Shown in pieces: positions 1 to 48,194 of a DNA stretch of 48,194 nt. The stretch covers positions 1 through 48,194 of IMG/VR virus record IMGVR_UViG_3300020045_007472. One strand, written 5' to 3'. The first letter of the stretch is position 1. Each line of letters begins with the position of its first letter. The stretch comes from a virus (taxonomy: Duplodnaviria > Caudoviricetes). A program made the translations under genes and the position numbers. The notes beneath the pieces are model-generated. The model was not told the DNA's origin. It saw only the letters and a list, made by a program, of their open reading frames with translations, and did no database searches.

Positions 1-50
1 AAACTCCGTGGGGCGGGATAGGTCACGCCAGCCGTGACAACGTATTGCAT
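1..50 (-). CDS. 5' fragment of an early hypothetical gene running off the window edge (MQYVVTAGVTYPAPRS...)
   Basis: ATG at 50-48 preceded by a GGAGTCC RBS (62-56); frame stays open to the contig end. Confidence 0.4.
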   Translation of the reverse strand, partial: MQYVVTAGVTYPAPRS

Positions 51-102
51 CTTGTGGACTCCCAAACAAGACAAGCGCCAATCGCTTGCCTAGCAATGGA
101 GT

Positions 103-132
103 CCGGGCGGGACAGCGAACAATCCCGCCCGG
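103..132 (-). terminator. GC-rich hairpin just downstream of the 223-aa gene (terminator or processing site)
   Basis: Perfect 10-bp stem CCGGGCGGGA/TCCCGCCCGG with a 10-nt loop; no clear U-tract. Confidence 0.45.
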
Positions 133-138
133 CTTGGT

Positions 139-810
139 TTAGATATCGCCGAGCAAGTCATCCAAGTCGCTAGGAAGCGCCGCGCTTGCTGCCGCACGAC
201 GTGCCAACTCTTCTCGCGCCTCGGCCATGAAGTCGCGCGCCTTGCTTTCGGCTTGTGCGCCAATCCAAGCGATGACTGCCTTATCGTCCCACGTTGGCCG
301 CGAGTCGTTCGACTTGAAGAACGCGGCGACTTTGGGCGACAATGCAACGAATGCGGCAGCAGTCGGCTTGGCTCCCGGCGATGCTTTCGCAAGCGCGGCA
401 ATGAAGCGTGCTTTCAGTGCATCCTTGGCAATGTCTACCGCAAGCGATTGCTCGTCGGTCATCTTGGTCGAGGTGCCACCGGCAACCCGCACTTGCCACT
501 GCCCGGCAACCATAGCATCCCAAGCCTTTTGCATCGCCGCGAGTATGCCGTCGTTGACGGTCTTTTGGTTCGCGGCAACCCAGTCGGTCAACTGGTCGCG
601 CGAAGGCTTGGGCGTCCCTTCCGGTTTGCTTGCCATGTAGCAGGCGAAAGGAACACTCGCGGCGCTATCGGCCAGCTTTTGCTTAATCCCGTGCGGGATA
701 AGCTGGCGAAGTATGTCATGCGGCAAGTCAGCCACGTTGACTGTCAAGGCCACATCGCGCGACTCCACCACAATCGCGAGCTTCGGCATTTCGATTTGGA
801 ACGTTTCCAT
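139..810 (-). CDS. Early hypothetical protein, 223 aa (copy A of the duplicated gene)
   Basis: ATG with GGAGTCC RBS; differences from copy B are almost all synonymous, which confirms it is coding. Confidence 0.9.
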   Translation of the reverse strand: METFQIEMPKLAIVVESRDVALTVNVADLPHDILRQLIPHGIKQKLADSAASVPFACYMASKPEGTPKPSRDQLTDWVAANQKTVNDGILAAMQKAWDAMVAGQWQVRVAGGTSTKMTDEQSLAVDIAKDALKARFIAALAKASPGAKPTAAAFVALSPKVAAFFKSNDSRPTWDDKAVIAWIGAQAESKARDFMAEAREELARRAAASAALPSDLDDLLGDI

Positions 811-880
811 CTTAGGACTCCATCAAAGGCGGCATGATTGCCGCGTGACAGCCACCACACGGATGGCTGCTGCGCGATAT

Positions 881-1096
881 TCACCCAAACTGGACAGTGT
901 ACTCAATCCAATCCGTCGACTCGCTTCCCGCAAGCGCGACGAACAATTCACCGAGTTGGGCGGGATCACAGACAAGCAAGACACTGCCCGGTTGGTTCAT
1001 GCTTGCGGGGATGCTGGTCAAGTCTGCAAGCCAGCCGACAAGGCGCAAGCAAGCATCCTTGTCGCCGAAGTCTTGGATGATGACGAAAGCTTTCAT
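881..1096 (-). CDS. Early hypothetical protein, 71 aa (MKAFVIIQDF...)
   Basis: ATG at 1096 with AAGGAGTCC RBS, downstream of a sigma70-like promoter. Confidence 0.65.
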   Translation of the reverse strand: MKAFVIIQDFGDKDACLRLVGWLADLTSIPASMNQPGSVLLVCDPAQLGELFVALAGSESTDWIEYTVQFG

Positions 1097-1139
1097 TCGG
1101 TGGACTCCTTCGGGGTTGGTTGGTTGGGTGGTGCTTTGC

Positions 1140-1168
1140 AAGTTGGGCAATCGCCCGAGCCTTGTCAA
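1140..1168 (-). promoter_or_regulatory. Putative sigma70-type early promoter
   Basis: TTGACA (1168-1163), 17-bp spacer, weak -10 CAACTT. Confidence 0.5.
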
Positions 1169-1270
1169 TCCCCCCTTGGGCATATGTTTCAAACATTGTG
1201 ATCAGCCCATGTCGATTATTTGGATTTTGTCCCAAAGCGTGACATCCTTGCCACTGGTGCCCGCAATCGC

Positions 1271-1307
1271 ACCCACCCCCCTCGAAGCACACATCCGGGG
1301 GGTGGGT
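1271..1307. repeat. 11-bp inverted repeat (ACCCACCCCCC / GGGGGGTGGGT), possibly near the genome terminus
   Basis: Perfect stem with 15-nt loop, 17 bp from the junction at 1324/1325. Confidence 0.55.
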
Positions 1308-1324
1308 TCGCCGGTGCCGGGGCC

Positions 1325-1948
1325 TCGCGCGATGTAGCCTTGACGGTGAATGTAGCTGATTTGCCGCATGATATCCTTCGCCAACTGATCCCGCACGGGA
1401 TCAAGCAGAAGCTGGCGGATAGCGCGGCATCCGTTCCCTTCGCTTGCTATATGGCAAGTAAGCCGGATGGGACGCCCAAGCCATCGCGCGACCAGTTGAC
1501 CGATTGGGTTGCCGCCAATCAAAAGACGGTAAACGATGGGATACTCGCGGCGATGCAAAAGGCTTGGGATGCTATGGTGGCGGGCCAGTGGCAAGTGCGG
1601 GTGGCGGGCGGAACGTCAACCAAGATGACGGATGAGCAATCGCTTGCGGTAGACATTGCCAAGGATGCACTCAAGGCGCGGTTTATCGCCGCACTTGCCA
1701 AGGCTTCCCCCGGCACTAAACCGACCGCTGCCGCCTTTGTCGCCTTGTCGCCGAAAGTCGCCGCTTTCTTCAAGTCTAACGACTCCCGCCCGACATGGGA
1801 CGACAAGGCAGTCATCGCATGGATTGGCGCGCAAGCCGAAAGCAAGGCGCGGGATTTCATGGCCGAAGCGCGAGAAGAGCTTGCCCGTCGTGCGGCAGCA
1901 AGCGCGGCGCTTCCCAGTGACTTGGATGACTTGCTCGGCGATATCTAA
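1325..1948 (+). CDS. Copy B of the 223-aa early protein, missing the first 16 residues (5' truncated at a junction)
   Basis: 205/207 aa identical to 139..810; the upstream in-frame TTG at 1220 has no RBS and encodes unrelated sequence. Confidence 0.75.
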   Translation, partial: SRDVALTVNVADLPHDILRQLIPHGIKQKLADSAASVPFACYMASKPDGTPKPSRDQLTDWVAANQKTVNDGILAAMQKAWDAMVAGQWQVRVAGGTSTKMTDEQSLAVDIAKDALKARFIAALAKASPGTKPTAAAFVALSPKVAAFFKSNDSRPTWDDKAVIAWIGAQAESKARDFMAEAREELARRAAASAALPSDLDDLLGDI

Positions 1949-1974
1949 CGCCACCGAGTCGCTTCGCTAACATT

Positions 1975-2010
1975 ACCGCCCGTGGGGAAACTCGCGGGCG
2001 GTTTTCTTTT
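1975..2010 (+). terminator. Rho-independent terminator
   Basis: 12-bp stem ACCGCCCGTGGG/CTCGCGGGCGGT (two G-U pairs), GAAA tetraloop, followed by TTTCTTTT. Confidence 0.85.
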
Positions 2011-2246
2011 ATCGCGAGTAAGGTATGGCTTGGCGCGCGCAAGCGGCCCGCCACGGTGCCTCTAGCGCCTCCGGGTATGTCCGATCATGCCACGGGGTCA
2101 CACGCGCCACACGGGCACGCCACGCGCCGCACGGGGCATCCCCGCGCCACCAATCCCCCGCGCCACCGATCCGAACCAGCCCCGTTCCATAGCAACGCCA
2201 ACTGGCAACGCCGCTTACCGCTTCCGACTCAGCAATTCCCCCTGCC

Positions 2247-2579
2247 AATGGGTCCTGACTACTGGGGATTTCGGCGTTTTCGCAAAGTTGGTCGTCTATG
2301 CACTTTCGTATGGCTCGTTACATCGTGTAATGGTATGGCTCACACTGACGTTTTTCTTTTGTAAAGGGAGTTTTTTTTTTTTTTTTTATTTAAATTCTCT
2401 GAAAGAAAAACACGCAAGCGACCGAGGTTGCGGTATGGTCGGTTACATCGTGTAATGAGCCATACGAAACCATGCAAACGGGGTCGCGGCGAAAATCGGC
2501 CAAATCCCCAGTCGCCAGCGCTATGCGCCAGTAACACTTGCTTAGACGCCACCCGTAGGCGCAAGCGTCAGGACCCATT
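2247..2579. repeat. Large imperfect inverted repeat around an AT-rich core with a T17 run; candidate replication origin
   Basis: Paired blocks 2247-2259/2567-2579 (13 bp perfect), 2261-2271/2502-2512 and about 2304-2322/2451-2469; T17 at 2371-2387. Confidence 0.65.
2433..2465. promoter_or_regulatory. 33-bp palindromic operator-like site GTATGG-N4-TTACA-N3-TGTAA-N4-CCATAC
   Basis: Exact consensus; a partial copy lies at 2308-2330. Confidence 0.7.
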
Positions 2580-2640
2580 AGTATGGGCCGACCCTGCTAC
2601 CGCACTAGTGGCTTCGCCTGACAGATGGTCCTGCGTCAAG

Positions 2641-2692
2641 CCATACCAAACTGGCAATGGGGCTTGACTTTGCCCCCGATTTATGCGATGAT
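2641..2692 (+). promoter_or_regulatory. Putative sigma70 promoter with upstream CCATACCAAACTG box
   Basis: TTGACT at 2664-2669, 17-bp spacer, TG-n-GATGAT; same layout as 10523-10574. Confidence 0.6.
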
Positions 2693-2760
2693 TGGGGTAT
2701 CGGGCAAGCTGCGTCCGACGCAAGCGCCCGCGCAGTGGCGCGATTGATGGAGTCCAAGCC

Positions 2761-2973
2761 ATGACATTCAACGAGGCCTGCAAAGCCATACTTGCAAACC
2801 GCCAAGCTCCCGCGCTTAACTACGCCATAGGCTACGCTGCCGCAGGGGCGGAGATGCTGCCCGGAACCCACGCCTCGCGCGTTCAAGCCCTTTACATCCT
2901 CAACAACATCACGCATTGGCGCGGAGATGTGGCGAAGGAAGTTCGTGTGGCTCTGAAGCTGGAGGCGAAGTGA
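2761..2973 (+). CDS. Early hypothetical protein, 70 aa
   Basis: ATG at 2761 with GGAGTCCAA RBS; TGATG coupling to the next gene. Confidence 0.75.
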   Translation: MTFNEACKAILANRQAPALNYAIGYAAAGAEMLPGTHASRVQALYILNNITHWRGDVAKEVRVALKLEAK

Positions 2974-3260
2974 TGACCCCCCGCACCCAGGCCCTCGCCT
3001 ACCGCATCTGGTCCTACGCCACCCCACGCGCATGGGACCTCACCGCCTACGACATCGCCGAGGCCCTTGAAGTCGAGGTCGCTCGCGTCCACTACATTCT
3101 AGCGGAGAAGGGCTGGAACGCCCGTACACGCAACTCGCGGACCGAGCCGATTTACGCGACGATTGGCTTGGCTCAGCGCCCGCGTACCGACCATCACGTC
3201 AGCGTGGCGCTTGCCTACTACGCCCCGCGTCGCGCGAACCGCATCCCGTTGGAGGGCTAA
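2973..3260 (+). CDS. Hypothetical protein, possible HTH DNA-binding protein, 95 aa
   Basis: GGAGG RBS; HTH-like segment LTAYDIAEALEVEVARVHYIL. Confidence 0.65.
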   Translation: MTPRTQALAYRIWSYATPRAWDLTAYDIAEALEVEVARVHYILAEKGWNARTRNSRTEPIYATIGLAQRPRTDHHVSVALAYYAPRRANRIPLEG

Positions 3261-3360
3261 GCATCCCATCGACAGTTGAGCGCGCCGTCAGCAGCAGCAT
3301 CGCCGCGATAGCGGGCGCTCAATCTCCGTGGAATGTCCCACGATAACTGGAGTCCAAGAA

Positions 3361-3483
3361 ATGCAGGAAATCACCCACGCCATCGTCATCTGCTGCCTCG
3401 CCGTCTTTGTCGGCGCAACAGTCTTCGGCCTTACCATCAAGGTGACTGTGCCGACGACAAGCTTCATCGAGGGGTTCCGTTGA
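3361..3483 (+). CDS. Small membrane protein, 40 aa (MQEITHAIVICCLAVFVGATVFGLT...)
   Basis: GGAGTCCAA RBS, one hydrophobic segment, TGATG coupling; below the ORF-track size cutoff. Confidence 0.55.
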   Translation: MQEITHAIVICCLAVFVGATVFGLTIKVTVPTTSFIEGFR

Positions 3484-3797
3484 TGCGTAACCTCGAGGGC
3501 CGTTTGCCCCAACTCCACACCTACCCATATCTCCGTTTCCCCGCGACTTGGGAAGTCAGCATCATCGCGCCTTATCCTTACGCAGAGGTGCGCTTCCTTG
3601 TTCGCAAACGCGGGAGCAAGTTCAAGGGTATCAGCGTCTATCTCGACACGACGGACTCACTTGGTTCGATGGGCCAGCCCTACTGGGAAATCTATCCCTA
3701 CTGCGACGGCGACGTGCGCCGCTTCTGGATTGGAGAAGAAACCCAAATGCTCGAGGCGATCAAAAACGCCCTCGCTTCAGGAAAGACCGTCGGATGA
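3483..3797 (+). CDS. Hypothetical protein, 104 aa (MRNLEGRLPQ...)
   Basis: Start and stop overlap with both neighbours. Confidence 0.7.
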   Translation: MRNLEGRLPQLHTYPYLRFPATWEVSIIAPYPYAEVRFLVRKRGSKFKGISVYLDTTDSLGSMGQPYWEIYPYCDGDVRRFWIGEETQMLEAIKNALASGKTVG

Positions 3798-4009
3798 CCC
3801 AGTACATCGACATGACCCCGACATGGGAGGGCCTGCTTCCCGCCCTCCGTGCGATGACCGAGCACGGAACTGACGAAGCCCGCAAGGTCGCTTGGTCCGA
3901 GCTTGCCAAGGCCTGTCGCGCCGCTGACCTCTGGAACGCCCACTGCGACCTTGAGAAGGAGGGCGGCACCCCAACTTTCACCTCCGTTCGCAAAGGAGTT
4001 CCGGTATGA
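3794..4009 (+). CDS. Hypothetical protein, 71 aa (MTQYIDMTPTW...)
   Basis: ATGA overlaps on both sides. Confidence 0.7.
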   Translation: MTQYIDMTPTWEGLLPALRAMTEHGTDEARKVAWSELAKACRAADLWNAHCDLEKEGGTPTFTSVRKGVPV

Positions 4010-4365
4010 CCCGGCAAGAGATGTTCGACAAAGCCTACCTCGGCGTGATCGCACAGGGTAGACTTGGTAAGACCAGTGGAGGCACCTGCAGTTACACAAT
4101 CACAGGTGAAGACGGCAAGCAGCTCCATTGCGGCATCGGCCTGCTGCTTAGTCCCTCGACCCTCGAGTTGCTTCGCGTGATGGACAAGAACTTCTCTCCA
4201 GTTGCTTCCATCCTCCGCAACATCCCGGAGCCGCTTGACGCCTTCCTTGCGATAGAAATCCAGCGCGCCCACGACAACGCCGACACTGTAGCTGAGTTCC
4301 TCGACGACATGAAGGTCATCGCGAGTAATCTTGGCCTCCGCCTCCCTGAGCCCACCCTCACCTAA
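4006..4365 (+). CDS. Hypothetical protein, 119 aa
   Basis: AAGGAG RBS; ATGA coupling. Confidence 0.75.
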   Translation: MTRQEMFDKAYLGVIAQGRLGKTSGGTCSYTITGEDGKQLHCGIGLLLSPSTLELLRVMDKNFSPVASILRNIPEPLDAFLAIEIQRAHDNADTVAEFLDDMKVIASNLGLRLPEPTLT

Positions 4366-4390
4366 CCCCCCAACCCAACGGAGCCTTCCA

Positions 4391-4462
4391 ATGGACAATT
4401 CCAAAATCGTCTTTCTCATCAACGATCAGGTTCGCCTGATCCGCGTGACCTACGAACGATGA
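4391..4462 (+). pseudogene. 23-codon ORF with a good RBS, possibly a truncated gene remnant
   Basis: GGAG RBS, MDNSKIVFLINDQVRLIRVTYER*, ATGA-coupled to 4459. Confidence 0.3.
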
Positions 4463-4782
4463 ACTGCCGTAAATGCGGAGCCAAGCGTATCACCCGCCGC
4501 GCAAGCGGCGTTTTCTCATGCAAGCACTGTGGCATTCAGCCCAACCTGAACACCTTGTGTCGTTCGGGCCTTCCAGTGCTTCCGCGAGTAAACGAGGACC
4601 CTCATGCCGACCCTAAATCAGATGTTTCCCCGGAAGCCGTGGCAGCAGCCCAAGCAGCAGCATCTCTGCCTCTGCGGCTCCCCCGCCACTACCTTCGACC
4701 ATTTCTGGCCGCGCCATCTTGGCGGTCGCAGCTTCATCACCGGCAACACCTGGCGTATGTGTGCGGCCTGCAACCAGCGTAA
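4459..4782 (+). CDS. Zn-ribbon-like small protein (CxxC...CxxC); the C-terminal part overlaps the HNH gene and is doubtful
   Basis: CRKC and CKHC motifs at the N-terminus. Confidence 0.4.
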   Translation: MNCRKCGAKRITRRASGVFSCKHCGIQPNLNTLCRSGLPVLPRVNEDPHADPKSDVSPEAVAAAQAAASLPLRLPRHYLRPFLAAPSWRSQLHHRQHLAYVCGLQPA

Positions 4783-4852
4783 AAGCGCCCGCTTCCCTTC
4801 CGCCAGCGAGACCCTAGCCTTCTGCCTCCAGCGCAACTTACACAAGGTGTAA
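4604..4852 (+). CDS. Minimal HNH endonuclease, 82 aa
   Basis: TFDHFWPRHLGG...N...CAACNQRK pattern; GAGG RBS. Confidence 0.7.
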   Translation: MPTLNQMFPRKPWQQPKQQHLCLCGSPATTFDHFWPRHLGGRSFITGNTWRMCAACNQRKSARFPSASETLAFCLQRNLHKV

Positions 4853-4853
4853 T

Positions 4854-5090
4854 ATGACCAGCCCCGTCCACACCGGAACCTTCTTCATCCTCGAGGGCCT
4901 TCTTGCCGCCGAACGCGAGATCGTTACCCTCGCCGTTTCATTCGACCGAGCGGCCCTTGTCGCTTTCACAATGGCCCTCGGCGAGGCCGGAACAACCGAC
5001 TTCGACGCCTTCCGTATCACGGAGAACGGCGATGTCCTAGTGACCGAACTGCCCAAAGCGACGCACGTCGCCCCATCCAAGCCCGTTTAA
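4854..5090 (+). CDS. Hypothetical protein, 78 aa
   Basis: Tight operon packing and typical codon usage. Confidence 0.6.
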   Translation: MTSPVHTGTFFILEGLLAAEREIVTLAVSFDRAALVAFTMALGEAGTTDFDAFRITENGDVLVTELPKATHVAPSKPV

Positions 5091-5100
5091 GGAGCCACTC

Positions 5101-5523
5101 ATGGCCAGTCATTCCAAATCCGTCCTCAGCTACCGCGACGTTCACCAAGCCTTCGAGGCCGCTGGTCGCGTAGGCACGATCACCCTCCGTTTCCCCGACC
5201 CCGGCAAAGCAGTAACTTGGTGCGGCAGGGCCAACGCCTATCGCGTCCTGCTCCGTACTCAGAACAAGGAGCTAGGGCGCCCCTTCACCTCCGACTTCGA
5301 CCACCTCATGATCCGCCGCAGGCCCGGTGAAAACATCGTCAAGATCGAGCCCCGCGGCTTCGGTTTCGTCGCCGAGGGCCCCGACGGCGCGCTTATCGAG
5401 TTCGACCAAGTTACCCTGCCCAAGGGCTCCGCTACGCCCGAAGAGATCAGCGAAACCGAGCGTGACACCGAACGCTTCCTCGCTGAGTACGAAGCCACCT
5501 TTGGAAAGGCAAAGCCAGAATGA
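5101..5523 (+). CDS. Hypothetical protein, 140 aa
   Basis: TAAGGAG RBS and typical codon usage. Confidence 0.8.
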   Translation: MASHSKSVLSYRDVHQAFEAAGRVGTITLRFPDPGKAVTWCGRANAYRVLLRTQNKELGRPFTSDFDHLMIRRRPGENIVKIEPRGFGFVAEGPDGALIEFDQVTLPKGSATPEEISETERDTERFLAEYEATFGKAKPE

Positions 5524-5828
5524 AGCGTTATGACCTCGGCGCAACCGACGAGTCCCAATACTCCCGCCTCACTGAGGCAGAGCGTCTTGCTTGGATCTAC
5601 CCGGAACCCTACGCCTACCACTCCTTCCACGTCGAACGGATGGGGGAGGACACCTACCGTTGGCGCAACTCACGCGAGGCCAAATTCTACATCGGCAGCC
5701 ACGCCGAGCTTTGCCAAGCGATCACTACGATCAACCTCCGCAAACTCGACCCCAACTACAACCAGATCGTCACGACAGTCAAGGTCCTTTCCCAGGACGA
5801 AATCGACGAACTGTTCAGTGACCTATAA
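5520..5828 (+). CDS. Hypothetical protein, 102 aa, with acidic tail DEIDELFSDL
   Basis: ATGA coupling and typical codon usage. Confidence 0.75.
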   Translation: MKRYDLGATDESQYSRLTEAERLAWIYPEPYAYHSFHVERMGEDTYRWRNSREAKFYIGSHAELCQAITTINLRKLDPNYNQIVTTVKVLSQDEIDELFSDL

Positions 5829-5943
5829 TGGGGCCGCTCCTCCACCTCCTTCTCCAGCTCGCCTTCGCTTTCGCGATCGGCTTAGCTTTCCTCCTCGCCA
5901 CCTACCCCATCTACCTCCTCCTCAACATGTAAAGGCTCCAGCC

Positions 5944-6234
5944 ATGACCGACCAAACCTTCTCCAACATCCCCTGGGATGCCCCCCTCTTCCGCAAAGCC
6001 CCGCTTTCGCTCCTCGACACGATTGTGTCCAACCTTAGCCACGCCAGCTACCACTACGCCGACGACTCGGGGAAAGAGTGGGGCAACGCCTCGCTTAAGA
6101 AAATGCAGGCGGCGCTCCTCGTCAACACCTTCGCCCTCCCCTACGACGCCATCGTAGCCCTGCACGGCAGCAAGCCGCAACTCGTAACCCTGTCCCAGTT
6201 CATGGACGCCGTGCTAAAGGACGCCCGCAAATGA
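5944..6234 (+). CDS. Hypothetical protein, 96 aa (MTDQTFSNIPW...)
   Basis: Internal ATG of the 234-aa ORF, preceded by AAAGG; ATGA coupling downstream. Confidence 0.65.
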   Translation: MTDQTFSNIPWDAPLFRKAPLSLLDTIVSNLSHASYHYADDSGKEWGNASLKKMQAALLVNTFALPYDAIVALHGSKPQLVTLSQFMDAVLKDARK

Positions 6235-6446
6235 GCTATAAAAAAGATATGAGTGGCGCCGCTTTCCCGACAGGATTGACGCCGGGTCACTACTCGCAAG
6301 AAGGCATGTCCCTGCGCGACTGGTTCGCGGGGCAGGTGCTGACGGGCACCATTGCTGGCGGAAACGTAGGCATCAATACCACCTACGAAGACCTCGCCAG
6401 GGTCTGCTACCGCCAAGCCGACGCCATGCTGGAGGCCCGGAAATGA
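6231..6446 (+). CDS. Small conserved phage protein of the GMSLRDWFAGQ type
   Basis: GMSLRDWFAGQ...ADAMLEAR motif, common in small phage proteins. Confidence 0.8.
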   Translation: MSYKKDMSGAAFPTGLTPGHYSQEGMSLRDWFAGQVLTGTIAGGNVGINTTYEDLARVCYRQADAMLEARK

Positions 6447-7897
6447 CCCATCACTGGACCACCGAGCAAGAGGACATCTTCCACGCTGTCCGCACGACCA
6501 AGGACAACATCCTCATCGAGGCCCTCGCTGGCGCGGCCAAAACCACCACCCTCGTCGAACTCTGCAAATCGCTCGAGGGCAACACGCTCACCCTGGCGTT
6601 CAACAAAAAGATCGCGGATGAGATGGCGAAGAAAATGCCCGGCAACGTCACCTGCTCCACGTTGAACAGCCTTGGCCACCGCGTCTGGGGCCAGCACCTA
6701 GGCAAACGCCTGCAAGTTTCCATGGGTAAGATGCACCACCTGACCATCGAAGCTATCTCTTCCCGCGAGCGCGACGAACAAGACCACCTCTACGACGAGA
6801 TGCGTGACCTCCGCGCATCAATCGAGGGCGCAAAGAACCACGGCCACGTCCCGGACGCCCTCGCCGCGAAGCTCGGCACCAAATGCAAACCGATCCTATC
6901 GGACGAGGAGCTCATCGACATGCTCCCTTTCGATCTCTCCCCCGCCCAAGTCTCCGTCATGTTCGAGGTCCTCACAAAGTCCTTCAACATGGCGCTCGAG
7001 GGCAACATAGACTTCTCCGACCAGCTACTTCTGCCCACCGTCATGCAGTGTTCCTTCCCCATCTACTCCAACGTCCTTGTTGACGAGGCCCAGGACCTTT
7101 CAGAGCTGAACCACGTCATGCTATCCAAAACAGCCAAGCGCCGCATCATAGCCGTGGGCGACAGCCTCCAGGCCATCTACGCCTTCCGCGGCGCTCATAC
7201 CGAAGGCATGCCCCTGCTTCGCGAGAGGTTCAACATGACCACCTTGCACCTCTCAACAACGTTCCGCTGCCCCGAGGCAATCTGCGACCACGTTCGTCAC
7301 CACGCTTTCCGCATCCAACCCTGGGACCTTAACCCAAACAACCCCGGAAGCGTTAACTACCTTTCGGCCTGGGACATGGCAGACGTCCCCGACGGCAGCG
7401 CTATACTTTGCCGCAACAACGCCCCTCTCTTTCGCATGGCCTTGCGGATGCTCAAGGCTGGCCGTCGCCCAAATGTCTGGGGCCGAGACATCGCAGCCTC
7501 CCTCGTCAAAGTTCTCGAGGGCCTCGGTGCCCCCAACATGAAACGTCACGACGCTATCCTTGCCCTCGAGGTCTACCGCCAGCAAAAGGGGGCGAAGCTT
7601 AAGAAGCAATCGGCCAAGGACGCGCTGGCCGAACGCATCGAGTGCCTGCTCGTCTTCATCGAGGATGCCGACACCCTCTTCGGCGCGATCACCCTGGCCA
7701 AGGAGGTCTTCAACTACGAAGGCAAAGTTGACCTCGCCACCGGCCACAAGGCCAAGGGCGCTGAGTGGGAGGACGTGTTCATCCTCGATCGGCACCTGCT
7801 AAAGGACGAAGGCCAGGACCTCAACCTCGCTTATGTCCTCGCCACTCGGGCCAAGCGCAGCCTAACCTACGTCGATACCGAAGGCTACCTCAGCTAA
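6443..7897 (+). CDS. SF1 (UvrD/Rep-like) DNA helicase
   Basis: ALAGAAKTT Walker A, VDEAQD, VGDSLQAIYAFRGA, TFRCP, HKAKGAEW and YVLATRAK motifs. Confidence 0.95.
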   Translation: MTHHWTTEQEDIFHAVRTTKDNILIEALAGAAKTTTLVELCKSLEGNTLTLAFNKKIADEMAKKMPGNVTCSTLNSLGHRVWGQHLGKRLQVSMGKMHHLTIEAISSRERDEQDHLYDEMRDLRASIEGAKNHGHVPDALAAKLGTKCKPILSDEELIDMLPFDLSPAQVSVMFEVLTKSFNMALEGNIDFSDQLLLPTVMQCSFPIYSNVLVDEAQDLSELNHVMLSKTAKRRIIAVGDSLQAIYAFRGAHTEGMPLLRERFNMTTLHLSTTFRCPEAICDHVRHHAFRIQPWDLNPNNPGSVNYLSAWDMADVPDGSAILCRNNAPLFRMALRMLKAGRRPNVWGRDIAASLVKVLEGLGAPNMKRHDAILALEVYRQQKGAKLKKQSAKDALAERIECLLVFIEDADTLFGAITLAKEVFNYEGKVDLATGHKAKGAEWEDVFILDRHLLKDEGQDLNLAYVLATRAKRSLTYVDTEGYLS

Positions 7898-7901
7898 CCC
7901 A

Positions 7902-7930
7902 TTGACTTTCCCCGGTCCCCATGCTACAAC
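7902..7930 (+). promoter_or_regulatory. Putative sigma70 promoter
   Basis: TTGACT, 17-bp spacer, TG-n-TACAAC in an intergenic gap. Confidence 0.55.
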
Positions 7931-7954
7931 ATAGCTTCAACAAGGAGTCCCATC

Positions 7955-8185
7955 ATGGCACGTTCCACCCCAGTTGTCGGCACCTTCACTGGTGAAGAGC
8001 TAGAAGTTAGCTTCTACGCTTTCCGCGAGCACCATCCAGAGGGTGACCTTATCCTCGACATCGACCTTCAGGACGTCACTCTTCTCGGCCACCTCATCCC
8101 GGATATCAAGGTCCTGCCAGAAGCTTTGCAAGCTTCCATCATCGCCCTCGCTGACGACATCGAAACCTGGATGGGACGCTGCTGA
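7955..8185 (+). CDS. Hypothetical acidic protein, 76 aa
   Basis: AAGGAGTCC RBS. Confidence 0.75.
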   Translation: MARSTPVVGTFTGEELEVSFYAFREHHPEGDLILDIDLQDVTLLGHLIPDIKVLPEALQASIIALADDIETWMGRC

Positions 8186-8343
8186 TGGACCTTAGCAACG
8201 CCAGCCCTGAAGCAATTTGTCGCGCTTTCGCCTACGCCTTGGTTCGCGAGCACGGCGACGATGCCTCTCGTCTTGCCGATATTGTAGTGGCGGAGGTGCA
8301 AAAAGAAATGAGAGCCATCGCCCTGGAAAGGACTAAGCCATGA
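8185..8343 (+). CDS. Hypothetical protein, 52 aa (MDLSNASPEA...)
   Basis: TGATG and ATGA couplings fill the gap exactly. Confidence 0.5.
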   Translation: MDLSNASPEAICRAFAYALVREHGDDASRLADIVVAEVQKEMRAIALERTKP

Positions 8344-8834
8344 CCAACTACATCGGCTGGACGCCGCCGCCAGGCGTCGGAGTTGTCGCGCCCCCCGTCC
8401 ATTTCGAGACGATTGTGGATGTGATCTACAGCGACGGCTTGTTTAGCGGCGGAACCAAGGGGCTTCCCGGTGAACGTGCTGGCGACCTGAACTGGTCCGC
8501 CGTTGGCGACGGCCCGGCCATTGTCGCCTATGCGATTGTGGAGGAATACAAGCCCGCGCCGGAGTTGCGGGAGTGGTTCGCGCTTATCCGCTACGGGTCT
8601 CTTGTCGCTTCGTCGCAAAGCCGGGAGGACTTCTGCCAGATCAAGGACGGCGAAGAAATCATCCACGTCCGAGAGGTTCTGCCCGCCGCGCGTGAGGTGG
8701 TCGCGTGGGCGGTGGTGGGCGTTGACGGCAAGCCCTTTGCGCTTTGGATATCAGAGGACGCAGCCGGAGGTTTTGTCGCGGAGCAAGGCGGCGGCACGGT
8801 GGTCAGGCTGTCGGGGGTGATGCCAAATGAGTGA
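8340..8834 (+). CDS. Hypothetical protein, 164 aa
   Basis: AAGGA RBS; coupled ORF. Confidence 0.7.
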   Translation: MTNYIGWTPPPGVGVVAPPVHFETIVDVIYSDGLFSGGTKGLPGERAGDLNWSAVGDGPAIVAYAIVEEYKPAPELREWFALIRYGSLVASSQSREDFCQIKDGEEIIHVREVLPAAREVVAWAVVGVDGKPFALWISEDAAGGFVAEQGGGTVVRLSGVMPNE

Positions 8835-9033
8835 CATTTGGGCGGACATAGACGTTCGCATAACCGATCAGCGGATCGGTATGGGGGTCGGCGGCATCAA
8901 CACCATCATGCGCGTCCAACACATCCCGACCGGGATTGTCGTGGAGGTGCCCAGCCAAGGGCGCAGCCCGCACAAAGTGCGCGAAGTCGCCAAGACGATG
9001 ATTGAGTTTGCCGTTATGGAGTTTGGCCCATGA
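8827..9033 (+). CDS. Peptide-chain-release-factor (RF-1 family) domain-like mini-protein lacking GGQ
   Basis: MRVQHIPTGIVVEVPSQGRSPHKVREVA resembles the RF1/RF2 segment VRITH(I/L)PTGIVV.CQ.ERSQHKNK..A. Confidence 0.7.
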   Translation: MSDIWADIDVRITDQRIGMGVGGINTIMRVQHIPTGIVVEVPSQGRSPHKVREVAKTMIEFAVMEFGP

Positions 9034-9117
9034 TCCGCCTCGCACTGTTGCACACGTGCATCTTGGCCCCGACTGCGTGGGCGGTGAAGCGGCTTATCAT
9101 GAATGGAGGAGGTTGAG

Positions 9118-9324
9118 ATGAAATACGCTGTCAGGGTTAAGGGCCGCGCAAATGACTGGCTTGCATTTGTGCCCGAAGCCTCAGTTGAGGAAATGCGTGC
9201 CGATGGAATTGATGTCATGGAAGCGCACAACACAATTCCTGACTGGATACCATCTTGGGCGGTTGCGCCGTGGTGCGCGATGCAAGACCTTTGGAACGCT
9301 CCGTCTAGATGGGGGCGCAAATGA
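9118..9324 (+). CDS. Hypothetical Trp-rich protein, 68 aa
   Basis: GGAGGAGG RBS before the ATG at 9118. Confidence 0.65.
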   Translation: MKYAVRVKGRANDWLAFVPEASVEEMRADGIDVMEAHNTIPDWIPSWAVAPWCAMQDLWNAPSRWGRK

Positions 9325-9360
9325 ACCGCCGCACCCCGGCCCCCGCAGAGGAGAAGAAGG

Positions 9361-9576
9361 ATGAGCATCGTGACGCCGCATAACTGGAAAGTGTCCCCGT
9401 ATGGTCACGGCGAATGGGCCTGCACATATTGCTTGGCAACCAATCGTGAGATTGCCGTAATCGGCGACCCAAACCATTGCCCTGACGCGCATAAGGTGCT
9501 GTTTCCTGAGACCGCCGCCCTCCAGTCTGCCGCGGTAGCCGCCCGCGCCGCCCTCAAAGGATACACCCATGACTGA
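9361..9576 (+). CDS. Hypothetical protein, 71 aa (CxxC...HC)
   Basis: GAGGAG RBS; ends in the ARAALKG motif. Confidence 0.65.
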   Translation: MSIVTPHNWKVSPYGHGEWACTYCLATNREIAVIGDPNHCPDAHKVLFPETAALQSAAVAARAALKGYTHD

Positions 9577-10099
9577 CACATCACCGGAGAACGTGGCGCG
9601 GGATGCCCACGAACCTGATTACAAGGCAGCGATGCTTTATCACAGCGACCGTGCAGACGGTTACATGGCCGAACGTGACGCCCTATCCGCCCGCATCGCC
9701 GACCTGGAGCGGCAGCTTGCCGAGGCGCGCACCGACGCCGAGCAGGCCGTGGCGCAGGCGTATCAGCGGGCGTGTGAGCCTGTCGAGGCTAACTTTCCCG
9801 GCACCCTGTATGCGTCCAATCGCACCAAGACGATTGCCGCCATCCTCGCGCTTGCCCCCGCCGATGTGCTGGCAGAGGTGAAGGAATGGAAGCACCTCGC
9901 TATCGCTGGCAACCTGATCGCGCTGGAAATGCGGCAGACCGAGGCCCGCGCAGAAGCCGCCGAGGCAGAGGTGGAACGGCTGACCAGGGTGCTTGACGAT
10001 ATTCAATGCGGGCGCGGTATGTTCGGCCTTGATGCTGCGGTTGATCTGGATTGGGCCGTCAACCTCGCCCGCGCCGCCCTCAAGGGAGACACGCCATGA
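9569..10099 (+). CDS. Coiled-coil accessory protein, 176 aa
   Basis: RIADLERQLAEA and RAEAAEAEVERL heptads; ends in ARAALKG. Confidence 0.75.
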   Translation: MTDTSPENVARDAHEPDYKAAMLYHSDRADGYMAERDALSARIADLERQLAEARTDAEQAVAQAYQRACEPVEANFPGTLYASNRTKTIAAILALAPADVLAEVKEWKHLAIAGNLIALEMRQTEARAEAAEAEVERLTRVLDDIQCGRGMFGLDAAVDLDWAVNLARAALKGDTP

Positions 10100-10305
10100 C
10101 CGAAGTCGAGATTGAAGCCGTAGCCCGCCTGTATTGCCGGAAGCTTGGGCTGGACCCCGATACTGTCGTGTTTTCGAGCGGCGGCGCTTGGATACCCAGA
10201 GGCGCGCTCATGTGGCGCATAAAATCTCGCCAAGTCCGCGAAGCCATCGCCATGACCGACGCCATCGCCGAGGTGCGGGCTACTGTGACGGAGGACGGGG
10301 CGTGA
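10096..10305 (+). CDS. Hypothetical protein, 69 aa (MTEVEIEAVAR...)
   Basis: GGGAG RBS; ATGA coupling. Confidence 0.6.
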   Translation: MTEVEIEAVARLYCRKLGLDPDTVVFSSGGAWIPRGALMWRIKSRQVREAIAMTDAIAEVRATVTEDGA

Positions 10306-10496
10306 GCGACCCTACCCCAGTCCCCGTTACCATCCGCGGCACCACCTACCCCTCTCAAGCAGCAGCCGCTCGCGCCCTCGGCATCTCTGTCCAAGCCGTC
10401 CACGACGCTCTCAACCGAGGCCGCATCGACTACGCGGGCCTAGGCCGTAACTGGTGGCATAGTCGCCCCGACCCGAACGCCAAGCCGGAGCCCTGA
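10302..10496 (+). CDS. Small NUMOD1/HTH-like DNA-binding protein, 64 aa
   Basis: GTG start with GGAGG RBS; IRGTTYPSQAAAARALGISVQAV motif. Confidence 0.7.
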   Translation: MSDPTPVPVTIRGTTYPSQAAAARALGISVQAVHDALNRGRIDYAGLGRNWWHSRPDPNAKPEP

Positions 10497-10574
10497 TATG
10501 GCTGCTTGCACTATGTAATCATCCATACCAAACTGCGCTACCCTCTTGACATCCCCCGCGCCATAGTCTAATGT
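10496..10574 (+). promoter_or_regulatory. 33-bp palindromic operator (10496-10528) followed by a sigma70 promoter
   Basis: ATATGG-CTGC-TTGCA-CTA-TGTAA-TCAT-CCATAC; TTGACA at 10546-10551, 17-bp spacer, TAATGT. Confidence 0.7.
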
Positions 10575-10643
10575 AATCCCACGGCCCCCGCGCCATCCAC
10601 CCGTTTCCCCCGCGCCATCCCGCGCATAACCCAAGGAGCTACA

Positions 10644-11183
10644 ATGTCCACGAAAGAGATCACCATCGCCGGTCAAACCTTCACGGTCCTCCAACCCTAC
10701 GCCGCAGGCCACGCGATCACCGAAGCGGAAGCCAAGGCCCTGAACCAGGTTCGCGCTGAGAACGTCCGCAACAACATGGCGAGCAAGGTAAAGGCCGCTG
10801 TCGAGGGCACAGCGAAAGAAGGCGAGCCGACCGCTGACACCATCGCCGCCGCTGTCGCAGCCTATGACGCCGCCTACATCTTCAACCTCGCTTCCGTCGG
10901 TGGCGGTAAGCGTCCGACCGATCCGGTCGAGGTCGAAGCACTCCGCATCGCCCGCGATCAGTTCGCCACCTTCGCCGCTTCCAAAAAGCTCACCGTCAAG
11001 GCGATCAAGGAAGCCAAGGGCGAAGACTGGTACCTCGAGAAGATCGCTGCGCTCGCCGAGCGTGATGATGTTGTCAAGGAGGCCAAGCGTCGGGTCAAGG
11101 CTCGCGAAGCTTCCGCTGAAAGCGCACTGGAGGGCCTGGACCTCGACGGCATCGCGCCGGTCGAAGCCGAGCCTGCGCACTAA
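10644..11183 (+). CDS. Ala/Lys/Glu-rich hypothetical protein, 179 aa, probably highly expressed and nucleic-acid-binding
   Basis: AAGGAG RBS, own promoter, downstream hairpin, strongly biased codons. Confidence 0.85.
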   Translation: MSTKEITIAGQTFTVLQPYAAGHAITEAEAKALNQVRAENVRNNMASKVKAAVEGTAKEGEPTADTIAAAVAAYDAAYIFNLASVGGGKRPTDPVEVEALRIARDQFATFAASKKLTVKAIKEAKGEDWYLEKIAALAERDDVVKEAKRRVKAREASAESALEGLDLDGIAPVEAEPAH

Positions 11184-11195
11184 CGAAGTATGGTT

Positions 11196-11224
11196 GGGGG
11201 CTTCGGCCCCCTTCCAGCCCTTCT
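11196..11224 (+). terminator. Hairpin GGGGGC-TTCG-GCCCCC (terminator or processing site)
   Basis: 6-bp GC stem with UUCG tetraloop and pyrimidine-rich tail. Confidence 0.55.
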
Positions 11225-11226
11225 AT

Positions 11227-11314
11227 GGTAGGTAGCCACGTCAACCCCCCTCACTTCCTCCCTGTTGTGACTGGCGTGCCCGCGGCGATTGGACTCCCCG
11301 CATTGCTACCTACC
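11227..11314 (+). ncRNA. Candidate structured RNA (three-way junction) with two anti-Shine-Dalgarno loops
   Basis: P1 GGTAGGTAGC/GCTACCTACC, P2 CACGTCA/TGGCGTG, P3 TCAC/GTGA with loop TTCCTCCCTGTT, P4 GCGG/CCGC with loop CGATTGGACTCC. Confidence 0.55.
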
Positions 11315-11331
11315 TTAAAAGGACTGGACCC

Positions 11332-11565
11332 ATGAACATGATGCCAAGCCCCGACCTAACCCACCTCCTCTTCCTCGCCAATGAGGCGGAGATCGGCATC
11401 GCTGTCATCACGAACAACCCGACCTTGCTACGCAACAAACTCTACGCAGAACGTAAGCGCTGCGGCCTGACCAACCTGACCTTCATCCAGCCCCCCACCG
11501 AGAGCGAGTCCCGCTTGTGGATCATCAAGAAAGAGGCCAAGGCACATGGCGCGACAGAAGACTGA
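11332..11565 (+). CDS. Hypothetical protein, 77 aa
   Basis: AAGGA RBS and typical codon usage. Confidence 0.75.
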   Translation: MNMMPSPDLTHLLFLANEAEIGIAVITNNPTLLRNKLYAERKRCGLTNLTFIQPPTESESRLWIIKKEAKAHGATED

Positions 11566-11737
11566 AGAGCTGAAGAAGCACACGCTTAACCTCCGCGAGG
11601 GTGACATGGAAGCCCTTGCCGAACTCTTCCCCAAGTTCCACCCCTCCGTCATGGTTCGCCGGATCGTCAGCAAATTCGTCGATCAGGTTAGCCACGTTCC
11701 AGAGGAAGACCTCGACCTCCCGCACATCGACCTTTAA
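11546..11737 (+). CDS. Possible ribbon-helix-helix DNA-binding protein, 63 aa
   Basis: KKHTLNLRE strand followed by two amphipathic helices (..SVMVRRIVSKFVD). Confidence 0.55.
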   Translation: MARQKTEELKKHTLNLREGDMEALAELFPKFHPSVMVRRIVSKFVDQVSHVPEEDLDLPHIDL

Positions 11738-11751
11738 CCCGGAGTCCAATC

Positions 11752-11988
11752 ATGTCCGACACCAGTCCGATCGCGGAGCTTATGGCCCGCGACCCACTCC
11801 AGCTTTCCAAGCAAGACCTCGACGCGATCATCGCCGACCTTCGGCAGTCGCGTGCCCGCTTTGTTCTAGCGGACGACAAAAAGATCGGGACTCCTGCTGC
11901 GCGTAAATCTGCCGCCCAGGTGAAGCGCGAGCACATGTCCAAAGTCCTCGATCAAGGCGCGATCGAAGACATGTTTAAGGACCTGTGA
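11752..11988 (+). CDS. Hypothetical protein, 78 aa, with acidic tail IEDMFKDL
   Basis: GGAGTCCAATC RBS. Confidence 0.8.
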   Translation: MSDTSPIAELMARDPLQLSKQDLDAIIADLRQSRARFVLADDKKIGTPAARKSAAQVKREHMSKVLDQGAIEDMFKDL

Positions 11989-12185
11989 TCATGGCTCCAT
12001 ATCGTTATGAAGTTTGGGAGATCGTTGACGGGGACAACCCCAGCCACAAGTATAAATTCCGCATCATAGAGTATTTCGCCGTATGTGACGGCGGGATGCG
12101 AGCACGTATCACCGATAAAAGCTATACTACTCTGCATGAAGCCAAGATAGAGCGCCAACGCCTTGAGGGAGGACAATCTCTATGA
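11985..12185 (+). CDS. Hypothetical protein, about 65 aa
   Basis: Coupled to both neighbours; lower GC than flanks. Confidence 0.55.
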   Translation: MIMAPYRYEVWEIVDGDNPSHKYKFRIIEYFAVCDGGMRARITDKSYTTLHEAKIERQRLEGGQSL

Positions 12186-13096
12186 CAACCCTTCTCTCCT
12201 TCGACGAGACCGGCTTCCAGTTCGCCTGGGACAGCACCAGCCTCAGCAGCTTCGTAACCTGCCCACGCAAATACTACTACTCCATCCTTCAGGGTTGGAC
12301 CTCGGAACTCCGCTCCGTTCACCTGATTTTCGGCGGGCACTACGCCACCGCTCTCGAGCACTATCACAAGCATCGCGCCTCTGGCATGGAGCACGACGAG
12401 GCCTTGCACTCTGTTGTTCTCGAGGCTCTCATCGCCACTTGGGACAGCGAAGCTGGCAAGCCCCAAGACTGGCTCCACACCTCGAAGACCCGCGACACTC
12501 TCATCCGCTCCATCGTTTGGTACCTTGAGGAGTTCCGTGAGGACCCGATGAAAACCGTCATCCTTTCGGACGGTCGTGCCGCTGTCGAGTACTCCTTCTC
12601 CATCGACCTCACCGACGAGTACGTTTATTGCGGCCACATCGACCGCCTCGTTACCTACGGAGACGGTGACGACATCTACGTCCAGGACCAGAAGACCACG
12701 GGCTCCCAGATCACCCCCCGTTTCTTCGAGGGCTACTCACCCGATTACCAGATGACCGGGTATACCTGGGCCGGACAGATCATCTTCAAGATGCCTGTCC
12801 AAGGCGTTGTCATAGACGCTGCCTACATCGCCGTTGGCTTCACCGCCTTCGGCAGGCAACCAGTGACGCGCAGCGCCCGCCAGCTCGAAGAGTTCCGCGA
12901 AGAGGTCCTTCACTACATCAGCCTCGCCAAGCAGTGCCACGAGACCGGCTACTATCCCATGAACCGTACAGCCTGCGGCAACTATGGCGGCTGCGAGTTC
13001 CGTCGGGTTTGTTCCGCCGTTCCCGGCATCCGCAACAACCTACTCCAGGGCAGCTTCAAGAAGCGGGATCGCTGGGACCCGTTGGCGAGGCGCTAA
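12182..13096 (+). CDS. PD-(D/E)XK exonuclease, Cas4/AddB-like with a probable Fe-S cluster
   Basis: TCPRKYY, GHIDRL...DQKTT and YQMTGY motifs; C-terminal ACGNYGGCEFRRVC. Confidence 0.9.
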   Translation: MTTLLSFDETGFQFAWDSTSLSSFVTCPRKYYYSILQGWTSELRSVHLIFGGHYATALEHYHKHRASGMEHDEALHSVVLEALIATWDSEAGKPQDWLHTSKTRDTLIRSIVWYLEEFREDPMKTVILSDGRAAVEYSFSIDLTDEYVYCGHIDRLVTYGDGDDIYVQDQKTTGSQITPRFFEGYSPDYQMTGYTWAGQIIFKMPVQGVVIDAAYIAVGFTAFGRQPVTRSARQLEEFREEVLHYISLAKQCHETGYYPMNRTACGNYGGCEFRRVCSAVPGIRNNLLQGSFKKRDRWDPLARR

Positions 13097-13097
13097 C

Positions 13098-13280
13098 ATG
13101 TACGGCAAACCGCACCTCGACACGAACGCTCACGTTGTCGCTGCCTCTCGCACCATCCGCTCGATGGACGAGGTTGCTTCCGACCCCAACCTAACCAACC
13201 AGCAACGCCTGCTTGCTCGCCAGTGCCGTGACCTAGCGGCTTCCCTCTTCCGCACTTTCAAGGAGCCCCGCAATGGCTAA
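13098..13280 (+). CDS. Hypothetical protein, 60 aa (MYGKPHLDT...)
   Basis: GAGG RBS; fills the gap between the nuclease and ATPase genes. Confidence 0.55.
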   Translation: MYGKPHLDTNAHVVAASRTIRSMDEVASDPNLTNQQRLLARQCRDLAASLFRTFKEPRNG

Positions 13281-14097
13281 AGCTTCCGAACGCGACGCTG
13301 ACGCAACTTCCGTCCGCGCCCTCTACATCGGCGACAGCGGCTCGGGTAAAACCGGCTCGCTCATCTCCCTGCTGCAGGCGGGCTACAAAATCAAGATGCT
13401 AGACATGGACAACAATTCTGACAGCCTTGTCCAGCTCTGCCGCCACCACGACCCCAAGCTCCTCGACAACCTCGACATCATCAGTGTCCGGGACAAATTC
13501 CGCGCCAGCCAAATGACTGGTCTCGAGGTCGCCGGTCAGCCACGCGCCTGGGTCGATGCCCTCAAGTACCTCAACAAATGGGACGACGGAACTTCGCTGC
13601 AGGAGTGGGACGACAAGACCATCTTCGTCCTCGACACCCTCACGTCAGCGGGTCGCGCCGCTTTCCATTGGGCCAAGGGGATGAACCCCAACTCCAAGGA
13701 CCCGAGGCAGTGGTACGCTGCGGGACAGGACAGCCTGAAAACTTTGCTCGAACTCCTGACCTCGCCCGACTTCAAGTGCCACATTCTCGTCGTCTCCCAC
13801 ATCGACCTCATCGAGCGAGACGACGGCACAACCAAGGGCTATGCCTCCTCGCTCGGCAAAGCCCTCGGCCCCCAGATCGCCAAGGTCTTCCCGACCCTCA
13901 TCATGGCGGAAACCAAGGGCACCGGCTCCGCCCTCCGTCGCACCATCACCACCCGGCCCACTCACCTAGTGGACCTCAAAAACCCCGTCCCATTCAAGAT
14001 GGACGAACGCTATCCCCTTGAGACAGGTATGGCTACCATCTTCTCCATCCTCCTCGGAGGCTCAGGTTCAGCGGCGCCTGCTCCCAAAGCCGCCTGA
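13273..14097 (+). CDS. AAA_24/Sak4-like P-loop ATPase (recombinase)
   Basis: GDSGSGKT Walker A, IFVLDTLT Walker B, VVSH motif; lies between the exonuclease and SSB-like genes. Confidence 0.85.
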   Translation: MAKASERDADATSVRALYIGDSGSGKTGSLISLLQAGYKIKMLDMDNNSDSLVQLCRHHDPKLLDNLDIISVRDKFRASQMTGLEVAGQPRAWVDALKYLNKWDDGTSLQEWDDKTIFVLDTLTSAGRAAFHWAKGMNPNSKDPRQWYAAGQDSLKTLLELLTSPDFKCHILVVSHIDLIERDDGTTKGYASSLGKALGPQIAKVFPTLIMAETKGTGSALRRTITTRPTHLVDLKNPVPFKMDERYPLETGMATIFSILLGGSGSAAPAPKAA

Positions 14098-14129
14098 CAA
14101 CCATCATCATCAACCAAGGAGACTACCCC

Positions 14130-14600
14130 GTGGATTTCATGGACGCACTCAACACCAAAGCTGCCGACATCGAGAAACCCAAGCTGATGCCGGTCGGCAC
14201 CTACGTCTGGGCGGTGAACAAGCCGCACAAAGAGTCCACCTCCAGGGACGGCAAGTGGTTCACCATCGAGGTTCCCTGTGTCCCGAAGATGCCCTACGAC
14301 GCCGCCGAGGATGTGAACGCCGATGACTTGCAGGAGTTCGGCAACCTCGCTTCCGCTATCAACAGCATCCGCTTCATGCTGGACACCCAGGGCGGCGCGA
14401 ACGATCTGGAAAAATTCCAGTACAACCTCAAGCGGTTCCTGATCGACACCCTCCGCGTCGAGGGCGATGCCGACAGCACCCTCAAGGAGCTCCTCGGCAA
14501 GGCCGTGGGCGCTGAGTTCGTGGCCCAGGCCGCTCATCGCCACGTTCCAGAGCGTGACGAGACCTACGTCGATGTCAAGAACTGGGCACCGATGGACTGA
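14130..14600 (+). CDS. Putative single-stranded DNA-binding protein (DUF669-like)
   Basis: KPKLMPVGTY motif, beta-rich, directly downstream of the Sak4-like gene; AAGGAG RBS. Confidence 0.65.
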   Translation: MDFMDALNTKAADIEKPKLMPVGTYVWAVNKPHKESTSRDGKWFTIEVPCVPKMPYDAAEDVNADDLQEFGNLASAINSIRFMLDTQGGANDLEKFQYNLKRFLIDTLRVEGDADSTLKELLGKAVGAEFVAQAAHRHVPERDETYVDVKNWAPMD

Positions 14601-14614
14601 GCGAAAGCTTAGCT

Positions 14615-14647
14615 AGGGCGGGGGAGCGATCCCCCGTCTTCTCTCCT
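14615..14647 (+). terminator. Putative terminator hairpin
   Basis: AGGGCGGGGGA-GCGA-TCCCCCGTCTT followed by pyrimidines. Confidence 0.6.
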
Positions 14648-14666
14648 CCAGCACAAGGAACCAGTC

Positions 14667-14966
14667 ATGTACACTGAAGGCGCCCCCTCCACACAAGTAG
14701 AACTTTCTTCTAACCTCTACGAAATCCGCAACCGGCTTAACAGCTATACGGAAATCATTCGCTCTCAGACCTATCGCTTGAACCGCAAGAACGAGCAGCT
14801 TATCCATGTAGCTGAGTCATCTTCAAAGGGGCCCGGCAAACTCTTGTCCGCCGACTCCATCGCTCGTCGTGACCCATTAATCAGCGAGCTTAACGCCGCT
14901 GCGGTGGACCTCGAGTACGCTATCGAACAACTCAGCGCCGCCATCTCCATCACCGAAACCATCTGA
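14667..14966 (+). CDS. Hypothetical helical protein, 99 aa
   Basis: AAGGA RBS. Confidence 0.65.
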   Translation: MYTEGAPSTQVELSSNLYEIRNRLNSYTEIIRSQTYRLNRKNEQLIHVAESSSKGPGKLLSADSIARRDPLISELNAAAVDLEYAIEQLSAAISITETI

Positions 14967-14976
14967 GGTAGCCCCC

Positions 14977-16311
14977 ATGCTCTCCGGTTCTTTCCGCTCC
15001 TTCCCCATCTCCTCCATCACCATCTCCCCCGAAAGGCAGCGGAAAGAACTGACCGGCATTGAGGAGCTCGCGAACTCCATTAAGTCGGTCGGGCTTATCC
15101 ACCCCATTGTCCTCACCCCCGAGGGTATCCTCGTCGCGGGCGAACGTCGCCTCCGCGCCCATCAGCACCTCGGCCTCACCCACGTCCTTGTCCAGTTCAC
15201 CACCGAGTTGCCCCGCGAGGAACTCGAAGCGATCGAACTCGAGGAGAACGTGAAGCGGAAGGCGCTTTCGTGGAAAGAGGAGGTAGCGGCTGTCGCCCGC
15301 CTTCACGCACTTAAGCAGGGCCAGGACCCTGAGTGGTCCAACGTTGACACGAGCAACCTCCTGTCCGTGACCCCCGCCACCATCAGCAGATACCTTACGG
15401 TGGCCGACTACCTCGCTTCCGAGGAACCCCTCGTCGTCGCCGCTGACAACTTCGTCACAGCCCTCAACATCTGCCTACGCAAAGAACAGCGCGCCGAAGA
15501 GGCGGAGAGTGCCGCGGTCGATCAGGCCTTTGAAAAGATATTCAACAAACCAACCTCAATCGACCCCGATGGTCGTCGCGTCAGCGCGCAGCCGCAGCTA
15601 CCGCTAGGCGAGAAGCCACAACCCATAATCCCTTACCTGCTGGCCGATTTCCGCGAGTGGGCCAAAGCCCCCTGGACCGGCCCCAAGTTCAACTTCATCC
15701 ACTGTGACTTTCCATACGGGATCAACTATGACAAGCACAACGGTGGGGCGACTGGTACTCTCGGAGGCTACGCAGATACACCAGAACTTTACCTGGAGTG
15801 TCTACGGGCACTTAAGGCCTGCATGGGAGACCGTGTGGCCGAGTCCGCTCACCTCATGTTCTGGCTTAGTGCACGTCACGAGATCGTCCACCAATCCCGC
15901 TTGGCCCTCGAAGACATGGGATGGAAAGTCAATCCTGTCCCACTTATATGGCACCGCAGCGATAATTCCGGTATCCTCCCCGACCCGCAACGAGGACCCC
16001 GCCAAGTCTACGAGGTCTGTCTACATGCCTCGCGAGGTGATCGAAAGATTGTCCAAGCTGTCAGCAACCTCTTCGCCCATCCAAAAACTAAGGAGGTCCA
16101 TGCGAGTGAGAAGCCAAGGCCCATGCTTCAACATTTCTTCAGAATGTTTGTAGACGAGTCAACGGTGCTGCTCGACCCGACCATGGGCAGCGGCAACTCC
16201 ATCCTCGCCGCCGAGGAGTCATCCCCCAAGTTCGTCCTGGGTCTCGAGGCCCTGCAGGAAATCTACGACAACGCCGTGCTGTACCGACACAAGGTCAAGG
16301 TGAGGGAATAG
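14977..16311 (+). CDS. ParB/Srx N-terminal domain fused to a beta-class N6A/N4C DNA methyltransferase-like domain
   Basis: GLIHPI...LVAGERRLRA...EENVKR (ParB); DFPY, H.SEKP and LDPTMGSG (MTase motifs IV, VIII, I). Confidence 0.85.
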   Translation: MLSGSFRSFPISSITISPERQRKELTGIEELANSIKSVGLIHPIVLTPEGILVAGERRLRAHQHLGLTHVLVQFTTELPREELEAIELEENVKRKALSWKEEVAAVARLHALKQGQDPEWSNVDTSNLLSVTPATISRYLTVADYLASEEPLVVAADNFVTALNICLRKEQRAEEAESAAVDQAFEKIFNKPTSIDPDGRRVSAQPQLPLGEKPQPIIPYLLADFREWAKAPWTGPKFNFIHCDFPYGINYDKHNGGATGTLGGYADTPELYLECLRALKACMGDRVAESAHLMFWLSARHEIVHQSRLALEDMGWKVNPVPLIWHRSDNSGILPDPQRGPRQVYEVCLHASRGDRKIVQAVSNLFAHPKTKEVHASEKPRPMLQHFFRMFVDESTVLLDPTMGSGNSILAAEESSPKFVLGLEALQEIYDNAVLYRHKVKVRE

Positions 16312-16343
16312 TATGGTCGCTTACTTCATGTAACCAGCCATAC
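16311..16343. promoter_or_regulatory. 33-bp palindromic operator-like site upstream of the polymerase genes
   Basis: GTATGG-TCGC-TTACT-TCA-TGTAA-CCAG-CCATAC. Confidence 0.7.
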
Positions 16344-16367
16344 CAACAAACACTTTCGGGGGACACT

Positions 16368-17384
16368 GTGACTATCCTTATCCTATCAGACCACCCCTCG
16401 CTCAACGAAGCGGGCAAGCCATTCTCCAACGGGTACTGGGGCTACTTCCGCGCCCAGCTTCGTCGCGCCGGTATCGACCCCGAGTCGTGCATCTGGATGA
16501 ACGTCTTCAACCAGCCCGCCTCCAGCTTCTTCGCCTTCACCCAGGAAAGCAAAAGCGGCGCGCTTACCGGCATCCCAGGTGTCGCCCGCAAAGCCTACCT
16601 CCGCGCTGAGTATGGCCCCGAACTCCACGCTCTCTACACCACCATCCGCCGCATCCAGCCAAACATCATCATCGCTTGCGGTGAGTTGGCGCTGCTTGCA
16701 GTAACCCACCAGACCAAACTCAAGTTCGCCCGTGGCCGCGTCACCACCTCCATCGCCACTTGCGGCACCCGAAAGGTCCTTCCTGTCCTCCACCCTCGCG
16801 CGGTCATGGCGGAGATCAAGCAGGAACCCATTCTACTCCTCGACCTCATGAAGGCCAAGCGCCAAGCAGCCTTTTCCGAGGTTCAGCGCCCGCAGCGCTA
16901 CCTTCACCTCCGCCCCTCGATCGAGGACCTTGAGTCGTTCTGGCAGGATTACATCGAGCCTAGCTCTGGCCTGTCCATCGACATCGAAACCAAGAACCCC
17001 CTCATCACCTGCGTCGGCATATCCCCTTCGCCAGATCGCTGCCTCGTCGTCCCATTCTTTGACGGAGAGAAAGCCAGTGGCAACTACTGGGTCACGCCTC
17101 GCGAGGAAAAGATCGCCTGGCAGTTCGTCCGTCGCTGCCTTAACACCCCCGGCAAGCGCGTGTTCGGGCAGAACTTCCAATACGACACGCAGTACCTATG
17201 GCGCTACATGGGCATCCCCTGTTCCAGCTGGACCGACGACACCATGCTCATGCACCACGCAATCCAGATCGAGATGGACAAGGGACTTGGCTTCCTCGCC
17301 TCGATCTACTCCGAGGAACTCGCTTGGAAATTCATGCACCGCAGACGCGTCGCGGATCGCAGCAGTAAGAAGGAGGACGAATGA
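16368..17384 (+). CDS. N-terminal subunit of a split DNA polymerase: degenerate family-4 UDG-like domain plus partial 3'-5' exonuclease (ExoI, ExoII)
   Basis: E.GKPF, IQPNIIIACGELA and VLPVLHP (UDG fold); SIDIET, GQNFQYD and DDTMLMHH (DnaQ-like exonuclease). Confidence 0.8.
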   Translation: MTILILSDHPSLNEAGKPFSNGYWGYFRAQLRRAGIDPESCIWMNVFNQPASSFFAFTQESKSGALTGIPGVARKAYLRAEYGPELHALYTTIRRIQPNIIIACGELALLAVTHQTKLKFARGRVTTSIATCGTRKVLPVLHPRAVMAEIKQEPILLLDLMKAKRQAAFSEVQRPQRYLHLRPSIEDLESFWQDYIEPSSGLSIDIETKNPLITCVGISPSPDRCLVVPFFDGEKASGNYWVTPREEKIAWQFVRRCLNTPGKRVFGQNFQYDTQYLWRYMGIPCSSWTDDTMLMHHAIQIEMDKGLGFLASIYSEELAWKFMHRRRVADRSSKKEDE

Positions 17385-17467
17385 TGGAAGTGCTTCCTGA
17401 GATAATCGGGTGGGGATTGTTCTTCCTCCTCGCCTTCATACTCGAGTTCACGGTAGGTAGAAAATGA
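17381..17467 (+). CDS. Small membrane peptide, 28 aa
   Basis: AAGGAGG RBS, ATGA overlaps at both ends, IIGWGLFFLLAFILEF segment. Confidence 0.5.
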   Translation: MMEVLPEIIGWGLFFLLAFILEFTVGRK

Positions 17468-17817
17468 TCGACGACGTTCCAGAGCTAATGTCCGACTTCG
17501 TGGCTTGGGGCAGGGCGGGCCTCGACCAGGAGTTTACCCTGTTCAAACTCTACACCCGCAAGCTACGCGATGAGAAAACCGGCGAGGTTGGCACTTTCGA
17601 CCTAGCCTGCCAACTCCCCCTCATCGACTTCGAGCAGCGTTCCGACCACGTTAACTTCCTCAAGTACCTCGTCCGCAAGTACCTTGTCCACTGCGTCAAG
17701 AGTACCGGGGTTCCGTACGAAAGTTGGATCGTGGAGTTTTCTCCCATCATGGAACGCTACCAGATACCGTCACATTTGTTTCTCGATACAGGGAGAGACC
17801 GCGCATGGCTTCTTTAA
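17464..17817 (+). CDS. Hypothetical protein, 117 aa
   Basis: Coupled ORF with typical codon usage. Confidence 0.75.
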   Translation: MIDDVPELMSDFVAWGRAGLDQEFTLFKLYTRKLRDEKTGEVGTFDLACQLPLIDFEQRSDHVNFLKYLVRKYLVHCVKSTGVPYESWIVEFSPIMERYQIPSHLFLDTGRDRAWLL

Positions 17818-18158
17818 TTTACTTGGCTTCGCCTTTCTCCCACATCAACCCGGCCATCCGCCAGCATCGCTTCGAGCAGGCCCGTCGCTTCACGATTGAG
17901 GCCCTACGAGCAAACATCGCCCTCTTCTCCCCCATCGTCTACGGCATGGACATGGAGAAGGAGATCGGCACGAACTTCGAGCCGTGGCAGCAGCTCAATG
18001 ACGCCATGATCTCCGCATCAACCGAGGTCTGGTGCCTGTGTCTCGACGGCTGGAGCGATAGCCGCGGCGTTCGCCATGAGCTCGAGTTGGCCCACGAACT
18101 CGGTCGTCCCATACACTTCTACCGTTCATTCGGAGTCCGTATCAATGCTGGTGATTGA
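17805..18158 (+). CDS. DUF1937 / nucleoside 2-deoxyribosyltransferase-fold protein
   Basis: IYLASPFS...FSPI...LDGWSDSRGVRHELELAHELGRPI signature. Confidence 0.8.
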   Translation: MASLIYLASPFSHINPAIRQHRFEQARRFTIEALRANIALFSPIVYGMDMEKEIGTNFEPWQQLNDAMISASTEVWCLCLDGWSDSRGVRHELELAHELGRPIHFYRSFGVRINAGD

Positions 18159-19752
18159 CACAAAGGAACTCGACGAGAAAGCCGACAAGCTTTCAGACAG
18201 CGAGATCTATTGGACCTATTGCGCGCTTGACTGCTGCGTGACCTACGATGTCATCAAGGTTATCGAGCCGCAACTCGATGACGTTTCACGCGCCACCTAT
18301 CAGACCTCCATCGCCACTATCCCCGTCGTCCTCGAGATGATGCTGGAAGGCTTGCCTGTAGACCTCGCCGCTCGTCGCAAGTCCCTCGAGCACTACGAGG
18401 AAGTCTACGCGCAGCTCGAGTCCGGCTTTGTCCGCCTGTGCCACGAGGGCCTGGGCATTTCCCTCGACCGCTCCAAGCGCGACCGCGGACGCTCATCCGT
18501 CCCGATTAACGAAGCTTCGCCCAAGGACGTTCAGTACCTCTTCCACACCGTTCTCCAAATCCCGGAGAAGAAGAAGCGGAAGAAGGGCCAGGACGAGGCT
18601 AAGACCACTACCGACCGCGAAGTCCTCGAGGGTCTGCGCAGCTACTACTTCGCCGAGGTCTTCGTCAACTTCATCCTCGCTATGCGTGACGCGAAGAAAG
18701 CAATCGGCTTCCTCAAGACCAAGCTCGACGCAGACAACCACATCCGCTGTTCCTTCAACGTAGCCGGGACCACGACCGGGCGTCTCAACTCCAGCTTCTC
18801 CGACATGGGCACCGGCACCAACCTCCAAAACATATCCGGCAAGCAGAAGAATATCTTCGTCGCCGACGAGGGTTGGATGCTGGTAGACATCGACCTCGAA
18901 CAAGGAGACAGCCGTGGAGTCGGGGCCATCGCCTGGAATTGGTTTGTTGAGTCTCATGGAGAAGCTTGGGCCGGATCGTATCTCGATGCTTGCGAGTCTG
19001 GTGATCTACACACAACTGTCACAAAGATGGCCTGGACTAACCTCGGATGGGAAGCCGCCGCCGACGCCGGAGCACTACGCAAGATTGCTGAACAGCAGGC
19101 CTATAGAGAAAACAGTTACCGAGACCTTAGCAAGAAACTAGGCCACGGCACCAATTACCTCGGCCAACCTAACACGATGGCAATGCACTCCAAGCTTCCT
19201 GTCTCAACCATCGTTGACTTTCAGAAAAACTACTTCTCCGCTTTCGGCTGCATCAAAGCTTGGCAGGTCGAGACTATCCGTCAACTCCGCGAGACCCGCT
19301 GTCTCATCACCCCGTGGGGCCGTCGCCGCTTCTTCTGGAATGATCCCAATGCAGTCCCCACGCACAACGCCGCTATTGCCTACTCTCCTCAGTCAACCAC
19401 TGGTGAGTTCATCAACCGAGGCGCCATCGCTCTCCAGCGCTACAGAGACAGTCATCGTCTCCCTGTCCGGCTGCTGCTACAGGTTCACGACTCCCTCGTC
19501 CTCATGGTCAAACGCCGAGGGATTGAGGAAACTATTCCAACCATTCTAGAGCAGCTCCGCGTCGTGCTGCCGCTGGTAAAGGGCCGCGAGTTCACCATCC
19601 CTCACGGAGTTAAGGTAGGCTGGAACTACGGCATGGCCTCCCCCGACAACCCCTACGGACTATCGAAGTGGAAAGGTAGCGAGACGAGGGAGCCGCCTCG
19701 CCGCCTCACCACGATCGAGAACATAATGAACGCCCCGCTCGCCAAGAGATAA
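18145..19752 (+). CDS. Family A DNA polymerase, catalytic subunit (ExoIII motif plus polymerase domain)
   Basis: YCALD (ExoIII), TTTGRLNSS, NLQNI, motif A DLEQGDSR, motif B RDLSKKLGHGTNY, motif C QVHDSLV; GGAGTCC RBS before the ATG at 18145. Confidence 0.93.
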   Translation: MLVIDTKELDEKADKLSDSEIYWTYCALDCCVTYDVIKVIEPQLDDVSRATYQTSIATIPVVLEMMLEGLPVDLAARRKSLEHYEEVYAQLESGFVRLCHEGLGISLDRSKRDRGRSSVPINEASPKDVQYLFHTVLQIPEKKKRKKGQDEAKTTTDREVLEGLRSYYFAEVFVNFILAMRDAKKAIGFLKTKLDADNHIRCSFNVAGTTTGRLNSSFSDMGTGTNLQNISGKQKNIFVADEGWMLVDIDLEQGDSRGVGAIAWNWFVESHGEAWAGSYLDACESGDLHTTVTKMAWTNLGWEAAADAGALRKIAEQQAYRENSYRDLSKKLGHGTNYLGQPNTMAMHSKLPVSTIVDFQKNYFSAFGCIKAWQVETIRQLRETRCLITPWGRRRFFWNDPNAVPTHNAAIAYSPQSTTGEFINRGAIALQRYRDSHRLPVRLLLQVHDSLVLMVKRRGIEETIPTILEQLRVVLPLVKGREFTIPHGVKVGWNYGMASPDNPYGLSKWKGSETREPPRRLTTIENIMNAPLAKR

Positions 19753-19755
19753 TTA

Positions 19756-20958
19756 ATGGTCCGTAAGATCAAGAACTGGGTGGCGGCGTTTGAAGAGCTG
19801 ACCACCTATACAGGGAGTCCGGCGCGGTTGCGCCGTTGGGCAGGCATAGCCTGCGTTGCAGGGGCGCTTGAGCAGAAGGTCTGGGTCCACACGAACAACA
19901 GCCCCCTCTTCCCCAATCTCTACACAATCTTTGTAGCGCCGCCGGGAGTAGGTAAGTCCGCTGTGCTTGGGCAGCTTCGCAAGTTCTGGGCCTCCCTCAA
20001 GGACCACAAGATAGCGGCAAGCAGCGTCAGCAAGGCTTCGCTAATCGACGAGCTCCACGATGCTCAGCGTGTCCTCATCCACCCCGGTCGCAACCCGCCC
20101 ACCATCGAGTTCCACTCGCTCAAGGTCCTCGCCAGCGAACTCACCGTTTTTATCCCCGAGTTCGCCACCGAGTTCATGAGCGTGATGACGAACATCTACG
20201 ACACAGAGCCTTTCACCGAACGTAAACGGACAGCGAAGCTCAAGATAGAAATCCCGTCCCCGCAGATCAACTTCGTCGCCGGGACAACGCCGTCGTCGCT
20301 GGTGCAGCTTCTGCCCGAGGGTGCCTGGGACCAAGGCTTTCTTTCCCGTACCATGCTCGTCTACGATGCCGATGTCAAGGTCCAGTCTCTGTTCAGCGTC
20401 AGCGCCGCCGACACTCAAATGCAAGCGAAGATGGAGTCGGACATCAAGGAGATCGGCAACCTCTACGGCGAAATCAAATTCACACAGGAAGCCGCGGAGT
20501 TTATCGACGCTTGGCACATGGGCGGCAAACAGCCGGTGCCCGACCATCCCAAACTCCAGCACTACCTTAGCCGCCGTTCCGCGCACCTTCTCAAACTATC
20601 CCAGGTCGCTTGCGTATCCGACTCCAACGAGCTCGTCATTACCGTCGAACACATCCAGCAAGCGATGGACTGGCTATTCGACCTCGAGGCCCACATCCCC
20701 GAAATCTTCAAAGCCATGAGTAACGGCGGCGAAAGCAAGGTGATGGAGGAAGCATGGCATATGCTATTCCAATTCAAGGCTCGCTATCAGAAGGGCGCGC
20801 CACGTTCCCTCCTGATTAAATTCATCGCTCAGCGAGTCCCATCCCATGCAGTCGAGCGTATCATAGACCTGATGGAGAAAGCCGACATGATCCGGGTTGT
20901 CGCCGAGAAAGGCGATGGAATGCTGTACACAGCTAAGGAAAGGAACCCTTACAAATGA
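19756..20958 (+). CDS. DUF3987-type P-loop NTPase (putative replicative helicase)
   Basis: PNLYTIFVAPPGVGKS Walker A; GTTP and QGFLSR motifs. Confidence 0.8.
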   Translation: MVRKIKNWVAAFEELTTYTGSPARLRRWAGIACVAGALEQKVWVHTNNSPLFPNLYTIFVAPPGVGKSAVLGQLRKFWASLKDHKIAASSVSKASLIDELHDAQRVLIHPGRNPPTIEFHSLKVLASELTVFIPEFATEFMSVMTNIYDTEPFTERKRTAKLKIEIPSPQINFVAGTTPSSLVQLLPEGAWDQGFLSRTMLVYDADVKVQSLFSVSAADTQMQAKMESDIKEIGNLYGEIKFTQEAAEFIDAWHMGGKQPVPDHPKLQHYLSRRSAHLLKLSQVACVSDSNELVITVEHIQQAMDWLFDLEAHIPEIFKAMSNGGESKVMEEAWHMLFQFKARYQKGAPRSLLIKFIAQRVPSHAVERIIDLMEKADMIRVVAEKGDGMLYTAKERNPYK

Positions 20959-21404
20959 ACGACCAACGCTTCAAGGCCGACGCAGGCAAGCCACGCCCTG
21001 ACCTACTCCAGCTTGGTATGCAGCGCGCACTTCGCTTAGTCCAAGCCACACTCGAGTACGGCGCGATCAAGTACGAACCGCATAGCTGGCGCAACGTACC
21101 CAACGGAGCACAACGCTACCTGCAAGCCGCCGAGCGCCATCGCCAGGAACGTCTAATGCACAACTGGGATGATAGAGTGTTCACACTCAAGGCAGTTGAT
21201 CTTGAGAGCAATCTTCCCCACATCGCCCATGAGATTGTGTGCCTGCTGATGCTGATCGAGCTGGAGTTGCAGCAAGAACCCCACACTAACCTTAAAGACC
21301 TTTGCCGGTTCCACCAGCCCCCGCTCGACCACAAACTTCACTCAACGGACAAGTCCGCGTATCGTGGTAGTGACGAAGAAGAACCCAACAATCACCGACT
21401 GTAG
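20955..21404 (+). CDS. DUF5664-like dATP/dGTP diphosphohydrolase domain protein
   Basis: KADAGKPRPDLL...LEYGAIKYEPHSWR...RYLQAAERH...DLESNLPHIAH signature. Confidence 0.85.
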   Translation: MNDQRFKADAGKPRPDLLQLGMQRALRLVQATLEYGAIKYEPHSWRNVPNGAQRYLQAAERHRQERLMHNWDDRVFTLKAVDLESNLPHIAHEIVCLLMLIELELQQEPHTNLKDLCRFHQPPLDHKLHSTDKSAYRGSDEEEPNNHRL

Positions 21405-21692
21405 GGTGTAAAGCTCCGGTGATAGGGGGTCAGTAACCCCCCATCCCAACACCTTATCCCACAGGATAAGCTTCGCGTTATAGATCACGAAGGGCAGCGC
21501 CCATGCGATTTGGATCAGCGTGATCCACCGACCCCCTATCGCATGGCTTGCCTGCCGCGCCTCGAGCCTAGCGATCTGAACCTCCGCCGCTATCCGCTCC
21601 GCGTCGTTCACCGCAGCAAGCTTCGCCTCATACGCTTGGCGTAGCTGCGCAGGGATACCCCCGCCGAAAAAACTAAGCAAAAGCTTAATCAT
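21342..21692 (-). CDS. Holin-like membrane protein, 116 aa
   Basis: Two to three hydrophobic segments; last gene of the lysis cassette. Confidence 0.65.
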   Translation of the reverse strand: MIKLLLSFFGGGIPAQLRQAYEAKLAAVNDAERIAAEVQIARLEARQASHAIGGRWITLIQIAWALPFVIYNAKLILWDKVLGWGVTDPLSPELYTLQSVIVGFFFVTTTIRGLVR

Positions 21693-21903
21693 CTTTGACC
21701 GCTTCTTTCAGCGCCGTTCTAGCGCGTGAGAACCAGTACCAGACAAACGTAGCTGCGCCAAGCAACAGCCCTGTCACCGCTTCCACTGCCGCTGGTGACA
21801 CCAACTCCGGGTGGACCCCTGGCGGCAACCATCCACCAGAAGCTAACCAACCGGCAGCAGTATACAGCGCGATACGCACAAAGACAAGTAGCTCAGCTTT
21901 CAT
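21685..21903 (-). CDS. Putative two-TM holin, 72 aa
   Basis: Two hydrophobic helices and charged C-terminus; next to the endolysin. Confidence 0.65.
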   Translation of the reverse strand: MKAELLVFVRIALYTAAGWLASGGWLPPGVHPELVSPAAVEAVTGLLLGAATFVWYWFSRARTALKEAVKDD

Positions 21904-21912
21904 GATTTTCCC

Positions 21913-22674
21913 TCAGTTCCAGAAGGTTAGATAGTCAAGGATGTCCCAGCCCCAGGCAGCAAGCGCACCACCTGCTGCAAGCACCGCTGCAGCCACAGCA
22001 CCCGGAGCAACAATCCCGCTAGTCTGTGGCAGCACCTCTACTGCTGGCGGAGCCTTGGGCGCGGCATAAATCGGGATCGGCGTATCCTTAATCTTCTGCC
22101 ACTTAGCAAAGCTTTGAGCCAGCTTCCGATCGTATCCATTCTTGGCAAAGCCTGCGCCGTTATATCCGCGCGCAAATCCCTTCCAGTCATGCCGACGCAG
22201 CTCATCATCCAGCCCGTTCGTCACGATAAACTTAATCATCGCGCGGAGGTGATACTCCTCATCCTCCATGAACGCCTGTACCATGTCATGCGCGGTAGCA
22301 TAGCCTGCGGCTTGGCAGTTGAACCCCATGACCTGGCCAAGGCCCCACGAGGCCGAACGCAGCGCTGCGTCGTAGTGGATCGCCGTCGCTTTCTGCAGTC
22401 TTGGATAGCTATCCTTCGGGTAGGCCCCCGGCTTCCACCTAGCGTACGCCAGTCCTTGCGCAGCCGCCTCTTCCCTCAGCTTACCAGGCCCAAGTTCGCG
22501 CCAGAAGATATGCGGCTCGAATAGCATCTTCGGGCGGCCTTGCGCGTCAAAGCCCGATCCACCCGCTTCAACATCCAGGACCGCATGGATTTCATCTTCA
22601 CCAACCCCGATCTCCCGCCCGATCATAGGCAGGTCGATGTCCTCGAGTCGCTTCGCTTTCCCCTTGAAGTTCAT
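21913..22674 (-). CDS. Endolysin, N-acetylmuramidase (DUF3380 type) with a C-terminal hydrophobic tail
   Basis: VEAGGSGF, LFEPHIFWREL, SASWGLGQVMGFN and FARGYNG motifs; start taken at ATG 22674. Confidence 0.92.
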   Translation of the reverse strand: MNFKGKAKRLEDIDLPMIGREIGVGEDEIHAVLDVEAGGSGFDAQGRPKMLFEPHIFWRELGPGKLREEAAAQGLAYARWKPGAYPKDSYPRLQKATAIHYDAALRSASWGLGQVMGFNCQAAGYATAHDMVQAFMEDEEYHLRAMIKFIVTNGLDDELRRHDWKGFARGYNGAGFAKNGYDRKLAQSFAKWQKIKDTPIPIYAAPKAPPAVEVLPQTSGIVAPGAVAAAVLAAGGALAAWGWDILDYLTFWN

Positions 22675-23030
22675 CCTACTACTCCCACAAACCAGGCCCA
22701 AGCCGATTTAAAGAAAGTGGCGACGGTCGCACCGACTGCACCACCGGCTAAACTAACTCCCAATATAATCCCGCGAACAGTTGTCTTACTGTCGTGGATG
22801 GACTGCTGCAGTGCCAGAAATGCCTTCGACACATCCCTTTCGTCTACCTTCTCAAGATGATCTTTAACATCTCTCCGCCAGTCGTCAGCCACACGAAGCT
22901 GTGTATGGACCTCCGCAAGCCCACCTTTCAGGTCCGCCCGCATGTCCGACACGGCGGCATTAAGCCCAACAAGTTGCCCTTGCAGCTGACCTACAAGTAA
23001 TTCAAGATTACTTTCCTGTCTTGGTGTCAC
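22671..23030 (-). CDS. Coiled-coil protein with a C-terminal TM helix (lysis-associated), 119 aa
   Basis: GTG start with GGAGA RBS; GIILGVSLAGGAVGATVATFF segment. Confidence 0.65.
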   Translation of the reverse strand: MTPRQESNLELLVGQLQGQLVGLNAAVSDMRADLKGGLAEVHTQLRVADDWRRDVKDHLEKVDERDVSKAFLALQQSIHDSKTTVRGIILGVSLAGGAVGATVATFFKSAWAWFVGVVG

Positions 23031-23404
23031 TTGAGTCTCCCGAGGATCATCTTCAGAATTACAAAGGGCCAAGGCAGCGGGAACCTTAGCTTGTCGCGAA
23101 GCTCACCCCAGGCCGGGTTCTGGTTATCAATCCACCCCAGCTTCCGATGGTAAAGCACCACATGCGAGGCAAACCTTGTCCCCTTGACATACCAGATCAC
23201 AGCACGGAAAGTTATCAACGCCCACCAGAACCTCACCATCGACCGACCCTCGCTAACCCAAAGCGCCGTCACCGCAAAGTCATCGCAGTCACCTTGCAAC
23301 GGTCCTTCCGGTTCATCGAGAATGCGAAAGCTATCAAACTTCCCGTCGCTGGTCCACTTGAACCGAGAGGCAAAGTCGTCTATGTCGTCGCGATAGTAGC
23401 GCAT
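23027..23404 (-). CDS. Transglutaminase-like cysteine peptidase (BTLCP/C93-like)
   Basis: GDCDDFA, SHVVL and WIDNQ give a Cys-His-Asp triad pattern. Confidence 0.7.
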   Translation of the reverse strand: MRYYRDDIDDFASRFKWTSDGKFDSFRILDEPEGPLQGDCDDFAVTALWVSEGRSMVRFWWALITFRAVIWYVKGTRFASHVVLYHRKLGWIDNQNPAWGELRDKLRFPLPWPFVILKMILGRLK

Positions 23405-23409
23405 TGCGA

Positions 23410-24795
23410 TCACCACTTCAGGTAGAAGTTGCCGGCGTCGAAGGTCCCACCCAGGACTTGGAGCTGGGTGAGTTCCGCGCCTAGGTTCAAACTACCGTAG
23501 GCATCCAACATAGCATTATCATCAGTGCGATAACCGATGTAGCTATACGCCCACACATGTGAACCTGTAATCACTCGCTTCAGGGTAACAGTCGAGTTAA
23601 ATACTCCGCCCGCCCCTAAGATGTTTCCGATAGGAAAACTAGTAGAAAAACCTACTACACTAGGCAGCGCTCCGTTAGCGGTAGAGCGAATTATACCCGT
23701 GTACCCAGAAGCTACAAGTCCCCCACCTGTTCCCAAGCGGAGACCCACAGTAGCCCCTCCGGTCAGACTAACATTACGGCAGAGCAACGTTAGTTCCTCA
23801 AGCCCAGCCGGAATACCTGAAAAAGTTTGACTTGTGCCAGAGCCTGGCTTCGTGTCTCGTTGCGTTTCTTGCCGAGATACCCAACCACTATCTGTACCAT
23901 CCCCGCCCAGCACCTGCAACGCTGTGCCCTTCGCCAACCGGGTCAGCGCCGTAGCGTCCCGAACAATCAGGTCACCGCGGACGTAAGTTGGTGCAGCAAG
24001 CTCGGTTAGCTTCGAGCTCGCCGCTTGTCCTCCTATCGTCGAGAGAGCCAGCGGCTTATCCGTCAGCCCCGACAAGTTGTCGCTATTGTTCATGTCGCCG
24101 GTGCCAGCCCCAGCAGCTCCGTCCTGCAGCCAGACTTCCCACTTAAGTGCCGCGAGATCAGTCGCGAAGACTCCCGAAGTATGATCGAGCAGGCAGATAT
24201 ACTGCGCAGTTCCAGAACGCACTATGTCCGATGGGGCGTAGACAGTGGCGGTTAGCCAGGCTCCTCTAGCCCGCAGCATCGAGTTTTCTTTAGCCAGGGC
24301 TTCCGCCGCCGATGCTGCCGCCGCTGCCGCTGCATCATTAGCCTCTTCCGCAGCAAGCCTAGCATCTTCCTCCGCCGCCAGCAGCGACGCGATTAGCGTA
24401 TCCGGGTCCTCCCCTGGTGCCATCTTAACCGTCCGGTCGAGCTCGGCATCAAGTTCCTGCGCCAAAAACGTAAGCTTATCCCAGACTCGCTCAGCGACTT
24501 CGGGGTCATATCGCTGTTGCGACGCTACGCTAACTAGCTGAGTAAGCGGGGTTTCCCTATAAATGTACAGTGTTGTGCCATCTACCGGAGCAACCAGAAA
24601 CGTCACCGTTCCGCCCACCCCATCCGGCTCAATCGCCACCACATAATCATTCGGATCAACAGGAACCGTCACAATGTCCGTGACCGTCTCCACTTTAATC
24701 TCCGTCGCCACTCTCGCTTGAAACGAGAACGAAAACTCCGTTGTCACTCCGTTGCCCAGGCGGATAACCCCAGCGTCTACTGTCTCAACAGTCAT
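23410..24795 (-). CDS. Tail fibre protein
   Basis: T7-gp17-like N-terminal anchor (GNGVTTEFSFSF...RETPLTQ...WDKLT), Ala-rich stalk, small Trp/Tyr module, beta-rich tip. Confidence 0.85.
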   Translation of the reverse strand: MTVETVDAGVIRLGNGVTTEFSFSFQARVATEIKVETVTDIVTVPVDPNDYVVAIEPDGVGGTVTFLVAPVDGTTLYIYRETPLTQLVSVASQQRYDPEVAERVWDKLTFLAQELDAELDRTVKMAPGEDPDTLIASLLAAEEDARLAAEEANDAAAAAAASAAEALAKENSMLRARGAWLTATVYAPSDIVRSGTAQYICLLDHTSGVFATDLAALKWEVWLQDGAAGAGTGDMNNSDNLSGLTDKPLALSTIGGQAASSKLTELAAPTYVRGDLIVRDATALTRLAKGTALQVLGGDGTDSGWVSRQETQRDTKPGSGTSQTFSGIPAGLEELTLLCRNVSLTGGATVGLRLGTGGGLVASGYTGIIRSTANGALPSVVGFSTSFPIGNILGAGGVFNSTVTLKRVITGSHVWAYSYIGYRTDDNAMLDAYGSLNLGAELTQLQVLGGTFDAGNFYLKW

Positions 24796-27700
24796 CAGTT
24801 ATCTCCGTGCATTGCGTCGCCAACGCGATCAAACAGCTGGCGAAAGATGAAGTGGTTTTGATATGGCACAACCATCTGTCGGATCATCCGCATGTTTCTC
24901 GATTGGTCTTCCGCGTCAAGCTGCGTCAGCACAGTCGCCATCCTTTCCGCTTGCGAATAGGTCGGGCCGAGGAGCGTACCAAGCAAGCCCCCAGGCCGAC
25001 GGAAAATCTGCGGGGTTTCATCCCCTGTACCAACTGGAAGTTCCGAGCCGACATCCGCGGCAATCCCGACTGCCCCAAGTATCCCACTCCGCTTAACAGC
25101 CTCCCAAATCCACTTGTCCGCTTCCATCTGGTTCGCGGTTTCGAGGGTCTTACCTCCCGCTGTCATGGCGTAAGTATAGTAGGAAAGGGCACCTAAAGCA
25201 AGGGAAAAGGTTACGCCTTGCATGACGTATGGGTCATTCCCCTGCAGCGCTGACATTGCCATCCGGGAGTTGGAGGCGAAGGTGAAGGATTTAAACTGGG
25301 CCAGCATAGAGAAGCCCATGTTCGCGTCGGTCCAGTTAGGCCGCTCGAGCCCCGGTGTCACGATGAGTTTGTTGACCTCACCAAGCACCGCGGCCTGATA
25401 CGCTTGGTACGCCGTGACGTCAGTCCACTTATCCACGTTCGGCAGGACCCCGCCGTTGGAAAACTTTTCAACCCCCTCCGGGGCTTCCATCTGCATCGCG
25501 ATCCTGTTGATGTTGATGTCGCCCAGACCTAGGTTGCGCAGGTAGGTTCGCATCTCGAGCAGGTCACCGGTGAACTCAGCGTTCTCGCGCCAAGCTTTCG
25601 CGACCGCAGGAATGTAAGCGGATAGCGTAGCGTGAGTCACGTTGCCCGCGATTGTTTTCATCCCAGCTGTCCAGAAATCGTACAGCGCGACCAGACCCAT
25701 CTTGCCCGCCAGCACCCCGGCCCCTCGCTCGAGCCGGGTCCGACCGATTGAGTCCTCCGCAAGGTCGAACACAGCCTGCGCCCGGCTATGCAACACAGGT
25801 TCCAGGTTAAGCCCAATCTGCCGATTGATCTCCTTCGACTTGAGGCGAAACTCCTTCGCGCGAGGATCAAGCTTGTTTATGAACGGGGCCCAGCCGTGCC
25901 GATACACGCGGCTAATCCCGTGCTGCCAGACCGGCCTTGCCACGTCCGAGATAGACGAGGTAACCACGCCACCCATCATAGTCAGCACGTTGACGTTCTT
26001 GATAAAGCGCCCTGCCCGCCACCACGGATCGCTTCCGTCCCTCGGAACCCCGCGTGTCATCCGAAGTCGCTGGATAGCTACGTCCAGATCGTTCGTGTAG
26101 AACTTCACCGCGTCGCTGACATAGTTGCCAAGCTGCGTCCGAAGCTCTGGCGTGATCTCGACAAAGCCTTCCCCCGGCACGTCGGAGAAACTCTTCTCAT
26201 CCAGGTAGATTTCGTCAAGCGCTCCAGCGTCCGCCAGCTTGGCAGTTACGCGTTCCGAGAAGCGCTTCGACTTATCCACCCAGCCTTTCGGCAGCTTCAC
26301 ATACTTCGCCGTGCCGATCCTCACCATGTGATCTGTGGCTTCCTGGGCCATGTCGCCTAGCAAGCTCTTCGCGTTGACACTTCCGTCGAACGCTCGCCAG
26401 ATTTCGAGGTCAGGTGCCATCACCCGGTCATACGCCCTCGCCACAAGTTCCACATCGTTAACCAGCCACTTCTTCTTCATGCTGAACGGGATGTTCATCG
26501 TCCGCATGAGTTCCGCCCCGCGCTCCCCCTGCCGCATCAGCGCGTGGTACGCGGGGGACAGTTCAACCTCGGTGTTCGTCAGCTTCTGGTGAAGCTGCGT
26601 CGCCATCTGGATGCTACGCTCGCGGAAGTCGGGAGTCTTGGTGTTGATCGGATCGCCTGAGGCTTCGCCCTTGCCGCTCCAGTCCAGCGTGAACTTCGCC
26701 TCCAGGTCCTCAAGTTCCCGTCCGATCTGATCCCGCATCCGCAGCTGATCTTCCGGCGTCAGCACTTTCGCCGTCACCGCATCCAGCTTTTCTTCGGCCG
26801 CTTCCGCCCGAACCGACCGACTCCGCACGAGGGTTGTCGCGTCTGCGATCACATCCTCCCGGATCAGTTGCAACTCGCTAAGGCGTTGGTCAAGCGCGAC
26901 CTGCTGCCCCTCGACCGCCGACAACCGAGCCAGCAGTTGCTCATGCCGAAGCTTCGTCCGCTCGATCATCTCCTGCGTCTTGCCAAAGGAGACTGGGTTC
27001 TTCCTCTTGCTACCCGCCAGCTTGGCAAGGTTGGCTTCGCGCTTTTGCAGCTCCTTCACCACCTTCGTCATCTGCTTAGTGACGGCGTTGAGGGCCTTGT
27101 TACCCTGCGCTTGCGCTTTCCCAATCGTCAGGTCAACCGCCGCGATCTTTGGCAACTCCATCCTGAACATCCCCGCGATGAGTTCATTCTGCTTATCCAG
27201 CTCCTGCCGAAGCTTCGCGGTCCGGTCACCAGCGTCCCCGCCGTATTTCTTGTACACTCGACCTAGGCCAAGCAACCGCTTCCGTTCCTCGAGCAAGCTT
27301 CGCGTGTCTTCATCCAGCGAGTCGGCTAGTTGCTTCTGCGCTTCCTTCAGCTGCTCCTTGGTCCAGCCGTCGTCTTTCGCCTGCCTGTTAAGGTCGAGGC
27401 GCTGGGCGTTGAAGCTTTGCAACTCAGGCAGCTCATCCAAGAACTCGATCGACGCCTCGGTATTCGCGAGTTCGTCCGCCATCTGCGCCGGGGTTAGCTG
27501 GCTAACTTGCTGTTCAAACTCCAGCCTGCTTCGCTTCTTATTGTACGCCTCGCGTGACTTGGCAAACGCTTCTTGCAGCGCCTTCTCATTCGCCTTGCCG
27601 AAGTCATCCAGAAAGTCCGTGAAGTTTTCCATCAGCTTCTGCTGGTCGAAGATATGATGCGCGTACTCCTTTGCGCCCTCACCGAATTGCCCCTCGAGTA

Positions 27701-29483
27701 GCTCCTGATACAGTGGTTCGACCTCCAGTCCTTGCGCCTCCATCTCCTTGAGATAGCGTTTGTGCGTGTCGTTGTAGAAGCTGAAGAACTTCTTGAACTC
27801 CACAACCGCTGGCGCAAGCTCTGGCGCCACCTCCCCAGTCTGCGCTTGCTCAAACACAGCGGCCTTGTAGCTTTGCCAATCAAGTTTGCCCTGGGGTTGC
27901 CAGCCTAGCTGCGACCGCATCTGCGTGAACGCGGGCATGTTCATGTCAGCGCCCTTCGCGCCATCGTAGACGTAGCTGTAGTAGTGCTCGTCGAGCTTCT
28001 TGGTGAAGGCTACCACGTAGGCGTCATAGCCCCTGATGCGTTCGATCACCGTGCCACCGAGGGCCGAAGGCTGCTGCGTCGCAAGCCCCGCTTGCTGAAT
28101 ACCAGAGTTGTCCAGCTTCGCTATGCCATCCCGAAGCGAGGGGAAGAACCGCTGCGTCAGCATTCGGTAGCTCGGGGACATCTTACCAAGCGTACTCAGC
28201 ATCGCCTGCTGGACCTTGTTCGGCGCAGCCTTGGCTCCCAAGGTATTACGTTGCTTGGTTACCTGGGCACCGGCGGGCGAGGCGTCTATGGCGCGACCAC
28301 CCGTGGCAGCCTCCGGTATGGTTGATTGCTTTGTGTAAGCGCCCATACCAGTGTCTTCTGCTTCTTCCAGCATCTTGTAAAGCTGATCGTCAAGCTTGCC
28401 TTCGGCCAGAGCTGCTTTCAGCTCCGCTTCCTTATAGATCATTGTGTTGCCAGCTTTTTGAAAAGTGTCAACCGCGTTCATCGGGATACGGATCTCGCTT
28501 CCGTCTGCAGCATGGAGCGTGATCGCGTACTCCCCGCCAACGAACCACTTGCCACCGCTACCTACTGGCACCTTGACAAATCGCGCAGTCACCCCATCGG
28601 CAACTTCTGCTTCCAGATAGCTCCCGCCGTACGCCATCTGCGTTTCAATGTCCTTCGCCTTGACCCGCTTGGGCTGGCCTATCACGAGCGCCCGGTCCCG
28701 CAGTGGAACGTAGTCAACGGGCTCCGCTTCATCCAGCATCGCCTTGACTTCATCCGGGTCACGAACGCCTGTAGCTTTCGCTTCCGCTTTCACTTCCGCC
28801 TGCGTGATACCATCGACCCTCACATTCGCCTCATGCAGGATAGGCAAATCCGGCGCCCCTTGCGGCACGTCCAGCTTCTTCTCGTTCAGCTTAATCGCCG
28901 CTTGCAGCTCCCTTCTTGCCGGTCTTGTCAGCGCAAAATACGCCCCACCCAGTGCCCCCATTAGCGCCGTGTCCAGCGCAATCCCCGTATAAAGCTCCGC
29001 TTCTGTCCGCGTCTCCTGGTTCAGGAACAACGCCGCGTTTTGCGCGGTCGCCCCCGCCGCAGCCAACCCCAACACTTGCGCCATCCCCTTCGCGCCTCTC
29101 GCCTGCCCGGCAAACGGAATGAACACGGTCGGCGAAAGCACCCCAGCGCCAATCGCTGCCATTGTGCCAGACCATCCACTCGCCGCGAGCACCGCCCGGT
29201 CCTGATACTCCTTCTGCACCTTGCCAAGCAGGAAATTGAACTCAGGCTTGGATTGCGCCGAAGCCAGCTCCATCATAAACGAAAGCGGCAGTCCGCTCGC
29301 ATCGAACTCCTTCTTGAAGTTAAAGCTTGCCTCCGGCTTGAACGTCGGCTTGTTCATGAACTCATAGAGGTTCGTAACGTCGTTCTCTAGGTTAAATGCC
29401 GAGCGGACGGTCTGACCGAGACTCGGCTTCAGCTCAACCGCATCGGCGCCCGGAAGAACTAGCGGTTCAAAAAGGTCATTCAT
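24795..29483 (-). CDS. Large internal virion (ejection) protein, 1562 aa
   Basis: Size, position and helical composition; C-terminal ...AQFKSFTFA... region typical of podovirus core proteins. Confidence 0.8.
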   Translation of the reverse strand: MNDLFEPLVLPGADAVELKPSLGQTVRSAFNLENDVTNLYEFMNKPTFKPEASFNFKKEFDASGLPLSFMMELASAQSKPEFNFLLGKVQKEYQDRAVLAASGWSGTMAAIGAGVLSPTVFIPFAGQARGAKGMAQVLGLAAAGATAQNAALFLNQETRTEAELYTGIALDTALMGALGGAYFALTRPARRELQAAIKLNEKKLDVPQGAPDLPILHEANVRVDGITQAEVKAEAKATGVRDPDEVKAMLDEAEPVDYVPLRDRALVIGQPKRVKAKDIETQMAYGGSYLEAEVADGVTARFVKVPVGSGGKWFVGGEYAITLHAADGSEIRIPMNAVDTFQKAGNTMIYKEAELKAALAEGKLDDQLYKMLEEAEDTGMGAYTKQSTIPEAATGGRAIDASPAGAQVTKQRNTLGAKAAPNKVQQAMLSTLGKMSPSYRMLTQRFFPSLRDGIAKLDNSGIQQAGLATQQPSALGGTVIERIRGYDAYVVAFTKKLDEHYYSYVYDGAKGADMNMPAFTQMRSQLGWQPQGKLDWQSYKAAVFEQAQTGEVAPELAPAVVEFKKFFSFYNDTHKRYLKEMEAQGLEVEPLYQELLEGQFGEGAKEYAHHIFDQQKLMENFTDFLDDFGKANEKALQEAFAKSREAYNKKRSRLEFEQQVSQLTPAQMADELANTEASIEFLDELPELQSFNAQRLDLNRQAKDDGWTKEQLKEAQKQLADSLDEDTRSLLEERKRLLGLGRVYKKYGGDAGDRTAKLRQELDKQNELIAGMFRMELPKIAAVDLTIGKAQAQGNKALNAVTKQMTKVVKELQKREANLAKLAGSKRKNPVSFGKTQEMIERTKLRHEQLLARLSAVEGQQVALDQRLSELQLIREDVIADATTLVRSRSVRAEAAEEKLDAVTAKVLTPEDQLRMRDQIGRELEDLEAKFTLDWSGKGEASGDPINTKTPDFRERSIQMATQLHQKLTNTEVELSPAYHALMRQGERGAELMRTMNIPFSMKKKWLVNDVELVARAYDRVMAPDLEIWRAFDGSVNAKSLLGDMAQEATDHMVRIGTAKYVKLPKGWVDKSKRFSERVTAKLADAGALDEIYLDEKSFSDVPGEGFVEITPELRTQLGNYVSDAVKFYTNDLDVAIQRLRMTRGVPRDGSDPWWRAGRFIKNVNVLTMMGGVVTSSISDVARPVWQHGISRVYRHGWAPFINKLDPRAKEFRLKSKEINRQIGLNLEPVLHSRAQAVFDLAEDSIGRTRLERGAGVLAGKMGLVALYDFWTAGMKTIAGNVTHATLSAYIPAVAKAWRENAEFTGDLLEMRTYLRNLGLGDININRIAMQMEAPEGVEKFSNGGVLPNVDKWTDVTAYQAYQAAVLGEVNKLIVTPGLERPNWTDANMGFSMLAQFKSFTFASNSRMAMSALQGNDPYVMQGVTFSLALGALSYYTYAMTAGGKTLETANQMEADKWIWEAVKRSGILGAVGIAADVGSELPVGTGDETPQIFRRPGGLLGTLLGPTYSQAERMATVLTQLDAEDQSRNMRMIRQMVVPYQNHFIFRQLFDRVGDAMHGDN

Positions 29484-32380
29484 TCCTGGGCCCCCATGAT
29501 GTTCTCAACGATCAGCGCTGCTGCGTCTTTGGTAAGCTTGTAGTCCTTCTGGATGATATAGGTAAGCGCCAGCGCGTTCGCTTCCTCTTGTGACATGTTC
29601 TTCCACTTGGCCTTGGTCAGCGTAGCAATCCGCTGCGTCACCGTAGGGTCAGCCGCCAGGCGCTGCTTGATAACTTCCGCCTGCGCCAGCGGGTCAGCTA
29701 TAGCTCCTGCATCCAAGTAACCATTCTCAACCGCCGCCAACGTATCCGCCTCGAGTTTGTTCTGCAGCACCGCCTTCTCTCTTTCCAGCGGCAACACTTC
29801 ACCATCTATTCCCCGGCTTCTCGCGAACTCGATCTTACCCTCAATCTCCGCGATCCTCGACTTAACCGCGCTAAGTCCGTCGGTTGAGTTGTAACGGAGG
29901 GTTTCCTGCTCTTTAAGTTGATCCTGCTCAGCCTGCAAAGCTTCTCCACCAAAGCGACCCTCGAGCGTGATCGCCCCACCAAACTCATCCATACCGATAA
30001 CCTTGTAGGTCGGCATCTTGCCTTCACGAACCTCGCGATCAGTCTGCTCGTCTGCCGCCAGCACCGCTCCATAGGGCAACGCACCGCCAGCAGCAGCAAA
30101 GTCACTCACCCCCTGATACAGAAAGCCCAGATCGCCATCCGCGCCAGTGTAGTGGTTCTCGGGCGGGTGCCGCATCAGAACGGACGCCCGGCCTTCCTGC
30201 CCCCAGGTAAACAATCCCGGCGCAAGTTTAGTCTGGCTGAAGCCCCAGATTTTTTCGACATAGCTTTCCGCGTAAGCCGTTGCCGCCTCTTCTGTTCCAT
30301 AGAGCATGTAACCGTCCTGAAACCCAGTGCTCATGTCCAGCATCAGCTGACTTTCCGTAACCGGGTTCATCTTGGTTCCGGTCGGCATTGCGCCAGTGTC
30401 GTCAAGCACCTCGATAACATCATCAATACTCTTGAAGGTCTTGTCGAATAGCTTCGAGCTTTCCGCGATGAGTTGGTCGGTTGATTTCCCTGTCATATCC
30501 TGGCGGTTCGTTGCCAGGTTATAGTCCTCCATTGCCTTGTCGAGGTTACCCGTGCGTTCGGCGAGCCGCTTGAAGGTATTCACCGCAGCGATGTCGTCCT
30601 GGGTAAAGCCCGAGCGGCGCAGGATGCTCGTGTCGCCTTTGTAAGCTGCGGCGAGGAACGACAGTGCTCCTTGCGCAGTGTCCGGGTTTGCTATAGCGGC
30701 ACGGAACGCATCGACCGAGCCCTCGGGGAAAATCTTGGCGGTATCCACCGCCCCCTTCAATCGCGCGTAAGCAGCCTGATCTCCCTGCACAATCCCATTG
30801 AACCCGTCTTCGCCAAACCAGCGGCCGAAATTCTTCATGTCACCAGCGGCAAGCGGTGTCCCCGCTGCCAGCTTACTTCCGACATCCGAGGTTCCACGTT
30901 CAGCCGCCCGGAAAACTTCCTGTCCCGAGTTAAACCGAGCCTGCGCTTCCGCATCCCAGTAGATCGAGTTCTTTAGCGCGTCCACGATTGCCGGGTCGCC
31001 CTCATAGCCAGCTTGATATGCGCCGTCAAGGAACTGGTCACGCTCAAGCTTGACGGTGGCAGCCATTGAAGCTTTTTGCTGCTCCGCAGCCGCCGCCGCT
31101 GCATTAGCAAAGCTTTGCTTCTGGTCGAGGGGAAGGTCTGCAAACCGAGGATCGGTCCAGACGTTCGGGCCAGTAGCCGCTCCAGTCCCGCCACCCGCAA
31201 ACCCCTTTTGCCCGGTCATGATTTCGATGAACTCGGCATCGCCCATGTGGCCGAGACCAGCCCACTCGAGGTCGTTCGGATTGGCCGAGCGCGGCTTACC
31301 AAGCACGTCCCGGATGGTCAGGAGTTCTTGCGGATTACCCCCCGCCAGTATCTCCCGGAAGGTCTTCCCCGTATGGTGCCGATTGAACTGAGTTTCTGCC
31401 CAGTGTAGCGCCACCCTATCCTGCCACTCGGGCGAGAAGTCCGGCACCTTCACTCCGTACTTTTGTTCGTAGGAGGCGCTTGCGGCTCGCCAAGTTCCAA
31501 GGATAAACTGATAACGACCCGCAGCAGTGCTTTGGCCTGGCGCCTTGCTCGTCGCCGCAGGATGATCTTCGTACCCTTCAAAGGTGGAACCGCCGTTCCA
31601 TACATTGTAATTAGGAGCCTCGTTTGCTGCGATGACATTGAGAACCGCCCTATCCTGCGGCAGCAGCCCCGCCGCAACTACGTCGTCTCCCGTGCTTCCG
31701 TCACCCACGGCGCCGTAGCCGAGGGCTGTTTGTTCAACAATCGTACCAAACTCAAGACCTTGCAGAGTGACTTTGCCGCTCTCGATGAACTCCTGCTTTG
31801 TTACGTCAGGAAGGCCGGACTTGAGGACGGTTTCCTCCCACTGTGCCTGGGCGTCCTCAAGCGAAACAGACCCTGCCTTCAGGCCCGAACCCAGGGTATT
31901 AAACCCTTTATTCAGATTGGTCGTATCGGCGGTGTCCAACAGCTCAAGCTCACTCGCGAAAGCCGAGCCCACGCGTTGTGCGCGGTCCCTTGCCAGCTTT
32001 CCTTTCATCTCCTCCTTATGGCGATCCGGCACCGTGGCTAGGAATTCTTCCTCCTTCGCCGCCAGCATTTCATCGTATTCTTTCGTCATGCCGCCAGGCG
32101 TAGCCGACTTTCCGCGAGAGTACTCCGTGAACTCCTTCGCCCGATCTTGCTGGTACTGCATAAACTGCGTGTCCAGCTCCAGCGACTTACTCGCCATCGC
32201 CCGACGATCATAAACCGCCTCGATGTCAGTGCGGGAGTTGAGAAACCCCATCCCCGCTTGCGCTATCCGATTAACCGCGTCACCCAGACCGGAGGTAGCG
32301 TCCGCGACTATGCTGCTCGAGCGATCGGAAACTAGCTGCGCGCCTAGCCCCCCGCTTGCTTTGACTGTTCCAAGCGCCAT
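29480..32380 (-). CDS. Internal virion protein with a lambda-R-like lytic transglycosylase domain, 966 aa
   Basis: IAANE...YNV...DHP...STAAGRYQF...W...DFSPEWQD motif. Confidence 0.85.
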   Translation of the reverse strand: MALGTVKASGGLGAQLVSDRSSSIVADATSGLGDAVNRIAQAGMGFLNSRTDIEAVYDRRAMASKSLELDTQFMQYQQDRAKEFTEYSRGKSATPGGMTKEYDEMLAAKEEEFLATVPDRHKEEMKGKLARDRAQRVGSAFASELELLDTADTTNLNKGFNTLGSGLKAGSVSLEDAQAQWEETVLKSGLPDVTKQEFIESGKVTLQGLEFGTIVEQTALGYGAVGDGSTGDDVVAAGLLPQDRAVLNVIAANEAPNYNVWNGGSTFEGYEDHPAATSKAPGQSTAAGRYQFILGTWRAASASYEQKYGVKVPDFSPEWQDRVALHWAETQFNRHHTGKTFREILAGGNPQELLTIRDVLGKPRSANPNDLEWAGLGHMGDAEFIEIMTGQKGFAGGGTGAATGPNVWTDPRFADLPLDQKQSFANAAAAAAEQQKASMAATVKLERDQFLDGAYQAGYEGDPAIVDALKNSIYWDAEAQARFNSGQEVFRAAERGTSDVGSKLAAGTPLAAGDMKNFGRWFGEDGFNGIVQGDQAAYARLKGAVDTAKIFPEGSVDAFRAAIANPDTAQGALSFLAAAYKGDTSILRRSGFTQDDIAAVNTFKRLAERTGNLDKAMEDYNLATNRQDMTGKSTDQLIAESSKLFDKTFKSIDDVIEVLDDTGAMPTGTKMNPVTESQLMLDMSTGFQDGYMLYGTEEAATAYAESYVEKIWGFSQTKLAPGLFTWGQEGRASVLMRHPPENHYTGADGDLGFLYQGVSDFAAAGGALPYGAVLAADEQTDREVREGKMPTYKVIGMDEFGGAITLEGRFGGEALQAEQDQLKEQETLRYNSTDGLSAVKSRIAEIEGKIEFARSRGIDGEVLPLEREKAVLQNKLEADTLAAVENGYLDAGAIADPLAQAEVIKQRLAADPTVTQRIATLTKAKWKNMSQEEANALALTYIIQKDYKLTKDAAALIVENIMGAQE

Positions 32381-32382
32381 GC

Positions 32383-32904
32383 TTACCTCCCCATATAGCT
32401 AGGGGTGCTCAGCGCCAGCCGCCCCTTGTTAAATTCATTCACCATGCTTGCGCCGGATAGAAAGGAGGTGGGGATGCTAAGGGCGGTCTTAAGCAGCCCT
32501 AGCTTCCCGGCTTTCTTCATTGACTTAGCCTCGCTCCGCATGGTGCTTTCCTGGCGCTTGGTGTTCTCGAGTTGAACGTCGCGCTTCTGCGACAGTCTCT
32601 CGCGATCGCGGTTGGCGAGGAACTCAGCCCCCGCCCGCCGGAACATCATCGAGCCAGTCGTTGAAGTAAGCCCACTCGCATTCATGTTCGACAGCAGCTC
32701 CGCTATCTCCGCCCGGGCCCCCATATCCTGGTCCTGGATATCTTGGTTCGCCGCGAAGGTCTCGCGCGAGGCCTGCTCTTTCAGCAGGTTAGCATTCTGT
32801 GTCGCGATCTCCGACTGGTACATCGCGTTGTTGTATTCGCTGATGCCGCTGACAGCAGCGCCAGCCGCCATCACATACGGCAAAACGGGGGCGAGGAAGG
32901 CCAT
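32383..32904 (-). CDS. Small internal virion protein (gp14-like position)
   Basis: Hydrophobic Ala/Gly N-terminus and Gln-rich helices; position before the large ejection proteins. Confidence 0.7.
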   Translation of the reverse strand: MAFLAPVLPYVMAAGAAVSGISEYNNAMYQSEIATQNANLLKEQASRETFAANQDIQDQDMGARAEIAELLSNMNASGLTSTTGSMMFRRAGAEFLANRDRERLSQKRDVQLENTKRQESTMRSEAKSMKKAGKLGLLKTALSIPTSFLSGASMVNEFNKGRLALSTPSYMGR

Positions 32905-33233
32905 CAGATACTCCGTTGATACAGGCGCCGACCGGGTAGGTCTTGCAGCCAGCTAAATCCGAGATAGACGAGAAGGTCCTGGTTGCGAGGCATGTGGGCC
33001 TCCGCTTCCGCGTAGACTGTCGGGGCGACCAGTAGCTGCTGCAGCTCATCAAGCAGCGCCGGAGCCTTACGGACATTGCGGAAGCCGCCCTTGACCACCT
33101 GCGCCCACAGGTACGGGGGCGCCAGCATACTTTCCCGCATCACCCCAATGTACATTATGCCTGGGTAGAGCCAGGAGGTCAGCGTCTTCGCGGCCAACTC
33201 CGGGGGCAGGTCAAGGCTTATCTGCTGCCACAT
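32904..33233 (-). CDS. Hypothetical virion-assembly protein, possibly GNAT-like (T7 gp13 position)
   Basis: ...RNQDLLVYLGF motif; lies between the nozzle and ejection genes. Confidence 0.55.
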   Translation of the reverse strand: MWQQISLDLPPELAAKTLTSWLYPGIMYIGVMRESMLAPPYLWAQVVKGGFRNVRKAPALLDELQQLLVAPTVYAEAEAHMPRNQDLLVYLGFSWLQDLPGRRLYQRSI

Positions 33234-35732
33234 TTATTCCCCCACATCCAGATCGAAGGTGAAGCCGACGATCCCGGCAGGGAGCGGATACTGCGTGGCG
33301 AAGCAGACTGTTGCGTCTTCGGCCCAACCGCCAGCGCCCCAGAGTTCATGCACCGTCATTTCCGTGAACATATCGAGCGGGTTGTCCCAGGCTTCATCGC
33401 GGCGCGAGGGCAGCTCTTGCAGGTCGGCGTAGCTTGAACCGACTGCCAAGCCCCTTGTGTTGAGCTGGCGAATAGCCAGCCCGCGAAGGCTCAGCGGGAA
33501 CCCCCCCAGGACGTAGTTCGGCAACGACAAAGGAAGCGTCTTTGCCTTGGCCGTATAGCCCAAGCCGACTAGCACATAGGCCGAGTCATTGACTAGCTCA
33601 ACCTTCCCCATTTCCACCACGAAGTCGGCGGCAGCATCGCCGTCGTTCATCACGCTGACCGTTTCGCCTTCAAGCCACCACAGTCCGGTTAGCTCCGTGA
33701 CCTTGGTATTGTAGCCCCAGTCGCCCTCGGCCAGTGTCACCGCGTTTTTCTTATACATCGTGCTGATGATGGGGAGGCGCATCACGGCAAGGTCAACGCT
33801 GCCGATGTTTACCGCTGTGATACGGAACATGCCGGTGGAGGCGTAGACGATCTGGTCAACAGCCGCCCAGCTAACATCAGTGGCCTCGAGACGCCAGGTT
33901 GCATCTTCATCGTCTTCGTCGCCAAAGCGGCGTAGCACGGCGGAGAAAGCGGGACGGAGCAACGGGCGTGAGACCCCCGCATCCACGTACCACATGCAGC
34001 TATAGCAGCTATCGTTTCGCGGCATCTCCCGCTCGATGAACATGACTTGCGTGTTCTGGATAGTGCGGCGCACGGATTGGTAGGCCAGGTTGTAGTTGTT
34101 CTCTTTGACCACCGTCAGGTTAAGATAATCGCCTTTCGTGCGGAACCTTGACCAGCCATAGACCTCGAGGTTGCGCTCGTAGGTCAATTCAACTCGCTGC
34201 CCATCGGCCCGTACGAAGTGGAGAAGTTTGTAGGGTTCAGCGGCCCACGCGACCTGGGTAGCCAGATTGGTAGGCCCGAACAGATGCGACGACAGGACCA
34301 GGATGTCCTGCATCTTGAAGCTATTCGTGTACTCGGTGTAGACCATCTGGTTGAGTTCAGTACCCAGTGAAGTCAGGAACAGCACGTCAAGGTTAATCGC
34401 GATCGGCTCGAGGTCGCTTACGCTGACGTAGCCCTGCGGCTCCGCAATGGCAGCGGTTGCCGAGATAGCGGTATTCTCGCCGCCGCGTATCTGACTAATT
34501 CCGTCGTCCGTGAAGAGCATCAGTCCATAACGCAGCGAAAGCATGTGCTTGATCGGGCGCTCACTCTCGGCGTCCAGCGTGTAGCTATAGCTATCTGTGG
34601 CAACGGGCGGGAAGGAAATGCTGAAGCGGCCCTTATCGTTTGCGATCGAGCCGACCACAGTCAGCGGATCGTTAGCCAGCCCCGCGTAAACTCCACGCTG
34701 CTGGAACCTCGTGTACACCGAAGGGAAGTTACTGCCCGCGAAGAAATTCAGCGCTTCTGGTATCGTCTTCGTGTAGTCTGGGGTGATGTTGCGATCTACA
34801 AAAGAGAGGCCGGTGGTGTAGCCGATGTATCCAAGCTGTGCCCCGGTTGGGTAGCTTGCAGTCGGGTAAACCAGCGAACGGTAAACGTTGTAACGCTCCG
34901 CGCCCGATACAGCACCCCAGGTCAACGTGAAGTGCCCAGTGGTCGTGGTGTAGTCTACGATGCTGAGGGTGACGAGGATTGTTGAAGCCGCGGACTCCAC
35001 CCCGTCAACTACCGCGGTTACAGCGAAGCCTACGCAGGCGCTGCCCGCGCCACTGGCGCTTCCGCCGACAGTTCCCGGCGCAGTTGGCAAGGTGTTTGCG
35101 AAGGTAGTGAGGGCCCAGCTTGCATCCGAGGTCCGCTTGATAAAGGTAGGCAAGCGAGTATCGCGTGTGCAGACGACCCGGTTAAGGTCCTGAGTTACCT
35201 TGAGTTCCGCCAGATCATCCGCGCTGAACGTCGTCGTGAGTTCGTAGACTGGCGCCCAGGTCACCGCACCATCTGGCACCGGCATCCCGATGGGGGAAGA
35301 GATCGTGAAAGTGCTGGCGTCACGAGCGTCTACGTTGAAGTAGCCCTTGACGTTATTCGGGCCTGATACCCAAACCAGCTGCCCCACAGTCATCGTATTA
35401 GCCGCGGTCACAACTCCCAAGGCCATCGTCCCCGCTGCGTCGACAGCCGAATGGACAAACCTCCCATCCTTCAGCACCCGAAACTTGTTCACCGTGAACA
35501 GCAGCACCAGGTCATAAAGCTTCGTGCGAAACCGCGCAAACTTGTGCGCTTGCTCCGGCAGCATCGCGATGAACTCAGTCCCGGTCCGGTTGAACAGCCC
35601 GCCGTGATAATCGACAAAGAAGTTTTCGACCTCGGCGAGGGAGAACGGATACTTTTGCAGGTCCAGGCGCCCGTAAAAAGCCGGAGAAACTTCCCCGGCG
35701 GTGAAGGCAAACATCTGGTTCTTAGTTGTCAT
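33234..35732 (-). CDS. Tail nozzle / tubular protein B
   Basis: FTAGEVSP...GRLDL..Y...ENF...GGL..R.GT N-terminus; FPS...FQQR motif; 832 aa, beta-rich. Confidence 0.9.
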   Translation of the reverse strand: MTTKNQMFAFTAGEVSPAFYGRLDLQKYPFSLAEVENFFVDYHGGLFNRTGTEFIAMLPEQAHKFARFRTKLYDLVLLFTVNKFRVLKDGRFVHSAVDAAGTMALGVVTAANTMTVGQLVWVSGPNNVKGYFNVDARDASTFTISSPIGMPVPDGAVTWAPVYELTTTFSADDLAELKVTQDLNRVVCTRDTRLPTFIKRTSDASWALTTFANTLPTAPGTVGGSASGAGSACVGFAVTAVVDGVESAASTILVTLSIVDYTTTTGHFTLTWGAVSGAERYNVYRSLVYPTASYPTGAQLGYIGYTTGLSFVDRNITPDYTKTIPEALNFFAGSNFPSVYTRFQQRGVYAGLANDPLTVVGSIANDKGRFSISFPPVATDSYSYTLDAESERPIKHMLSLRYGLMLFTDDGISQIRGGENTAISATAAIAEPQGYVSVSDLEPIAINLDVLFLTSLGTELNQMVYTEYTNSFKMQDILVLSSHLFGPTNLATQVAWAAEPYKLLHFVRADGQRVELTYERNLEVYGWSRFRTKGDYLNLTVVKENNYNLAYQSVRRTIQNTQVMFIEREMPRNDSCYSCMWYVDAGVSRPLLRPAFSAVLRRFGDEDDEDATWRLEATDVSWAAVDQIVYASTGMFRITAVNIGSVDLAVMRLPIISTMYKKNAVTLAEGDWGYNTKVTELTGLWWLEGETVSVMNDGDAAADFVVEMGKVELVNDSAYVLVGLGYTAKAKTLPLSLPNYVLGGFPLSLRGLAIRQLNTRGLAVGSSYADLQELPSRRDEAWDNPLDMFTEMTVHELWGAGGWAEDATVCFATQYPLPAGIVGFTFDLDVGE

Positions 35733-36400
35733 TTCACCAGCCCACTGACGCGGAAGGAGGAAGTCGGATAAACGAAGCGGACCTGATGGCCGGGGACAGC
35801 GAAACCTGTGCCAGCGTAGCTTGACGGGATCGCCTCGAAATAGGTATCATCCGAGTTAGCAGCATTCGTTGCCGCTTCCTTAATCATGTCCGAAACCTGT
35901 TCCTCGAGTTTTTGCGTAAGCGCCATCTTCCCATTCTTCGCCATGTTGATACAGGCTGCAAGGGCCCAGATCACACAGAGGTAAAGATCGGGGTCCCAAC
36001 GATTTGGTATCTCGTCGTCGCAGGTGTAGCAGAGGATGGGAGCTGGGTTGTTCGCGTTGAGCACTTTGTTGTTGCCAATTCGACCCAACTCAAACCGAGA
36101 GAAGTCATCGAGGTACTGCGGCTGGAGCATCCCGCTCGGCAGCCCAAACGCATAGAGGAAATCGGGGGAAGGGTTGCCTGTAACCCAGTCTTCGTTTTCA
36201 TCCCGCACAGCCGCCTGAGCAAGCCGGGAATGGAGCCGAAGGCACGGCCAGTGCGCTGCGGTGAACACCGCTTTCCGCGCAACGGGAAACCAAAGATTAA
36301 GCAGCTCGGTCGAACGCGTCACCTTGCCAGGGTCCGTGACATCAGGTGCGCTTCCGACTGCAGACAGGGCTTGGTTGTACAGATTGCGGAGGTCTTGCAT
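35729..36400 (-). CDS. Head-tail adaptor / tubular protein A
   Basis: YNQALSAVG, HWPC and FLYAFGLP motifs; synteny. Confidence 0.8.
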   Translation of the reverse strand: MQDLRNLYNQALSAVGSAPDVTDPGKVTRSTELLNLWFPVARKAVFTAAHWPCLRLHSRLAQAAVRDENEDWVTGNPSPDFLYAFGLPSGMLQPQYLDDFSRFELGRIGNNKVLNANNPAPILCYTCDDEIPNRWDPDLYLCVIWALAACINMAKNGKMALTQKLEEQVSDMIKEAATNAANSDDTYFEAIPSSYAGTGFAVPGHQVRFVYPTSSFRVSGLVK

Positions 36401-36456
36401 GGCCTTGCCCCTTTAAGCGAGGTTGGCGGGGAAGGTTACTCCCCCGCCCTTAGAGC

Positions 36457-36726
36457 TTATTCGTCCTCAGGCTCAGCTTCTACCTTGGCAGGAGCCGGAG
36501 TCGAGAGACGCTTGGCCGAGGAAGGCACAGCCCTTTCATCCAAAGCAACAACGCCCGGCGGATGAAGCCGACCGTCGGCGTCCAGGTGCGGACGAATTAG
36601 CCGCACCCAAACTTTGCCCGGAATTACAGGACGGCCAGCCACCGCTTTGTCTTCCGAGGCCTCGGCAGCTTGACGTTCTGCCGCGGTCTTGGCGATTTGC
36701 GAAACGAGGGTGGTTGCCTTTGCCAT
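36457..36726 (-). CDS. Small head-associated hypothetical protein, 89 aa
   Basis: Position in the head operon; typical codon usage. Confidence 0.7.
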   Translation of the reverse strand: MAKATTLVSQIAKTAAERQAAEASEDKAVAGRPVIPGKVWVRLIRPHLDADGRLHPPGVVALDERAVPSSAKRLSTPAPAKVEAEPEDE

Positions 36727-36729
36727 GAC

Positions 36730-37176
36730 TTACTGGTTCCCCTGTGCCGGGTAGCCGCGCCAGCGACGCTTATCCCCGACGTACTCGATGGAGAGGGTGC
36801 CGGCAGTAAACACCTGGGTGCCGACAACCGCGCGCCAAGCGACGTACCGTTCCCAGAGGTCAGTGTCCGGGATCGGAACGAACTCCATGTACTCAGCAAG
36901 GTTCGCCACGGTCTTGACGCCCGAGGACCACAAGACGACGGCGGAGCCGAGGGTCGAGTCGCTGTCCGTCACCAGCTGAAGGTTCAGCGTAGCTGTGTCG
37001 GCAGCGGAGTCGGCGCCAAGCGCAAGCAGGGAGTAGCCAGGCCCGTAAGGCTTGGCAAGCAGCCCCTGGTTTCGGTCAGCGCCCCAGTCCATGATTTCCC
37101 CAATCACCTGAGTGGTGACGGTGAAGGTGGACAGTGCCTTCCCGATTGCCGGGGATAGAAGTTTGTCGATGATCAT
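36730..37176 (-). CDS. Capsid cement/decoration protein (BPP-1 Bbp16-like)
   Basis: MIIDKLL start, 148-aa beta-rich protein with FTAGTL motif, directly after the major capsid gene. Confidence 0.8.
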   Translation of the reverse strand: MIIDKLLSPAIGKALSTFTVTTQVIGEIMDWGADRNQGLLAKPYGPGYSLLALGADSAADTATLNLQLVTDSDSTLGSAVVLWSSGVKTVANLAEYMEFVPIPDTDLWERYVAWRAVVGTQVFTAGTLSIEYVGDKRRWRGYPAQGNQ

Positions 37177-37188
37177 AGCGAGGGCTCC

Positions 37189-38220
37189 TTACAGCACACG
37201 GGCTTCGTCAGCGCGCATCACGTCCATGCGCCGGATCGGAACATCCTGGAAGGAGTCCACTTTCTTCCCGCCGACTTCCATCATCTGGAGCGTCGAGTTC
37301 TTGACGACATTCGGCAATTGTTGCCGCAGTTTCGTCTTGATCGAGCGATCCATGTAGAACACCGGACGGCAGTTCTCCATCGACGGGAGGTACTCCATCG
37401 CCTCGAACATGAGGTTAGGGAGGTTCGCGCCGGTGTAGCCGGTGATGGTCGGGTCGGCACCGAGCAGGCTCCGGTCGATGTTCGCGATGCGGACAACGTA
37501 GCGGTAGTCCTGGACGACGAGGCCAAGGTCCCAACGGTAGTGGGTCGAGTAGCCTTGGTAGTAGCCGTTCTCGGTACCATCGGCAGTCTTAGCAATGAGC
37601 TTTTGCTCGCCGAGGTCTTTCACGGACAACCCTGCTTTCGACCCCTTGGGGAAGATGCCGTAGACAGTGTTGGGTGCCCAACCGACCAGCAAGATGCTGG
37701 CGTTGTCGGTGCTTGTGCCGAGAGCGTCGATGATCTGTTCGCCCACGCCGGACGACCCAGGGGTCACGTTAAAGTGTGCCATGAAGCCGGTGATGGCCTC
37801 TGGGTTGCTCTCTTCACTTTCGTACACGAGGGAGTTTGCAACCTTCTGGTTGAAGCCCTCGATGTGCGCGGCGTCTTCCTGCAGACGGAACCGCGTGGTG
37901 TTCCCGTTAAGGTCGGCGAGCGCCTTGTCGATTTCCGAGTAGTCCTCGAGCATTCCACAGCTTGCGGTGACTTGTGCACGAGTGGACTTGGTCGGCTGGA
38001 CGCCTTGGTAGAAACGGCGCCAGGTCGGGGATGGCAGGCCAGTCCGCACAGTGAAGCGGTGGCCGGTCACGAGGTTGCCCTCCATGAAGGTCATGTCTTC
38101 ATAGAGTTGGTTGGTCTGAGACAGCAGTTCACCGAGGTCGGTCACGGCGTCGTCTGGCCCCAGGGCCTGGAGGAAGTCGTGGAACGTCGGGTTGAAGGGA
38201 ACGTCGGGGAAGAACGACAT
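37189..38220 (-). CDS. Major capsid protein (BPP-1 Bbp17-like, HK97 fold)
   Basis: RTGLPSPTWR, SEIDKALADLNGN and WDLGLVVQDYRYVVRIANID motifs; AAGGAG RBS. Confidence 0.93.
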   Translation of the reverse strand: MSFFPDVPFNPTFHDFLQALGPDDAVTDLGELLSQTNQLYEDMTFMEGNLVTGHRFTVRTGLPSPTWRRFYQGVQPTKSTRAQVTASCGMLEDYSEIDKALADLNGNTTRFRLQEDAAHIEGFNQKVANSLVYESEESNPEAITGFMAHFNVTPGSSGVGEQIIDALGTSTDNASILLVGWAPNTVYGIFPKGSKAGLSVKDLGEQKLIAKTADGTENGYYQGYSTHYRWDLGLVVQDYRYVVRIANIDRSLLGADPTITGYTGANLPNLMFEAMEYLPSMENCRPVFYMDRSIKTKLRQQLPNVVKNSTLQMMEVGGKKVDSFQDVPIRRMDVMRADEARVL

Positions 38221-38223
38221 CCT

Positions 38224-38961
38224 TTACTCCTTGGGTTGGGTTGAGGTGTAGATATTGGCACCGAGTTCACGCGATGCCACGGGCTTTCCAGTTCCGCCCA
38301 CAGCGCCACCTTCGATAAAGGGTTTGCTGAGCCGGTGAAGAACCTGCATCACTGCAGGATGGTTTCCGGCGCCGGTGAGGTCCATTGCCTGGAAAAACTT
38401 TTCGTCAGCGCCGACAGCCTTGAGTGCTTGCAGCACCTTCCCCGCCTCGGCATCGGGGTTTGCTTTGAACTCGGGGAGGTCCTTGATCTGACCACGCCAC
38501 TCATCATTCATCTTGGTCCAGGTCTCGCGAGCCTGGGTTTGCATCGCTTCGGTTGCCTGTGTTTGCAGGTCGCCCAGGGCTTTGACGTGGAGGTCGAGAA
38601 GCTGCTGCCCGCGCTCCTGCGGTGACAGCTCCGCGTTGTTGAAGATGTCACCGAAAGCCTTGCCAACTTCCTCGTCCAGCGTCGCACCCTCGGGCAGCTT
38701 AATCGCCGCAAGGTCGAACGTCGCAGGCGCCTCACCTTCAGCTTTCGCTTCGCCCTCTGCTGCCGCTGCTGCTGGTTTAGCCGCCTCGCTTAGGAACGTA
38801 GAAGCGGGGGCGTCCCCTTCAGCGCCAGCCACGCCTTCCGGGGACGCCACTACACCATCGCCAGCCGCCGCATCAGCGACAATGGCTCCGCCACCATCAG
38901 CCCCGTCCGCAGCGCGGAGGAGACCGAACCAGTTCCGTTCAAAGGAGGTAAGCTTATTCAT
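38224..38961 (-). CDS. Head scaffolding protein
   Basis: Low-complexity acidic N-terminus, TGAGNHPAV motif, upstream of the capsid gene; start taken at ATG 38961. Confidence 0.8.
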   Translation of the reverse strand: MNKLTSFERNWFGLLRAADGADGGGAIVADAAAGDGVVASPEGVAGAEGDAPASTFLSEAAKPAAAAAEGEAKAEGEAPATFDLAAIKLPEGATLDEEVGKAFGDIFNNAELSPQERGQQLLDLHVKALGDLQTQATEAMQTQARETWTKMNDEWRGQIKDLPEFKANPDAEAGKVLQALKAVGADEKFFQAMDLTGAGNHPAVMQVLHRLSKPFIEGGAVGGTGKPVASRELGANIYTSTQPKE

Positions 38962-39244
38962 CTGCGGTGAGCTCCTCAAGCATAAGCGTTGGGACCAGGC
39001 TGGGTTCCACGCTGGTTAAGATGGAGGCGAACTCGAGGCCAGCGGCCTGGACGCCCTGATTATACGCATTCTGTACCGGGTTCAGGTCGAACACAGCAGC
39101 AGGGGGCAACACGTTGCAGAAGCCAAGGAAGTGCCGGACAAGAGCTTTGAGGCTCTCATCTGACTGGATAAGGCGAACGGCAAACTCGAGCTGCGCTGCG
39201 AGGTCCGCCACCTTGTCCTTATCCTTGGTTGAGTCTTCAGCCAT
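38954..39244 (-). CDS. Conserved head-module protein (Bbp19-like position)
   Basis: AYNQGVQAAG motif; between portal and scaffold genes. Confidence 0.7.
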   Translation of the reverse strand: MAEDSTKDKDKVADLAAQLEFAVRLIQSDESLKALVRHFLGFCNVLPPAAVFDLNPVQNAYNQGVQAAGLEFASILTSVEPSLVPTLMLEELTADE

Positions 39245-39267
39245 ACGTATCGCCCCTTGCTCCGATT

Positions 39268-39296
39268 ACCTTACCATGCGCCCGACCCCCAGTCAA
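39268..39296 (-). promoter_or_regulatory. Sigma70-like late promoter for the head and tail genes
   Basis: TTGACT, 17-bp spacer, TG-n-TAAGGT in the 55-bp gap after the portal gene. Confidence 0.6.
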
Positions 39297-39299
39297 CCG

Positions 39300-40970
39300 C
39301 TACCCGCCGAGCAACGATTGAACCGCATTCAACCCTCCGCCTACATCGACCTGGCCCAGGCTTCCAGCCGCGCTACCAAAGTTCTTCGCGACCTCGGAGG
39401 TCTGCATGAGTTCCTGCATCTGTGCTTCGGGCGCCACAGCCTGCTGCACCTGCTCGTCCACGCGAAGAACAGTCGGGCGAACGCCCAAGCCTTCGGCGTA
39501 CTGCTTGATGACATCAAGGATGTCAACCTTCGGCTGGGCCTCGGGCCAGGTCGGAACCAGCTGTCCAACAAAGGCGCTGAAGCGCTCGAGCGTCGCAACG
39601 TCCGAGGCCTTCTGAACGTCAGAGAGTATGTTGGAGAACTGGATTTCAGCGCCCTCGCCCTCGGGCAACTCAGGTAGCAGACCCTTGCGGCTCATGATCC
39701 CGTACATCCGCTTCACGATGACACCGATGTCTTCGAGGTAGCTCCGGTGGAGTACCGGTCCCAGGACCACCATCTTCTCCTCACGCCGAGCGTCGATCTC
39801 GGTCGCCGAACGCACGGTGTCGAGCTGCGAAATCATGTCGAAGAGGTAGTTGTAGAGGCCGTCCTTGATCGCCTGGACGATCCGCTGTCGCTTTATCTCG
39901 AGTTCCTGGAACGGCATCTGCACTTGGTACAGCGGACGAGCGCCACCGTCCGCACGGAGGTTAGCGGTGTAGGTGATGCCGTTGGCCTGGAACGCCTTGG
40001 GCCGATTGCGCAGGCTTACGTCTGCGAGCATCGGGGGCGACAAAAGCTTGTCTAGGCCCTGGTCCGACTTGTACTCGAGGTTCTGCAGCTGCACCGCTTT
40101 ACCGAGGACCGACAGAGTCGGGGGAACGCCGTAGGTGCAGTTGTCGGGACAAGACCAACGGAACACGGCCACAGGCCACTCGTAAAGAGGGCGCTTCGCT
40201 AGGTATGGCGGCGCACCGCTGATAGTGCCGGAGAACCAGTAGAGCTCACGGAAAGGATGGCCGCTGCCTAGCATGTCATCGTCGTTCGCCTCGATCAGGT
40301 GCGATACGACATAAGCCGTGCGGGCCTGAGCACCGCCCTTTTTCGCGCGCTCCACGATGTCCTTGGTCAGGGCGGCTTCGCCAAACTCTTTTAGCAGGTC
40401 TGTCGCCGTCATACGAAACTCGCGGCAGAACTTGGTAACTTGGTTCGAGGAGTCGGTGACGAGGTAATAGGACCCAGGGGGGCAGATGGTAAACTTGGCG
40501 ATGTAATCACGGTCTTCGTAGCACAGCACGGCGCTCGTGCCGATACCACATCCGTCATAAACCTGCTCAGCCCGAGTGTCGTAGTAGTTGGTCCCTGCCA
40601 GCGCCTCGAGGATTTTTGTCCTGATTTGCGAGTGAACGACACTCTCGCCTTTATCCCCTTGCTCATAGGGCTTGGTCCCAGGCGCTTTGATGTTGATCCA
40701 CTTTCGCGCTGGCGAAGTAACGCCGTTCATGAATCCTGCGCTCAGCACCAACAACGCAAGCGCGGGCTCCCCGTCCAGCATGTTCGGGTTCGCGATCTTG
40801 TCCGGCTCCTTCGGAGTAAGCACCCCCGTGCTAACCAAGTTGTTGTAGAGGAACGGGTAGAAGCCCTCGTTGAGCTTCCGCCAAACGTGGACCCACTTGG
40901 CCTGCTCGGCTTTCGCGGTCGTTAGCGTGTCCCGGCTGACCTTGATTGAAAGTGCGTCCTGGTTTTCCAT
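39300..40970 (-). CDS. Portal (head-to-tail connector) protein
   Basis: 556 aa; GVTSPARKW and RSATEIDARREEKMVVLGPVL motifs. Confidence 0.93.
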   Translation of the reverse strand: MENQDALSIKVSRDTLTTAKAEQAKWVHVWRKLNEGFYPFLYNNLVSTGVLTPKEPDKIANPNMLDGEPALALLVLSAGFMNGVTSPARKWINIKAPGTKPYEQGDKGESVVHSQIRTKILEALAGTNYYDTRAEQVYDGCGIGTSAVLCYEDRDYIAKFTICPPGSYYLVTDSSNQVTKFCREFRMTATDLLKEFGEAALTKDIVERAKKGGAQARTAYVVSHLIEANDDDMLGSGHPFRELYWFSGTISGAPPYLAKRPLYEWPVAVFRWSCPDNCTYGVPPTLSVLGKAVQLQNLEYKSDQGLDKLLSPPMLADVSLRNRPKAFQANGITYTANLRADGGARPLYQVQMPFQELEIKRQRIVQAIKDGLYNYLFDMISQLDTVRSATEIDARREEKMVVLGPVLHRSYLEDIGVIVKRMYGIMSRKGLLPELPEGEGAEIQFSNILSDVQKASDVATLERFSAFVGQLVPTWPEAQPKVDILDVIKQYAEGLGVRPTVLRVDEQVQQAVAPEAQMQELMQTSEVAKNFGSAAGSLGQVDVGGGLNAVQSLLGG

Positions 40971-40972
40971 TC

Positions 40973-41275
40973 TTACATCATCCCGGAGATAAAGCTTTTA
41001 ACGGAAGGGACAGCAGCGGGCTTGGCCGCTGACGTACCTTGCCGCTGCGTTGTGGTTCCCATACCCATCGTGCCGAAGAGGGCCGCCAGCATCGGACTGG
41101 CTGCGCCTCCAGCGCGACCGGGCTGCCCTTGGGTTTGTGTAGGCGTTTGCCCTAGCCCTCTAAACATCTTACCCAAGAACGAGTTACCTTGCACCGCGCC
41201 TTGGTCGCCGTAAAAGCTGGCGACGGTGGACGCGTAGGGCAGGTTAATTGGGGCGGGCGCTTTAGGTTTTCTCAT
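40973..41275 (-). CDS. Hypothetical virion protein, 100 aa
   Basis: Between terminase and portal genes; ATGA coupling. Confidence 0.65.
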   Translation of the reverse strand: MRKPKAPAPINLPYASTVASFYGDQGAVQGNSFLGKMFRGLGQTPTQTQGQPGRAGGAASPMLAALFGTMGMGTTTQRQGTSAAKPAAVPSVKSFISGMM

Positions 41276-42855
41276 TTTGTCACCTGGAGTGGGTTAAACC
41301 TGGTTGAAGTAACTGCTTTGTAGGGGTTGACCTCGGCGTAGCTTTCGCCCTCGGTCTCGTCTTCTTCACGGTTGGGCATTGCAAAAGCCTCCTCGAGATA
41401 GGGGTAGGCGAAAGTTATCGCGAGAGCGTCTGCGTCGTCTGGCGAAATCCCAAGGCGACGACGAAGGTCTTTCTTGCTCTCCAGCTGAAGCTTGACGTCT
41501 CCCTGATAAGTGTAGGTCGGCGCGGTGAGTTGAGCAGACAGACCCTTGCCCTCGGCCCGAGGGTCATCAGCAGGGAGACAGCCACCCTTCTTGATCCAGT
41601 CCCTCGCTCGCCCATACATTTCGGCCCGCTTGTTTAAGTACCGTTCCTGGCTATCATTATCCGGGGAAGACGAAAAGTCAACCGAATAAACGTTGATGCC
41701 CATCAGCTCGAGCTGGTCGTACACGCCGCCACCGATACCTCCGGTATCAACTACCATAGCGGCGCAGTTATTCCGCATGTATTGCTCGAACGCCCAGCGA
41801 GCGACCGCAACGGTGTTCTGCCCGTTCACGCTGACCCAGGGCCTTGAAGCAGCGTCGCGTCCTTGCCGGAAGCAGATGACGGAGTTGTCTGGGCCGAAGC
41901 GAGCTACGTCAAGGCCCCCGATGACTGGGGCGAAGTCCTGGCCCTCTGGCTTGCGCTCCTGCGCCGCTGCCACGTCATCCATCGAGATAAAGGACACAGC
42001 GTCGGTGCGAGGGAAGACCCCGCGGACACGGACGCGAACGAAGTCGTGGTCCTCGCCGTAGTCATCGACCCAGGCTTGCAGCTGAAGTTTGTTGGAAATC
42101 TTGACCGTGCGCGAGTCGATGGCGCGGGAGTTCCAGCGGTGGGCGAAGCGCCCGCCTGGAAAGCAATCGCGAAAGCGTCCGCTGTTCTTGGTCGGGTTCC
42201 CGAAGACGAGCCAGATGATCTGAGTGTCCTTGTCGGTCAGGGCACCTTCGGTCACTTCCCAGATCAGGTCCGCGATGGCGGACGCCTCGTCGAAGATGAT
42301 GAGGATGCGGCGACCGTTGTTGTGGAGACCGGCAAAGGCTTCGGTGTTCTTCTCGCTCCACGGGACCATGTCGATACGCCAGGTCTTCTCATGCAGCGGG
42401 TCGATCGAAAACCTTGCGGTCGCGGTCATTTTGAAGAGGGACTGGCTGATCGAGAGGCGATGCCACTTAGCAAGCTCGGCCCAAGTCTTTGTCTTCAGCT
42501 GATTTTCCGTGTTCGCGGTGACAACGCCCTTGCAATCGACCTCGGTGGACATGGCCCAGTCGATGATCCAGGCGACGAGGGCGGACTTGCCAATACCGTG
42601 GCCGGAGGTTGTCGCCTCCATCACCGGCTTAGTCTCGCTCTCAACGCCGTACTTATGCGCCTCTGCTATCGCCTCATCGACAGTCGTTACGCCGTCCCGG
42701 ATGCGGCAGAGAAGCTCAACTTGCCACTCGTCCGGCCCATCGTATTTGGCCAGCTCGCCCACACCCCATTCATACGCCCCTAACACAAAGGCGTAGGGGT
42801 CATTACGAACGCTGGCAAGCCAATCTGCTAATTGTTCGAGCTCTTGTTCTTGCAT
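41272..42855 (-). CDS. terL: Terminase large subunit
   Basis: SGHGIGKS Walker A, IIFDEAS Walker B, GNPT, GLDVARFG and SPDDADAL motifs; start taken at ATG 42855. Confidence 0.95.
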   Translation of the reverse strand: MQEQELEQLADWLASVRNDPYAFVLGAYEWGVGELAKYDGPDEWQVELLCRIRDGVTTVDEAIAEAHKYGVESETKPVMEATTSGHGIGKSALVAWIIDWAMSTEVDCKGVVTANTENQLKTKTWAELAKWHRLSISQSLFKMTATARFSIDPLHEKTWRIDMVPWSEKNTEAFAGLHNNGRRILIIFDEASAIADLIWEVTEGALTDKDTQIIWLVFGNPTKNSGRFRDCFPGGRFAHRWNSRAIDSRTVKISNKLQLQAWVDDYGEDHDFVRVRVRGVFPRTDAVSFISMDDVAAAQERKPEGQDFAPVIGGLDVARFGPDNSVICFRQGRDAASRPWVSVNGQNTVAVARWAFEQYMRNNCAAMVVDTGGIGGGVYDQLELMGINVYSVDFSSSPDNDSQERYLNKRAEMYGRARDWIKKGGCLPADDPRAEGKGLSAQLTAPTYTYQGDVKLQLESKKDLRRRLGISPDDADALAITFAYPYLEEAFAMPNREEDETEGESYAEVNPYKAVTSTRFNPLQVTK

Positions 42856-42859
42856 TATG

Positions 42860-45800
42860 TCACACGATGACCGTCTGGGCTTCGCTCCACGGGCCAACCA
42901 GCCCGTTGGTGCCGATCCAGCGCGTCATGACTTGGATGCCCGCCTTAGTCGGCGCGACGAGAGTGTAGTTGGCCCCGACCTCACCTGTCACATAGGTCCA
43001 CGGCGTTGCGCTCGCGTTCCGATAGGCGATGTCCCATTCTGTCGGCGTGGTGTGAGCCAACTTGGACGCTGACGGCGTGATGAGCAGATCGGCCCCGGCG
43101 TCAGCCACGGTCGGCTTTGCCCCGGCCAGCGGGGGCCATTCTTCACCGTTCCAGCCCCCAGAGGTGTCCAGGGCACCGATGCCCAGGGTTGCCACATCAC
43201 TGCCCACCTTGGGCGTGGCGTACTCCATGATCTGCTCTACGCTGACCGGCTCGCCAAGCCAGTCGAAGTCGTCAGTGACGTTGCCCCCGACCGGCATGAG
43301 GTTGTTTAGTTCTGTGATGATCAACGCATCTACTGTTCCGCCAGTGCCGGTAATGGTAGTGGCGCTGGACGGGAGAAGGTAAGTGTTTTGCACGACGTGC
43401 TCCCCCACCCCCTTGCCACTTACCCCTAGCCGCATCTGGCACGAACTCAGGTCAGAGGGGATGATGGTGTTATTGGCGACAACGCAATACCACGATTGGG
43501 CCAACTGGAGGCCCCACGGGCTACCACGATTGCTCAGGATGTTCTGAAAGAGTACGCAGCGGTCTGTCCCAGCGTTAGAAAAGAAGCCTTGCAGCACGTC
43601 GCCACGGATCGGCTCACTGCGCGCACAGACATTGCGAGCGATCAGAGCATTGTAGATTGTGCCGCTGACGATTTGCATGAAGTCATTATGCGGCGCGAGG
43701 TTCGTCAGCTCTCCCGTTTCTGGGTCAATGTATGCCATCTCGTTGTTGATGGCGAAGAAGCTTTCCGCCGTGTTGTCGGCGATGATCTTCGCCTCGCCAT
43801 TGTCGGGGGTGCTAGTAGCGGTGGGGCCAACAAACCTGTAGCAATCAAAGTAGATGTTGCGCGCCGAGTTGCGGCGGAAGATGAAGGCTCCCCGCACATG
43901 GAAACTGCCAACCTGCCGCATGTTGGTGAAGGTGCAGTCCTCGACTACGGTATCCCACATATTACTAGTCGATAGCCCAAGCCCCTGATGCAGGATACCA
44001 GTGTATCCATCCGGCCATTGCACTGGGTCTTGCAGCGCGCTCTCAGGAACCTCCGGCCCTTCACAGTCACAGAACTGCATCGTGAAGTTGCGGGTGCCAA
44101 CGCCTGTGCTCTTGCCTGCGATCAGGAACTTTTCCGTCAATGGGTTAGGTCCCTGAACGATGGACTTGAAGTTCCTCATCACCAGATAGGCCGTGTCGTA
44201 GATTAGCGATGTCGTGTTGATCGCGTAAGGTTTCCGCACCTGGCCGGGGTGCTTGTCCATCGTGCGGACAGTGCCGGACGTGTAAATCCGGCGGTGCAGG
44301 ATGCCGTTTCCGGTGGGTGTGGATGATCCCGGCCCGCGACCAAGGTCGTAAAGCCGGGGCCGCAGGAAGATGGTGCGAGGGCCTGCTGCCGCAGTTGCCA
44401 GTGCCGTGGCAAGTTCAGCAGCGTTCGCCACAGACCACGCATTTGCCACTGTGGAAATCGTCACCACGGTGTTGCCCACTGCCGTCGAGACGGTCAGGGA
44501 TTTGGTGTCGTCCACATCCGGCGTTCCGTTCGCCACCAGTCCACCAGAGACGATAGACCATGTGCGGGTCATGCCTACCTGACTGACAATCCCGGTCAGT
44601 TCAATCTCATCGCCCGCCGTCGTTTCAGGTTTCCATGACCCAGCCCCGGCAACTGTGAGCGCGCCGAAATAGGCCGTGGCATTCGCTGCGGAAAGGGTTG
44701 TAGGCGTGGCGGATTTCGTGGCCTCGGCACCATCGCCGACCGAGTTGACCGCCCTGATCTGCACGTTCGCCAGCGTCGTCGCTGGGACGGTAATATCCAG
44801 CGAAGTCGGGGTTGTTCCGATGCTGGTCCAGCCCCCGGCGTTGATCTGGTATTGAACATCCGTGAGGGCCGAGCCGCCATCTGCGGGCGGAACCGTAAAG
44901 GCCAGCGTCAGCTTGTCTCCAGCCGCCGAAGGCTTGTCCACCAGCGACCAGTCGCTAGGCCCAAATGCCAGAGGAACAACGGAAACCGCCCCGGTCGTGG
45001 CGCTTGTCGGCGTGGTGCCAGTGCCATTCCCGTTGGTGTTGACCGCCCGGATGGAGACCGTGAAGGCCGTTGTCGGAACGCCCGTGCTGATGACGCGCTG
45101 CCCAAGGCCCAAGCCGCCAGTGAGCGTCATCCATGTCCCGCCGTTCAGTTGGTATTCATAGCGCTCCACAGGACGGCCAGCACCATCAGCCAGCCCGGTG
45201 ATGTCTACATAGATTTCGCCCTGCCCCGCGCCTTGCGAATAGGAAACCACGGGCGCGCCGGGGATGGACGAGGCAAGGAAGAACTCGCCCGCTGGTGTCA
45301 CGAAATAGGCGTTGGCCGGCACCAGCGTTTCCCGCAGGCCAATCCGCACATAAACAGTCGTTCTGCCGTCTGGGCCGGTGCCGACTGTCGCCTGCCCGGT
45401 TGAAGTCCAGGCCCAAGTGTCGCCAACCAGCGTCGGGGTGGCCACGGTCGAAATAACGCCGTCCGGGGCTGTCCCGCGATAGATAACCCACTCGTAATCG
45501 GCTGGCGGGTCGTCATAGATTTCGACGTAGGTCTTCCGGGTATCTACATCCGCCACGGCCTCTTGGTAAATATATTCCCCGGAAGTGAGCGTGCCGTCGC
45601 CACCATCGGCAGGGATGAACAGCGAGTTTGTGGCGGCAATGACTGCGGAAGGATCAGACCCGTTAACGCCTTGCGCCTGCTTGGCTGCCGTGATGGTTTT
45701 GCCGCGATCGCCGGAAACCACGGTGTAGGTTTCAGTCGTCGCCACCTCTACGCCATCAGCATACCACCAGTAATTGAAGTCATCCGCCCCGGTCCAGCCG

Positions 45801-46024
45801 TCGCCGATCATAGAGAGCACCTCGCTCACATCTGGCGTTCCGTCGATTTCCGGCGCGACAACGTTGTAAGGTGGGATGACGACAGAGGCACCAGCCGAGG
45901 TATTCCAGACCCTAGCGCGAACGGTGGCCCCTGGGTTTCCAAGCCCGTCAACGTCAAAGGGCAACGCGCCTTCGCCGTCCTGAAACGTTCCGGCAGTCGT
46001 GTCGGTTACGCGAAACTTCGGCAT
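42860..46024 (-). CDS. Multidomain surface protein (Ig-like and FN3 repeats plus right-handed beta-helix), putative polysaccharide depolymerase, 1054 aa
   Basis: Two FN3-type repeats (DG.G.....Y(E/Q)YQ.N.G.W...IRAVN..G.G); beta-helix cap VANAAELATAL...TIFLRP; HNDFMQ; start taken at ATG 46024. Confidence 0.75.
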   Translation of the reverse strand: MPKFRVTDTTAGTFQDGEGALPFDVDGLGNPGATVRARVWNTSAGASVVIPPYNVVAPEIDGTPDVSEVLSMIGDGWTGADDFNYWWYADGVEVATTETYTVVSGDRGKTITAAKQAQGVNGSDPSAVIAATNSLFIPADGGDGTLTSGEYIYQEAVADVDTRKTYVEIYDDPPADYEWVIYRGTAPDGVISTVATPTLVGDTWAWTSTGQATVGTGPDGRTTVYVRIGLRETLVPANAYFVTPAGEFFLASSIPGAPVVSYSQGAGQGEIYVDITGLADGAGRPVERYEYQLNGGTWMTLTGGLGLGQRVISTGVPTTAFTVSIRAVNTNGNGTGTTPTSATTGAVSVVPLAFGPSDWSLVDKPSAAGDKLTLAFTVPPADGGSALTDVQYQINAGGWTSIGTTPTSLDITVPATTLANVQIRAVNSVGDGAEATKSATPTTLSAANATAYFGALTVAGAGSWKPETTAGDEIELTGIVSQVGMTRTWSIVSGGLVANGTPDVDDTKSLTVSTAVGNTVVTISTVANAWSVANAAELATALATAAAGPRTIFLRPRLYDLGRGPGSSTPTGNGILHRRIYTSGTVRTMDKHPGQVRKPYAINTTSLIYDTAYLVMRNFKSIVQGPNPLTEKFLIAGKSTGVGTRNFTMQFCDCEGPEVPESALQDPVQWPDGYTGILHQGLGLSTSNMWDTVVEDCTFTNMRQVGSFHVRGAFIFRRNSARNIYFDCYRFVGPTATSTPDNGEAKIIADNTAESFFAINNEMAYIDPETGELTNLAPHNDFMQIVSGTIYNALIARNVCARSEPIRGDVLQGFFSNAGTDRCVLFQNILSNRGSPWGLQLAQSWYCVVANNTIIPSDLSSCQMRLGVSGKGVGEHVVQNTYLLPSSATTITGTGGTVDALIITELNNLMPVGGNVTDDFDWLGEPVSVEQIMEYATPKVGSDVATLGIGALDTSGGWNGEEWPPLAGAKPTVADAGADLLITPSASKLAHTTPTEWDIAYRNASATPWTYVTGEVGANYTLVAPTKAGIQVMTRWIGTNGLVGPWSEAQTVIV

Positions 46025-46026
46025 GT

Positions 46027-47511
46027 TTATGGCCCCGGTGCTGTGGCGTCGATTGCGACGGCATAATAAAGGATTTGGCTGTTCACGCCGCTGGTCCGTA
46101 CCATCGGGCCAGCAGATGTGAAGGCTAGGGCAGACCCGTGGACGTAGGTCGTCCAACTGCCACCCTCGCCCGCCCCGTCCAGCCATGACCGGGCGCGAAC
46201 GTTTACGCCGTCCACCTGGAAGCGGACCCAAACCAGATCATTATCGGAGTAGGTTCCGACGATGGAACTGATGTTGGTGTTGGAGCCTGGGTCGCCTACG
46301 CCTTGCGCGTATAGCCGTTGATCTGCGGCCCCAACGCGCTGCCAGTAAGCGCCGGTGTGCTGGTTAGACGCTGCAAAATGCCCGAAGCCGGTTCGCACGC
46401 TGGCGGTAGAAAGAAGCCGGAAGAGTATGAGTACTTCCACGACTTCTGTTGTTCGTCCAGCAAGCCACGCTGTCAGGGCGTCAGCGTCAGCCCAGCGATG
46501 CGTGGTCGTCGTGGATTGCCATTGGACCGCGACCCCGCTTGGGGCACTCGCATCCGTGACTACAGGCGTCGTGACACCCGTGCTGGAGCGAGAATACCGT
46601 GCATCAACTTCGGTCCAAGTGTTCCCGTTAGCCAGCCAATCCCATTCCTCTTGGAATGCGTAATAGCCCGTGGCGGTCACTGCCGGATCGCTGTCAACAA
46701 ACCCCGACTTGGATGCGACTTCGCTGACATAGTAGTCATCACCCAAGGCGACAGTGAACGTCGTTCCGACCAGCGCAGTGGTCGATCCGTTGATGGTCTT
46801 GGTTGCCGCTACGGTGACGCCGCCCTCATCCCATGTCGCAGGTGTGAGTGTAACCGTGGTGCCCGCCCGCGCCAGCGTGCCGACCGCCGTGACCATGATC
46901 TGTGTCGAACCTGGTGCTGCCGGATCAGCCGCAGCATATTCGAATGTGCGGTCGTTCGCCGCGCTGTCGGTCACTAGCACTGACAAGTCCACCACGTCGT
47001 CCTCAACTAGAACGTCAGTTCCGGCTGCTGCAACACCATTGATGGTCCAGCTTGGGGCAATGCTGACGATTGTGCCCTCAGTGCTGGCATAGGTGCCTTC
47101 CACATAGGAGTCCTCTGGAGTGTCACCTGCAGTGTAGGGGCCGAAGGTGGGTGCAATCGTCTCGGTGATTGCTCCGCCCGGCAACTCGATATCTGGTGAC
47201 GACGAAGAAAAGACGTAATAGTAAATCGTCAGGCTATCCCCCGGCGTGCCGAGGCTATCCAGCGGGACCGGCGGCGCAAGTTCCAGTTCCTCATCGGTCA
47301 AGAGCGTGTTGTTGACGACGCGATAGGTGCCTGCTGGCCCGAGAAGGACGCCGTCTTGGATAACGGGCGTGGACGGTGTGCCGACAACGGGGGCTGCATC
47401 AATCAACGTTCCCACAACAGTCCAGACCAAGCTTGACGGAGCCGGGAAAGGAACTGTTGGGATGGACGGAATAAGTATCCGTTGCTTGCGGTCTCGAGCC
47501 CAATCACGCAT
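46027..47511 (-). CDS. Thr/Val-rich Ig-like protein with a C-terminal beta-sandwich (lectin-like) domain, 494 aa
   Basis: Ig-like segments (WTING...LSVLVTDSA; VTLTPATWD) and C-terminal VWVRFQVDG..VRARSW.DG..E...W. Confidence 0.65.
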   Translation of the reverse strand: MRDWARDRKQRILIPSIPTVPFPAPSSLVWTVVGTLIDAAPVVGTPSTPVIQDGVLLGPAGTYRVVNNTLLTDEELELAPPVPLDSLGTPGDSLTIYYYVFSSSSPDIELPGGAITETIAPTFGPYTAGDTPEDSYVEGTYASTEGTIVSIAPSWTINGVAAAGTDVLVEDDVVDLSVLVTDSAANDRTFEYAAADPAAPGSTQIMVTAVGTLARAGTTVTLTPATWDEGGVTVAATKTINGSTTALVGTTFTVALGDDYYVSEVASKSGFVDSDPAVTATGYYAFQEEWDWLANGNTWTEVDARYSRSSTGVTTPVVTDASAPSGVAVQWQSTTTTHRWADADALTAWLAGRTTEVVEVLILFRLLSTASVRTGFGHFAASNQHTGAYWQRVGAADQRLYAQGVGDPGSNTNISSIVGTYSDNDLVWVRFQVDGVNVRARSWLDGAGEGGSWTTYVHGSALAFTSAGPMVRTSGVNSQILYYAVAIDATAPGP

Positions 47512-47725
47512 CTAGAGCTACTACCCAAGTAGGCTTTGACCCAACTGCTTGACCAAACTGACTTGCTGTTGCGTCGAGGATAGCTCCTTCGTGAAGGGTG
47601 ATCCAATCGTTTTCTGCGGGGGCGTTGCTGTTGGCAATTCGAATGGGGCCGCCTACAACCTGCAGTCGCTTAGCTGCTGAATTAAGCTGGACCCAGTTGG
47701 TTCGAGTGAGAGTGGCGATAGCCAT
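47504..47725 (-). CDS. Small beta-rich hypothetical protein, 73 aa
   Basis: AAGGAG RBS; TAATG coupling to the upstream gene. Confidence 0.7.
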   Translation of the reverse strand: MAIATLTRTNWVQLNSAAKRLQVVGGPIRIANSNAPAENDWITLHEGAILDATASQFGQAVGSKPTWVVALDA

Positions 47726-48077
47726 TATTCAATCTCCTTGGGAGTGATGTCGCGAGCACGGCTCGCACGTTCGTGAGCGCTGGCGATACGACCGGCAAGC
47801 CCTATCTTTACGTTTAATTCGGTTTTCTGCGAGGGGCCGTGACCGGTCCGGTCAGCGCCGACGGTGACGACCTGCAGAAGCAGCGCGTCCGACAACTCAT
47901 CCGGCTTGTCCTCCATCCGGTCTTGCAGAATGCTGGCAGCGTCAATGGCGAGGTCCGCGAGCTTCTTTTGGAAGTCCACGAACTCAACGTTCACCACATC
48001 GCGGTAGTGGGCCACTAGCTCAGTGAAGGCAGGATCGCTGAGAAGGATGCTCATCCGAGATTGCGAGTAGCGGCAGA
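47725..48077 (-). CDS. Putative terminase small subunit, 5' end missing (replaced by the inverted duplicate)
   Basis: HTH-like YSQSRMSILLSDPAFTELV and DRTGHGP motif; first gene of the packaging operon; the ORF's first ~37 residues derive from the inverted repeat. Confidence 0.55.
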
Positions 48078-48194
48078 GGATACTTATTCCGTCCATCCCA
48101 ACAGTTCCTTTCCCGGCTCCGTCAAGCTTGGTCTGGACTGTTGTGGGAACGTTGATTGATGCAGCCCCCGTTGTCGGCACACCGTCCACGCCCG
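48078..48194. repeat. Exact 117-bp inverted copy of 47364..47480 at the contig end
   Basis: Base-by-base reverse-complement identity. Confidence 0.95.

Follow-up and report, generated by a model that had tools for sequence, protein, structure and literature searches.

Cluster K mycobacteriophages carry a phage-specific extended Shine-Dalgarno (SD) word, SAS, before non-structural genes, and those of its positions that are unable to pair with 16S rRNA are conserved (PMC3203893; this and the other published systems are compared here on the basis of extracts of the cited papers). SAS stands in one orientation, apart from a single opposite-orientation copy found off gene starts in four genomes; an RNA or protein partner was suggested, and the 2011 description, in the sections used here, left the word unexplained (PMC3203893). 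As an analogue with a different sequence, SAS is the closest published parallel for the tag described below, which recurs in ribosome-binding sites (RBSs) of a podovirus-like phage. The tag GGAGTCC is found at 8 of the 42 early or middle gene starts of this phage and at none of its 24 late starts, and there is one antisense intergenic copy, in an RNA loop. The phages differ and so do the words (13 nt in the mycobacteriophages, 7-9 nt here); in addition, the antisense copy here lies within one of the loops of a covarying RNA fold, and copy and tag have changed together.

In phage T4, too, early mRNAs are distinguished by an extended GGAG sequence around the SD (PMC3014915, in the part drawn on); the readers there, RegB and RegA, are proteins, whereas the reader predicted here is an RNA. 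Among RNAs, the cuckoo/CcsR/ar14 small RNAs (sRNAs) of Alphaproteobacteria consist of two to four adjacent hairpins, each with CCUCCUCCC; they often lie beside a DUF1127 gene and are matured by RNase E, and CcsR1-4 are cut from the 3' untranslated region (UTR) of a small-protein mRNA (PMC4615179; PMC8034643). Base-pairing sRNAs that act on phage genes include P22 sar, lambda OOP and 24B_1, the last derived from an 80-nt precursor (PMC12197685), and SviR, which is encoded by the satellite PLE (10.1101/2022.04.08.487710). As far as the extracts of these two sources go, such RNAs have one or a few targets, mostly as cis-antisense, or are satellite-encoded, and none is described as reading a shared tag across many RBSs of its own genome. 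An RNA of that kind was not found in the literature searched, which lay mostly outside the subscription journals.

The stretch of DNA analyzed here (the window) is an entire virus record of 48,194 bases. Podovirus-type head and tail genes occupy the - strand, and the + strand encodes a helicase, an exonuclease, a Sak4-like protein, a DNA polymerase and a primase. The capsid protein is ~49% identical to the capsids of BPP-1/phiV10-like phages, and the best cultured match of the exonuclease is Caulobacter phage Kuura (35%). The DNA polymerase is split (16368-17384 and 18145-19752), with a deoxyribosyltransferase-like gene between the two parts, and two genes adjoining the terminase, 42860-46156 (-) and 46027-47511 (-), encode proteins of 1098 and 494 aa that gave no PHROG or Pfam match. 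The word GAWTC is nearly absent from the window (1 copy versus 49 expected) and GASTC mildly reduced (59 versus 91); all 20 genomes in the count (the window and 19 related ones) show strong depletion of GAWTC, so GANTC-type sites are under selection, a pattern suggestive of GAWTC restriction or GANTC methylation in the host. We infer an alphaproteobacterial host from the exonuclease match to Kuura, the GAWTC avoidance and the look of a promoter at 10546, which resembles what we take to be the alphaproteobacterial consensus.

The features of the RNA element and its surroundings are as follows.

10546-10574, + strand: predicted sigma-70-type promoter, TTGACA-17-TAATGT, which would drive the gene 10644 transcript
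10644-11183, + strand: gene 10644, 179 aa, with 856 homologues; the RNA lies in its 3' region
154-nt gap between gene 10644 and gene 11332, + strand: site of the element
11192-11219, + strand: hairpin 1 (GGGGGC-UUCG-GCCCCC), the UUCG hairpin itself at 11196-11211, extendable by GUUGG-CCAGC pairing
11214-11327, + strand: long covarying stem around both loops, its 18-24 pairs interrupted by a fixed 1x1 mismatch (11223/11318); a predicted substrate of the RNase III type
11227-11314, + strand: three-way junction by folding; approximately the RNA that would be freed by a cut near the mismatch
11244-11266, + strand: loop 1 region, pyrimidine-rich and anti-SD-like (CUUCCUCCC), variable between relatives
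11255-11266, + strand: loop 1, 12 nt (UUCCUCCCUGUU)
11286-11297, + strand: loop 2 (CGAUUGGACUCC), with the core UGGACUCC at 11290-11297, complement of GGAGUCCA
11318-11327, + strand: SD arm of gene 11332 (AAGGA); its partner within the long stem is 11214-11222

The preliminary description of this locus had proposed an 88-nt three-way junction closed by a 10-bp helix, with two 12-nt loops, behind a UUCG hairpin, and all of these are present. The + strand of 11227-11314 folds at -32.3 kcal/mol (z -3.91; none of 200 shuffles equals it) with a perfect 10-bp closing helix, and RNAfold puts one or two weak pairs within each 12-nt loop; the - strand of the same segment gives z -2.85. The helix does not end where that description placed its end: it extends past 11227 as far as 11214/11327, which makes the 88-nt element the upper part of a 114-nt structure behind gene 10644. 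An Rfam search of the window returned no match at gathering score, and none of four weaker matches lies over the element. The scan called no intrinsic terminator at hairpin 1, where the U-tract is weak.

Gene 10644 matched nothing in PHROG, Pfam, PDB sequences, the Atlas or Foldseek; its structure model is confident and helical (pLDDT 92, pTM 0.56), and hhalign did not support paralogy with gene E, which is introduced below (probability 3.6%). Read by eye, the promoter pattern TTGACW-N16-C-TAWNNT recurs in 8/8 close loci; a consensus promoter scan found none in the window, and the site at 10546 falls below its threshold. Around this promoter, CCCGCGCCAT occurs three times (10555-10628), with 16 matches at one mismatch, which is not above chance genome-wide, and CCCGCGCAATCCCGCGCA is kept in the gene 10644 leaders of five relatives (L001, L002, L005, L006 and L009). 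A GCAATC-C/A-C/T-GC hairpin stands before gene E in relatives; the leader repeats and this hairpin are possibly a shared binding site. Farther downstream, 11546-11737 encodes a 63-aa protein with conserved synteny, without a Pfam match and with a similar-looking gene in Kuura (047); it presumably resembles a ribbon-helix-helix regulator.

Relatives were collected by scanning viral, metagenome and genome collections for protein and pattern matches. These yielded 104 loci with the gene 10644 motif and, from them, 57 distinct downstream regions, chosen on the protein and not on the RNA. Twelve of the 57 are close loci, with 62-100% protein identity. Whole contigs were used for 20 genomes, and the other loci are fragments. 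Two metagenome-assembled (MAG) contigs from the genome collection offered no clue to the host, and a strict DNA pattern for the whole element retrieved only two loci, both already in the set. Among cultured phages, blastn and tblastn gave no match to the element region or gene 10644; a profile alone found Kuura_050, a gene 10644 homologue in Caulobacter phage Kuura (E 1e-8). In Kuura, the one cultured relative, the module of promoter, gene and structure is present, and the gap behind the homologue (L147 5290-5524) is structured (z -5.46), but neither an anti-RBS loop nor a loop/RBS match is clear there, and Kuura lacks a homologue of gene E. Elsewhere in Kuura, 730 nt at 8020-8757 are mostly non-coding and contain hairpin-like repeats (TGCCCT...CCAGAGGAGT, twice).

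The 12 close loci share an architecture of hairpin 1, a long stem whose base CCAGYYYUU pairs with the SD of the next gene, and two loops, and the stem fold has z -4.3 to -7.5 in every one. The two arms of a stem pair best with each other in 11 of 12 rows, and the one exception involves a pair of near-identical loci; mean arm pairing is -38 kcal/mol for cognate arms and -20 for swapped ones, and the inner arms are ~50% identical. Since the MAFFT alignment was too poor for pair counting, pairs were counted by ungapped opposition of the arms, anchored on the 1x1 mismatch and leaving out L076, which is near-identical to L001. Counted in this way, the 11 positions above the mismatch are paired in 119 of 121 cells, with 54 changes on both sides distributed over 11/11 columns; the eight positions below it are paired in 86 of 88 cells; and the mismatch itself is unpaired in 11/11 loci. 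The structural covariation that the preliminary description proposed looking for is present by these counts. Despite the turnover of the stem, 11 of the 12 close loci keep the loop 2 core UGGACUCC unchanged, with an unpaired probability of 0.40-0.77. By this comparative pattern, the element is a real, conserved structured RNA element. The remaining close locus, L011, has, within 2530-2587, UUGGGCAUUCC in loop 2 and GGAGUGCCAAA in the RBS of its next gene, possibly a wobble partner; the L011 contig does not include gene E. A candidate explanation of the antisense motif as a relic of a minus-strand RBS was rejected: a start codon follows it in only 1/11 loci.

The base of the stem points to a role in cis as well. 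RNase III takes double-stranded stems of about two turns as substrates, and the stem has 18-24 pairs in 12/12 loci together with the fixed 1x1 mismatch. CCAG has two conserved partners, one on the side of hairpin 1 and one in the long stem, and in truncated transcripts it re-pairs upstream with P 0.75-1.0 in 12/12 cases. RNase III products would be recognizable by rnc-dependent ends with a 2-nt 3' overhang, as described in the extract of PMC10503654. In most folds the stem buries the SD of gene 11332, a burial missed by the preliminary description, which had named a cis leader for that gene as the alternative to an sRNA. Given this burial, the element probably has a cis role besides its proposed trans role.

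The loops resemble those of cuckoo RNAs (PMC4615179; PMC8034643, in part) in being anti-SD pyrimidine loops on sequence-variable stems. Membership in the cuckoo/AbcR type, as suggested in the preliminary description, is not borne out: there is no Rfam match, exact CCUCCUCCC occurs in only 3 of the 57 regions, and no DUF1127 gene was found among the flanking proteins. In place of adjacent similar hairpins, the window and its close relatives have one long stem with two unlike loops (CUUCCUCCC in loop 1), and the conserved loop is a phage-specific word. The element would work like an anti-RBS sRNA while failing the cuckoo tests. Loop 1 has a CUCCC/UUCCC flavor in most close loci, with varying length and, in L009, no anti-SD; this variability lends no support to the action on host mRNAs that the preliminary description gave as possible for loop 1. 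Among the window starts loop 1 has no specific set of phage targets. Of the 57 homologous regions, 39 display CUCC or UCCU in an open loop that is enclosed by a stem (the other 18 failed this test); the same holds for 39 of 158 intergenic control regions and for 5 of 41 structured ones. Many distant relatives, read by eye, have adjacent hairpins that end in a U-tract, without the enclosing stem, which fits a 3'-UTR RNA.

The same region could instead be read on the - strand, as a decoy with the same GGAG motifs in its loops, if the tag were a binding or cleavage site for a protein of the RegA/RegB or CsrA kind. The - strand does fold well, and lower than the + strand in 7 of 12 close loci, and T4 RegB cleaves early SDs at GGAG, for which the consensus is extended on the 3' side (PMC3014915, in part). 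However, the promoter, the UUCG loop and the G-U pairs indicate the + strand (11 G-U versus 3 C-A oppositions), and the scan found no promoter-like site on the - strand, although it is a weak scan that missed the + strand promoter too. The specificity of such a protein would also have to shift in each lineage to follow words of 8-10 nt. We consider this explanation improbable.

Loop 2 had been described as the reverse complement of GGAGUCC at eight RBSs of the phage, with pairing extending to 9 nt at 2749 and 3349 and to 11 nt at 11741, and this description holds. The tagged RBSs, and the gene that is used for comparison below, are listed here.

56-62, - strand: tagged RBS of the gene starting at 50, loop 2 complement
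139-810, - strand: gene E (the gene starting at 810), an early gene of 223 aa with 127 homologues
815-821, - strand: tagged RBS of gene E, which co-changes with the loop in distant relatives
1102-1108, - strand: tagged RBS of gene 1096, with the tag in 2/2 close orthologues
2749-2757, + strand: tagged RBS of gene 2761, the first gene past a promoter-like site at 2664; 9-nt pairing
3349-3357, + strand: tagged RBS of gene 3361; 9-nt pairing
7944-7950, + strand: tagged RBS of gene 7955, loop 2 complement
11741-11751, + strand: tagged RBS of gene 11752; 11-nt complement, ranked 1/66 and the best predicted target
18132-18139, + strand: tagged RBS of the DNA polymerase A domain gene (start 18145), ranked 12/66

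The raw count of GGAGTCC in the window is marginal: 15 copies versus 7.67 expected, a number reached in 4 of 100 shuffles. Eight copies lie 11-13 nt before start codons, one forms loop 2 itself, and the remaining six are found elsewhere. When 66 hand-curated starts are ranked by pairing with loop 2, tagged starts take the first seven places and the last of the eight comes 12th; the pairings span 7-11 nt, with net energies of -4.3 to -9.8 kcal/mol for the top seven in a simple model. Across relatives, starts were called automatically wherever an ATG opening at least 35 codons had GGAG 8-15 nt before it; a few of these calls are probably false. In the 11 loop-bearing loci, 35 of 211 such starts carry GGAGTCC, compared with 52 of 2592 other GGAGs, a figure that includes the loops themselves; in the 46 loci without the loop, the tag is found at 17 of 586 starts. 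By gene family the proportions are 19/137 in loop-bearing loci and 17/377 in the others (P=6e-4, counting related phages as independent, as do all P-values below). The base after the tag is A in 26 of 35 cases, as the loop predicts. In L011, the close relative in which the loop motif is missing, none of 19 starts is tagged; L020 runs counter to the pattern, as 3 of its 18 starts are tagged and it has no matching loop.

Gene E offers a comparison in which loop and RBS have both changed. Its orthologues carry GGAGTCC in 4/4 close phages, and in six distant phages its RBS matches the phage's own downstream region through differing sequences: L016 (GGAGCCTA, 8 nt; 0 of 56 other regions as good), L013 (AGGAGAGTC, 9 nt; no other region equal), L089 (GGAGTCAA, 8 nt; four others equal), L048 (TAACGGAGAA, 10 nt; none equal), L014 (GAAAGGCCA, 9 nt; one equal) and, weakly, L044 (AACCCGA, 7 nt; 11 equal). 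The matches in L016, L013 and L089 were noticed by eye before the test, and those in L048, L014 and L044 were new. Matches of at least 8 nt occur in 5 of 7 orthologues (P=0.00081, or 0.037 when multiplied by 46 families). Among the 46 window families scanned, gene E alone stands out of those with more than one testable orthologue, and one single-orthologue family has P=0.022. When every RBS of the distant group is considered, matches are in modest excess (12 in 373 versus 5.1 expected, P=0.006), and most families give no signal there. The co-variation of loop and RBS across phages, which the preliminary description proposed testing, is accordingly seen for gene E (n=7) and is absent from most families, gene 11752 among them. 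In the window, gene E is 10 kb from the element and on the opposite strand; a terminator-like hairpin stands behind its other copy, and the early + strand genes begin at a promoter-like site. Gene E is thus on another transcript, so the pairing would be between molecules and the action in trans.

The second copy of gene E (1325-1948, +) is an inverted, 5'-truncated duplicate of 139-762 (-), with 87% DNA identity over 624 nt and without an RBS. In the relative G001, gene 1096, gene E, the terminator, a poly-T tract and the early promoter are all on one strand; the gene E region of the window may be rearranged, and the second copy could have arisen by inversion, by duplication or through the joining of two strains in the assembly. 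Window positions 2270-2470, which lie between the terminator (1975) and the promoter (2664), form an AT-rich island with a long T run and repeated TTACATCGTGTAATG, possibly an origin or genome-end signal; a similar island is found in G001.

A site acting at the DNA level is suggested by the near-palindrome TGGA(G/C)TCCA, which contains GANTC and could be an operator, for example for gene 11546, or a methylation site, in keeping with the GAWTC depletion noted above. Yet the tag is enriched only at the SD position and in the sense orientation, its antisense copy lies in the loop of a covarying stem with G-U pairs, and the gene E matches of L016, L048 and L014 lack GANTC. We regard a DNA site as very unlikely.

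The element might also act only in cis: the stem, as leader or as processing site, would control translation of gene 11332, and loop 2 would pair only with the RBS of gene 11752, 450 nt downstream on the same message. The buried SD and the two partners of CCAG fit this explanation, as does the fact that 11741 is the best match and GGAGTCC is kept in 8 of 9 close orthologues of gene 11752. However, it leaves unexplained the tags in 19 gene families, on the other strand or another transcript, and the distant relatives show co-change for gene E and none for gene 11752 (no own-region match, n=34, P=0.99). An exclusively cis function is rather unlikely, and the cis role probably adds to the trans role without replacing it. 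A self-brake, in which loops in the 3' region pair with the SD of the gene 10644 message itself, has a precedent in S. aureus icaR, which also has its anti-SD motif in the 3' region and pairs with its own mRNA (PMC3868564, in part). Here the gene 10644 RBS has no own-region complementarity (n=40, P=1) and lacks GGAGTCC in all 10 close loci, and we give a self-brake the slimmest chance, although generic 4-5-nt SD pairing of gene 10644 through loop 1 is conceivable.

The conserved structure exposes a conserved seed, and this seed is complementary to RBSs on other transcripts, as in trans-acting sRNAs. We put at about two in three the probability that the element is a trans-acting antisense RNA that regulates the phage's own tagged early genes; its expression and the repression are what we infer, and the covarying stem, the invariant loop, the tag enrichment and the loop/tag co-change are the parts established by sequence comparison. 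The RNA timer for tagged early genes proposed in the preliminary description is favored by the comparative tests (covariation, a tag enriched only where the loop is present, the co-change of gene E), with a single family carrying the co-change.

In the mechanism we propose, the host would recognize the sigma-70-type promoter at 10546 and produce a transcript carrying the element. A double-strand nuclease, for which RNase III is a guess, would cut the stem of 18-24 pairs near the fixed mismatch and release a two-loop RNA of 75-90 nt. The same cut would let CCAG re-pair into hairpin 1, shielding the upstream mRNA, and would expose the SD of gene 11332. Either the RNA so released or the message left uncut would then pair with the tagged RBSs of early and replication genes and block their translation, and early protein synthesis would fall as middle transcripts build up. 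The acting species could equally be the uncut mRNA, and loop 2 pairing might conceivably activate its targets instead of repressing them.

Tentatively, and with more doubt than confidence, we extend this to a family of uncultured podoviruses that would make the early-to-middle switch by a microRNA-like circuit: a host double-strand nuclease would excise a hairpin from a middle mRNA, the freed RNA would silence those genes of the same phage whose SD spacer holds a lineage-specific address, seed and address would be rewritten together in each lineage, and the same cut would switch on the downstream operon. If true, such a circuit would also explain the SAS tags of other phages, and for extended SD words such as SAS of the mycobacteriophages it provides a testable hypothesis, namely to inspect the lone antisense copy. 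Lineage-specific pairs of seed and tag could serve as orthogonal translation switches. For the phage itself, an RNA reading one co-evolving tag across numerous RBSs of its own genome would be a solution to early gene shut-off other than the proteins RegA and RegB of T4.
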